A DNA stretch of 61,823 bases, counting the filler, from Dugesia japonica (Eukaryota), in assembly GCA_001938525.1 (NCBI GenBank). It is 6 parts of 6 records of this genome, joined end to end, with 100 filler letters (N's around TTAATTAATTAA, not from the genome) between each part and the next. Parts side by side here need not be neighbours in the genome. Positions count along the whole stretch, not along the records: positions 33,156 to 41,913 come from MQRL01264980.1; 5 more parts are not named here. One strand, given 5' to 3'. A program made the translations under genes and the position numbers. How positions within the stretch are numbered: position 1 is the first letter of the stretch; the number at the start of each line of letters is the position of its first letter. The notes beneath the pieces are model-generated. The model was not told the origin of the DNA. It saw only the letters and a list, made by a program, of their open reading frames with translations, and did no database searches. Below, in pieces: positions 1-61,823 of the stretch.

Positions 1-387
1 TACAGATTTAACACAGAAATATTCCATTAGAATTGAAGCAGAAGGTTTGGAAAAGCAATTCAATTCTGTCGAAACTGATTTTATGCATTCATTTTGGAAT
101 GATATTCTGCAAACTATGCATAATGTTAGCCTCCAGAAAGTTGAAATTGAAATTGAGACCTTTTAAACATATAAATTTAATATCCGATAACTTAACAGTA
201 TTATCTAAATCTAAGCAAATTTTTAAAACGATAATTGAATCGAAAGTTTAATGCACTTTTCACAATATAACAACAGCTCTACGAATATATGTAAGTATCA
301 CCTGCATAAATTGTAGTGGAGAAAGGTTTTCAACTTTGCGAATAAAAATTCATTTAATACCATCTTTAAGAGAATACAAATTAAATA
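1..387 (+). mobile_element. Degenerate, internally deleted hAT (Tip100/ZMYM1-like) transposase fragment
   Basis: Manual translation gives RIEAEGLEKQFNSVETDFMHSFWNDILQ, then the hATC dimerisation motif TFHNITTALRIYVSITCINCSGERFSTLRIK...YKLN (255-387). Confidence 0.75.
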
Positions 388-880
388 NNNNNNNNNNNNN
401 NNNNNNNNNNNNNNNNNNNNNNNNNNNNNNNNNNNNNNNNNNNNNNNNNNNNNNNNNNNNNNNNNNNNNNNNNNNNNTTACGGGAAGAATAAGATCCAAT
501 TAACCATGGCATTTTATGTGAATTATGCGATATCCATTTGAATTAGTCATAATTATTTTTGGACTTAAGGAAAAGGTCATTTTTTAGTGACTAGTTATAT
601 GACTAGTTACAAATTTGAAAGAGTAATTTAAATTTACGCAAAGTTTTTTCATTTTCAGACTGGAAATTCTAAAAAATTCAAAAATTACAGGTGCAATGGG
701 CGCTTCAGAATAAACTAGTATGTTAATAATATGCAAACCAAAATTACAATCACTAAATTTGTATATAAAATTTTGGTGTAATTTATAAGTTAAGATTTAA
801 ACAATTCAAATGTGACCAAAACCTTTTTTGTCGGTCCAATACAAATTGCCACCATTAATCGATGAAAATGTTTTGAAGAA

Positions 881-978
881 ATGAAGTTTCTAAATGCAAT
901 AATCATTTTTCAATTGACATCCCTAAGACGTACAGAAATTAGGAAAATGTAAAGTTTCAGAGCAGGCCTGTCAAACTT
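881..978 (+). repeat. ~100-bp direct repeat of 1372-1470, ending in a hAT TIR start
   Basis: atgaagtttctaaatgcaataatc...gtttcagagcaggcctgtcaaact matches 1372-1470 apart from scattered substitutions. Confidence 0.9.
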
Positions 979-1453
979 GTGAGGAAGTGTTAAAAATTAT
1001 TTTGAGATTTAATTTAAATGAACTTAATTTTAAATTAATGACTGTGTTTTAATAATAATGAATATGTGAAAAGTGAAAACTAGAAGTCAGCGGAAATATA
1101 AAAATCATAGTAGTTAATTACAATTTACAATTCATTCTGATTATCTCAATTGTGATTGTTGTTATCATTAAATTTACAATTCGTTGGTTAGTTCAATTGT
1201 TAGTATTGTCTGGTGCAATCAATAGACGGAACGTGAGTATCTATTATTATTATACATAGCTATTTATTTGATTGTAAAGAAGTTTTACTGAAATACGTTT
1301 TAACTCTTCTTAAGAATTCCTATATAAATTCGATTATTATATTAGTGTCTTATATTAGCGTCATGACCACAATGAAGTTTCTGAATGCAATAATCATTTT
1401 TCAATTGACATCCTTAAGACGAACAGAAATTAGGAAAATGCAAAGTTTCAGAG

Positions 1454-2737
1454 CAAGCGTGTCAAACTCGTTCAAACAAACGGGCCAAATTTGCAACGAT
1501 AAAATTCAAGCGGGCCGTATCACATTTACAAAATTAAAAATTTAGTAAGCTTGCATGGCAATTTACACACAGTAGTATTTGGTTAATAAGATTAAATAAG
1601 ATGAAACAATTATTAAAACATTTAAGAAAAAGTACATATTTATAAAACTAAAATTTATTTTCTTGAACCGGAAACTTGACTGTACTTATCAGTCACTAGG
1701 TTTACAATCTTTGGGTTCTCAAAGACTGAGAAAAAAACTATCTTCATCATGTCAGATAAAAACTTGTTTGTTAATCTTCATCTATATTCCGTTTTATTTA
1801 GTTTCATGTAGGAAAATGATGTACCTTCAAAAAAGCTTAGAATTCGATAAACTAAATCTTTAATTTTTGGATATCGATCAAATAAATAGAAATAAATTTG
1901 TAAGACTCTTAAGTTCAAAAAATTTGTTTTTTAAAGACAAATCATTTTGAAAATAAAATTTTTCCAGCTGCATTAATTTAGGAGTCTTTTTGATATTAAA
2001 GGAAAAATATGCAGTGAAGAGGGGAAAAAAACTTCTTAAAATCTTTGAAACATTTTTTGCATTTGATTTTTAAACCTTTAGTTTTACTATAGTATTGTGA
2101 TAAATTGTAACCTTCGCCTTTAACTTTAAAATATTCNNNNNNNNNNNNATGGCCAATTCATTCTTATTCAAATGAGTTTTAAAATTATCTAGTTTTGTTA
2201 CAAAATTTGAAACTGCATCGTATATGATGGTGACTAAATTGTCTTTACCTTGAAATGGGATTTTCAGATTTTTTTATATGGTATTTTATATCTGTTAGAA
2301 ATTCTAGATCTCTTACTAACAGCAGATCTTTCATAAACCCGATGCTCTAGATGCGAAATAATTTAAAACCAAGATTAATTTTACAGAAATCCTCCGCATC
2401 TTATGCCTACGCAAATAATTTTATCATTTGTTTAAGTATGTATAACATTTTTGCCCGGATATATATCGTCATTGTTTAAAAAGCGTATAATTAATAATTT
2501 ATATTTTAAGATCGAAATTTACAAATTTAAATTAGAATTTTATATTTAAACAATTATTATAAGTTATCATTTATAGCTATTAGATTTTTTAATAAGATTC
2601 TAGAGAAAATTTTTGACTTAATTTTTGTTGGTTACACAATTTTTTACNATTTATCGTTTTTTGAAAACCATTTGCAGGCTAAATAAACCACGACATGGAC
2701 CGGATCCAACCCACGAATTGCCAGCTTTACACCCCAG
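1454..2737 (-). mobile_element. Non-autonomous hAT (Charlie/SPIN, GTF2IRD2-like) element with TIRs and 8-bp TSD
   Basis: Left end CAAGCGTGTCAAACTC and right end cagctttacaccccag fit the consensus CAGGGGTGTCAAACTC. Flanks TTTCAGAG (1446-1453) and TTTAAGAG (2738-2745) match 7/8. Minus-strand transposase remnants include QNDLSLKNKFFELKSLTNF. Confidence 0.75.
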
Positions 2738-3029
2738 TTTAAGAGCACCAAAATTCTTTGAAAACAATACTAATAAAGCGTGACAGATGCAATCAACAAA
2801 CAAAAATTGTAAATATCAAGTAGCTTACAAATAATTTTTTCTAAATAACTAGTATTAACTGCAGTAAGATAAAGAAGAATCTGGTGCAGTGAACAAGAGG
2901 GGTGTCGTTCTGGAACGTCCAAAGCTGTTTCTAAAGAACAATTTACTATTTTTGGATATAAAGAGAAATTCATTTAAAAAACGAGTAAAACAAACTATAA
3001 CAACATATACTTTAACCAAATTAAGTATT

Positions 3030-3571
3030 TCATACAAACTATTCTTCGCCACATTACATTTCCACATTAGCTAATTCAAAAAATTAGGAATAACTCCATA
3101 AACTTTTTAATCCTCAATTTTGTTTCCTTCAAGACGATTATATTGTTTGCGTGTTAACAGATGTATTAGAATCAACAAAATGCAGGCTGTGATTTACAGT
3201 TTCTTGTAAAAATTCCAGGCTTCTAATTTGTCAATATGAACTCCATTCATCACTATAAACAATAGTTCCAGGTCAAAAAATTTCACCAATATTAGGCTGT
3301 ACTATTTTTTAAATATATTTTTGCTGGTCTACAGAATGTGTGGGCGTTACCAAATTTGATTTAGGATAGCCCTTCCACGATGATTTTTAGGTTGATGCCT
3401 AAATAGCATTTCCTTAATTTTACAGACTGCATCGTGTTCTTTTACTCTCAAAGGATTTTCATCTAAATACGTTGTACAACATTTTTTTAAAGTATCAAAT
3501 ATTTTATTAAAAATTTGTAGATCCACTACTATTTCATTTATAAAATCCTCCTCTAATAAATTATTAAACAA
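3030..3571 (-). mobile_element. Merlin (IS1016/IS1595-like DDE) transposase pseudogene
   Basis: Minus-strand motifs QPKNHRGR...QIW, PGTIVYSDEWSSY and ETVNHSLHFVDSNTSVNTQTI, interrupted by stops and frameshifts. Confidence 0.85.
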
Positions 3572-4099
3572 TTTATAAAAAATATTAATAATTTTTTTCT
3601 ATTGGTAAATTAAAAATTTTAAAAATAATCCGTGTTCTTATGGAAAAATATGATTATATTCATGCACCGATACATTTATTTTCTTTGGGGCGTGAATAAG
3701 CAACCATTCTCATCAGTTGATTATACGCACTGCACGTGCTTGTATAAGCCCATTATAAATACAAAGATTTATTGCGTTTTCTATCGAATTTTCATTTAAA
3801 ATGGGTAGGATTTTAGTTTCATAATAGTTTACCCGCGTGGGTTTTAAAACAAAAAAAATTTAAAATAAAATAGTTTATTAAAAAAACTTCCGGGGGTTTT
3901 TTAATACATGATCCAAGATAATTATTTCAATTTTTTTAATAAATATTTTACTTCGATTTTTAAACTTGTTAAAATCTATTTAGTTTTTAAATAATAAAAG
4001 AAAGATTCTAGTAAAATATTTGATTCTCATATTGGAAGAAATCGATAAATTATAATTATTATGGATTATTTTTCAAATAATTTAATTTAAAATAATCAT

Positions 4100-4291
4100 T
4101 TTACAATAACAATTACAGCGAGAATAATTGTTGGATTTAAATATTGATGACATTTGAGATTTCATTAAATTAAAATCTTCGATCAAAATGCTATTTTTTT
4201 AAATAATTTTTTAGTTGTTAGTATTTTCAATTTTGTCTACAAGACAAAAAAAATTAACATTTTGATCGAGGCTTTCAATTTAATAAAATCT
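4100..4291. repeat. Foldback/MITE-like element (same family as 30276-30510)
   Basis: Inverted arms atttcattaaattaaaatcttcgatcaaaatg and cattttgatcgaggctttcaatttaataaaat. Shares the gcgagaataattgttgga motif with 30464-30482 in reverse. Confidence 0.65.
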
Positions 4292-4450
4292 TAAACAATC
4301 GAGTCAATTTATTTTTGAAATTTAAACATTAAACAATAAAAAAAAATAATAAATTCTTTAAAATAATTAAAATGAATTTAAAATTTTATTGTTTAAATAA
4401 ATTTTTCTACATTACATACAGTTTAATGTGATCATTAAATAAAAAAAACA

Positions 4451-6070
4451 ATGTCTCTTAAAACCAATTCAACCGAAGACATTATAACAATTGTCAATCA
4501 TGTTTCGTACAAGAAAACTGAAGGAAAACTATACTTGATGACAGAAAGATTAGCTTGGAAGACGAATACTTCAGATTCATTTAAAATTAGTGAATTTTAT
4601 GTCAATGTTAAAAACCAAAGAATCAGTCCTGATGCAAAAGACAAAGTTCAATTACAACTTATAATGCATTTAAGTTCATCTCACACTTTTCATTTTACGA
4701 ATCCCGGTGGGAGAGAAGCACAAATTATAGATCGAGATGAAATTAAAACTAAACTCTCTGAATTATTGCCTAGATATAGGGATAAAGCTCAAAAGGAACT
4801 CGTAGAGAAAAAAAGAATTTGTGAGCAAAATCCACATGTTCTCAGTTTATATCGAGAACTGGTTGCAAATCGATATTTATGTAAAGAAGATTTTTGGATT
4901 CAAATTGAAAAAACAATTAATAGGTTGTCACAAAGCGATTATTCAAACCTTCCAAAAGGTGTTCCGACGATACTTCTGGTAAATTTAGGTCAAAATAACC
5001 GACAAGTAGAATGCAGTGAAGCAATGACTAAAGATATCTTTAAAGTTTATCAGTCAGTTGAAAAATGTTTTCATAAAAAAGAACAAACAAATAAAGATTT
5101 CTGGAATAAATTTTTCCAGTCTCATTACTATCATTTGTTCAAAATATATCAGCCTGATGATATTTTTTGTCAGTGTGAAGAAAAAGATATTATTATTATA
5201 AAAAATGAAGCTGAAAATCTAAAATCTTCANNNNNNNNNNNNNNNNNNNNNNNNNNNNNNNNNNNNNNNNNNNNNNNNNNNNNNNNNNNNNNNNNNNNNN
5301 NNNNNNNNNNNNNCACAACATCTCAACAGCTTATTAGAAGAGTAACTAGACAAAGTGCTTTGATTATGAAAACGATGACATCGATTAATAATGTAAAACG
5401 GCCTCACAGTTATGAATCAATTGATTTGGATTTTGAAATAAAAAAACCGAAATTAACAACATCTGAAATTTTGTTAAACAATGAAGAGATGCCAGTTTTC
5501 ACTGGGAAAAATATTCAAGAAGAATTTATTTTTTATAAATCTGATCGAATAAAAAATTATATTGCCAAAATGTCGATTAATAAACGAACGATAAATAAAT
5601 CGGTAAATAAAAATTTCCGACTGAGAAAGATCAAAGAAATGAAACCCTTGGAAAATCTCATGTTGTCGTCTGATGCAATAGATGTTTTAACAGAAATTGG
5701 ACATTTGTTTTCTAATTCAGATTTACAAAGAGTAAATAATGGATTAATCAATAAGAATAAAGATAATTCAGTTAAAGAGGTGATTAATGATCTGAAACGA
5801 CTTTATCAAACCTCATCGGAATTGTTTCGCCATTTTTGGCAATGTTTTCCGATTTATAATGCTGAAAGATTTGAAAAGCTTCATAGAATTATAGAATCGA
5901 TAAGAAAATTCAAAATAGAAAAAATCGATAGTTTTATTAATGATCATAGTAATTATTATTTAATCACGGGATCAATGGAAAATAAAGCAATCGATCATTT
6001 AGTTTTGATGATTGGAAAAATTAATCAAGCATATGAGCGTTATTTAAAGAATTATAATAAATATTGTTAA
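4451..6070 (+). CDS. GTF2H1: General transcription factor IIH subunit 1 (p62/TFB1)
   Basis: 539-aa ORF with one internal N gap. N-terminal TFIIH PH domain (YKKTEGKLYLMTERLAW...QRISPDAKDKVQLQL...TFHFTNP), two BSD-like motifs (LYRELV...EDFW; IFKVY...FWNKFFQSHYY) and C-terminal ELFRHFWQCFP. Confidence 0.93.
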   Translation: MSLKTNSTEDIITIVNHVSYKKTEGKLYLMTERLAWKTNTSDSFKISEFYVNVKNQRISPDAKDKVQLQLIMHLSSSHTFHFTNPGGREAQIIDRDEIKTKLSELLPRYRDKAQKELVEKKRICEQNPHVLSLYRELVANRYLCKEDFWIQIEKTINRLSQSDYSNLPKGVPTILLVNLGQNNRQVECSEAMTKDIFKVYQSVEKCFHKKEQTNKDFWNKFFQSHYYHLFKIYQPDDIFCQCEEKDIIIIKNEAENLKSSXXXXXXXXXXXXXXXXXXXXXXXXXXXXTTSQQLIRRVTRQSALIMKTMTSINNVKRPHSYESIDLDFEIKKPKLTTSEILLNNEEMPVFTGKNIQEEFIFYKSDRIKNYIAKMSINKRTINKSVNKNFRLRKIKEMKPLENLMLSSDAIDVLTEIGHLFSNSDLQRVNNGLINKNKDNSVKEVINDLKRLYQTSSELFRHFWQCFPIYNAERFEKLHRIIESIRKFKIEKIDSFINDHSNYYLITGSMENKAIDHLVLMIGKINQAYERYLKNYNKYC

Positions 6071-6616
6071 ATTTGCAAATTTTTCATCGTCTCCAATTTT
6101 ACATTTCAATTCTAAATATTATATAATCAATATTCAAATAGAAATTGTATGAAACTCTAAAAAATTATTGATAATATATTCTTTGTGTGTATTTTAAATA
6201 AAAGTATGATTAGTCATGGAAATTTGCGTTTTATCAATCTATTTTGCAACGTGAGATTTTTCAATCTACTAAAAAAATTAAAGAAAATCTTATTGATCTA
6301 TGCTTTTTAATTGATTTAATTATAGAATTAAAAATTTCTACATATTATAATTATTTATCTCGCGTTTGTATTTTTTAAAAATGGAGATTTTATTAAATTA
6401 TTATTTTTATGGTAATTTAATCTTAATTCAAATTAATTTAGATCAATATTATTATTTATTGTGAACTTTTTCATATTATGTTTACATTTCTGCTTTATAT
6501 TATAATTTCCATATTTATTATAAGCAATTTTCCTTTTAAGATGTGCGAACATTTCGGAAAACTTCCGAGCAAAACAAAATAATTGGTGGGTACAAAATCT
6601 TATAAAAATTACTATG

Positions 6617-6706
6617 TAAGAAACAGTTTTACAATGTTATCAAATACAACCCAAGTATTCAAAATACTAATGCACAGTTATTTCAACTAATTATAAAGAT
6701 AATCAG
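6617..6706 (+). repeat. Dispersed ~90-bp repeat, second copy at 11349-11437
   Basis: agaaacagttttacaatgttatcaaata...ataaagata(a/t)tcagga occurs at both positions. Confidence 0.8.
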
Positions 6707-6719
6707 GAATCCGCCTTGT

Positions 6720-7230
6720 AATCTAGGATCTATGTAAGACTTCATGTTTTCTCTACTCGTATGTCACAAAAGTTTTTAAATTTCCCAGTTTTTATGATTA
6801 ATCTTCTCGTCTGTTAGCCATGCTTAATCCGCCACTTTAAATTTTGATATATAAATCCGTTTTAAAGTCTCGATTTGGGTTTTTCTAATTTTACGTCTAG
6901 GTGTTTCATCTGGCACTAGGTACATATAGATGCATATACCATCAACTGCTGCGACTTTTGACAATATTTTATTTAAAGACTGTTTATTTTACAAAGTTCA
7001 AAGTAGTACTTGTTTCAATTTTTGGCTTTTTCTGCGGAATATTATTTTCTTCAGAATTTTCACTTGATACAGATTTAGATATAAATATGTTGTGCTGTAT
7101 CTTCAAATGATTGATCATATGAGTAGTTGAACTTGTACTCCTTACGTTCGAGTTACAGATACAGCATGTGGCTTCACCAATTTTTTTCGTCTTTCTTAAA
7201 AAACTTCGACATCTCAAATTTTTTTGACAT
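6720..7230 (-). mobile_element. hAT (ZBED-type) transposase N-terminal fragment with BED zinc finger
   Basis: ORF 6984-7217 contains ATCCICNSNVRSTSSTTHMINHLKIQH (C-x2-C...H-x4-H BED finger); degraded downstream. Confidence 0.7.
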
Positions 7231-7629
7231 GGCTAAAAATCTAAATATGTAGTTATATAAGACAATCTAACATTCTTTAATTTACCTTTCAAATATAAGA
7301 AATATCCAAAATAAATTAATGTAACAATTGATTACGATTTATTATAATCATTAAAATTTTAAATGACAATAACAATTACTTATTGCGACTGTTTTTCAAA
7401 AGCAACACTAAAATAATGTTACACATTACGAAAATTCAAAATGCTATTCTTTGAAACTTTTTTTAAAGTTTACTTTGCTTGAACTTTTACAATTTATAAT
7501 TTTGTATCGTTAAAAAATATTCGATTATCAAATAGTCAACTAACACACGAATATATTCGAATATCAAGTATTCAATATTCAGTTTAAAATCTCTAAATCG
7601 CATCAAAAAATGAAAATTTTTTTCATACG

Positions 7630-7681
7630 CCAATGGGGAGGTTTAACTTTCTAAACACCCTTCCAACTGGCTACGCCACTG
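7630..7681 (-). mobile_element. Isolated hAT-type terminal inverted repeat end
   Basis: ctggctacgccactg is the reverse complement of CAGTGGCGTAGCCAG, a common hAT terminus. No partner end found. Confidence 0.5.
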
Positions 7682-7929
7682 CATAGAAGTAATACATCGG
7701 TAATAATCCTTTCCTTGTTATGCAATACCCCATTTCACATTTAGACAATGAATACGACACGTACGTAAATACTCTTTCCTTACCATTTTCAATTTTTGTG
7801 ACAAGACGTCACAATTTTTTTAAAGCCTGAGTATATTTTTCAGATAAACTTTCTTTTCATATCAGGAAATACAAAAACCGGTGATGACGTTGATGCTGTT
7901 ATACTACAAAAACTTCTGAAAATTCAGCC

Positions 7930-9295
7930 AACAATATGAATGTTTATTTCTATAAAAAAATTATTAAAGTTTCAAAAAATTAAAAAATTTAATGAAATTA
8001 ATTCAGAAAATGACCAAGAAAAGTATTAAAATGATTAACTTCAATTATGATAATTTTAAAAGTTTAAATGAAATTTTAAATCTTTTAAATCGAACTTATT
8101 TAAAAAAAACAAGATAAATTTTTGAAAGCAGATAATTTTAAAAATTAGAATAAAAAATCTATAAATTTGGACAATAGTACTCAAAACTTTAAGTTTTAAA
8201 GATCAAAACTAATGATACAGGTTTATCATGATTTTGTTAAAAATTTATTTAAGATTAAAATTTTAAATAATTTGATAAAAATAATTCAGAAAATTACCAA
8301 GAAAGTATTCAACATTTTTCAGTGGTGTATGTTTGTTTGTTTCTTTTCAATATTATTCAACAAAATTCAAAATTTTTGATTTGTTATTATAGGTTTAAAA
8401 ATTTCAATAATTACATTAAAAATCCAGCTGTGTGTACTTGTTTCTTGATGTATTTGAAAATTTATTAAATTTTCAAAACATTTAAAAATTTATTGAAATC
8501 TATTCAGAAAATGACCAAGAAAAGTATTCAAACTTGATTAATTTCAATTATGATAATTTTAAAAATTTTAATGAAAATTTTAAATCTTTCAATGAAATTC
8601 ATTTCAAAAAAAGAACAAGAAAAATTTATGAAAGCAAATTAATTGAATTGATTTTATTATAGCTTTTAAAATTTTCAATTAATATATTCAAAACCCAGTG
8701 ATGAATGTTTCTCTCTTTGTTTTTGTGTGATGCTCAATATTATTCAACAAATTTCAAAATATTTTAAAAATTGTGATTTCTTATTATAGGTTTAAAATTT
8801 TCAATTACTAAACCAAGTATTGTACGTTTGTTTCTTTGTTTATTTAAATATTTTTGAAAGTTATAAGAAATTGAAAAATCTAATTAAAGATTTTCAGAAA
8901 ATGAGCAAGAACTGTATTCAGAAATTAAGTCTAATGATGATAATTTTAAAAATATTTATGAAATTTTAAATCTCTCAATGAAATTTATTTTAAAAAGGAT
9001 CAGAAAATATTGATAAAGCTGATAACTTTAAAAATGAGAATAAAACATTTATAAATTTTGAAAATAATTCTCAAAACTTTAAGTTTTAAACATCAAAACT
9101 AATGATAAAGACTTATATTCTTTTTATTGAGCGATTTGATAAAAATAGTTCAGAATATGACCAAGAAAGTATTCAAAAAATGTCAACTTCAATGACGATA
9201 GTTTTAAGTTTTAATGAAAATTTTAAAACATATTATATTAGTTATTTTAAAAAAGAACAAGAAAAATTTATGAAAGTGGATAATTTAAGAAATTA
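7930..9295 (+). repeat. Degenerate modular tandem repeat (units ~220-390 bp)
   Basis: Anchor ttcagaaaatgaccaagaaagtattcaa recurs at about 8002, 8285, 8503, 8893 and 9150, with shared downstream blocks. Confidence 0.8.
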
Positions 9296-9329
9296 GACCT
9301 TCGAACTATGCGTCGCCAATAATTCTCAC

Positions 9330-9770
9330 TCTCTCTGCATAGAGAACCGTGTTTGCAAAATGGAGATCCTGAAAAACTTCAACGAATTGATAATTAAAAA
9401 TTAACGAAATTTAGTCCGAGGTAAATAGATAGACAATTGTTTTGTTGTACCGTACAGCTGTGATTTCTTCGTGAAATACAACGCTTATATCAACGTCAAG
9501 GTGTGAAGATCTTTGCCAGCCAACAATTACATTTACAAGTACAATTTTAAAGGCTTCGACTGTGCAAACATTGCAGTGACTTCAGACAGAAAGCAGCTGC
9601 TTAAATACAACGAAATCGCAAATTTTCCTAACTGCTGTTACGTAAGCATTTCTGAGGCTGCCTGGGGTTTGTGAGAGTCAAATATGCATGATCAATCTCA
9701 TACAGTTATGTGCACTTTTGTGCAATTGTACAGTCAGCAGCAAATTTACTTTGAAGAAAGATTCATTCGC
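9330..9770 (+). mobile_element. Helitron RepHel fragment
   Basis: IDNCFVVPYS...KYNAYINVKV*...YIYKYNFKGFDCANI...EIANFPNCCYVSISEAAW...MHDQSHTV...QQQIYF matches the conserved Helitron block DNRWVVPYN..HINVE..YKYVYKGHD..RYVSAPEAAW. Confidence 0.88.
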
Positions 9771-9799
9771 AACTTAGTCTATAACAAATTCTTCAACAG

Positions 9800-11160
9800 C
9801 TGATGTCAAAGAATATCAATAAATGAAGGATAGTTGGAAAATCAAAACTTATGTCCGTTTGATAACAAGAAGAAAAAGAGCAAGTGTAAGTCACGAATGT
9901 CTGGAAAATAAGATCTTTTGAACAAATCCTAATCAAAAAAACCAATAAGACAAAAATGAGGTGCATAAATAAAAGGATTTTGAACAAATTTCAAGAAATG
10001 TTTTTTTCTACATACATTCTTTGATCACGGGCTACTTGTAGCTGATAAAATATCTAGCGTATCATTATTTGAGCAGCTCAATCTCAACTCACTCTTCTCC
10101 ATACGTTCCTTTCCTAATTTCTTCCAACATTCTTTGTTCAAAATGGTATTTCATGCGCCCGTATCCAGTAGACAACAAATCCAAATGCCTTCAATCTGCA
10201 CATACAGTCAGTCTATCTTGAAATTTGTTATATTCAACCTTCAAATCTTCTGCTTGCATTATGGTTTTCACCCTTATCTTTCATCCCCTAATCTCTATCT
10301 TGACTTCTTTTCTCTTAAATCATGTGCAACTACCTATGTTTATTATTAGGTCCTCTTCTCTTATAAAGTTTTTTTGTGCTTTCCGTGTATATATGTTTCT
10401 CTTTATTCTGTTGTCCTGTTTGCAGTTTTCATCTTTATCTCTAACTCACTGACATTCTTTACTAATGTGACGTCTTCCACCGCACCGCAAACATTGAATT
10501 TCATGTCTCTTGGGAATTCTCTGCTTACATGCCTTTCTTTCCCACATGTTTTACTGTGCAGTTTATCTAATTACATTCCCAACTCACTATTTCTTGTTCT
10601 CTTATTGTTGTATTATTTTTACTTGTCTGAACATCATTTCCTTTTTAACCATACCTCAGATCATATTTTCTGTTATCTGATCTGACATTTATCTCCGTTT
10701 TCGTCACCCTTACAATATTGTTTAATTTCTCCTTATTGTTTAATTTCTCTAATTTATTTAGATATCTTAATATCTCTTTAATATCTTCCACATTTATGTA
10801 ATATTACTTCTTAAGCCCTCCTATTTCCCGTACTTTTGACTAGTAGTTTTGTTACCACTTTTTATGTAGCAACCTTCTTGTTTGTACCAACTCTTTTACA
10901 TTCTTTATGGAATTCTACATTCTTTGTCTTCTGTTTGTCTTTTATATTTGAGTATTTCTCTAATATCACTTTTAACACATTCTTCCTTTTTAACGCTTTT
11001 CGTAATCGGTTTTGGAAACCCTTCACAAACTTAGTAATTCTTTCACAATAAGATATGTAAATAACCTCTCTTGTTCTTTTTTATTTTGGATTCCTTTTTC
11101 ACGTATAATTCTCACTTGTGGATGAATTTCTCTACATCGTCGTATCACCTAAATATATCA
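9800..11160 (-). mobile_element. Degenerate Ty3/Gypsy-type gag-protease remnant
   Basis: Minus strand has aspartic protease IWICCLLDTGA*NTILNKECWKKLG (~10110-10195) and a degenerate zinc knuckle KTCGKERHVSREF. Confidence 0.7.
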
Positions 11161-12563
11161 AGTATCAGTCTGTCAATTATAGCGTCTGTGCTAACTACTG
11201 TCACATTCTAAGAGATATCACTATCGCAGCCATATACTAAATATGGTTAATTTAAAGTATTAATTTAATAAATAGTAACAAAGTAAGAATAAGAAACTGT
11301 AACAGTTAATATAAATCATTTCGTTGTGATTATAAAAACTACTGTAATAGAAACAGTTTTACAATGTTATCAAATATAACCCATATATTCAAAATACTAT
11401 TGCAGTTATTTCAATTAATAATAAAGATATTCAGGATGATTGTAAATAATAAGAATAAAATAATAAGTTCAATAAATGCAATTAAATATATTATTATTAT
11501 TATTCAAACAATTATTATTATACAAAAACTCGATAACTAATTACTAACCTACGTTTTAGTTATTAAAACAAGTATTAAAATTAATTTTAACACAGATTTT
11601 AACTTTTCCTCACAAATATCATTAGTATTCCATCTTTAGTTGAAATTATCGGTGCAAAATTTGTTTGTTTTTGACAGCGATGTTTTAATTAAGTAAATAG
11701 AAAAGATTTCTTGTTCAATTGGTAAATTGAAGCAAAATAATATAAAAAAAATCTGCAAAAGTAAGAAATTTAATTTAAAAAGAAAAGTCGAATAACAATT
11801 ATAAAATAAAAATTTTATTGTTAATACATTGAATATCGTAAATAGCTTAGGGAAATTACCACAGTCCATCTAAGTGTCTCTCAATCGGAAATTTTTTAAC
11901 CAATTAGTCAAATTCAATTTTGTAAACCAGAAGTATTTATCCATTGCAATACTTTTGTCAATTGATCATGAAATTCGTCAATTATGATCGTGGTTCTTTG
12001 AACAAAATTTTTGAAATATTTTTTTCTTTCTCATTTAAAATTATTATTAAAACAAACTTTTAATTAATTTATTTCAAAATATTTATTATTTATTTAAATG
12101 TATCGTGATGGAAATTTCCATCATACCAAATATTTAGGTATAATTATTTACAATTATTACTAGTGGAATATACTTTTAATCTGACAATAATTTCAGGAGT
12201 TCATCTATGGAATTAAGTGAAAATAAATATAAAAATGCTTTGTCTACGGTTTGTGTCAATAATAATTTTGATAGCACTTTTTTAACATTTACAATACAAA
12301 AAATCATGCAATTAAGAGTTAATTCTTACAATGTTCTATTTAAATTTAAAAAATTTGTTTATTCTTGACAAAATTCTGTTTTTAACATTTTCAATTTTTA
12401 ATTTTTTAAATCTAATTTTTATCTTCTTTGGTTTGGTATTATTTTCTCTTTCATTTACTGGACTTTTGACATCATTTTCGATGGTTGTTAGATATTTATC
12501 CAAATCCTCAATAACATCAAAAATCTCTGATAATTCTGTATCATAAAGCTGGATTTCTTTGAT

Positions 12564-12663
12564 NNNNNNNNNNNNNNNNNNNNNNNNNNNNNNNNNNNNN
12601 NNNNNNNTTAATTAATTAANNNNNNNNNNNNNNNNNNNNNNNNNNNNNNNNNNNNNNNNNNNN
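12564..12663. other. Artificial scaffold-joining spacer
   Basis: 44N-TTAATTAATTAA-44N, exactly 100 bp, with stops in all six frames. Confidence 0.95.
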
Positions 12664-12749
12664 AGATGGAGTATCAGAAGCATTGACAATAGGTCTTCCT
12701 TTGATTGTTGTTTTATGATCTTTAGGAACACAGTACAATATCGTGGATT

Positions 12750-13260
12750 TTATGCGAGATTATTATATGTATAGTATAGTCTGTGGATGGTCAGAAAAAG
12801 ATTATGGTAATTTGATTGCCATTCTATCTAAAAGAAGCTGCTAGAAATGCGTACTGTCAGTTAGAGGTTTCGCAATTGGATACTTGGGCACATTGCAAAG
12901 ATGCATTAGCATAGATAATAATAGACAATTTCCAAAATTTGAGAAAAATAGCAATTTTCAACAAAACGCCTTAAAAAGGGCAGTGACATGTTTTAGATGT
13001 CAACTTAAAGGACATACCGCAAATCAATCACGTGCAAAATTGGATAATGGAGGAAATCGTGAAAACAAGAGAGAACAATACAATTTAATAATTTAAGACG
13101 AATTGGACATCTATCTAGAGATTGTTTCGCTCCTAAGTCGCGTAGTCCATCAACCTCTCCATCTCCGCAAAGCAACACATATTTTATTCATTATGGAATT
13201 CTAAAATATATCTGTGGTACAAATGTAGTCACAGTATTACCGGAACATTTAAAAGATGCA
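12750..13260 (+). mobile_element. Heavily deleted Ty3/Gypsy gag (zinc knuckle) plus RNase H scrap
   Basis: GWSEKDYG..., AVTCFRCQLKGHTANQSR (CCHC-type knuckle), YICGTNVVTVLPEH. Confidence 0.55.
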
Positions 13261-13599
13261 ATCATGTTACAGTAGCATGACGGTACCTTAGAAGTTAAAA
13301 TTTTAATAATTAGATTTAATCGCTTTATTTTTTAAATTATTTTAAATTCGAAGTTTTATATTTAAAAAATATATTTTTAATAAATATAATAAATTTGTTT
13401 AAATTTATTATTTATACAAAAATATAAATTGGGAAAGGCAAGTTTTGAAAAAAACGTTCAAAAAGAGCAAGACGAATTTAGAAAAAGAATTATTTGTATT
13501 TTAAATAAAGTATTGAATCAAAGGTCTTATTTTAGTTGACTTAAATGAAGAAGAAAACAAATAAAATTAACAATTCAGTCCAATGATTTCCAGAGCAAT

Positions 13600-15850
13600 T
13601 TCATTTTCTTCAATAAAGAAGAGCAATTTTAGTTTATGAGCTAATTTAAGCCATTTTTGACGTCCTTATTCTGATCCACCAGGATGCAGTAAAATTAGCT
13701 TTATCTTTAGGTGGGATAGTGTTGTTAAGCCAGTCTATACCTTTCTCAAATGAATATGTGTTATCGTTTCTGAATCTGTGTTTCCGGTATGCTCAAGTTC
13801 TCTAGTTGTAAACACTTTGAAACAATTATTTTGAGAAATAGGGATCCGGAAGGCATTTACTTTACTTTGGTTATAGTACTCATCGGTTAAAGGTTGCAAA
13901 CTTAATCCACCGAGATTAGATGGAACTTAGAGAAATGCACTGTAGTGACTGCTAATTGGAGCTTGAATTATGTTCTTTATTAATCTTTTAATAATCCTAT
14001 CGTATCCTGGTTGGCCTGTGTTTCGATCAACATTTTTGTAATGAAAGTTGTTCAGTTTCATATGGAAAATATCTCTATTCAGCATAGCGTAGATAATTCT
14101 TGAATTAATAACCATTTTGTACGCTTGGAATTTTAGTGATGGATGAAGATTGCTTTCTGTGATTTTTGCAAAGTCTTCTATGGCACTGTTGATGATGTCT
14201 TGAAGTTTGTATATTTACCTTCTTTAAATGGTACTCCTAAGTAATTGTAAAGGTTTTCTTCATTAATTCTTGGAATTGCTACATTGTAAATTTTGATATT
14301 GTAAGTTTCATTAAGGATTTCTTTAAGTTGGAAGAATCCACATTTGCTTGGTCTGAACTTGAGATGGCTTGAATCCGTAAAACTTATAATTTTGTTTATC
14401 ATATGATTCAATTGATTGTAATTGTTGGAGATAAATACAAAATCGTCTGCATTAACTAAAATAGCAACATCGTATCCATTAAGAGTTAGAGGAAATGCTT
14501 TTGAGGTTTCTCTAATAATGAAACCAATATTCAAGCTAAAAAGTATCAAAGACATAGGGCATCCGTGTTTGACTCTTTTGATGATTTTGATATCGCTTGT
14601 TGTTATGTCTAGACATTTGTAAGAAGAATAAACATCTCTGTATAACTCCTAAAGAAAATTAATGATTTCAGGGCAACTCATGAATATTTCCATAGGCGTC
14701 TGCCAGATCAAGCTAAGTGAGATTAAGTTTCCATTTCTCGCGCTCAGCTTTTTTCTAATTAATTTTATTGTAGCATTGTGCAGTGAGAATCATTCTGACA
14801 TGTTAACCGCATTTTGAGTTGGTGAGAGTAAGTTTTCTACGGAAATCCAACTGAGAATTCCGGTTTTCATGAAAACTGCAAATAACCGATATGAGGTATT
14901 TAAAATTGCTATAGGTTTCCAAGATGAGACTAGATGAGATTCCTCTTCTTTACCCGGTTTTAAGATTAGATTAGTAAAGAACGTTTTCCATTAATCAGGT
15001 ATATCCTTATTCTTTAGAATTCTTTAAATTAGAGTCAGTGATTGGGGTCAATTTTAAGCCAGTCTGACTAAGTAATTTTACCCCTCCCGGGTGATATTTT
15101 GAAATGCTGTTAAAAGCAGTTTTGGTTTTATTTAATGCTATTTCGTTGTAAGTGTGAAAATCGTCAAAAGCTCGAATATCAAGAAGTTTAAACTTATGTA
15201 TATTTACGTTCTCCGGCAGAATCTGAGTAAAATGATTGCTAATATTATTTTTAGTTGGCGTTGAGTCTGGAATTGTAGATTCAAGAATTTCATGAAATAC
15301 TTTCGAAGGGTTTTCATATATCTGCTCTAAAGTGGGGATTTAGATCCAGTTAGATCATCTCTAATCTTGTGGAAAGGGAGTTTTGCCCCTTTATTGATAA
15401 GCTTGTTAAGAACTCTTTTGAGTAGTTCTCTTGATGCTTTATTGAGCACTTTGTTTGTGTTCATTGTGCCGTCTCTAATTCTTATAATGAAAGAAGTCAT
15501 ATTTGGTTTCAAGTTGATGTTATTAGATGTACAAATCTCTTTAATATGATTGTTGACCATGGAGTTGATTTCCTGTTTATATTGGTTAATATCTGGAACA
15601 GTGAAGATTTTGTTATTGAGTAGACGTTTTTTAAAATGTTTCACAAAAACCTTACAACCATAGTCACCTCTTTGAGTAGGATGCTTGTATGATGTTTTGA
15701 TTGTTAAGTTTATGTTGTCTTTAGGATTGCAGAAATTATAAATTATTTTGTTAATCTTACCATAAAGATCTATCTGTTCAATTGAGAGGTATGGTGAAGC
15801 TGGGTCAATCAGGATGGATTCAACTTTATCTTTTATAACTGATTCTAAAT
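13600..15850 (-). mobile_element. R2-superfamily (NeSL/Utopia-like) non-LTR retrotransposon RT pseudogene
   Basis: SPGRGKIT*SDWLKIDP, WKTFFTNLILKPGK...SWKPIAILNTSYRLF, VKHGCPMSLILF, ILVNADDFVFIS, LKFRPSKC, YNYLGVPF, PSNLGGLSL. Confidence 0.85.
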
Positions 15851-15869
15851 CATTATGTACTCACTCAAA

Positions 15870-17170
15870 GTCTTTATATGGTCATTTTTTATTAAGAGCC
15901 TATCCATACAAATTGTTAATATATATATATATAAAAAATCTGTGTTTTCCCTTGTGTTGACATAATCTTTGTTCATAAATAAACTTCTACTCCACCTTCA
16001 AAAAAGGTTAACATGCCGTTGTCCATCAACAATTTTACCGGTTCCTACAATGACATCAAGACTGATGCTCAAATTGTACTTGATATGCCAAAGAAATTCA
16101 ATAGTTCCAATTTGTTGTGCGATATATATTTCAATCTGAGCATTTTTAAGAAATCTGCCAATAAATAAACATCCAATTTCAAATAAACTAGCATATAGTC
16201 CAGAAGGTTCTTACAATCGGTAATTCTCCTCATTTCTAAAGCTTTCTCATACTCTTCATCTGTGATTTCATTCCGTTTTGGAGGCATTTCTGTTGTTTTA
16301 ACCAGAACTTGTAAACTGGTTGCATAGTTGTATGGAAATGCCCCCTTTGACGTTGTAATTCTTCTATCTTTAAATTCCTTTAACGTCAAAGGTTTCTCTT
16401 TTAAGGACTTTTCCTCTGAATCCAATGAAAAATTTATAAACTGGTATGAATCTATAAACTTAATTACTAGTAATTTAGTTTCATGCACTACTAAGCATAG
16501 AAACCTGTTCGTTTTTGTTGGAATACAATTTATTTATTTATTCCATATTTCAAGATATGACAAAAATCATACCCTCTTAAATTGTGAAATACAGCAGGTA
16601 TTTGCATTTTCAATTTTCTGCTCAAATAATATTTAGAGCATGCTGCGGCCAAATACTGACCAGTAAAGTGATCATGATCATGAACTGGCGCAGACAATGT
16701 GTTCTTACACAAATAACAATTTGTGGCTGCAGCAAACGATGCTTCTTGTGCTTTTGATATTAAAATTTACTGCTTTGTTCCTAATATGGAGTCACCTTAA
16801 TCTTATTTATTTCTTGACTTTTCTTCAATAATTCATATATACAGTTATCGCCAATAAACTATCCATGATGTTGTGTTAGTAAAATTATTTACTAATAAAG
16901 GTCCTGTGAAACCGGCCTATGTCTTTGAAAATATACGTAATCTAATCGTAAAACTGATTTAAAATAAGCATATATGACTATTGGTGGTCTCATGTATTAG
17001 AAAAATCACTCAACTCCAAAGTTTCATTTGACTGCATTGTATATAATGCTATTCCAGTTTGAATTTGTTCGCAAATTACAAGATGCTTCTCAAAAGCTAT
17101 TTCCTTTGAAAATCCATTTAAACAATTTTGATACCATATAGATTAAATTCTCGTGCCATTTCTTTATGCC
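15870..17170 (-). mobile_element. Polinton/adintovirus protein-primed DNA polymerase B pseudogene fragment
   Basis: HDHDHFTGQYLAAACSK (endonuclease VII-like Zn module), PAVFHNLRGYD, FIDSYQF, KGAFPYNY, CKNLLDYMLVYLKLDVYLLADF, NNLYG*AL. Confidence 0.88.
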
Positions 17171-17379
17171 ATTTCTTCTATCATAGCAATTTGTATAAAT
17201 AAACAAAAACCAATTGTCTAAAAAATCCAATATTAAATCAAAATTATATAATTTCGATTTAATTGTAAATTCACTTTATTCTAACATATATATAAGTGTA
17301 TATATATATATATACCAATACAAATCTAATTACAATTACTAATACAGATACAATTTATAAAATATTAAAATAATCTAAT

Positions 17380-17940
17380 TAACTACAAATCTTTACAATA
17401 ATGTTGAGGCTTTCTTTCAATTAATAAGTAAAGGGAAGAAAGTCTAGGTTTACAATATATTTCTGAAGTGAATCTAATGTTGCTAGGCAACGAATTCATA
17501 TAGTTTAGAAATGGATCAATATCTACTTGGTTACTAAAAACCAGAAATATTTCACCAATATAGCGATTATACACGTGTGGTTTATTTCCAATAAATAAAT
17601 CAATCATTTCCTCAATATTTGAAAAAAAACAAAGACACTAACGTAGGAGGAAGAGGTGAACCCATGCCGACTCCATTGACTTGTTTTTAGCATTTATCAT
17701 TAAACAAAAAATTATATTAGACGTCGTTAAGCTAAAAAGTTTTCTAAAGGTAGTCACACTTAACAAATTATGCTCAAATATATTTTTCTCCCATAATTCA
17801 CTACAAGCATTAATAGTTACATCTAATGAAACCTTTGTAAATAAACTAACAACTTCAAAATATACCATATATTCAGTACTACTAACAACTTCAGAATTAG
17901 AAAAATAAATTACAGAAATCAAACTACCGTATAATTGAAT
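17380..17940 (-). mobile_element. Penelope-like element RT fragment
   Basis: MVYFEVVSLFTKVSL, GVGMGSPLPP, YNRYIGEIF (YxDD decayed), FLNYMNSLPSNIRFTSE. Confidence 0.85.
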
Positions 17941-19199
17941 TTTTTAAAAGCACTAATAATTTGCACACGTGCTGGACTTCTAGGCTTTGGGTGTTAGAAC
18001 TTGCAATCTTTTGTTATTACTCTTGGATATCGTATGGAATCCTTTTCTTAAACCGTGTCGTTGTGTAAGCATTTTAATTTTCTAGTCGAGAAGATGACCT
18101 AGAAGTCACAGGATTTGCACTAATACTTTTCCCGGATCCAGCAGGTCGTCGCTGTAACTCGTCTTTCAACGTTTGATCATATCTACGTGGTGATATTTTT
18201 TACGTTAATCAACTAAATCATTTAATTCTGAAATTCAAGTTACACTATACATTTAATTTTAATCAAAACATGTACATGATACAAACAAGAATTATTGCAA
18301 ATGTCAATTGTAACCCCTGAATCTACTCATACGCTCTCANNNNNNNNNNNNTTTTTTATTCTGGCTTGCATCGTTCAAGATGTCTAATTCTGCAGGGTCT
18401 GTAAGCGTTTGCAACCGTTGGTCAGTATGACTTCTACATAAGGAGATCACACTAGCGACTAAGCTGTCCTAACTATTGGCATATATCTCTATCACGTCCG
18501 CCAACAATTCATCCATCATCCATTGATCTAATTTCTTCTCTCACAGAAGTCTATTCTTCTCGAACTATTGATTGTTCTGTTGTCACATGGTCATGATTTC
18601 TATAATCAAACGGGTGGATCTTGGTTTTCTCCGTTCTGCCTGCTAGGCTTCTTCAACCTCCATGGTTTTTGATGCAGCACTGCGATTCACTTAAGATTAA
18701 ATCGATTTCAATTAATCAATCAATTTAATTAAATTATTAAAAGGAAATTTTTTGATTTAAATTAGGCCTATTTTTTACAAAACAAAATTAAAACCTGGAA
18801 CAGCAAAATAGTGAACTCAAATATGACTATTATACATGAATTAGACTGAAATAATAAATATCAAACAATAAAATCTTACTAGACTTATTTTATGATTCTA
18901 ACTACGATTCTATTATCGCAATAAAGCATCAAATAGTCAAAAAGTCAAACAATATTTTCGGCGTCAAAATAAGTTTATTAAAAGTTTTTTTTATGCAAAA
19001 GATATGCGGATGATAAAGCTTGAAAATAATTGCTTTAACTTATATGGCTATATCTTTTGCTGGTGGAAAGTGCAAAAATTTTATTGTGTCCCAAGCGCCG
19101 GTTAAACAGAAATTTAAAATTCATTAACTGTTAAATCAAAAAATTTCATTTTGATAATGTATTAACTTATTCTTATTCCTTTAACAAAAATTTTTAACT

Positions 19200-20280
19200 T
19201 GATGTGTTGACTGACAAAAATGGATTTCGTACCGAATCATACTCTTCAACATTTAATGCGGATAAATACTTTACAACTTTTACTTCTTATACTCCCACAT
19301 GTTGGATAATGATAGGAATTATTTAATTGATATTATTATTTTGTCTACTCTCCTATTTTGAATTATGCGTCTTCTCAAATACGAAATTGTTTTTTGAAAT
19401 GCTAACAGTTTATCAGTGGATGTTAAAATATTTTCATTTTTACCTGGCATACTTGTATTCACGGTATTTAAATAATTAAAAATATCGCCCAAATATGCCA
19501 TTTTATTCACAGAATATCGTCTGCGCAAAAAGTTTTAAAAATATCTTTAACGTCATTTTCAAAAAAAAATTTATTCTTAAATTCCAGAATTTGGCTCACC
19601 ACTTTTTCATGTGATAGCCGAAGTACTTTAGTATGCAAAAGTAAAGATTCGTACTGAGCGTTCATCGACACACAAAAATTTGTAAATAATTGTGTTTGTA
19701 AAAGTCGAGATTTTGTGTAATTTACTATGTTTACCACCTGGTCTAACACGGATTTTAATGTGGCAGGTAAAACTTTTCATACGAGTGATTCTCGATGTAA
19801 AACACAGTGTGTTGAGATTATATTTCCATTTTTCTTTTTGGCAATATCAATAAATCCTTTAAAAGAGCCGACCATTGAAAATGTACCACCAGTGCAGATT
19901 CCTACACATTTTTTCTACGTTATTTGAAATTTATCCAAATTTGACAAAATAGATTCAAAAGTATCACTTCCGTAAGTTGTCTGCAGCATAAAAATTCATT
20001 AAATATTTCATTTTCATTAATCCTATCAGATGAGCTTTCACGCTGATTTCATTAGACTCATCAATTTACATACCAAAATATTGTTCTTAAATTTTTTATT
20101 AACTTTTTTCTCAAAATCACTTGATATATACAAAATTATTTTTTTATTATGTCGTCCGAAAGAGGAATTTTCATAATTTCCATTTTTGCATCATCACCAA
20201 ACCTTAATTGAACACTTTCAGAACATGCTCGTAAAATCAGATTTTCTGCTATGGTGTGTGGTTTTATGTGTGAAGCATTG
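19200..20280 (-). mobile_element. hAT Buster/Charlie (ZBED5/SCAND3-like) transposase pseudogene
   Basis: KPHTIAENLIL...KIPLSDDII, STHCVLHRES, VVNIVNYTKSRLLQTQLF..ESLLLHTKVLRLS, AYLGDIFNYLN. Confidence 0.9.
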
Positions 20281-21249
20281 ATGATTAGATCAATTGATCC
20301 AAAAATTAATGTTCAAACTGGTCTTTCTAAATTTTTATTGAATGTTTTTAATTAATTTTATTTATTGGATAGATTGCATATAAACAATCAGAACTTTTTA
20401 TAAATAAGCATTTAAAAAACAATAACAAAGAATTTAAAAAAAAAAAGAATTAAATTATTATATCAAAAGATGACAAATATTCTGTCAAAACAGGAAATAC
20501 GAAAATATTCTATCTAAATTATTTTAGAACTTAAAAATTATTTTTTCAAAAACCATTGATCTTTCAATAAATAAATTCAATTTTCATTTCAAAAAATATT
20601 TTAATAAGCAAATATCCAAGTTGCTGTTCTTTTATTTTCAATATTTTGGCATAGCCTTCTTTAGGAACTATGCCGAAATATTGAAATTTAAAGAACAGCA
20701 ACTTTGATCTACGATTGTTAAAAAAATTGTATTTCAAAAATTAGTCATCTATGAGCACATTACAAATGCTCTTCAACTTATTTATTTAACTATCATTTAA
20801 CCGTGGACTACTTTTTAATTGTTCATGAAAGAATTATTTATGTTGTGAATGACTTGTTCTGTATTCAATCAAGCGAATTTATAGGTAAAAATTTTCTTTG
20901 AAATGGTTTTGAAAGTTAATTTTATCATTTAGCAAATCCACGAAAAAGAAATTTAAATTAATCAAAGCAATACAAAGATTACAGTTATGTTTAACGAAAA
21001 TAGATTTTTTTCTTTAAGTCTTTATGTATATTATTTTCGTTGCACGGGTGTATTAAAACGCACAAGAAAAATTCTAATATCCAACCAGGGAGAATTTTTA
21101 TAGCATGTTGGAAGAAAATATATTTGTATTTAATTTGTGTGTGTAGCTATTTTGATTTTACGTTTTTAAAATTTTTGTTTTCTAAATATTTTCAAGTTTA
21201 TCAGTGTTAGAGAATATAATAACAGTTTTCAATAAAACCAAAAAACCGT

Positions 21250-22370
21250 CTAAAAACCCGACGGTAAATTTTCCGGGAATTTAAATACATGAAAAAATTT
21301 AAAAGTCAAATTTTGTCTTCGAAGAAACGTTAAATTAATTTTCATCAACTAAAACCTTCATATTCTCAAACTAATATTCAAATTCCAAATGTGCATTAAA
21401 CATATTCAATGTGTGCAAGCATGTGTGCTGTATGAACAATTTAGTTATATTATACAACTTTTGCAAGTCATACCACAACTAGATGAAAATGTTTATTTGG
21501 CATGTTGGAATAGCTGCTGACATTCAAAAAATTGTGTTCACAAAGCTCTAATTGACATAAATTCAAATGTGCAATTTCCAGACTACGAAATAATACTCTT
21601 GATACAGTCTGAGACGCACTCCATCTTGTCAAGGTTATTGTAGAAAACTTTGCTCTCTCAATATTGATTTGTACGCTGCCGAAGTCGCACTAAAATCCAT
21701 GTTGGGCGAGTTGAGTTCTATTATGAGTAACGCCTGTAAAGATAGTTTAATTGTATTTATTAAGCAGCGGAAAACAAACAATTCAAGTATTTTCTATGTG
21801 AATACTCCTAAAAATCAATTAACTGGAGAAACTGATTACATTTTTAACAAGAAAAACAAAACAGAAATCGCCAAAACAATTTCAAAGCTTATTCAAAGGA
21901 CAGAAGATTGCACGAATAACAACACTATTGTACCGGCTGAATTAGTTAAACCAAACCAAAGTTTGCTAACATTGAAAAAATAGACTCGATTTGGCAATGA
22001 AACGTAAACAACAGCTACCATCGTTAAATTTGGATGAAAACCAAAAACAAGGGATCTTGTCAAAATAATAAAGCTTGAAATGGACTATTTTGAAATTGTA
22101 AATGTTTGAATATTTAAACACAATTCAACCTATAAATGTGGAATTAGAACAATTTTCAGCGGTTGGATTATTTTGTACAGAAATACCCTGGAGACTGAAT
22201 GACGAAACGTTGGACGTCTTGTGTTTATTACGGGCACACATTTTAAGAATACGAACTGACTACTAATTAATTAACTGAATAAAAAACAATAATTTTCACG
22301 AAAGGATTTTCCAATTTTTTTTATATTTAGCGGTTTACCGAAAATCTTTCAAAAAATTACCAGTAAATTG
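21250..22370 (+). mobile_element. Degenerate hAT element
   Basis: C-terminal motif IQPINVELEQFSAVGLFCTEIPWRLNDETLDVLCLLRAH. ORF 21669-21983 remnant. cggtaaa/tttaccg subterminal motifs in inverted orientation at the two ends. Confidence 0.7.
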
Positions 22371-22477
22371 TATTTCATAATCAGAATAAATATTTATTCA
22401 TTAATTTACTTGTTATTTTGTCTTTTTAATTGAATCATAAATGATAAAAATAATTTAATTGGAATTAATTAAGAATT

Positions 22478-22900
22478 AAATAATTAATAATTAAATAATA
22501 ATTAATTAAATAATTAATAATTAAATAATTAATAATTAAATAATTAAATAATTAAATAATTAATAATTAAATTAATAATTAACAATTAAATAATTAAATA
22601 ATTAATAATTAAATAATTAATAATTAAATAATTAAATAATTAAATAATTAATAATTAAATAATTAATAATTAAATAATTAATAATTAAAGAATTAATAAT
22701 TAAATAATTAAATAATTAATAATTAAATAATTAATAATTAAATAATTAATAATTAAATAATTAATAATTAAATAATTAANNNNNNNNNNNNNNNNNNNNN
22801 NNNNNNNNNNNNNNNNNNNNNNAATAATTAAATAATTAATAATTAAATAATTAATAATTAAATAATTAATAATTAAATAATTAATAATTAAATAATTAAT
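22478..22900. repeat. AT-only satellite, 15-bp unit (AATAATTAATAATTA)n with 8-bp variants
   Basis: Directly visible tandem array spanning an N gap. Confidence 0.95.
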
Positions 22901-23356
22901 AGTGGAAATTGAATTTATATTTTATTGAGTACCTTCGGAAATCTTAGTCGGATGAGGAGGAAATGCATTGTAATTTGTATTTAATTCTAATTGAAATATA
23001 TTTTTCTACCCCCATTAACAGGTAAAACCTATTCCAAGTTACCAATAAATTGAAAGCTCGTTTTGTTATCTGTTTTGAGGTGAGATTCACCTCGACGTTC
23101 CAATGTGATTATTTGAGTGTTTATGTTAGTCGGTAGATACCGCGCAATGGAACAAAGATACAATTTGTAAAACACTAAATTTCTGGAACACTTTGTCAGC
23201 TGGGAGAAGTAGAAAATGTTTGTTCGAGTTCCCCAATGTCTGCCTGCTAATGTTGATAAAATTTATTAGAAATTCAGTGAAATATTTTCTAGTAATGAAG
23301 ACAACAACACAATACTATTTAATCAATAATGACAATGATTAAAGGAAGAACAAGCA

Positions 23357-23638
23357 TCATTTATGGGCTGCATCTGACAAGACTTGTTGGGCATCCAATT
23401 CTCTGAAATAAATTTCATGCTGACTCTCAACCAATGATTCTTGTATCATTCGAATGTCATTCTCCAATTTCGATCTCATCTCCTTTTTCAATCGCAACAG
23501 AGCCTGCATGATAACATCAAGACAATTAAGATCAAATTTCATATAATAATGACCAGCTCTTGAGATTTGTCTTGAAGATTTATTTGATTTCGCTCCTTTC
23601 GCAATGAATCAGCCAACATAGCAAATCTATCTCGATAA
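23357..23638 (-). CDS. CEP95: Last two exons of a centrosomal protein 95 (CCDC45)-like gene, 5' truncated by the contig end
   Basis: Exon 23638-23554 reads YRDRFAMLADSLRKERNQINLQDKSQEL. A 50-bp GT-AG intron lies at 23553-23504. Exon 23503-23357 reads ALLRLKKEMRSKLENDIRMIQESLVESQHEIYFRELDAQQV...*. This resembles the vertebrate CEP95 C-terminus as recalled from memory (YKDQFSLLAEA...KRELRSKMEKEI...FFRELEA). Confidence 0.72.
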
Positions 23639-23695
23639 CTGGAAACAGAAATGAACTTATAATTCAGGTCAGAATACCAAATTTATCTACACGTT

Positions 23696-23795
23696 NNNNN
23701 NNNNNNNNNNNNNNNNNNNNNNNNNNNNNNNNNNNNNNNTTAATTAATTAANNNNNNNNNNNNNNNNNNNNNNNNNNNNNNNNNNNNNNNNNNNN
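23696..23795. other. Artificial scaffold-joining spacer
   Basis: 44N-TTAATTAATTAA-44N. Confidence 0.95.
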
Positions 23796-24595
23796 TATTG
23801 AAGTCATGTTTGGTTTCCAAGCTCATTTAAACTACCGATATAAGACTTGAACATGTTCCGCGTCGATAATTGATCTATGACACATAATTCCTACAAATAG
23901 TCACGAAGTTGATGAATTTGTGATTCCCCTGTTCATATTCCTGTTAAAGTGGTATGAAATTCTGTCAGACAGAAATATTAACAGCGGTCTTGTCAAATAA
24001 ATAGCGAAAGTTTNNNNNNNNNTAAAGAATCCAGATGAACTCACAAATATGTAACAGTAACAACAAGATAAGAGAATTTAGTTAATTGTTTCTCAAATGT
24101 TTTCTTATTCTACTTTCTTCATTTTATTGGGAATTGATGAACACGTTCCGGAAAACTTATCATATGAAAATAGATTTTTGAAACGCTTCGGGTTGTCCAA
24201 GAACATCAAGAAATAATGGTTCTTTTATTAATTGCCGTATTTCCTATCTCATCGCCTCGTCGTGAAAGTGTTATAGTTTGCTATTGTTTACTTTAGGATC
24301 TTTGTTATTTCCTAAGAATTGTTTCACTTATTGTTATATATTTATGTCTTAACAACAGTTGTAGATAATGACTTTATTCGAGGCACGAATAAAACTGAAC
24401 CAAACCTAGTTTTATAAATTATTCACAAATTAAAATTCTTCTTTAAGTATCGGTACAGTGTTATATTCTAATTTTAAACAAGAATCAATATATACTTATA
24501 GAATTAATTTATAGAAATTATAAACAAGAAACAAATAATAATTGTCTGTAGAGTACCATTTAAAAGATTGTAAGATAGTTTTTAAAGGCTCATCT

Positions 24596-25085
24596 AAATT
24601 TTTTGTATTTTGAAACGGAATTTATTTAAATATTTATTAAATATTTAAATTAAATCATTAAAATAATTTGTAAAATAAATTTTAAAGTTTATTTATGTAC
24701 AGAAAGCGAATGTTAAATTTATAATTTGTGTTAAATATAAAATTTTCAATTTACAATGTATATTAAAATTTTGAAATTTTTATAATTATATTATAATGAA
24801 TAAAATTATCAAATTTCTGATTTTCATCAAAATAAATTCATTTTTTGTATTTTTGTATTTTGATATTTTTAAATTTTACGTTATTAAAATTTAAAATAAA
24901 TTTACCTAATGAAATATTTTTCAAAATGCTGATATTTTCTATGTTTCGTTTCGAAGTTAAAATATTTGAATTTGTTTGAAAAAAACAAATTTATATGATT
25001 TTATTTTGTGAATAAATCTTTTATGGAAACAAGTTTTGGAATTAATTATCCGATGAGTACTTCAAACTCGTCTTACAAAGATATG
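24596..25085 (+). mobile_element. Truncated copy of the 5' region of the mariner at 42014-43511
   Basis: Collinear similarity with 42026-42590, from ttttgtattttgaaac(g/a)gaatttatt to tact(t/c)caaactc. Confidence 0.6.
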
Positions 25086-28000
25086 TGGAAATTTTATTAA
25101 ATTAAATTAGTGATGGGCTGACTTTTTCAAGCCACGACATACCTAAGCAATGTTTTTTACCATTTAAAATGGTATAAAAAACATGTATTTAAATTCTTTT
25201 TGAAAAAGTTAGAAAAACATACGAAATGACAGAAAGTATAAAAGTAAAATCTTATTATTCATTATGACAAATTTCAAATCAATGCGATGTATGGGCTTGA
25301 TGTTGTGAAATGAACAGTTTACTTTTATTTGAACCGATTCATTAAATTTTAAATCAATGTCAGCCAAGTAATGAAAACCAGTTAATATAAATAAGGTATT
25401 TTAACAAATAAATTGTTAGGTAATCAATATATAGTTAATTAATATTTATATAGTTAAAATATTGATAAAGAGTTTAATCCGATATGTATATGTTGATATA
25501 ATATGATATACCGATGTGTTTGATATGAATATAGTTATATGAGTAAATATTTTATAAATATCCCAATAAATAAGTGGTCAATTTAAAGATAATACACGTT
25601 GTTGGGCTTCAAGATTTTTTTGATGTTATTACGTTTCGTTATGATCCTTCCTTGTTTTTATTTTATCCATTTTTTATATCAATATATCCTTTAGGGGTAA
25701 ATACCCTGAATTCGGTAGAAATTTGATAATACCCCGCTTGTTGTTCATTTACCCTATTGTCCATGTGGAACAATATGGTATCCCGTCGTTAGAAAATCGT
25801 GTTGATGTTCATGTCGCTCAGTTGAATTGCCTTTCTTTAATCATTTACAGAAGTAATAATCGAGTGGAATTTATTATATATTTATTATATATTTATTTAC
25901 AAAACACAAAATTCATCAGGGAAATCCGAAGATGGTTTCTTCAGTTATCTGGCAATCCGGATAAGGCAGCACTTTCTTGGCCTCGTAGTCCTTCCATAGG
26001 GTGCACATATTTGCTAATACCGACGCCTCTCAATTTTTGCGAGCATCCAATTATTGTTGATGAGTGTAAGCTCTCTTTGTTTGCTTACTTTCACCCACTC
26101 ACGCAACCCAGTCATTCTCTTCTCTACGTTCTCTTCCATGTTTTCTCAGATCTCTTAACGATACTTTTTGATCTCGGCTCGGCAAACCTGTTGTTCCGCT
26201 AACTATTCTATTCAATCTGGTTGATTGATTTTGGTGGACATCCTTAAAAGTTAAGAGAGATCAATTGTGTAAAGAAATTTTCAGGCATTAAAGTAATTCA
26301 ATTTTAAGGTTATTCACAATGAAAATTTTATAATTAACAAGTGTAGCATTACCATAATCTAAAAACACTTTATGTATTCAATTTAACACAAAACACATTA
26401 AAACTATACTCTTATATTATCGAATATATTTATATAATCGAATAATAATAAATACAAATATTTACATGTTCAGGTCTCAAAATTTCACAATAATCTATCC
26501 GATCACTTTGTCTTCATCGAATAAATAAAACACCAACGTCAGCACTGCTCGCTCAATACCATTTACCAAACGCTATGCATATTTCTTATGAGCCAGCAAT
26601 TTTAACTTAAGCACCGTATCCTGATAGCTTTTTTTGGAGGTCGACAGCCCGTTCAGTAAATCTCACAGGCCTGCTTTTGTTTCTCTTGGTCCTGGTTTTT
26701 TTTGATCTCCTTGGTCTTGAGCTGCTCAATTTGTTTACTCAGGTCTCATATCTCCTGTCGTCTCTTGTCTTCAAACACCAACGCCGCTGGCACCCAGAGC
26801 ACTAGTGGCAGTGAACTGAAGGTCCATCCACCGAGNGATTTAATTGCATCTTTGTATAACATTTGGCGAGCCATTTCTAATTAAATTTATTTAATAGTCT
26901 TAAATCAATACTCGTAATATAAACACTCAATTATCAAGTGATTTTAACTTTGACCTGAGATTTAATCACTATTCATTTACGAACGAAAATTGTACCATTA
27001 ACTATTTCAGTTTTAATTTCTAGTTGCTCCTAAAAAATTCTTGTGCATTATGGATTTATAAGACTTCTTAACGTTGTACGACTGCCCATTATAAAAGGTA
27101 GATAATTTTAGAATCGTAAATCATTAGAGTTCTTAATAACTGAAATGTTATCAATAATCAAGATACGAATTGGTTCTGTATCATCATGATCTTAGGAATA
27201 GCTATTCAATATCAGTTATTACTGTGGAATTCTTTTTCCTTCAAATTTAACTAATTGATAATCATTAAAATTGAATGAACGTGACCGACACTAAAAGAAT
27301 ACATGATCTTCTGCTTAATCTATGATTAACTGATTTAATGCGTTCACAGGATTTATTTCATTTAAACTTTAAAGTCAACACCGGTCATTAAAGCAATTCC
27401 AAATTTTAAATAATATTTCATGACTCTAAAGATAAGCGATACTTAAAGTCTTTCAAAAAAATTTAGAATTATTACTAATACTGAAAATCGAATCAATGAA
27501 ATATAAAATGTAATTGCTAATACAATAATGTATATTTTAACGATTATTAGATTAAGACAAATAGTTGGAATAAACGAGAAGTAAGATAACTACATGTTTT
27601 TTAAGAATTTAGTTAACTAGCATTCACTCTATTCTACATTATAATCAAATATCATTATTATCATCAGTATATCATCAGAGTTTATTATCCGAGTCTTTAA
27701 AAAATTAACATACACTATTATATATTCTTATGGCCTGTTAGGTAAATCTTCATTTGTTAATTCATTTAGCAAATCAGAATTCATATTGTTAGACATTTTT
27801 TATTTTACTACTATGCTTAATAAGAAAAATGATTATTGAATAGTATTTTAAAAATCTTTATCCAGAATTAACTCAATTGCTATTGGCTCAAAATTATTAA
27901 ATAATAATTATTTCCTCATATGGCCTATATAAATATAGTCTACATATAAAAACATTCATAAAGCATAATTTAAAATTCTAACAACTTCAAAAAACCACCA

Positions 28001-28699
28001 GCTATATATTGATCACCATAATTAGTGATTTTAATTCTTGTCATTAAAAATTTGACATCTTAAATATCATCCAATAAATTTCATTTCTTGTCACTTTTCG
28101 CATTGTATACTGACACGAGAAATTCACAAGTCAAATGGATTTATTCTACTTCATAAACATCTAAATTTTTATATTTATAATATGTTTCCATAACAATAAG
28201 AATCAAGATCATTAAATTTTTATTTGAATTTATATTTTAAACGGAATTCTAAAAACCAAAGTATCTTCTCACTTTTCTCTATTTTCTGTTTTGTGGAGTT
28301 AATCGATTTGGCAGCTGAACATCACAAATAATAATTGTAAATTAATTATATGGTTTTTAAACATTTGATAACCGAGAAAAATTCGAAGAACAGTTAAAGA
28401 AGGAAGGTGTTCAAAATAATTTAAAGAAATCATTCTTTGATCAGAAAAATTCGATAATTCGGAAGTTTTTGAAAACATTCAGTCCAGAACGTTCTGGATT
28501 ATATAGAGTTTACTGTCGATAAATTAGTTTTTTTAATCAATGTTTTGAATTTTAATATTTCTTTTCAATAGTTTGATAAACTATTTTTATTTCAGATTTT
28601 AATGATGAATTCATGAATTCTAATTCTTTATAAACTAGTTAAAGTTAAACTATTTGCGTTCTGAATTCAGTGAGAGATTTAAATGCTTGTAAACATTGC

Positions 28700-29900
28700 A
28701 AAACAAGGTATGAGTAAATTTTACTTATTTTGAGGGATTAACAGACATTTTTATAAATATTTACTCTCTATAGACCTATGTATCTTCAAAGCAAAATTCT
28801 AAATTTATAGTTCTGGCGATATATTATCTAAAAATCGCCTTATTTCCTTTTGTAAATGTAAAGCAACATAGTTATTATATTTAGGAATGGCATTGGCGAT
28901 TTATCTTTTACTAATATAACTATCAACATGTCTTTAGTTCTTGTGCAATAATTTTTGCAGATTAATGATAAAAATGTAGGCTTCAAACCACTTTTACCAT
29001 CGGAGATTTACTTGCTCAGCAAAAGAAAATGAGAGACCTGAAAAACCTTAACGACCAAAGTTATGATCTGGAAATCGCGGACTTGAGAATTTTTGGGGTC
29101 ATTTGGAGACATCACAGTAAATTAAACAACTTTGAAAATGTGAAGTATCCACAAATATATGAAAATTAAGCAATCAATGTCTAAAAGTCCTTGAAAAACA
29201 ATCGAATAGATAAGGATAGATGTTTGACTAAATGTAAGGTCTTATAATAGTTTGGGCGCAACAAGTTTTTCNGTTTCAAAAATAAAAGCTCGACATTTGT
29301 TTTAATTTCTATTTATGACTTGTAATAATAAGTAATGGGACTTTTGTTCCATCAAGACAGAGGGCTAAAATACTAATAACTCTTATGACGATATGAACGA
29401 GGCACTTCGCCGGTCAATTATCGCTTTAAATTCTTGGTACATAAATACTTCATTCTCATACATGACATTCATATTGAAAAAATCAATACCATCAACAAAG
29501 AATTTGAATGCGAGAAATAGTTCATTACCATCNNNNNNNNNTAGGATTGTCAATCTTCTTAATCAGAGCCTATATTGCTTGAAGAATTTTTCCAATCAGT
29601 GTATTGATGATTTCAATATCTCTAGAGATTTATCAAAATGGGACTTCTTTTCAAGAGCAAATACTTGAATATCAGCCCTGTGCACAATAAAATTCCTTGT
29701 TCTTCTGTCTACAATCCATTCCACAATGTCATCTTTTAAATCTAGAAATAACGTTTGTCGACCTGATCCAAGCTTGCATTTCTTAAAATCGTCTCTATCT
29801 ACTTGTAAGCCTATTTCCAAGAAAACACGATGTAGATATATTTCGTTCATGAATAAGGCTTTACGATTTATTGAGACTTTATTAATAACTTGTCAAAGAA
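28700..29900 (-). mobile_element. pogo/Tigger-type transposase pseudogene
   Basis: CENP-B-type HTH (GSGRQTLFLDLKDDIVEWIVDRRTRNFIVHRADIQ), then decayed DDE segments (LDGTKVP). Tigger-like end ggattatatagagtttactg near 28515. Confidence 0.75.
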
Positions 29901-30275
29901 GAAAGAAAACAGTCACGTTATTCAAAAATATAGAAAATTACTAGAATTTCAGTAATTGGAAAAATTAAATTTGACCATCACTCGATTAACTGTGATCTGA
30001 GATCCATTTACTACCAATTCCAAAGATTTATAACTTTTACAGCACCGGCTTTGAGCCATGTAGCAACATATTTTCCGGCGCTCACTATGGTTGATAAAAG
30101 CTCTAAGAAAACAGCAATAAATATAGAATTAAATACATATTTCTGACTTTCGTTTCACAATATTTCTGCCTTCATAATTACTTTTCCGAAAAGCATTTCG
30201 TCATTAAAAAGTGTGTAAATCGGTGAGGCATTATTATAAAATTGATTCATTATTTTATTGCTTTTAAATTATTAT

Positions 30276-30510
30276 TTCATTAAAATTAAGCTTCGATCAA
30301 ATTTATTTGATAATTCTAATTTTCGAGTTTGTTTTCGTCAGGAATTGACATTTTTCCTGACGAAGACAAACTTGAAAACTAGAATTATTATCAATAACCA
30401 AAAAATCGAATTTTGATCGAAGCTTTTATTTTAATGAATTCTGAAAAACTATCATTGGCTACGTCCAACAATTATTCTCGCGATAATTCTTGTAATTGTA
30501 AAATAATTCA
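30276..30510. repeat. Foldback/MITE-like hairpin element
   Basis: Nested inverted arms ttcattaaaattaagcttcgatcaaa...ttcgagtttgttttcgtcaggaa and ttcctgacgaagacaaacttgaa...tttgatcgaagcttttattttaatgaa. Confidence 0.8.
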
Positions 30511-31559
30511 TTTTGTCTGTTTTTGAAATTATTATAATTATGATATTTTAGTGTGTGAAGTTAGTTCAGACGCAGTTTCTAACCCATTATTCTACTGACA
30601 TCTGAAGAGACTAGTTCAATATCTGTCAACAAAATTTAAAGCTCAATGGCGTCGTATTGGAAGATAAAATATTAAATAAAAGACATACTTATATTGTTTC
30701 ATAATTCTATTTCTTGCTTGTTTAAATTATTTATAAATTTATCACAAACATTATTTCTATTATATGAAAATTTTTTTGTTGTCATTCATACTTAATCATT
30801 TTCAATTGCAATTTCTGCCAGTTTTGTTACCAGCTAAATGAAATAAAAAGCAAATATCAGTCAATTCACTTGCCATTGTTAGTTTGTTCATACATAGTAT
30901 TAATGAAAATGATTAAATAAATTGATTTTATGTTTTAATAAATTTTGAGAATTTTATTTTTTTTGTATAGTTTAGTTATTTATTAGTTATTTATTAGTTA
31001 TTTTTCGTCTAAGTTAATCTTTTTCTGAGATAATCAATAGAATTGAAAAGGTTATTTTTGGATGAGAATGGTAAAGTAACATATTTTAGGATTGGTCAAA
31101 ATTTTACAATAATTTCAAATGACTTGACACTCATGAATAGTATCTATGTAAAAGATGTCCAACATTTTTAAGCTCAGGGAACAATGAGAAAATCTCCAGA
31201 TAATGCGGACTTACAGCACACAGTGATAATTTTAATACACTTTTTATATTTATTTTGCGTTTATATTACAAGCATAATAAAGAAACATAATTTGATAAAA
31301 CTAATTAAAATGCTTTCTTGAAAATGTCATGATGCGATATATATATATATAATGATATTTTCATATTTAACGAAAAATCAAAAAATAAATATCATTTTCA
31401 ATACTAATATTGCTTTAAATTACATAAATCGTGTTAATGGGAAAATATTTATCTTTAACATTCGTTAGTAAATTTGTCATTAAAAAACAACTAAAAACGA
31501 TCATCTACTTTTTTAAATACAATTCAATTTTAAAATTTTGAATTAAGATATGGATGCAA

Positions 31560-32230
31560 GATAATATTTTGAATTACAGAATAAGTATACAGGAGCACAA
31601 TGACAGATGAGAAAGTTGTTAGATAATCTCTCAAGTATTCAGATTACAATATATCATCGAAAATATAAAATCTGAATCCGAAAAAATCAGTGCGAATAAA
31701 AATTGGGGGTTTTCTAATACAAATACGTCAAAATCATGAAAAATTTAGAAGGTTTATTAAAAGATGCGAACATTACGAGAAGCGGATTTAAAATACGGAT
31801 GAATTTCGTATAGATTCTTTCGAAAGCTTGATTGTTCTCTACTAGGAATGATACTTTTATAATGGATACAGATGCCACCCATTTCTCAATGGGAATAGTC
31901 TTAACTCAAATTCTAGATAATGAAACAAACGTAAGATATTACGGATCTAAAAAACTTTCGTAAGCTAAAAAATATATTGCATTTCCATAAATGAACTCAC
32001 GTAAGTTTACTGTGTGTAGAAATATAAGCATGATTTATTAGACAAGAAATTTATTATTTGCACTAATTATAAGATGATAACATGAATGATGAATTGTAAA
32101 AAACAAACATATCACCGTACTGCTCCTGGATTGATGAACTAAGTATTTATAATTTAGAAATTCAGCATAAAATGAGGAAATGACACGCAAATTCAGATGC
32201 ACTTGCAAAAGAAGTCTAAAGAGATCGATG
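31560..32230 (+). mobile_element. Ty3/Gypsy pol (RNase H region) remnant
   Basis: DTFIMDTDATHFSMGIVLTQ...YYGSKKLS and WIDELSIYNLEIQHK...HANSDAL. Confidence 0.8.
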
Positions 32231-33055
32231 TGAAATTAAACATATCAATCTAAATACTAAACGAAATTACGATAAAATAATGGGTATCTAATACTGAAAT
32301 ATAAGTGGTCTCTAAAAAATAATTAACAATGAATTAATTTATATTTACTGCAATCAAGTTTTTAAAAAATATTCAGAATACAGAGCATTTGTTTCCATTA
32401 ATTAAAGTATTTCAAATTTGAAATCTATCCAGTATCCTTGGATACAGAGGTTCATGCACTTAGAGCGGTACCAAGTGAAAAAAAGGTCATTTTAAAACGT
32501 GTTTAAATTTTGCTACAATCTTGTTTAAAATTCAGATCTTCTATTTGTTAAATATAAAATCAGTACAATTAATAAAGTCAATTAAGAGCAGTTAGTAAAG
32601 TTCAAAGAAATGTTGCAGGGATATTATTCCATAATAAACAAAGTTTAATTTTAATTAATTATTCGAATATTAAAGTTAAAACCCGATTCAATACGTCAGC
32701 ATAAATTATTAAACATTAAAAATATATTTTCGATTATGAAAAAATAATCTCTCAAGTAATGAAATATTGTCCTGATAAGATTGTAAAAATTTTTAAATAG
32801 ATTTGATTATCATTATTATTTTGAAAAAGAGAAAACAATATCAACAACGCATACCTACATGAATAATAACTTTATCATATTGGAAAATTCTGATTACATC
32901 TGAATAACAAATTATAAAAAAAACGTAAATAAAACTTTTATTAGTCGAATAGGAAAAAATATTCTTATTAATATTAAAGCTTCAACTAATTAAAAATCGT
33001 AAATCAAATAAATTTATTGTTAGAGATCCAAATTTTCAAAAACAGGCTTATTGAT

Positions 33056-33155
33056 NNNNNNNNNNNNNNNNNNNNNNNNNNNNNNNNNNNNNNNNNNNNT
33101 TAATTAATTAANNNNNNNNNNNNNNNNNNNNNNNNNNNNNNNNNNNNNNNNNNNN
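33056..33155. other. Artificial scaffold-joining spacer
   Basis: 44N-TTAATTAATTAA-44N. Confidence 0.95.
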
Positions 33156-33359
33156 AATATAATATAAAATATACCAAATTAAAAGATTTCCCAGATATTT
33201 TAAAATATATTTATCACTCTTACAGTAAATATTTGCTTAACAAATAATTTTCATCATTATTAACGACATTTTCACAATATTCGGGAAATCTTTGAATTCT
33301 ATCATAGAGGAATTAATCTTAATCTTTTTTGTATTTATTGGATTTAAACCATTGGACAA

Positions 33360-34050
33360 GGTTATACGCTGAGATTTGGCGAAGAAGTATTCAGCAGAAA
33401 ATCATCTATGGGAGCGAGCAAATTTTTCAGACGAGAAGTGGTTTTCCCTTGGTAGATCAGATGACTGGAGAACATATGGAAAGAAATTGAAAGTCATTTA
33501 TCGTCCCAATCACCAGAAAAATGGTGAGGCTATTATGGTATAGGCCATGGTTCTGCCAATTTGTCTCTTATCATAGAAAATATTAAATAAAGACTTTGAA
33601 AGTCCTGAATATATAGATCTACTCTACAAAGGTATTGCATTCATTTGTAAATTTAATTATGGGAAGAGCTTATGGTTCCAACAGGATAATTCCAGAATCC
33701 ATACTGCAAGGATAGTTAAAGAATGAATGGCTGTTGCACATTTTCAAGTGTTTTCATGGCCTGCTCGATCTCCGGATTTAAACATAATGGAGAATATCTG
33801 GAAAATTTTAGAAGATGTTATATATGACAGGTCTTCACTAATGTCTCTAAGTGATTTAAAATAAGAAATACGAAAAGCGTTCTAGTTAATCTATACAACC
33901 CAACGATGACTTATTATCAATCTTTATTATACTTTTAGAGGATACCAAGTCAAGTAATAATAAGGTAATTGTAAATAATAGTAATGGGATAAATAAATAG
34001 TAACGTGTTGTACCTTTATCTGGATGTTGTCAATAATTAGGCACACCTGA
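33360..34050 (+). mobile_element. Tc1/Tc3-like DD34E transposase pseudogene with 3' TIR
   Basis: WERANFSDEKWFSL, then FQQDNSRIH...WPARSPDLNIMENIW with 34 residues between D and E. Terminus caataattaggcacacctg. Confidence 0.88.
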
Positions 34051-35229
34051 AATACAATTATTCAAACAAAAATGTTTATATCAGTAATCGAATTCAAAAG
34101 TCTAATAAATAAATCTTTAACCTTATTTGAGAAAAATGTCTTTAAAAAAAATTTTCTACATCGATAAAAAAGTGACATTTTTAGGGTAGTCAAAAGAACT
34201 GCTTTTATAACAATATTGTTTTACTATTCAACTCGAAATTAAAATCTAAACATATTTTGCATAGGGTTTACTGCAGACAAATGCATGGTTCTCGAAAATA
34301 ATATATAATAAATTTTAAATTATAATTATAAATAAAGTAATAATAATTTTAATATAATTTTAGTCCAATAAACTCCGAATTAAAACCTTTATAGGAATAT
34401 AAGTTTTCTTTTACATGTTTGGTTCTCTCAGAAAGAGATATGGCTGTGGTATTTCTAAATACTGTGTGTGTTGAGTTAAATAATTGTGCTGTGTTGAGTT
34501 GAGTTGAAAGAAGTAACAATAATTTCTATAATAATAAATAATAACAATAAATAGTAATTTGTATAATAATAATTTTAATAATAATTAAAAATAGTTTGTA
34601 TATAGTAATTAATTATTAATAATAAGCAAAAATAATAATTAAAATAATAATTATAAAAATAAATAATTATTATAATAATATGAAAAAAAATTACAATTTT
34701 AATAATTATAAATAATGATTTAAATAATCAAAAATGATAAAAATTGTTTTAATAAAATTTATTATAATTGAAGTATTAATAATAATTTCATTAATGAATA
34801 ATAATAAATTATAATAATAATTTCATTAATGAATAATAAAAAATTATAATAATAATAAATATTTATAGTCAATAATAATGATTTTAATAATATTCAATAA
34901 TAAGAAGAAATAATATTTAATAATTAACATATAATTAAAATTTTGAAATGATTTTAAATTAGTTCTATTTGTAATCTTAAAGCTATTTTACTAATAAAAT
35001 TAGCATTATAAAATTTTGTAACATTAAGATAAATCGATTTACATTGAAAGATTTCTAAAATCATGCATATTTTTAAAATGTCAAGATTTATTTCAAATTA
35101 TATTGTTTCTTTCGTTTCTCATAATTGGTCTGGATTCTTTTAATAGTCTAAATTTTAATTTAGTTTAATTGAGTTTTTTGATCAAGTACTTTGATAAAAT
35201 ACTACTAGTTATATTCACTAATTTATTCA

Positions 35230-35500
35230 TTGATTTACTGAAGCACATGAGCTTACTACACATAGTTACTTTTGCTTTATCACCTTGGTTTTATTGAAAA
35301 TCATGGATTTCTGTGTCATATGGTTTACTGAAATTCATATGGTTTACTGTTTTACATTAGCTTTATTGAAACACATGAGGTTACTGTGTCACATTGGCTT
35401 ACTTTATCAATGTTTTACTGAACTCATGGGTTTTACTGTATCAAATCGGTTTTCTGTACTCATTTGCTTACTATATTCACTTGTTTATTATATTTACTGG
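35230..35500. repeat. Degenerate minisatellite (~30-50 bp units)
   Basis: Repeated tttactgaa-(n)-catg-(g)gtttactgtgtca blocks. Confidence 0.7.
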
Positions 35501-35949
35501 CATTTTTTATTCTTTGCTAAACTCTGTGAAATTTATAAAACTTAGAGAAATTAAGGAAATTAATAGAAATTTGACAAATCCTAAAATAAATCAGTCTATA
35601 TTTTCATCACAGATTTATACATATTTATGTAATTACTTATGAACTTAGTAATATTTTCAGCAACTTTATAAAATCTTGTTATCCAAATATAATTTTGACT
35701 TGAAAAATTGCAAACTAATATCTCAATGTACAATAGATGGTGACAATTTGGTTATAGATGTTTAATAATTTATAAGGCTATACAAATGTAAGGAAAGAGG
35801 CTTTTAATAGGAAAAAGAATAAAGTGATAAACAATTCATTGTGTACTTATTTAAATAATAATTGATTTAGGTCTTCCGTTTTTTATTGCATTGATAATGA
35901 GAATGTTACAGTCATTTCCATTATTTGTTAGAGACGATTTACTTCAGAT

Positions 35950-36300
35950 TATCGTGAATTTTGTTATTAGTGTGTGTAATCATAAGTTAAAATTTAAGAT
36001 ATGCATTGGAAAAACATAAAAAATCGTTGCTAACACTTAATGTTTCCATCATAAAAAGCAACCCAATGACTTCCTTTTTGATTTGTATTTTGATAAATAT
36101 AAAATATACTTATTTTTCGAGACACACGTGTCTGGGATTTTAGTAGTGATCTTATTTGTCATTAATATTTGAATCCTAAAGGGCCTCATCTCTAAATTTA
36201 AAAATTTTGCAATAGAATACAAATCAAAATTAGTTTTATTATTAATTCCAAATGTTTTTAAAAAATCTAAGATCCGGTAGTAATTTTCTTATATGAACTA
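35950..36300 (-). pseudogene. Adenain-like cysteine protease fragment (Polinton)
   Basis: FRDE...IYQNTNQKGSHWVAF contains the catalytic-His motif GxHWVA. The C-terminal Cys motif is not recognisable. Confidence 0.6.
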
Positions 36301-36931
36301 ATAAAGAAATAGTTTCACCACCAAATCAATTGGATTATTATTTTCATCTATAATATTAAATTTTAAAGAATCAATACATTTGAAGTTTAATCTTGAATAG
36401 ATAGGAGTCAAAGGTCTTTCTATAATTTTAAAACCAAAACTACAATATTTACATGAAACGAATATAATAGATTCATTGGAAATTCAATGATATAATTACC
36501 TTTAACTAAATTGCTAGTTATATTTATCATATTAATGTTTAATATATCAACTTCATTTTCTGAATAATATTTTCCTGGTAAATATGCTTTTAATAAAAAA
36601 CCTAAGATTGAATGAAACAAAGATTTAACACCAAATTGTATTGTATGTTTTGCTGTTAAAGCACATTTTGTTGTTGATATATCAGGAACCATTTCAATTC
36701 CATAATCTTTTAATTTACTAGAGATTTCATTAATTCCATAAGCACCTGGTTCAATGGACTTTGTTGTTTTTTCAATATAAAAGTATTATTTTTATTAGTA
36801 ACATTAAAAATTATATTATCACAATTAAAAGATAATAAAGCCATTTCATAATCAGAATCTTATTATATTGGAAAGCTTAAATTAACTTCTAAATTAAATT
36901 CTTATCCAATAACTAAAAATTGATGAGACAT
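36300..36931 (-). pseudogene. Polinton minor capsid (penton) protein
   Basis: DYEMALLSF..NIIFNVT, IEPGAYGINEI, SILGF..YYSENEVDILNINMINITSNLVKGNY, LYSF, FNIIDENNNPIDFGGETI; frameshifted. Confidence 0.7.
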
Positions 36932-37893
36932 TTTATTTAACTAAAATTTATAATGCAAAGGTTTCATACCTAAAATATTTGTTTTTATAAACATTATATA
37001 TTTTCTTTAGTAATTAATTTGTAATCTAATAATTCTTTACAAACAGATTTAATTTCTTTGTGTATTATTATTATTATTCTTTGTGTATTATTCTGCTGAA
37101 ATTAATAATGTTAATCTTTCAAACAAAGATACTGGCTCTGGGTTTAAAGTAGAGTTTGAAGTAAAGTTTGAAATTAATTCTAAGCCTAATAATATCATCT
37201 TGAATTTCTTTTTCCTCAGTTAAAAATTTATAATATTTAGAATTAGGATGAACTGAAATATTAAAATGTTTTAAATAAATATCTTTTGCTTTTGAATTAT
37301 TACTTTCATTTCCTAAAATTAAATTCATTATTTCTTCAGAATAAGAAATTAGTTCTTGGTTATTTAAAAAGTATTTCTTTCCATTTTCTTCAAACAAATA
37401 TATTACTGTTTGTGATCCATTAAGATTAGGACAAATTATTATTTGAAAGTTTTACCAAAAATAACTTCTTTTTCAAATATAAGTATATTTGTGAGAGACT
37501 TTAAAAATTCAGTATTTACAATAGTACTTGGAAAGAAAAGTATTCTTTTTTGAAAAGGGTTTATTGGTTTTGTACTTAATTTTTCAGTAGCCTTAATTGT
37601 TGTTCCAAAGTAAAATTGTGTTGTAAAGTTTTTGATTCAATTACTCCTTTAGTAATTAAATTATCATAGTCATCTTCAGATTTAATTAATTCTTTCTAAA
37701 GTTTTATTCTTACCAACATTTCTTCATTATTTATTTTATTTAGGATTATCATGAGGATTGTCATAAGGTTTTAAATTTAAACCATCACGACTAGTTTTTA
37801 TTTGTATTCCATTTTTAATGTTTTTAGTAATCAAGTTCAACTCTGGTAAACTATATTTTAAATATTTATGAATTGCACTTCCTTGATAAGGTT

Positions 37894-38247
37894 TTAAGTA
37901 AAGTCCTGAACCCTCTTTTGTAATTCTTCTTTTTTCTTATTTGCTTCTAATTTTTCTTGAAATTCCCTTCGGTCACGAGTATCAATGAGTTTTCTTTTCT
38001 GTAATTCAACTAATTCAGTTTCTTTTTGTTTTTTAATTGCATCTCTAGAATTACTTAAAGTACTAGCAATTCCAGTGGCATTAACAGCAAGGAAAGCAAA
38101 TCCTACTTCATGTTTTTTACATAATTTCTTTTTTATTTCTTTTTTAGCTATATTACCAATCCTAAAGATTTTACCATTACTTTTTACAGATTTACTTTTA
38201 TTTGAATTTATCAAATCAATTAATTTTTGTTCTGATATTGAAAGCAT
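37894..38247 (-). CDS. Polinton/adintovirus cupiennin-like (putative membrane-active/core) protein, probably decayed
   Basis: Basic N-terminus, then KKHEVGFAFLAVNATGIASTLSNSRDAIKKQKETELVELQKR (amphipathic GF..L...GIAS motif plus coiled coil). Position within the block supports the call. Confidence 0.5.
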   Translation of the reverse strand: MLSISEQKLIDLINSNKSKSVKSNGKIFRIGNIAKKEIKKKLCKKHEVGFAFLAVNATGIASTLSNSRDAIKKQKETELVELQKRKLIDTRDRREFQEKLEANKKKEELQKRVQDFT

Positions 38248-38569
38248 TTTATTTACTTATAGTTTGAAAACAATAATTCAAATTCTCTTTTGAAAATTAA
38301 ATCCTTTTCTCCTCTCACTTCTCACCTTTCATCTCCTCTTTTTGCCTCCCTCCTCCGCTTTTTCCTCTTAATTTAAGAGGCAGGAGAATTTTAAAGAGGT
38401 AAGAGGTATTTTAAAGAGTAGAAATAAATTAAACCTCTTTACCTCTTTAAAATCATCTTTCTCTTCTTCAAAAAAATCTTCAATCAACACATTTGCTACT
38501 CTATCTAAATAGTAATAATTATACTTTGTTTTCAAATGTAAATTTACATTATAATCATATTCCATTTAA

Positions 38570-39222
38570 CTAGAAAATATATTACTAAATAAATTATAAT
38601 AGACATTATCTTTATCAGTTTTATTTAATTTAAAAAAGATGAAACAATTAGAATTGTTTCTAATTGAATTTATATCCAAATGAAAATATGTTGAGAAATA
38701 AAAATTACATTAAAATTCACATGGCTTCCTCTAGTAAAATAAATTTTCTGAATTTCTTGATCTTTAACATTTACAACATCATCAAAAATTATTAAATTCT
38801 TTTTTTGTTTATATATTTTATCACAAGGAATAATTTCATTTGGTTTATTACTTAAAACTACGTTTATCAATCTTTTTTATTTGTTAAATATTCTTTTGCT
38901 ATAAACCATTGAATAACTTGCAATGGTGTTATTAAAGAATGTAACCCTTTAGAATCAGGAACTATATTTTGATGTTCAAAAAAAAAATAATATCTTGTTT
39001 TGTTAATCCATTTTCAAAACCATGATAAAGTTATTGTAATTCAAATTGGTTTATAGTTGTAAAATAAATTATCAAAGTATCATTATCTAAAAACACTCGA
39101 GTTACTAACATTTTCATTAACAAAAAATTTTTACCCGATCCAGAAAATCTAATTATTAATAATCTAAATTTAAATGGAAAGATTTTATGATTAAAGATAT
39201 TTTTATTCCAAATTAAAGCCAT
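38570..39222 (-). pseudogene. A32/FtsK-like DNA packaging ATPase (Polinton type 1)
   Basis: FRLLIIRFSGSGKN (Walker A), NLIIFDDV (Walker B), IYFTRGSHVNFNVIFISQ, SIRNNSNCFIFFK. Confidence 0.88.
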
Positions 39223-39244
39223 TTTTTATTTATTAAAATTTATA

Positions 39245-40124
39245 AAACCGTTTTATGAAGTTCATTACTATAAAATCTACCCAGAATCTTTTCATTTTCT
39301 AAATCAGTAATTCCATTAGTAAAAGGTTTTTTCTTGTAAACTTGGGTTACAATAAATATTTCATTTGTCCATTTAGCCATTAACCCTTTTCAAATTTATA
39401 TTTATATTTAAAGATTCTAACTCGATCACTAATTTTAAATTTCTGTTTAAAACTAAAGTTATCATTTTCCTGATTATCACTAGCTTCCTTTGGTGTTGCT
39501 TTTGTACTAGAGTGAATTGTATTATTATAATCATCAACCATTTTATCTAACAAGTTTTTATTCTATTTTTGATGGGACCCGTTGGGATTTCCAACTAGCG
39601 TCAAATATTTCCACATTTTATTTTTTAGAGTTCTAATAAATCTTTCAGCAAAAACTGATTTACCTTCATTTTCTGTGTGATATAATTTAATATCATTTTC
39701 TTGAAGAAATTTATCAAAATATTTTGATCTAATTGCTGACTCTTTATCAAACCATATTTTCCTTGGTACGCTGTCACTAGTTTCAAATATAAGCTTCTTT
39801 TATTGATTCTTGATTTTTATTTTTAATTGTCTTACAAAAACCAAATCTGGAATATAAATCAATACAAACTAAAATATATCTATATTTTTCTTTATCAATA
39901 GATTTTTTAACCATATCAATAATATCACAACCCCAAGTTTCATAAATTTCATTAATTATTACTTTTAGGAAATTTTTTGGTTTTCTATAATCTTTATGAA
40001 GTTCATTTGATAATATGGCATGACTGAAAGGAGTTCCTTGTTTCTCTTTATTTTCAATATTTGAGCGGAAAATCTTCGCTGTGCTCTGACTTACCCCAGC
40101 ACCTAAAATAATTTTACCTTTCAT
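39245..40124 (-). pseudogene. Polinton retroviral-like (rve) integrase
   Basis: LSNELHKDYRK, WGCDIIDM, YILVCIDLYSRFGF, IWFDKES, KSVFAERFIRTLKNKMWKY, YNNTIHSS, WTNEIF, GRFYSNEL. Confidence 0.92.
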
Positions 40125-40425
40125 TGTTAATTTTACTAAACCTCTTTGTATTTTTTCAGAAGTAGTTGGATTTTCAATTTTGTTTAAATCATGAAATAAA
40201 TTTACAGTAGCTAAATGTTTATCTCTTAAAACTGCTTCATCAACTCTATTAATTGGTTCTTCTCCAGGTTTTGGATTATTATTTTTATCTAATCTTGTTT
40301 CTGGTCCAGTATAATTTAAGTTTAAACAAATGTCTTTCTCCTGGATATTTTTCTCAAGTAAATGGTTTTTAAATTGTTGAAGTTAATTTATAAGATTGAA
40401 GATCGCCTCCTTTCTTTTTACATAT
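40125..40425 (-). pseudogene. Parvovirus-type phospholipase A2-like (PLA2X) domain, in frame with the integrase
   Basis: KKGGDLQ...KYPGERHL, NYTGPETRLD...GEEPINRVDEAVL, then RDKHLA. The HDxxY core is missing. Confidence 0.72.
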
Positions 40426-40599
40426 TTTTAATCGGTAACTGTTATATTTTCGCAGAGTTAAATTATGATCCTGCTCGATTTGTTGATCGATGCTCTTCGA
40501 CATTTGTTTTCTTCTCATTACTTTAGATGGTTGCTCAATTGCACCTATTGGTAGTAATTTAAAATCCATCATTAATAATATTAAAATAAGAAATTTATG

Positions 40600-41033
40600 C
40601 ATATATATGTATATATAATTTAAAATGTCTTTTTTAATTTCATTGATGATTTCATGATAATCGAGTGATTTTAATCCGAGAATCACGACTTTTCTACTAA
40701 CAAAAACATTAACACATAATGGTTTATACTTGTTAATTCGTAATGCTGAAAATAATTCTGGTTCAGACCAACAATTTAATGCACTAGTCAATCTATATAA
40801 ATTCACCACATGTCCAAGATTATATGTTACCGTAATTGATTGGATGCGGTCTATTCCTTATCCACGATTGGTTTCTTGCATACCATGATTCGAAATTTTC
40901 CCTATTCAAAAATATTCATCCAGTAATCTTTTATTTTCACTATACATTGTTGGGGTTTCTTCCAAGTATTAAATTGAAGATGATGAGATCTACAATCAAC
41001 TATGCGACCCTTATAATTATTATTTGATAACAT
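40600..41033 (-). pseudogene. Divergent TATA-binding-protein (TBP)-like gene within Polinton-type DNA
   Basis: Repeat 1: MLSNNNYKG...MNIFE*GKFRIMVCK. After a frameshift (~40850), repeat 2: RIQSITVTYNLGHVVNLYRL...SEPELFSALRINKYKPLCVNVFVSRKVVILGLKS. Compare TBP KIQNMVGSCDV...[34 protein letters not shown]. Confidence 0.75.
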
Positions 41034-41121
41034 TGTTTGGCAAATGAATAATAGTCATGAGCTTATATACTCTCACGTGCTTCATCTATATAAACAAAAT
41101 CGATTTTTATAATTTCTAAAA
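41034..41121. promoter_or_regulatory. Putative bidirectional promoter between the TBP-like gene and the ATPase
   Basis: TATATAA on the minus strand (41069-41063), palindromic CACGTG (41074-41079) and TATATAAA on the plus strand (41087-41094), between divergent ATGs. Confidence 0.45.
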
Positions 41122-41750
41122 ATGATTTTACAAAACAATNNNNNNNNNNNNNNNNNNNNNNNNNNNNNNNGTGGCAAAACATTATTTGTTTGCAAATTAT
41201 TGCAAAGCAAATTGTTTCGGACAAAATTCAAACATATTTATTGGTATCAAAGGGGTGGAGGTGAAGCTGGCTTGACGAATGGTGAATTTTGCAAGTTGAG
41301 AAAGATTACGATAATTGATGTATTCGATGATGATTGGTTAGAGATTAAATACTGGAGATGTTATTGTAATTGATGACTTGTTTCAAGAGGTAAACAAACA
41401 GGCTGATTTTAATAATCTCTTTACAAAAACTGCTCGTCATGGTAATGTAACTGTCATCTTCATTACCCAGAATCTTTTCCATCGAGGTGGTATGCATCAC
41501 ACACGTAATTTAAATGTTCATTATTTGGTTTTATTCAAAAACTCACGAGATTAAACTGTAGTTGACTATATTTCTCGTCAAGCATTTCTTCAATATAAAG
41601 GATTTTTATCTGATGCATTTTGCGATGTTACTACAAAACCACATGGATATTTACTTATTGATTTTTACACAACAATGTCCGGATAATGAACGAGTAAAAA
41701 CCGATATATTCAATTCCGAAGGAATAACAGTTTAGAAACAATTGGTATAA
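41122..41750 (+). pseudogene. A32/FtsK-like DNA packaging ATPase (second, distinct Polinton type)
   Basis: GKTLFV (Walker A partly in an N gap), DVIVIDDLF, LFTKTARHGNVTVIFITQNLF, NLNVHYLVLFKNSRD, AFCDVTTKPHGYLLIDF. Confidence 0.9.
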
Positions 41751-41913
41751 ACAAAATTAGTACTGAATAAAAAACAAGAAATGAATCAATTTTAAAAAGT
41801 TGTCATAAAAAAAGGGTGGTGGTAATTTGAGACGATTTCCACGAAGTATTCCATACTTTAAGGCAATTTTAAGGGCTCCATCAAATTCTCGATGGCAAAT
41901 TATGCACTCCATG

Positions 41914-42013
41914 NNNNNNNNNNNNNNNNNNNNNNNNNNNNNNNNNNNNNNNNNNNNTTAATTAATTAANNNNNNNNNNNNNNNNNNNNNNNNNNNNNNN
42001 NNNNNNNNNNNNN
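41914..42013. other. Artificial scaffold-joining spacer
   Basis: 44N-TTAATTAATTAA-44N. Confidence 0.95.
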
Positions 42014-43511
42014 AAACGAATTTAAATTTTTTGTATTTTGAAACAGAATTTATTGAAATCAGAAATAATAAGTCATTAAAATAGTTTGTCAAATAAATTT
42101 AACATTTTTACGTAATTACCAGTATAAAGAAAACGAATTTTATAATTTATTTTATTTAGAAAACGAAATTTTAGACTTTGAATTTGTTTACAAAAAGCGA
42201 ATTTGAAATTTATGATTTATTTTAAATTTAAAATTGTTAATTTGCAAGGTATATTAAAATTTTCTAACTTAATAACTTAATATTTTTAATTTTATTGCAA
42301 TTTATAAAATTATCAAATTCCTGATTTTAAATAAAATATATTTTTTATTGTAATTTTAAATTTTACGTTATTTATTGAAAATTAAAATTAACTAATTGAA
42401 ATATTTTTAAACCAACTGATATTTTTTTATTTTCGTTTCTAATAAAAATTTTTTTAAATTTGTTTGAAAAAGACAAATTTATATTCTGTGTTTTTTGTTT
42501 GTGTTATAATTGAATAAATTTTGGAAATGGAAAGTGTTGATTTCTTAATTACATCGATAATTACTCCAAACTCATCTAACAGATAGTTTTTGAGTTTCGT
42601 AAGTATAATAATGCCGCCAATGCTACAAATACAATTAATCCTTCTGTATAAATATTGGAACATGTCAATGTTGGCTGAAAAAATTTAAGAATGGAGATTT
42701 CAGTGTTCTCAACAGTATAAAACCTGGACGACCCACTGATGTTGATAATGATCCATTGTTCACAATAGTGCTTAAAGTAACTTAACAAAGTGCAATCAAC
42801 TTTCATTTGAAAACAAATTCAACGTATAACAATCTGTAGAGTCCTTTTGTTCAGGTTATTTGTTTCAGGTTTCGCAGATAGATTTTTCTCCAACAAGTTG
42901 TTACTGGAGATACAAAACGGGATTCTATATAGCAGTCCACATAAGAAGAGCAATGGCTATAATCTTAAAGCAGTTCTTCATCCAAAAAAAGATTTTCCTG
43001 TCAGTATGGTGGGATATCAAAGGAATCATTCATTATGAGATACTTAAATCTAATCAAACTGTAAAATTTGGTTATTATTGTGCTCATCTTTATTTATTAA
43101 ATGCAGTTTTGATAAATAAACGACAAAGATTGATATAAAGAAATGGTGTGATAATTCTGCATGCCAGAATCCTCAAAGAAAAAAAATCATAGAGTTAGTT
43201 TTGGAAAAACTGCCTAGCCACACTTTAGTTTCCCAATGCTGCGCCATGATATTATAAACTTTTTAGGTCCATCGAGTATTTTCTTCGTGGAAAAAAATCT
43301 TCTACTGTAGAGGGTATCCAAATTGGACTTGGAGAATATTTAAATAATCTTCATTTTTCAAAAAGCGAATTGAAATCTAGAAAGATAGATGGGCACATTT
43401 CGTAAATAATGGTGGTGATTATATTACGTATTACAATTTCTATTTTTTGTTAAACTGTTAAAAAAAAATTTGTTTATTATAAAAGAAAGACATATCTTGC
43501 TACACCTGATA
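42014..43511 (+). mobile_element. Mariner transposon, decayed transposase plus 3' TIR
   Basis: FEFRKYNNAANA, WLKKFKNGDFS...PGRP, QVVTGD, LHPKKIFLSVWWDIKGIIHYEILK, YYKLFRSI, RWAHFVNNGGDYI. End tcttgctacacctgata. Confidence 0.9.
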
Positions 43512-44713
43512 CTTTTAGAGTAAATCTTAATAAAATATGATTAATACATAGAAATAGTCGTTTTACTTTATTAATTTTTTTACATATTCCAAGAAATGAG
43601 AATATTGGTTTCATGAATTTTTTTATAATAGTTTAATAATGAAACAGCCAAATAATTAATATTGAAAATAATCAAATTTCCCTAATATTTGATTCGGTAT
43701 TAATATCAAAAAATTAATGACATGGAAAATTATACTTATTTTTATTTTGATATAATAACTATAATTTATGAAAACTATTTGAGTATTCTAGTTTCAGGCA
43801 AAATCAGTTTATACAGAAAATCTTTGTAATATTTCCTCGGGAAACACTTACCAAACTTAATAAGAAAATTCAATATTTGTTATTTCAATAAAAAACGTTA
43901 TTATTAATATTATTATTATAATTAATAATAATAATATAAATAATAATATAAACAATAATAATAATATCATAATAATAGTATTAAAAGAATGCTTAAATAA
44001 AGAATAAAATTGATCGACAACGGGATATAAATTNAAGTTTGAAATGACTAAAATGAATAGCATTGATAACAAATTAATGTACATTAAAACAAATGACTAA
44101 TATTGCAGTGACTTATGAGTGATGTTTGTATGGCATAGATAAAATATAACTACAATTCTCGCTACGACGTCATCAACCGTGTTGTTGTTTATTCAATAAT
44201 GTACAATGGGTTAACAGAGGATAAAAATCACAAACGCGTATGAAAATCAAATGCTAAATGTCAACAAAAAACATTACATCATTTAACAGATGAATTATAA
44301 ATTAATAAAGACTGAAGTTTAATTCTTGCAAATTTTTCAGTATTTATTTCCGTTTTTATTAGAATTTTCTTTTAAATTTTGCCACATTGTCTTTATTAGA
44401 TTTATTGATTATTTTTTCTGGATAAAACATTTCTTTTCTATTAAAATGGTTGTCAGCAAGGCACATGCAGAAATTTGAAAATGATAAATTCAATGAGAAT
44501 AATTTCAAAATACAACATACTACTTGTTTATGCGAATGTGTAACAGTAGAACAAATAAATCTATAAATTCTGAAATTCTTTATTTCATCTAACTTGATTT
44601 TGTTACTGTAAATGTTTCAAATTGTTATTCTTATATTACTTATAAATGTACTATTGCTTTTATTGTGTTGTGAAATAGATTCTCTATACTTTTCTATTAA
44701 TTATTGCTTTGTA

Positions 44714-44715
<2 letters not shown>

Positions 44716-44751
<36 letters not shown>

Positions 44752-44815
44752 NNNNNNNNNNNNNNNNNNNNNNNNNNNNNNNNNNNNNNNNNNNNNNNNN
44801 NATTATTATTATTAA
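44716..44815. repeat. (TAT)n microsatellite spanning a gap
   Basis: Visible trinucleotide run on both sides of the N gap. Confidence 0.9.
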
Positions 44816-45669
44816 TATTAATATTGTTGGGGTACGGGTGATTATTTTAATAATTTTTTTGCAGTTATTATGTAGATAATCTATGAGGACTTGTCCACAC
44901 CCGTCCATGATTTACTCGACCACCCTGTGTCCAGTTTTCTCAACGTCGTCGGTGACTCCTACACGAGTGTGTAGTCACGTATCGATTTGGTTAAGGTTCG
45001 TGATATTAACTGAAGAACGATAGAAGCTCTTTGATTGATCAAATTTTCAGTTCAAAATAAACAGTCTTAGCTTGATGATTTATTATTAATTTATCACAAT
45101 CACCATAGTTTGTTCCATAAGTCACATCAATGTAACATTCATCGCTGAGCATTGATTTCCAAAATCATGACTGTTTGTTGGGTGCCTTGTTGATCCGAAA
45201 TTTTTCGTTCGAATCCTTTACTTGCTCCTTTATCTCGACATCAGCCATAGACTTTCGAAATCACAAGCATCCTTCGTTTCTTTGCTTAATATTCATTAAA
45301 AGTTTCATTGTTGAGCGATCGAGGTTAGATTCCTTATCCATGTGAAGAAAATACGATAAAATAGAGGTAGAACAGGATAAAAGTACAAAAATAGACGATC
45401 AATGTGTGCAATATGTGTAAAGTAAAGAAGACAATAGTGAAAGTTCCAATTTTTATTGGTTTAAAGTTTTAAATGTTTCTCAGTTTAACCTATTTATGCG
45501 ATTATACACCCACTTTCCATCATTCTTTTGGGTTATTTCCCCAGTTTTTGTACTTTTATCATTAATTACCCTGTTTTACTTTTATTTTACCGTAATTTTT
45601 TTGTATAAATGAGTTTCGTCTTGTGAAAAATAGGTATTCTTTTCAATAAAATTCTTCATTATTTGCTTT

Positions 45670-46550
45670 CATCTTTGCTTGCTCCTGGGTTTCCCTGCGT
45701 GCAACTTAGATTTATGGGTTTCTTTTTTCTTTTAGATACCTAATTATCAGTGACATTGTTAGTAAAATAAATCGACAAATTGAAAATATGAGTTTCATCA
45801 TTCTAAAATAAAGGCTAATCGTTGAAAGTTCTAGCTTTATCTTAGAAAAATTATGGACAAAAAATTATGAAAAATCATAGAAAATACGAGTTTTACCATT
45901 GGAAAATATGAGTTTGGACATAGAAAATATTTAATAGGGTAAATCTACTCACTAATTATATAACATTTATTTTATACATACAGTCAATTAATATGCTTAA
46001 TCTATACACTTTTTGNNNCTTTTTGCACCATTTTGCCATAATTTAGTCATTTTTAAACATATATTCCTATTTCCCCCTACTTGACATTATTTTTTCTTTT
46101 TTCTATTGGGTTTTAATCCTTAAAGATCGATATAAATTGATAAAAGAAGTCATTGAGTGAGTAAGAACTGGTATGAGATGCTTCTTATTTACGATAATAT
46201 AATCATTTCAGTATATTTTTTATCATCTAATTATTCTTCTGCTTTTTTGCTTGCTCCTTAGTTCATTGCTTACTCATTGGCAACCCTGCTTGCTCATGGG
46301 TTTTCTTTCTTTCTAGATAGTCAATATTCAGATACAATATTAGAAAATAAGAGTTTAACATAGAAAGTACGTGTCTCATCATTAGAAATACTTGATTCGT
46401 CATTAAAAATATTGATCTCAAAATTGAAAATACAGGTTTAATAGAGAATATATGTTTAATGGCAAATATGAGTATTACCATGAAAATATTGGTTTTAACA
46501 AGAAAATAATGGCTTCAATATGAAAATATAGGTTTTATCATTGAATATAA
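45670..46550 (+). repeat. ~575-bp degenerate duplication containing ~21-bp periodic minisatellites
   Basis: tttgcttgctcct...atgggttt..tttct..tagata at ~45674 and ~46246, each followed by gaaaatatgagttttatcatt-like units. Confidence 0.7.
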
Positions 46551-48363
46551 GACAATTAAACCAGATACATTCAATAAATCAATTGTTGTAAGTATGCCCT
46601 ACTACATTAGGATTTATTGATATTTCATTACTGAGAACAACACAGAGACATGTAGGTAATACCTATTCAATTATTACTTATCCAAATCAGGTTTTCACTT
46701 CATTCTTAGTATATTTCTTTGCTTTAAGTTAGAGAAAAGACTAATTAAGGGTAAGATAGGGTAGATGTAAGAGAAGAATTAAATGATGACAAGAGCGAAA
46801 TAAAATGATCTAATTTACTTGAAGTAAATAATTTTATCTGAAATTTACATGATGTATGCAAGATGAATGCACAATGTGGTGTATTTTATCCTAATACACA
46901 TGTAAAGTATGAGTACATTATAAGTGCAAGATTAGTGCAATATGAATACCACTCACATGGCATTCTAACATTATTCCTGGGATGGAATATATGGAAATTT
47001 CTTATTCTAATTTCTTACAAGTTTTATGACCCACTAATTTATTCATATAATTATTTAGTAAAACACATTGAATTCTAATTTTGATATTCTCCAGAAAACA
47101 TCGACTATTAATAATTCCATTTCAAATGCTTTTATAAAATTTTCATCAGTTTACACTTGTTCAATTACCTTTTCAAATCATTTACCCCTCAATCACTTAG
47201 TTAATGGTTTAATTTATTCACCCGTTATTTCATATAGTCAACTCTATGATTCACCCTGAATCTGTACTTTACAACCAATAACCGGTTAATTATTAATATA
47301 TTTTTACCTTAATAAATATCCTTTGAAAATACACCTTTTAATTTTTAAAACGAATAATTAATCCAACCATTTGTCAATTCGTTCTAAAAAATTCAATCAC
47401 TTAATACATTGAACCATTCATTAAAAAAAATATTCACTAAGTTCTAAAAATTTCTTTGGATTTTCTTCATAAATTTTTAATTAATTTTAATTACAACAAA
47501 CAAAATATAGACTAGGTTTTAAAATATGTGCAAATTTTCTTTAAGTCACTTAGCATTTTAATAGGTATAGAAAAAATTTCAATCAATATAGACTAAGTTT
47601 CATAAATTTCCTTGCATTTCACCAATAATCCAATTGAACCATTAAATAACATGAATTATGGTCCAGATTTTATAAATTATTTGATAAGTAATTCATTCAC
47701 CTATGATATTTTCCCTTTTAAACATTAAAATATTTCAAAATTAATTAGTTAAATCTATAAAAATTTTATTCAATCAAAAATTGTAACATGAATCAAATTA
47801 ATAACTATTTGAGTAGCTTACTTGATTTATTGAATTAAATTTTAGAATTTTCCTTATTTTATTTCAGTATTTACTCAAAGTGAAACCATATAGGTTTTCT
47901 TCTTTATAATTGATTTTTAATCGTAAAAGCTTAAATTTTATCAAGTAATACCAATAATAAGCATATATTTATGTAAAAGCCTAAATTTTCGCTTCTTATT
48001 TAAAAACATCTAAAATTAATATTTGTTACACTTAAAATTAAAGTTTCAGTTACTTTTCTGATAATTATTTGAAAATTATTAAATCCATCATATTTAATTT
48101 ATTCAATAAATATTNTTTGCAATATTTTCAATTCTTAATAAATTTGCTATTATAATTTGGATTTAACCATAAAAAATATACATGAAATCTCATTTATTTT
48201 CCAAATTACCTTTAATAATCTATTCAAAACATAATTTAATTTACCCACAAAAGCATAGTTTTAATCAAATTACATATTGAAAATTAATCAATTCATCATA
48301 ATTAATCTATTCAGTTATTAAATAATTAATTCATTCCATATTTCGAGTATTGATTGAATAAAT

Positions 48364-50110
48364 TGTGAATCCTCCATATTATTAGATAAATATCACTTAT
48401 AAGTATATATATAAAGTTTGTTTAAATATTATCAGTTTTGTAATTATTATTTGAATTTTAATAAATAAACATTATGGAAGAATCTTGTGTTCTAACTGGC
48501 GACCATGTAACAGTGAACACGATGACATAAAAAGAAAAAGATGAAAGACAAAATTTTTTTTCCAAATTACCGTCTAATTTCAAAGACTAGTTTCTTTGAT
48601 GGATTATCAGATACAGCTAAAGAGTGGCTTCAAACCACAAAAGAAATCGCGTCGTTCAATCAGATGGAATTATCGTTTGTCTTTGATATGCTAATGCGAC
48701 ACGATGCTAAGAAATTGTGATTCGAAAAAACAAAAAAAAATCATTTTTCAGGAAACATTGGTCGATAAAGTTTCAATCTTGTCAAAAATAATGCAGAGAC
48801 CAAATGAAAAATATCGAAATTTTGAAATTAGAGTTAGAAAACTTGTCAATGAAGTATTTTCAAGTAAAAAGTNNNNNNNNNNNNNNNNNNNNNNNNNNNN
48901 NNNNNNNNNNNNNNNNNNNNNNCTACATTGTTTATAACTAATGGCATACGGAGCGAAAAGTTGAAGGAATCATTTGTCCTCCAACCTGAGTTAACAGGTA
49001 TTCAACGAAGAGAATTGGCTACTAAATTGAATAACTTAATACCAGCGCACTATTTAAGTATGGTGAAAGAGAGTTATACTGATTCATTAAAAAAGAATAT
49101 ATATCAATCCAAATTTGGAAACAATCACCCAAAGATAAATGTTCAAAGGAAAACAAATATTATAGACCGACCAACTCGCTTTCAAGAAGATCCATTTTGA
49201 ACAAAGCAAGCCGATACAAAAACAATGTCAGTACAATAATTTCGCGCAGTATTCATTGAAACATCTAGCAAATAAACTATATTGTAAAGCTAAAGGGAAA
49301 ATACCACCTCGAAACGAAATCCTAAAGACATAAGCTTGTTTTTGCTATGGAGAAACTAGTCGTAAATAGATGAATTGCCTATTGAAAGGAAAATGCTTAA
49401 TTTGTAGAAAGGAAGGTCATAGTTTTCGGGATTGTTTGCTAATTCGAGTAAAAGATTTTTCGGTGTCTAAATTTTTGTGTATTGCAGAAGAGTTTGATAA
49501 TCGGTCCTGTACAAGGGAATCTATAGATTATATACATGATTTCCTTACAGACGATGACGCTATAAAAAATGATTGGCAATCCACTACATCCATCTCATCA
49601 GTGAGGTTGAAATAACCAATCGCAAAACCAGAGATGCAAGAATGATATTTTATAAAAAGAAGNNNNNNNNNNNNNNNNNNGGAAGAGAATGGAGTATAAT
49701 GCAGTGTAATGGATATGACGTTGAAATGTTATGGGATTCAGGAGCATCAATATCATTAATGGGTGCAGAAGTCTAGAGAAAAATTGGATCTCCGGCGTTA
49801 TCGCAGTCGCAGATTGTGTTATCAGGAGTTTTTTCAGAGAAAAGAGAAAGATGTATTGGTAAAACTAAAATTACATTTGCATTGGTATGGAAAACGAAGA
49901 GAAAAAGAGGTAGTAATTGTCAAAGATATTCGTCCCTAATTTATTGGGGGCATTGATATGATGAGGATATTTGGAATGAAGATAACCAAAGTTATTTTAA
50001 TTGATTCAAAGAATGTTGTTGAGTCAGTTGTTGAGGATCCCAAAAGAGTGAAAAATGTTCTTAATATTCAAAAGAATGTCAATCAAGAAATTAGAAGACT
50101 GATAGATCCT
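48364..50110 (+). mobile_element. Ty3/Gypsy LTR retrotransposon 5' part (LTR end, PBS, gag, protease), decayed
   Basis: TATA/AATAAA-containing segment, then PBS-like TGGCGACC (~48497). QRPNEKYRNFEIRVRKL, tandem knuckles CFCYGETS.../CLICRKEGHSFRDC, protease MLWDSGASISLM. Confidence 0.82.
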
Positions 50111-50525
50111 AGACAGAGGTTCAAGAGTATTTATTAACCGCAATTATGAAGGATTCTTTGAGAACATATTTTCATATAAACTCGAATCTTTTAATCCTGA
50201 AATAAATAATTAAATTTATTTATTTCATTTTAACTACAATATTTGTATAGGAAATTGCTGAGCTTAAGATTTCCAGCTTTAAAATTTACTTTAAATTAAA
50301 TGGATAAGTGTGAAGTATTTGTTAAAATTGAAAGAAAAACCGTTAAAATTGTATTTATGCTAAATTGACAGTTATACGAAACAAAATACACTCCTTCAAA
50401 AAATTTGACCTCATTTGTTATCATAAACGCTTTTATAATTATATATATAATTATTTATATAAATACAGATTTGAGGAATCGATTATGTATTAACTTTCGA
50501 GCACTTTAAATTCATATATAATCAA

Positions 50526-52600
50526 TACGGCCCACAATTTACCGCGGCGCGCGGAAATTCGCGCCACGCCTCGGAATTTGCTGATTTCACAACCGCACCG
50601 CAGAATTTTGTAATTCAACATTTTAATTATGTAATATGTGTAATAAATTTAGTGATCACTGATCATATAAAAAATTATTAAAATATTGTTTTAGTTTAAT
50701 ATCAATCTATATATAAATTGGAAATTTCTATTTAATCATTAAATATCAATTTCTAGTTGTGATTATTAATTATGTAAGTCTCATTGTTATGTTATCAATG
50801 TTTCATGAAAGTAATTTTTTAATAATATTTAATATATTTTGAAACATTTTGTAAATTTTTGAAAGTTTCTGATTTAATTAACTTCTAATTTTTGAATATA
50901 ATATATATTAAAATTGTATAATTGTTGAAATTGTTTTCGGTATAACTGTTAAAATAAATTATTATTAATTGTTAAAATAGATTATTATACGTTTCTAATA
51001 TTAATAATTCAGTATGACAATGAACAAGCAACGTAATAAAACTGCAGTGAATATTGGTCCGGTTAAAGAATTTGGACAGGATCAATTCTACGCTGATCGT
51101 TGTTTTCTGTGGTGTAAGACCTGCAATGAATTAGTTGATTATATTAGACGACATAATATCACTGATAATCTGGGGACAAAAAAGCATACAGTGCGTGCAA
51201 ACAAAGAACAGCGCGATGACACGAATGACTCTACAAACACCAAACGGCAAAGTACTATCACAGGATTTATTGAATGATCAAGCCATGCAACTGCTGCAAA
51301 GATATTTTAGTTATGGAATTGGTCGAAGCATTTATAGCAACCAATATACCTCTGGAGAAACTTGACAACCCTATATTGCGTAGTTTCATACAGAAGAATG
51401 TAAAGGGCGGTGGTTGAATAGGGCAAGCAATTACGCTTAGGAATTATATGTTCAAAGAATTTACAAACAACATCGCGCTAATATAATAGCAAAATACCAA
51501 CATAGCACAGGTAGTTATCTAAACTACAATTGAGGTGAATATGAACTTCAATGAGATTTTGGGATTTGTCACGGATAATGCAGCTTATATGAAAATTTTT
51601 TTCCAGCACCATTTGTGAGTAATATTGCCAAATGCCGTTCATATAACATGTTGGGCGCATATTTTGTCATTAGTTGGAGTAGAGTTTCGCGAAGCACTTG
51701 AACTTTCTGATATGCTGGCTGCCTCTGTCAATGCCATCTTCTGTAAAGCACCAAGACACCGTGCTAGATATCTTCATCATCTGTGAAAAATGAATGTTGA
51801 AAAGGCAACCATGTCGCCGACTCCAATAATCACTAGATGGAACTCTTGGTTCGAGGCCGTGAAGTATCACGCCTAATATCTTGACCTTTATATATCATTG
51901 ATTGTTGCTGAAATCGAACACAGTGGAGCTACAATACAGTAAAATAAACTGTCAGCCTTTCTGCAAAGCACTGATACATTGAACGAGCTTAGAGCTGAAC
52001 TTGAATTTGTATGTGTTCACTGACAGCCAATTATGAGCTATCTGAATTCTTTTGAGACAAAGTCATTCATGGCTGTCGATATTTTCAACAAAGTTTCTGA
52101 CTTACTGTCTTTTCTGAAATCCTCCAAATTTCCCCTTGCAACTAGCAGCTGTGAAGATGCAATGCACAATGCTGCTACTAAACTTACAGAACATGTTTAT
52201 GGAACCAAACAGCCAGCAATAAATTTATTTAGATTTGTCAAAATATTTGATTCAGGATAACTACCACTCTTATCAAAGAATTTTGCAGAATATGTACAAT
52301 TAATTCCAAAAATGATAAATGTAGCGGATGAATGCAAGTTTATTAAGACATAATCGTGTGAAGTAATCCATGCTAATATCAATGATTTTTGGCGTGTTTT
52401 AGAAGTCAGATTGCCTCACATATATTGCTAACGTATACATAGCGTTGCCGATCTCTTCTGTTGATGTTGAACGCTCATTATCGAAATATGGATCGGTACT
52501 GCCGCCACTAAGGTATTCTCTGTCACAGCAAAAACCTAAGAGCATACAATGCCATTTTCTTTAAAAATAAATACTTATTGCAATAATTTTTTCATTTAAA
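50526..52600 (+). mobile_element. CGGBP1-related hAT-superfamily transposon, near full-length but pseudogenised
   Basis: GC-rich terminus (50526-50605). LWCKTCNELVDYIRRHNITDNLGTKKH, FIATNIPLEKLDNPILRSFIQKNVKGGG, FVTDNAAYM..HITCWAHILSL, ITRWNSWF, PISSVDVERSLSKY. Confidence 0.85.
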
Positions 52601-52659
52601 TTGATTTGAGTTTTTTTGCATTTAATTATATTTCACTGTGAAATTATTACTAATAATTT

Positions 52660-52759
52660 NNNNNNNNNNNNNNNNNNNNNNNNNNNNNNNNNNNNNNNNN
52701 NNNTTAATTAATTAANNNNNNNNNNNNNNNNNNNNNNNNNNNNNNNNNNNNNNNNNNNN
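52660..52759. other. Artificial scaffold-joining spacer
   Basis: 44N-TTAATTAATTAA-44N. Confidence 0.95.
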
Positions 52760-52979
52760 TCTATCTCTCTATCTCTCTCTCTCTATCTATCTAACAGTAA
52801 AAATTTGATCGATTAATTATGAAATAAATTTTATTAATTAATTTATATTAAAACAATTATAAGACAGGCAAAAAATATTAATTATTTTATTACAGATTTT
52901 TTCTTAATGAATTTCTTTTTAATTATAGATAATTATTAGATGATATTTTAATTAAAATTCTTAATTTCTAATGATTCAG

Positions 52980-55900
52980 TGTGGATATATGGGCTTCTCA
53001 CAGTAACATTAAACAATGTTTTGGCTGTTCTTGGCATATTTTTCATTCCACTTATTAAAAAGAAAATATATGATTCGGTTATGACTTTCATGGTATCCTT
53101 AGCCATAGGTGCATTGGCTGGTACTAGTATTCTAATCCTCATTCCTGACGTAATAATATTAATATTAAGTATATAATATTAAATGAAAATTTCTTTTTTA
53201 ATGAACATTAGTCAATGCAAATTTCGGAGATCGTTTTGAAAGCTAAATTCGAGAAGAATGATTACAAATGGAAGGCCACTGTAGTATTTTTGGGTTTATA
53301 TTTATTTTTCCTGACAGAACGATTACTAAAATCAATTACTGTTCAAAGAGTTATTACTTTTCAATAAAAAGTTCATTAAATATTCAACAATATTTAACTA
53401 GGATTCACCAAAATACTCTCACAACATTATGAAATTTGAAATAATGAAATTGACTAACGAGGAATTAAGGGAATCTTTATCACAAACTGAAGTTATTAAA
53501 ATGAAAATATTATTCAAATTAGTTAAATATCACAGAATATTTTAATGCAGCACAGAAGATCCTTGGACGGAAATGAAGAGATTGGGGGAAAAAATATTGA
53601 AAATGAAAGTAATAGAAAAGAAATCATTGAGAATGATAAGAAAAAAAAAGTATTATAATTGTTATAATTATTATTTTTATTATTATTATTTATTATCATT
53701 ATTGCTGATTATTATTATAATTAGTTAAATCAATATTTTCAAAGTTTTCCATAAAAATTTAATTAATTATTAATATTCGTTTTTGAAAAATCGATTCAAA
53801 AAATTAAACAAATATTTAACGCCTAGAAAAAATTCAAATTACTAAAANNNNNNNNNNNNNNNNNNNNNNNNNNNNNNNNNNNNNNNAAATAAAACTATTC
53901 AAAATGTCTAGATCGAAATTGTTTTATTTTCTATTTTTATAGACAGTTCAATATATCAGTATACTCTTCGTCAGAAAAAATCGTTAAATTAATTCTATTT
54001 CTAAAATCTTAATATAAACCTGATTCAAATTAATTTGATTCAAATCACTAATTATTGGTTAAGAAAATATATCATTAATTTAATTGAAAATGTTTTCGGT
54101 TAATTTGTGCAAGCACTACAATAAATTCTTTTACTTGCTAACCTAACTCCTAACTCATTAGTTTATTAAACGAAAATATCCGATTAATGTGATAATTGCT
54201 GCAAATTCAAAAAATATTCAAAGTTTTAAGATTTGTAATTATATTTATAATGACAATGAATTTATAAATCTAGCGTTAACTACTCGAATTGATCTTTTAT
54301 TATTTGAACTTTGTAGAAGAAATAAGAGGTTATTTAGAAAGGTTTTCTCTCATAAATTACATAAACTACATATGCTAGATAAATCAGATGTATTCATCGT
54401 TGAACTCAAATGCAATAAAAGTGAGATTACCACTTAAAAGCGAATTAAATTGTATTTAATGAAAACTAAATAAAAATTATTTTAATAATCATTTAATACG
54501 TTCCCGCACAATTTGTTTTACAAGATCATGCCTATAAACACTATTTTAATTAATGTTTAATGCTGTCATATGAAATAAAAATCGAACACAAAATTAACTT
54601 AAATGTTATCCAGGCTGTTACATAATTTTGTTGAATGTCTCTGTTCTCCTAAATAATGTTATTTTTTAATAATAAAATGATGTATGTCGGCTATAGACGT
54701 CATTTGTTTATATGTCACCAAAAATCTATGGAAAACTGCATAGTTTATTTATTGATATTTGTTTAATTTATAAAAATTGGTGCCTGAATTCTTCTAAATT
54801 TCATTGAATCGAATATTTTAGCGAAAATTTAATATTTCAACTATGGTTACGAAAAGGTTATTTTAAAATATTTCTCATCAAATCTATAATATATTTTAGA
54901 ATTTCTTAAATTAATAAATTGTTATTTAAATTTCCATAAATTTGTTCTTGCTATTTTTAATTATTTCAAATGTTTTATTAATTTGTGTCTTTTCTCTGAT
55001 AGCATTTTCATCGATGAACAAATTTTTAAACAAATACGTGGTCTTGCAATGGGTAACAATTTATTTCCTATTCTGGTGATAACTTTTNNNNNNNNNNNNN
55101 NNNNNNNNNNNNNNNNNNNNNNNNNNNNNNNNNNNNNNNNNNNNNNNNNNNNNNNNNNNNNNNNNNNNNNNNNNNNNNNNNNNNNNNNNNNNNNNNNNNN
55201 NNNNNNNNNNNNNNNNNNNNNNNNNNNNNNNNNNNNNNNNNNNNNNNNNNAAAAAAAACCTGGTGAAATATTAACTTCTCAATTATATATGCAACCATTT
55301 CACAGTTGACATATATTACCTGGTGTAGTAATACTGCCATAAGGCAGAAAATTGGCATAATTAAAGGTGGAAGAATTCGACTCTATCTGTAAATTGAAAA
55401 ATGAAATTGATTTCTCTTAAGTTGATAAAAAATTTAATTTCTTAAACACGCTATCTAAATGAAATTATGTCAAAATGTTTATCATAGAATACAAAATATA
55501 ATGAAATCAAACCAAAAACAAATACAGTTATTAAGCTACCTTTGGTTATTGAGAAATATAACTGAATCATGCAAAATTTAATCAAAAAATCTAAACTCAG
55601 ACACAACCCAAGAATAATATTCAGAACGCAAGCATCTTTTGAAATTTTGTGGTCTCAAATGCATTTTGTATTTGTAGAAATATATGCAATAATAAAATTT
55701 CACCTATAAAATAACATGTAAATTATATGTGAAACATGCAGAACCATCTGAACATGAGCTAAGGAACATCTCAAACAAAAAGAAAGTGAATTCTTCAAGC
55801 AATTTCAATATAAACACAAGATTTCACCAAACAACATCACATAACATGGAAAACACTAGGAACAGGCTACATTTCTACACTACATAGAAAAAACATGAAG

Positions 55901-58900
55901 AATTACTTATTAAAGAAGATAAGCCTAAAATCAATGTAATTTTTCTAATAATTAAATAAATTAATCAATTATAATTTAATTATATAAAGTAAATATCAAA
56001 AGTTTTCTATTTTAATTAATATATCTTTAATAAATCAGAAAGTTAATTCCTGAAGAAGACAATTGTCAAAAATTCGAATTACTGACAACAATTAAAAATA
56101 TATAAATATAAATTAAAAAAAGCAATATATTTTAAAAAGCTTTTTAATTTATTAAAACTTTAAAAATGCGATAAATGGTTAAGTCACACAATTATTCTCG
56201 CCATAATTGTAATTGAAAAACGTCTTTCCATTAACAATACTTAATTCCATTTATGGCAGGTGGTTTTTTCCAATAAATGATTTTGCATATTTATTTTATT
56301 CTGTGACAATTAATACTTCAATAACATAATTTTTTATGTAAAGGTGATTGCTCCAGTTGCTTGGATGATTGTTTTTGGGGATTCCTTGCATAACTTAGTG
56401 GATGGAATGTCTATTGGAGCCGGATTTTCTCAGAGTATAATGCTGGGCGTTAGCATTTCAATGGCTGTGTTATGTGAAGAATTACCTCATGAATTAGGTA
56501 GATTTAATATATGAGTTAACTCTATTCGATTATATTCTAATAGTAAGTGAAACCTCAACATTGTAACAAAGACATTTTCCCATTGACTCTCTAGAGTTGA
56601 TTGTTTCAATTTGTTGATTTTATCGTAAACTGAGCATTTTTATAGGTTATACTTTATGCAAAGTATGGACAACGTTTATTTCCCTATCGAATGGTCCAGG
56701 TTTCAAAATGATATCTTTAAAATTTAAGACTTTATAGTTTTTAAATTTTAAATTCTAATTAGTACTTGATTGTTTTGTTGAACTAAAAGGTTAGCCACAT
56801 TTCTTATATCCAAATGTATTTTTAAATGATGATAATATAATTTGCGTCCCTGATTCATTGAAACTTTAAAATAATTTTTATTATATATAATAATCTTAAA
56901 ATATTTTTATTTTATACTTAAAATTAATAAAAACAGAGAAACAAAATAGATAGTTTTCCAATATAAACAGAATTTTAATCTAACATACACACACCAATAA
57001 CATATTTTCTTTCTAGATTTTATTAATAAATACAAAAAATATTAATAATAACTTTTGCTACTTTTAAATTAAATTAAAAACAAGATTTGTGAAATAAATG
57101 TCGCTATAACAAAACCTNTATATTTCGCTCATACGCGAATTATTCGAATACTTCGCCCGCATGAAATTCGTGGATAATACAGTAAACATTTAACCCCATC
57201 ATCTCATTCCGCCTCTAACAATACCAAATTTGTGGAAAGAAAAATGTTTCTTTCCTTTTAAAAATTAAATTAAAAATTTTTTTTTAAATTAATAATTAAA
57301 ATAAATAATTAAATGAAATATAAATATAAATAAAATAAAAAATAATTAAAACCAAAGTAAAAAATAAACGAATCTCATTAGTCAAAACTTTATTAAGTCT
57401 GATTGGTTGTCAGGGGAACAACGAACAATTTCCAACACACACATGTGGCAAATCTCATTGGTTATAATTTCTCCCAATCTAATTGGCTGCCGAAAGAGAA
57501 GAGTTGAAAAATGTTTTTGTTCGAGTGCTGACGTTTTTACTTACTTTTGACAAAGGAAATATTAATAAAACAATAGATTTACCGGGAAAAACTTATACCT
57601 CTTTTACTGAAGCCCATCCTTATGAAATTAAGACATGTATAGATCAGTAAATAAATGATTAATAATAAATGATTAATAAATTGCCTTCGTTTTATGAATT
57701 TAAATTTAAAAACCGTTAAATCTAGTTTTTAGTACAACAATATTTTTTATTTAAATTTCTTTTACCATCTTTAAAATTCTCTTTTTCTTTCAAAATAATT
57801 TCGTTTTTTAAAACTTAAAAATACAATTTATTTTTTATTCTATTAAAAAAATATTCTTTTATTATAACATTATTTTCTAAATNNNNNNNNNNNNNNNNNN
57901 NNNNNNNNNNNNNNNNNNNNNNNNNNNNNNNNNNNNNNNNNNNNNNNNNNNNNNNNNNNNNNNNNNNNNNNNNNNNNNNNNNNNNNNNNNNNNNNNNNNN
58001 NNNNNNNNNNNNNNNNNNNNNNNNNNNNNNNNNNNNNNNNNNNNNNNNNNNNNNNNNNNNNNNNNNNNNNNNNNNNNNAATTTAGTAAAAATTATCAACC
58101 ATCTTAATTTCATGCATTAAAACACATCAGCAATGTAGTGATTAGCGTTTTGGGATTTCATTCATCGCAATTATGAAAATGTAATTTTAATCATTGGCTT
58201 GAAAATATTTAAATTATTGAAATAAATTTAGGCGATTTTGCAGTTCTTCTTACATCTGGGATGTCAATTAAACAAGCAGTATTCTGGAATCTGATGTCTG
58301 CTATGACATGCTATTTGGGGTTCATCATCGGGGCTATAGTAGGAGAAATCAGTTCAGCTTCAGTGTGGATATTTGCAATTGCAGGAGGCATGTTTCTTTA
58401 CATTAGCTTAGTCGACATGGTAATTATTTCGTATTAATTTCAATTATCTTACGAAATCAATTGTTTAGTCTATTATTGGATTGTAACATAATTTTCCGTG
58501 ATTTTTGTAATAATAATTTAAAACATAATGTAATCTCCGTCATTACTTATGACGTGCTTCAACATTTTCATCTAGGATCAAAGAATTTGTTGAGTCGTTC
58601 TTTTTTATCATCCACATAGACATCATTTGGTTCGACATTAAATGGAAAAGAAGGAAATCAGTTTATGTCAGAGTTTGAAGAATACAAAAAGGGTGTTGAA
58701 GAATATCCTATTCGAGTTCTTTGAGGGTAGCATTGAAGTTTATTGCTGTGTGTACAGTGGTGTTATCTTGGAGTAGGATGACATTATACATAAATATATT
58801 TTATCTTTAGATTGTTGAAAATATTAATGATTGTGAAGAAATGATACAAAGCTTTATTTTCATGTTTCGCTGCTTTTCTTATTTGTTTACCTACTCAATT

Positions 58901-61315
58901 TTGTGTATTATCTAATATGACAAGCTTCACTTTCTTGAAATTTCAAAACGTTCCATTAATTCTTGTTCGTTCCGGTAAATTGAGAATCTTGTTGCGAATA
59001 TCGAATATTGTGATAAATGAAACTATAAACTTGAGATCAATCGAATTTATCTTTAATACAATCAATATACAATGCAGAGGTATAGCTAAAAAATGGTATC
59101 CTTTACACAAAAGGGCCAGTTTAAGGATTTTCTTAAAGAAATAGATAGCCAGTTTTCTGACCTACTTTTGCACAATAAAGTGCAATGGCTTTCCAGAGGT
59201 AACGTATTGCAACGTCTTGCTTTGTGTTTGAGAGAAAAAAATACATTTCTCAATGGAAAAAGAATTGAGCATCCCGAATTGGAAGAAGACAAACGGTTGC
59301 AAAAATTCAACTTTATGGTAGATCCCTCAATGAAACTAAATAAACGAAATCTAAAACTACAGGGCAAAGGCAACNCAACCTACGTCTTGCTTGATGTAGT
59401 TTGTTTTGAAAACAATTACTTATTTTTGTTGAAGACATGGATAGTAGTAAATTACTTCATTTTTAAAATCAATATCGCGATGAGACCAATGGAACAATTG
59501 ACAAGAATTACTTCAGCATAGTTTTAAAAAGATTAAGGATGGAATTGCTGAGAGATTCGGGCAATTTAAAACAAACAAAAGTACTCTCGCGTTCATAGTA
59601 AATCCCCTCAACACAAATACAAATGAAATCAACATTGAGCCATTTGAAATTGATCCTGGATGTATTCAGATGCAATCGCTAGATTTGAAAACTAAAGACT
59701 TGTGGAGTGGCAGGTGCACAAAACTCAAGAGCAAGTTGAAAGAGTTGAGATCTAGAAATACATGTACATCGTGCAGCATAAGTGGACAGCTCTTAAAGAG
59801 ATACCTTTAGTTAAGATTCTAATATTCGACGCATCGAGTAGTCTTTCAGAATGCTACAGTGAGGTGAAGTGCAGACGATTTTCTAGTAGAAGTATTTGTG
59901 CAAGCAAGAGTTCTCTTACATGAAATAATAAAAAGTAAAGTTAGAATTCAACTAACAAATAAAAATCTAGAGTCNTGCTTGAAACTTAAAACAACAAGTT
60001 ATAAGTCAGATTTGATCAAACGTTCAAAAGACATGGAAAACCGATGCTCCCATTTATGTAACTATTTATATATTTGTTTTTATTCCGTATATAAATCCGT
60101 TAATTTAAAATCGAAATTCTATATATATATATATATATATATATAAGTAAATACTATAATATTGAAACGAAATATTTTAGTGGCTCTTTAAAAAATGGGA
60201 AATTTTGTAAATTTTAACTTTTGGCTCTTGGGTTTCAATAGGTTGCCGCCCCTGATTTAGTGGTATCGAAAAACTACGTTATTAATAATAAATTATAAAG
60301 TAAAAAATTACATACAAATTTTAAATGTCTCTCATTTTTGCTTTTAAATTAGCATTTGTTCGCATATATATATAATAATAACGCAATTTTTAAAAGTTTT
60401 ATTAACAAGACATGTTTTGGAAAAATCTATAATCAAAATACATAAGCAGTTAATGTTATAAAATAAGAGAGTAAAGTGTTTATATACTGGGCAATAAAAC
60501 ATGTTACGTAATCAATCCAGTAAAACAAGATAAAAATACATTTAAAATCGGGTTATGAGACCCAATTCTTAAAGCCTCAAATATAACTTTTTAAAAATTA
60601 TTACCAATATCGCTTTTCAAAACTGTAAACTCTTCAATACTTATTTTACCATTTCAATTTTGGCAGCAATAAGCACCGTTCTATAAACCGAACCTTTTCT
60701 ACTCAATTGGATAAGCTCACTAGCACTTGTGTGAAGATTACGTGGCATCACATCTGTTTCAGTTAAATTTATAAACGAGGTTAGAGAGCAAACGTTTGGT
60801 ATAGTAGATTTGTTTACATCTATGGATATAAATTAAGGATCTCCTGAGCTCTATGGCTTTTAGGCGTCGCCTATTTATAGTTACGCCATCAATACAGTTT
60901 GATTTTCACTATAACGTGATTCAAAATTTCCGTAAAAATCGAGGAACATTTTTTGAAACTTACTTTTCAAATTTGGAACACGTCATTATCGTTAAGCGAG
61001 ATATTACTGTAAATAACAAATTAGTTGGAATAAATTTCAAAATGGAGATAATAAATTTTAATATTTAACAAAATTTTGCAAATCTAAATAAAATCGCTGT
61101 AAAACGGAAATATTGTATAAATATTACAAATATAAGTAGCATATAACAAATATTTATTTTAGATGAACACACTGATTGAAACAATTGATGATATGACAGG
61201 ACCATGGCGGCTCAAGGCTATGACTTTTATTCTTCAAAATCTGGGTTTATTTACCGGATATACAGTGATATTGATTTTATCATTGTATGGTGATAAAATT
61301 CAATTTGGTAGTTGA
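52980..61315 (+). CDS. SLC39A14: LIV-1 family ZIP metal transporter, ZIP8/ZIP14-like (5' part missing)
   Basis: Phase-consistent GT-AG exons: 52980-53149, 53212-53349, 53402-53491, 53551-53649, 56344-56497, 58232-58419, 61163-61315 (TGA). Motifs [67 protein letters not shown]. The symbol denotes the ZIP8/14 subgroup, not proven one-to-one orthology. Confidence 0.9.
54960..56100 (+). mobile_element. Penelope-like element 3' part (RT, GIY-YIG remnant, pLTR) in a ZIP intron
   Basis: [45 protein letters not shown], then a pLTR-type cctgaagaag motif. Confidence 0.82.
56042..56082 (+). ncRNA. Minimal Penelope-type hammerhead ribozyme, probably inactivated
   Basis: gttaattc-CTGAAGA-a-gacaattgtc-(A)AAA-at-TC-gaattac gives stem I, the core, palindromic stem II and a 4-nt palindromic stem III. 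The conserved GAAA reads AAAA. Confidence 0.6.
58520..58760 (-). mobile_element. Short hAT transposase scrap
   Basis: Minus strand [19 protein letters not shown] resembles the hAT pre-dimerisation region; weak. Confidence 0.35.
59040..60254 (+). mobile_element. hAT (SPIN/Charlie, GTF2IRD2-like) 3' half with TIR, in a ZIP intron
   Basis: [33 protein letters not shown]...NLKLQGK and [25 protein letters not shown]. Terminus aggttgccgcccctg. Confidence 0.9.
60600..60890 (-). mobile_element. Possible hAT 5' end remnant
   Basis: Minus strand begins atggcgtaacta (CAGTGGCGTAACTA-like TIR), with a decayed [11 protein letters not shown] zinc-finger-like stretch. Confidence 0.35.
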
Positions 61316-61823
61316 GCGAAATTCTTTCCAAAAATAGAAATTTAGACAAAACATTTTTGTGTGATTATTGAAAAATAATAATTTCGATGAACCAGAACTG
61401 TTTCGATTACACTTTAATAAATATCTTTCACTAATTACAAATCAAATGTAGAATTTTTCCCATTCGATTCTTTCTATATGTTAGGAAGTGGGTTTCCATA
61501 CCCATTATTAAAAATTATTTCTTTTTCTTAACCGGTAATTGAATACAATAATAATTTAACAAACAATAATACAGTTTAGCAATACAAAAATCTTACGTTC
61601 ATAAAATGAATAGAAATTCACTAAAAACTGATGAATTCTTGAATAAATAAAATTAACTATCACTGAAGTAATTCCAACGAAATATTTGCTAATAACTTGA
61701 TAACTTGTTTTTTTAAACACACTTCCAAAATTCTTTCAATATTTAAACAAAAGCAATTTTAAATAATAATTAACTCCTAATTTAAAATAATAATACTAAA
61801 ATTTAATTAATCATAACGCTTAT

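Follow-up and report, generated by a model that had tools for sequence, protein, structure and literature searches.

The TBP-like gene and its surroundings in the window

The window, a stretch of 61,823 nt from Dugesia japonica, consists of contigs chained through 100-nt linkers (44 N, TTAATTAATTAA, 44 N) at 12564-12663, 23696-23795, 33056-33155, 41914-42013 and 52660-52759. Given that the linkers join separate contigs, genes lying across a linker are not true neighbours. The gene considered here resembles that of the TATA-binding protein (TBP) and occupies 40603-41033 on the minus strand, in the contig spanning 33156-41913. Its frame starts at 41033, is interrupted by an in-frame stop at 40902-40904 and resumes in a different frame at about 40855. 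The 5' piece (40860-41033, minus), corresponding to repeat 1, contains the stop and gave no Pfam match by itself; it matched the profile of the family described below at E 1.7e-14 and is 50% identical to the relative P0001. The 3' piece (40603-40857, minus), corresponding to repeat 2 with the EPELF stirrup and the NVF strand, matched the Pfam TBP family PF00352 (E 1.2e-6, 28.7 bits, above the gathering cut-off of 22.9) and the family profile (E 1.8e-27), and it is 67% identical to P0001, the closest intact relative.

The minus-strand frame, the stop, the frame change and the EPELF and NVFVS words, all listed in a preliminary description of this DNA, are present in the sequence. What was described there as a frameshift is indeed a frame change near 40855, but it reflects a net loss of about 28 nt relative to P0001 and not a one-base slip. 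A contig from the DNA run X1, possibly the source sample of the assembly, is identical to 40862-40981, so the stop is present in the reads as well as in the assembly; at the stop position most of the read depth differs, and the lesion thus belongs to the window copy. With one stop and one frame-shifting deletion, this copy is dead. It retains 32 of the 36 family-conserved columns, and we consider it almost certain that 40603-41033 is a decayed copy of a real Polinton-borne TBP-like gene. The frame stays open to 40372 (minus), about 75 codons beyond the end of intact relatives, and this extension (40372-40572) could represent either non-coding DNA or a small gene of its own.

Upstream of the gene, a consensus TATA box, TATATAAG, lies at 41062-41069 (minus), where it putatively serves the TBP-like gene, and an initiator-like word, TCATT, follows it after 24 nt, against a family mode of 32 nt. 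Head-to-head with the gene is a broken packaging ATPase of the A32/FtsK type (41122-41741, plus), assigned by identity and profile matches and 64-70% identical to the ATPases of TBP-bearing loci. It points away from the TBP-like gene, a layout also found in L040 and L004, and its start at 41122 is on the TBP-like gene's side of a 31-N gap (41140-41170) within the ATPase. The motif TATAAACA, a candidate late promoter, is located 33 nt ahead of the ATPase start (41089-41096, plus), and a second copy precedes the next gene (41746-41753, plus). Of that gene only the beginning is present (41833-41913, plus), cut by the contig end; a weak profile match (E 5.6e-4) places it in the small family F5, which we take to be cupiennin-like and which comes after the ATPase in relatives. 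The ATPase and this fragment are all that is left on the contig of the TBP-bearing element's own genes besides the TBP-like gene.

The other flank holds a decayed Polinton block (35990-40382, minus) with a PLA2-like gene, an integrase, a different ATPase, and penton-like and adenain-like pieces. The ATPase and the penton-like and adenain-like pieces were named by eye, and the two Pfam matches fall below the cut-off (E 0.0074 for PLA2-like, E 0.012 for rve). Given that the integrase is distant (28-39% identical in pieces to the integrases of TBP-bearing loci) and that a second ATPase is present, this block probably belongs to a second Polinton. The border between the two elements is uncertain, since L060 has a PLA2-like gene beside its TBP-like gene. 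Hence, the earlier placement of the gene between Polinton genes on a single contig holds for the contig, but the flanking genes probably derive from two elements.

Several other features were observed in the window. At 35827-35971 (plus), a weak match (E 4.5e-5) to the small post-ATPase gene has ATAAAC upstream and was not recovered by the profile; it may be a further remnant of this type of element. A broken PolB on another contig (15819-17178, minus) has pieces with 30-51% identity to the PolB genes of TBP-bearing loci and may come from the same element family. The host gene for TFIIH p62 lies at 4439-6070 (plus) as an uninterrupted frame of 543 codons with an N run inside (Pfam PH_TFIIH, E 3.7e-18); it aligned with human p62 at 194 bits, and the matches listed were all p62/GTF2H1 chains, in keeping with a host that is probably an animal. 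Fragments of a reverse transcriptase (RVT_1; 14181-14648, minus) and of a mariner-type transposase (42830-43135, plus) were also detected.

Intact relatives, predicted fold and DNA-facing surface

Searching with the window 3' piece retrieved 58 relatives among 63 candidates, 43-67% identical to it and mostly 144-157 aa long. At E<=1e-30, a profile of 45 relatives recovered the representatives of 59 clusters formed at 50% identity; with the threshold relaxed to E<=1e-10 the number was 718, ordinary TBPs among them. Two relatives scored 63.1 and 40.6 bits against PF00352. Only weak evidence on fusions was obtained from a search for longer family forms, with 1 match among 162 candidates. Queries A1, P0309 and P0247 recovered no member of the family from IMG/VR viral contigs, and neither did A1 from prokaryote genomes. 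For 42 intact-looking genes from the fetched loci, dN/dS was below 0.5 in 28 of 30 pairs (65-97% identical, some sharing sequences), with a median of 0.19; the exceptions were one pair at 1.21, with few changes, and one saturated pair. Judging from these ratios, the family evolves under purifying selection.

Many related copies exist in the same organism. Contigs matching 40629-41139 at 80% likeness numbered 201 and 216 in two DNA runs, and 122 and 133 of them, respectively, were less than 90% alike to the window copy. Their depth, which is not copy number, was 700-1800 for some and about 4-17 for others. Two partly read RNA runs gave 69 matching reads (25% of the run read) and 2 (6% read), none of which reached 95% likeness to the window copy. 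Related copies, rather than the window copy, appear to be transcribed at a low level in one sample. First mates were mostly on the plus strand, which is sense for the TBP-like gene if the library was stranded in the usual way.

The structure of the intact relative P0003 was predicted with a pLDDT of 94.5, with strands in both repeats and helices in the second repeat only. No helix precedes residue 80, and the canonical H1 and H2 of the N-terminal repeat are absent, giving a predicted two-repeat TBP saddle without first-repeat helices. Helix H2 of TBP is the binding place of TAF1, Brf1 and Mot1. Distant family members retain the repeat-1 helices in the alignment. Foldseek returned 44 PDB matches at E<=0.001 for P0003, and among the matches listed all were TBPs or TBP-containing chains, with 21-27% identity and TM-scores up to 0.80 against solved TBPs. 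The structural check thus agrees with the TBP assignment, and repeat 2 is TBP-like by Pfam as well, although its alignment 'almost residue for residue' with TBP was an overstatement at 21-27% identity for the relative. Repeat 1 is shortened, as had been noted, but does not consist of one strand only; given that it is modelled with its strands and no helix in an intact relative, the shortening is for the most part shared by the whole family and not a result of decay.

To compare residues, we aligned 9 ordinary TBPs with 109 family rows, consisting of 108 of the 150 listed sequences, chosen by a length of 130-230 aa, plus P0003; residue numbers and roles are those of yeast TBP. Percentages below refer to the 109 rows. 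Three of the DNA-wedging phenylalanines are kept (F116 in 94%, F190 in 99% and F207 in 99%), as are N69 (80%), P191 (83%) and the acidic TFIIB stirrup residues E186 (90%) and E188 (98%). The fourth phenylalanine is lost, F99 being replaced by proline in 87%, and this could weaken DNA bending. Further replacements are V122 to R in 94%, T124 to M in 98%, V71 to N in 61%, N159 to S/T in 99%, V161 to T/S in 98% and L205 to N in 99%. The canonical set of four phenylalanines and Asn/Val/Thr/Leu minor-groove contacts is not found in the family, and according to the alignment polar residues have taken over much of the DNA-facing surface throughout the family. Considering that the helix-keeping distant members share these swaps, we infer that the change of the DNA face came before the loss of the helices.

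A quick unrooted tree of 66 rows included 35 of 110 family rows and 11 others, which together formed one side of a branch with an SH-aLRT value of 100 (46 family rows); 9 ordinary and 11 viral TBPs were on the opposite side. Four of 15 viral loci were omitted (one with a stop, one duplicate and two partial), and the rows contained no TRF2 or TRF3, the searches having returned none. The window copy grouped with P0001, P0002 and P0046 in a four-row set with a value of 96. The tree proposed in the preliminary description, built here from these rows, separates the family from the cellular and other viral TBPs in it.

Carrier elements and promoter words

The metagenome scan yielded 60 loci from 109 pattern matches. 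Counted with profiles built from the same loci, a core Polinton gene is present in 27 of the 60 TBP-like loci and in 15 of the 20 with a length of at least 3 kb. The neighbours of TBP-like genes encode A32 ATPase, rve integrase and adenain (all by Pfam), PolB, and capsid. PolB, for which there were no PolB Pfam matches, was named from motifs and an endonuclease VII match, and the capsid protein, without a match by Pfam or PDB sequence search, was identified via its fold: the model of a 408-aa neighbour matches the double jelly-roll capsids of PBCV-1, iridovirus and mavirus with E down to 2e-14. PolB, rve integrase, A32 ATPase, adenain and the double jelly-roll capsid occur together on one element, as seen in L013 and L076. 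Fetching by the capsid gene, as a draw not biased by the TBP-like gene, gave three loci, of which only the long one, L076 (12.7 kb), carries a TBP-like gene, located between adenain and an exonuclease-like gene; the others end too soon. ATPase and capsid queries for TBP-less Polintons had no matches in viral contigs, and no RNA polymerase gene was seen in the TBP-bearing loci.

Other observations concern the gene content of these elements. L076, L077 and L078 are Polinton contigs filed within bacterial MAGs, which is probably eukaryotic contamination. At L013:1502-2135, L001:873-1571 and other loci, donor- and acceptor-like words suggest that families F4 and F1 are the two exons of a single spliced gene, and F1, F9 and F13 resemble, by eye, each other and single-strand-binding proteins. 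Between the motif and the integrase start, L008, L011, L012, L013, L040 and L042 have a small frame that starts with Met-Gly and ends with Cys, possibly a myristoylated virion peptide. Cargo includes ubiquitin-conjugating (L010:225-719), RING-finger (L042:1710-2168) and LRR (L029:1918-3327) genes.

Upstream of the ATPase, F5 and integrase genes, ATAAAC was found in 24 of 28 non-redundant regions, with 3.45 expected. Among 12 related ATPase upstream regions, its distance to the start is 31-36 nt in 11 and 47 nt in the other; the motif is likewise at 36 nt in L055 and in L060, a locus that falls among the helix-keeping members in the tree. Motif-to-start distances vary widely outside the ATPase. 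When genes were divided into 'early' and 'late' classes, which are labels assigned from gene type, YATAAAC preceded 45 of 52 virion and integration genes versus 5 of 64 in the TBP gene and its class. In 500 shuffles of the 52 regions, it was present in 2.7 regions on average and in 9 at most, and on the opposite strand it was absent (0/52). It was also recovered in gene families held out of motif discovery (21/24) and in the held-out loci L076 and L077 (11/12). The p-values of the motif overstate its significance, given the relatedness of the loci, some of which derive from near-identical elements. Exonuclease-like (6/9) and LRR (4/5) genes are preceded by the motif too, and in the window none of the 4 guessed starts to the left of the TBP-like gene carries it.

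The TBP gene and its class showed the reverse pattern, with initiator-like TCA words in 45/64 regions versus 5/52 before virion and integration genes, full TATAWAWR in 34/64 versus 10/52, and a modal TATA-to-initiator distance of 32 nt. The elements thus have two promoter types, one TATA/initiator-like and the other a strictly oriented YATAAAC. CCAAT boxes looked enriched at the TBP gene, but the classes proved alike (21/64 versus 15/52, p 0.69). We also discarded a role of the motif as a poly(A) signal, AATAAA not being enriched (14 versus 16.5 shuffled) and the motif being present without an upstream same-strand gene in the window, L040 and L004, and a protein-coding origin, as it is found in intergenic positions (14), in two reading phases (18 and 6) and across stop codons (5).

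The N-terminal repeat of TBP reads the 3' half of the TATA box. It is in this repeat that the family's strongest swaps (F99, V122 and T124) fall. The TATA consensus is T-A-T-A-W-A-W-R (PMC1935006), from which YATAAAC departs at position 7 (C), and the TBP phenylalanines wedge at TATA positions 2 and 8 (PMC12236790).

Possible role and comparison with known systems

The preliminary description proposed an element-encoded TBP that could direct or sequester host Pol II machinery at the element's promoters. That the element encodes its own TBP is borne out by the fold, the gene neighbourhood, the tree, the selection and the many related copies in the same organism. Directing Pol II gains a concrete candidate target in the YATAAAC motif; sequestering has less support. 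We consider it rather probable that the intact protein is the element's late-gene switch, reading YATAAACA and working with host Pol II. According to this model, host TBP/TFIID would transcribe the TBP-like gene early from its ordinary TATA/initiator promoter, and the TBP-like protein would then bind YATAAACA through its altered DNA-facing surface. The kept acidic stirrup would recruit host TFIIB and Pol II, switching on the packaging, capsid and integrase genes, and the loss of the first-repeat helix would represent an escape from the host regulators that grip it. The full proposition, that one re-specified TBP of about 150 residues, lacking the helix gripped by host regulators, runs the early-to-late cascade of a Polinton by recruiting TFIIB and Pol II, seems to us evenly balanced between right and wrong. 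Counting against the switch, the motif is found at those 5 of 64 'early' regions and before exonuclease-like and LRR genes, its distance to the start is far from uniform outside the ATPase, and only 34 of the 64 'early' regions have the full consensus TATA.

It is possible, but rather unlikely, that the element TBP acts as a helper or decoy binding TFIIB or AT-rich DNA, with YATAAACA being read by host TBP or a Forkhead-type factor. ATAAACA fits the Forkhead consensus, yet GTAAACA occurs in 1/52 regions versus 1.1 in shuffled ones, other Forkhead-type words are not enriched, and ATAAACA is found 42 times in sense and 0 in antisense. Reading by host TBP has in its favour that wild-type cellular TBP was solved on a C(-25) TATA variant (1qn3), showing that host TBP is able to bind there, at least in the crystal, which also counts against the switch; the TFIIB stirrup is, moreover, among the best-kept features of the family. 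Against the helper or decoy stand the position of the motif 31-36 nt ahead of the ATPase start in 11 of 12 loci and the near-invariance of the replaced DNA-facing residues, which points to a specific ligand.

We regard as improbable that the protein no longer takes part in transcription initiation and instead serves replication, packaging or repression by binding element DNA, for instance single strands or AT-rich termini. The TBP-like gene is often beside genes that by eye look single-strand-binding or exonuclease-like, and the TBP of Giardia, which has lost phenylalanines, prefers ssDNA (PMC12209930); the Polinton family, unlike it, keeps three of the four phenylalanines and both stirrup acids, and a matching TATA variant is present at promoter distance. 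As to the idea that a host TBP/TRF gene gave rise to a processed pseudogene now lying between Polinton remains, the window copy is intronless and broken and the tree had no TRF2 or TRF3 row, but this origin is hardly credible: the copy nests among intact Polinton-borne genes (the four-row set at 96) and matches the family at 32 of its 36 conserved columns, each of the two DNA runs yielded about 200 contigs related to it, and its ATPase neighbour is shared with its relatives. The single-copy case named earlier as a possible refutation is therefore contradicted by many copies and Polinton-linked relatives, and the intact versions with the same ATPase that had been asked for exist, their ATPases being 64-70% identical to that of the window.

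With regard to the timing of Polinton capsid genes, the family offers a candidate activator and a candidate site for the late-gene switch; a timed late programme also bears on whether Polintons are true viruses. If the proposition of a one-protein cascade is true, no viral switch for late transcription is known that is smaller; the protein would have arrived independently at a solution parallel to that of herpesvirus ORF24, and its altered specificity would be of natural origin. The DNA face of TBP is among the most conserved surfaces in biology, and its wholesale replacement in a family that keeps the TFIIB stirrup would show a way in which TATA specificity can change.

In print, a figure label already exists for such a gene in a virus related to Polintons: Starrett et al. 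2021 (PMC8502044; preprint 10.1101/697771) used 'TBP' for a gene of MELD viruses with adintovirus-like PolB, which may belong to the family described here. In the text searched, the label occurs once in the journal version and twice in the preprint, always in figure legends and without analysis, and the readable supplement maps lack it. Neither TBP nor TATA is mentioned in PMC11161782, and such a gene is not named in the accessible part of PMC8097293. Among the matches listed in the Polinton, adintovirus and Maverick literature on TBP, TATA and promoters, as far as it was accessible, no study of the TBP-like family or the YATAAAC motif was found.

With cellular and archaeal TBPs (PF00352; 1ytb, 1cdw, 1mp9), the Polinton TBP-like family shares the predicted two-repeat saddle and the EPELF stirrup, at a profile match probability of 99.4%, and it differs in its length of 144-157 aa, in the replaced central DNA contacts and, in the window subfamily, in the absence of repeat-1 helices. 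TBPs of giant viruses (Nucleocytoviricota) and IMG/VR share the virus-encoded TBP fold (25 BFVD matches at E<=0.001); these giant-virus and other viral TBPs are 9-20% identical to the family at that threshold, and the 11 in the tree group with cellular ones. Giant viruses usually bring their own RNA polymerase. The herpesvirus TBPs (KSHV ORF24, EBV BcRF1 and HCMV UL87) share the TBP fold, a more polar DNA face, a TATA-variant late promoter and the use of host Pol II, and BcRF1 shows a distant structural likeness to the family (E 0.011, 11% identity). The TBP-like surface of KSHV ORF24 is more polar, and the protein reads TATTWAA late promoters (10.1101/2025.08.25.672222). As described there, ORF24 is large, keeps the four phenylalanines, has no TFIIB-binding acids and binds Pol II within a six-protein complex, whereas the Polinton protein, at about 150 aa, keeps the TFIIB acids and has lost one phenylalanine.
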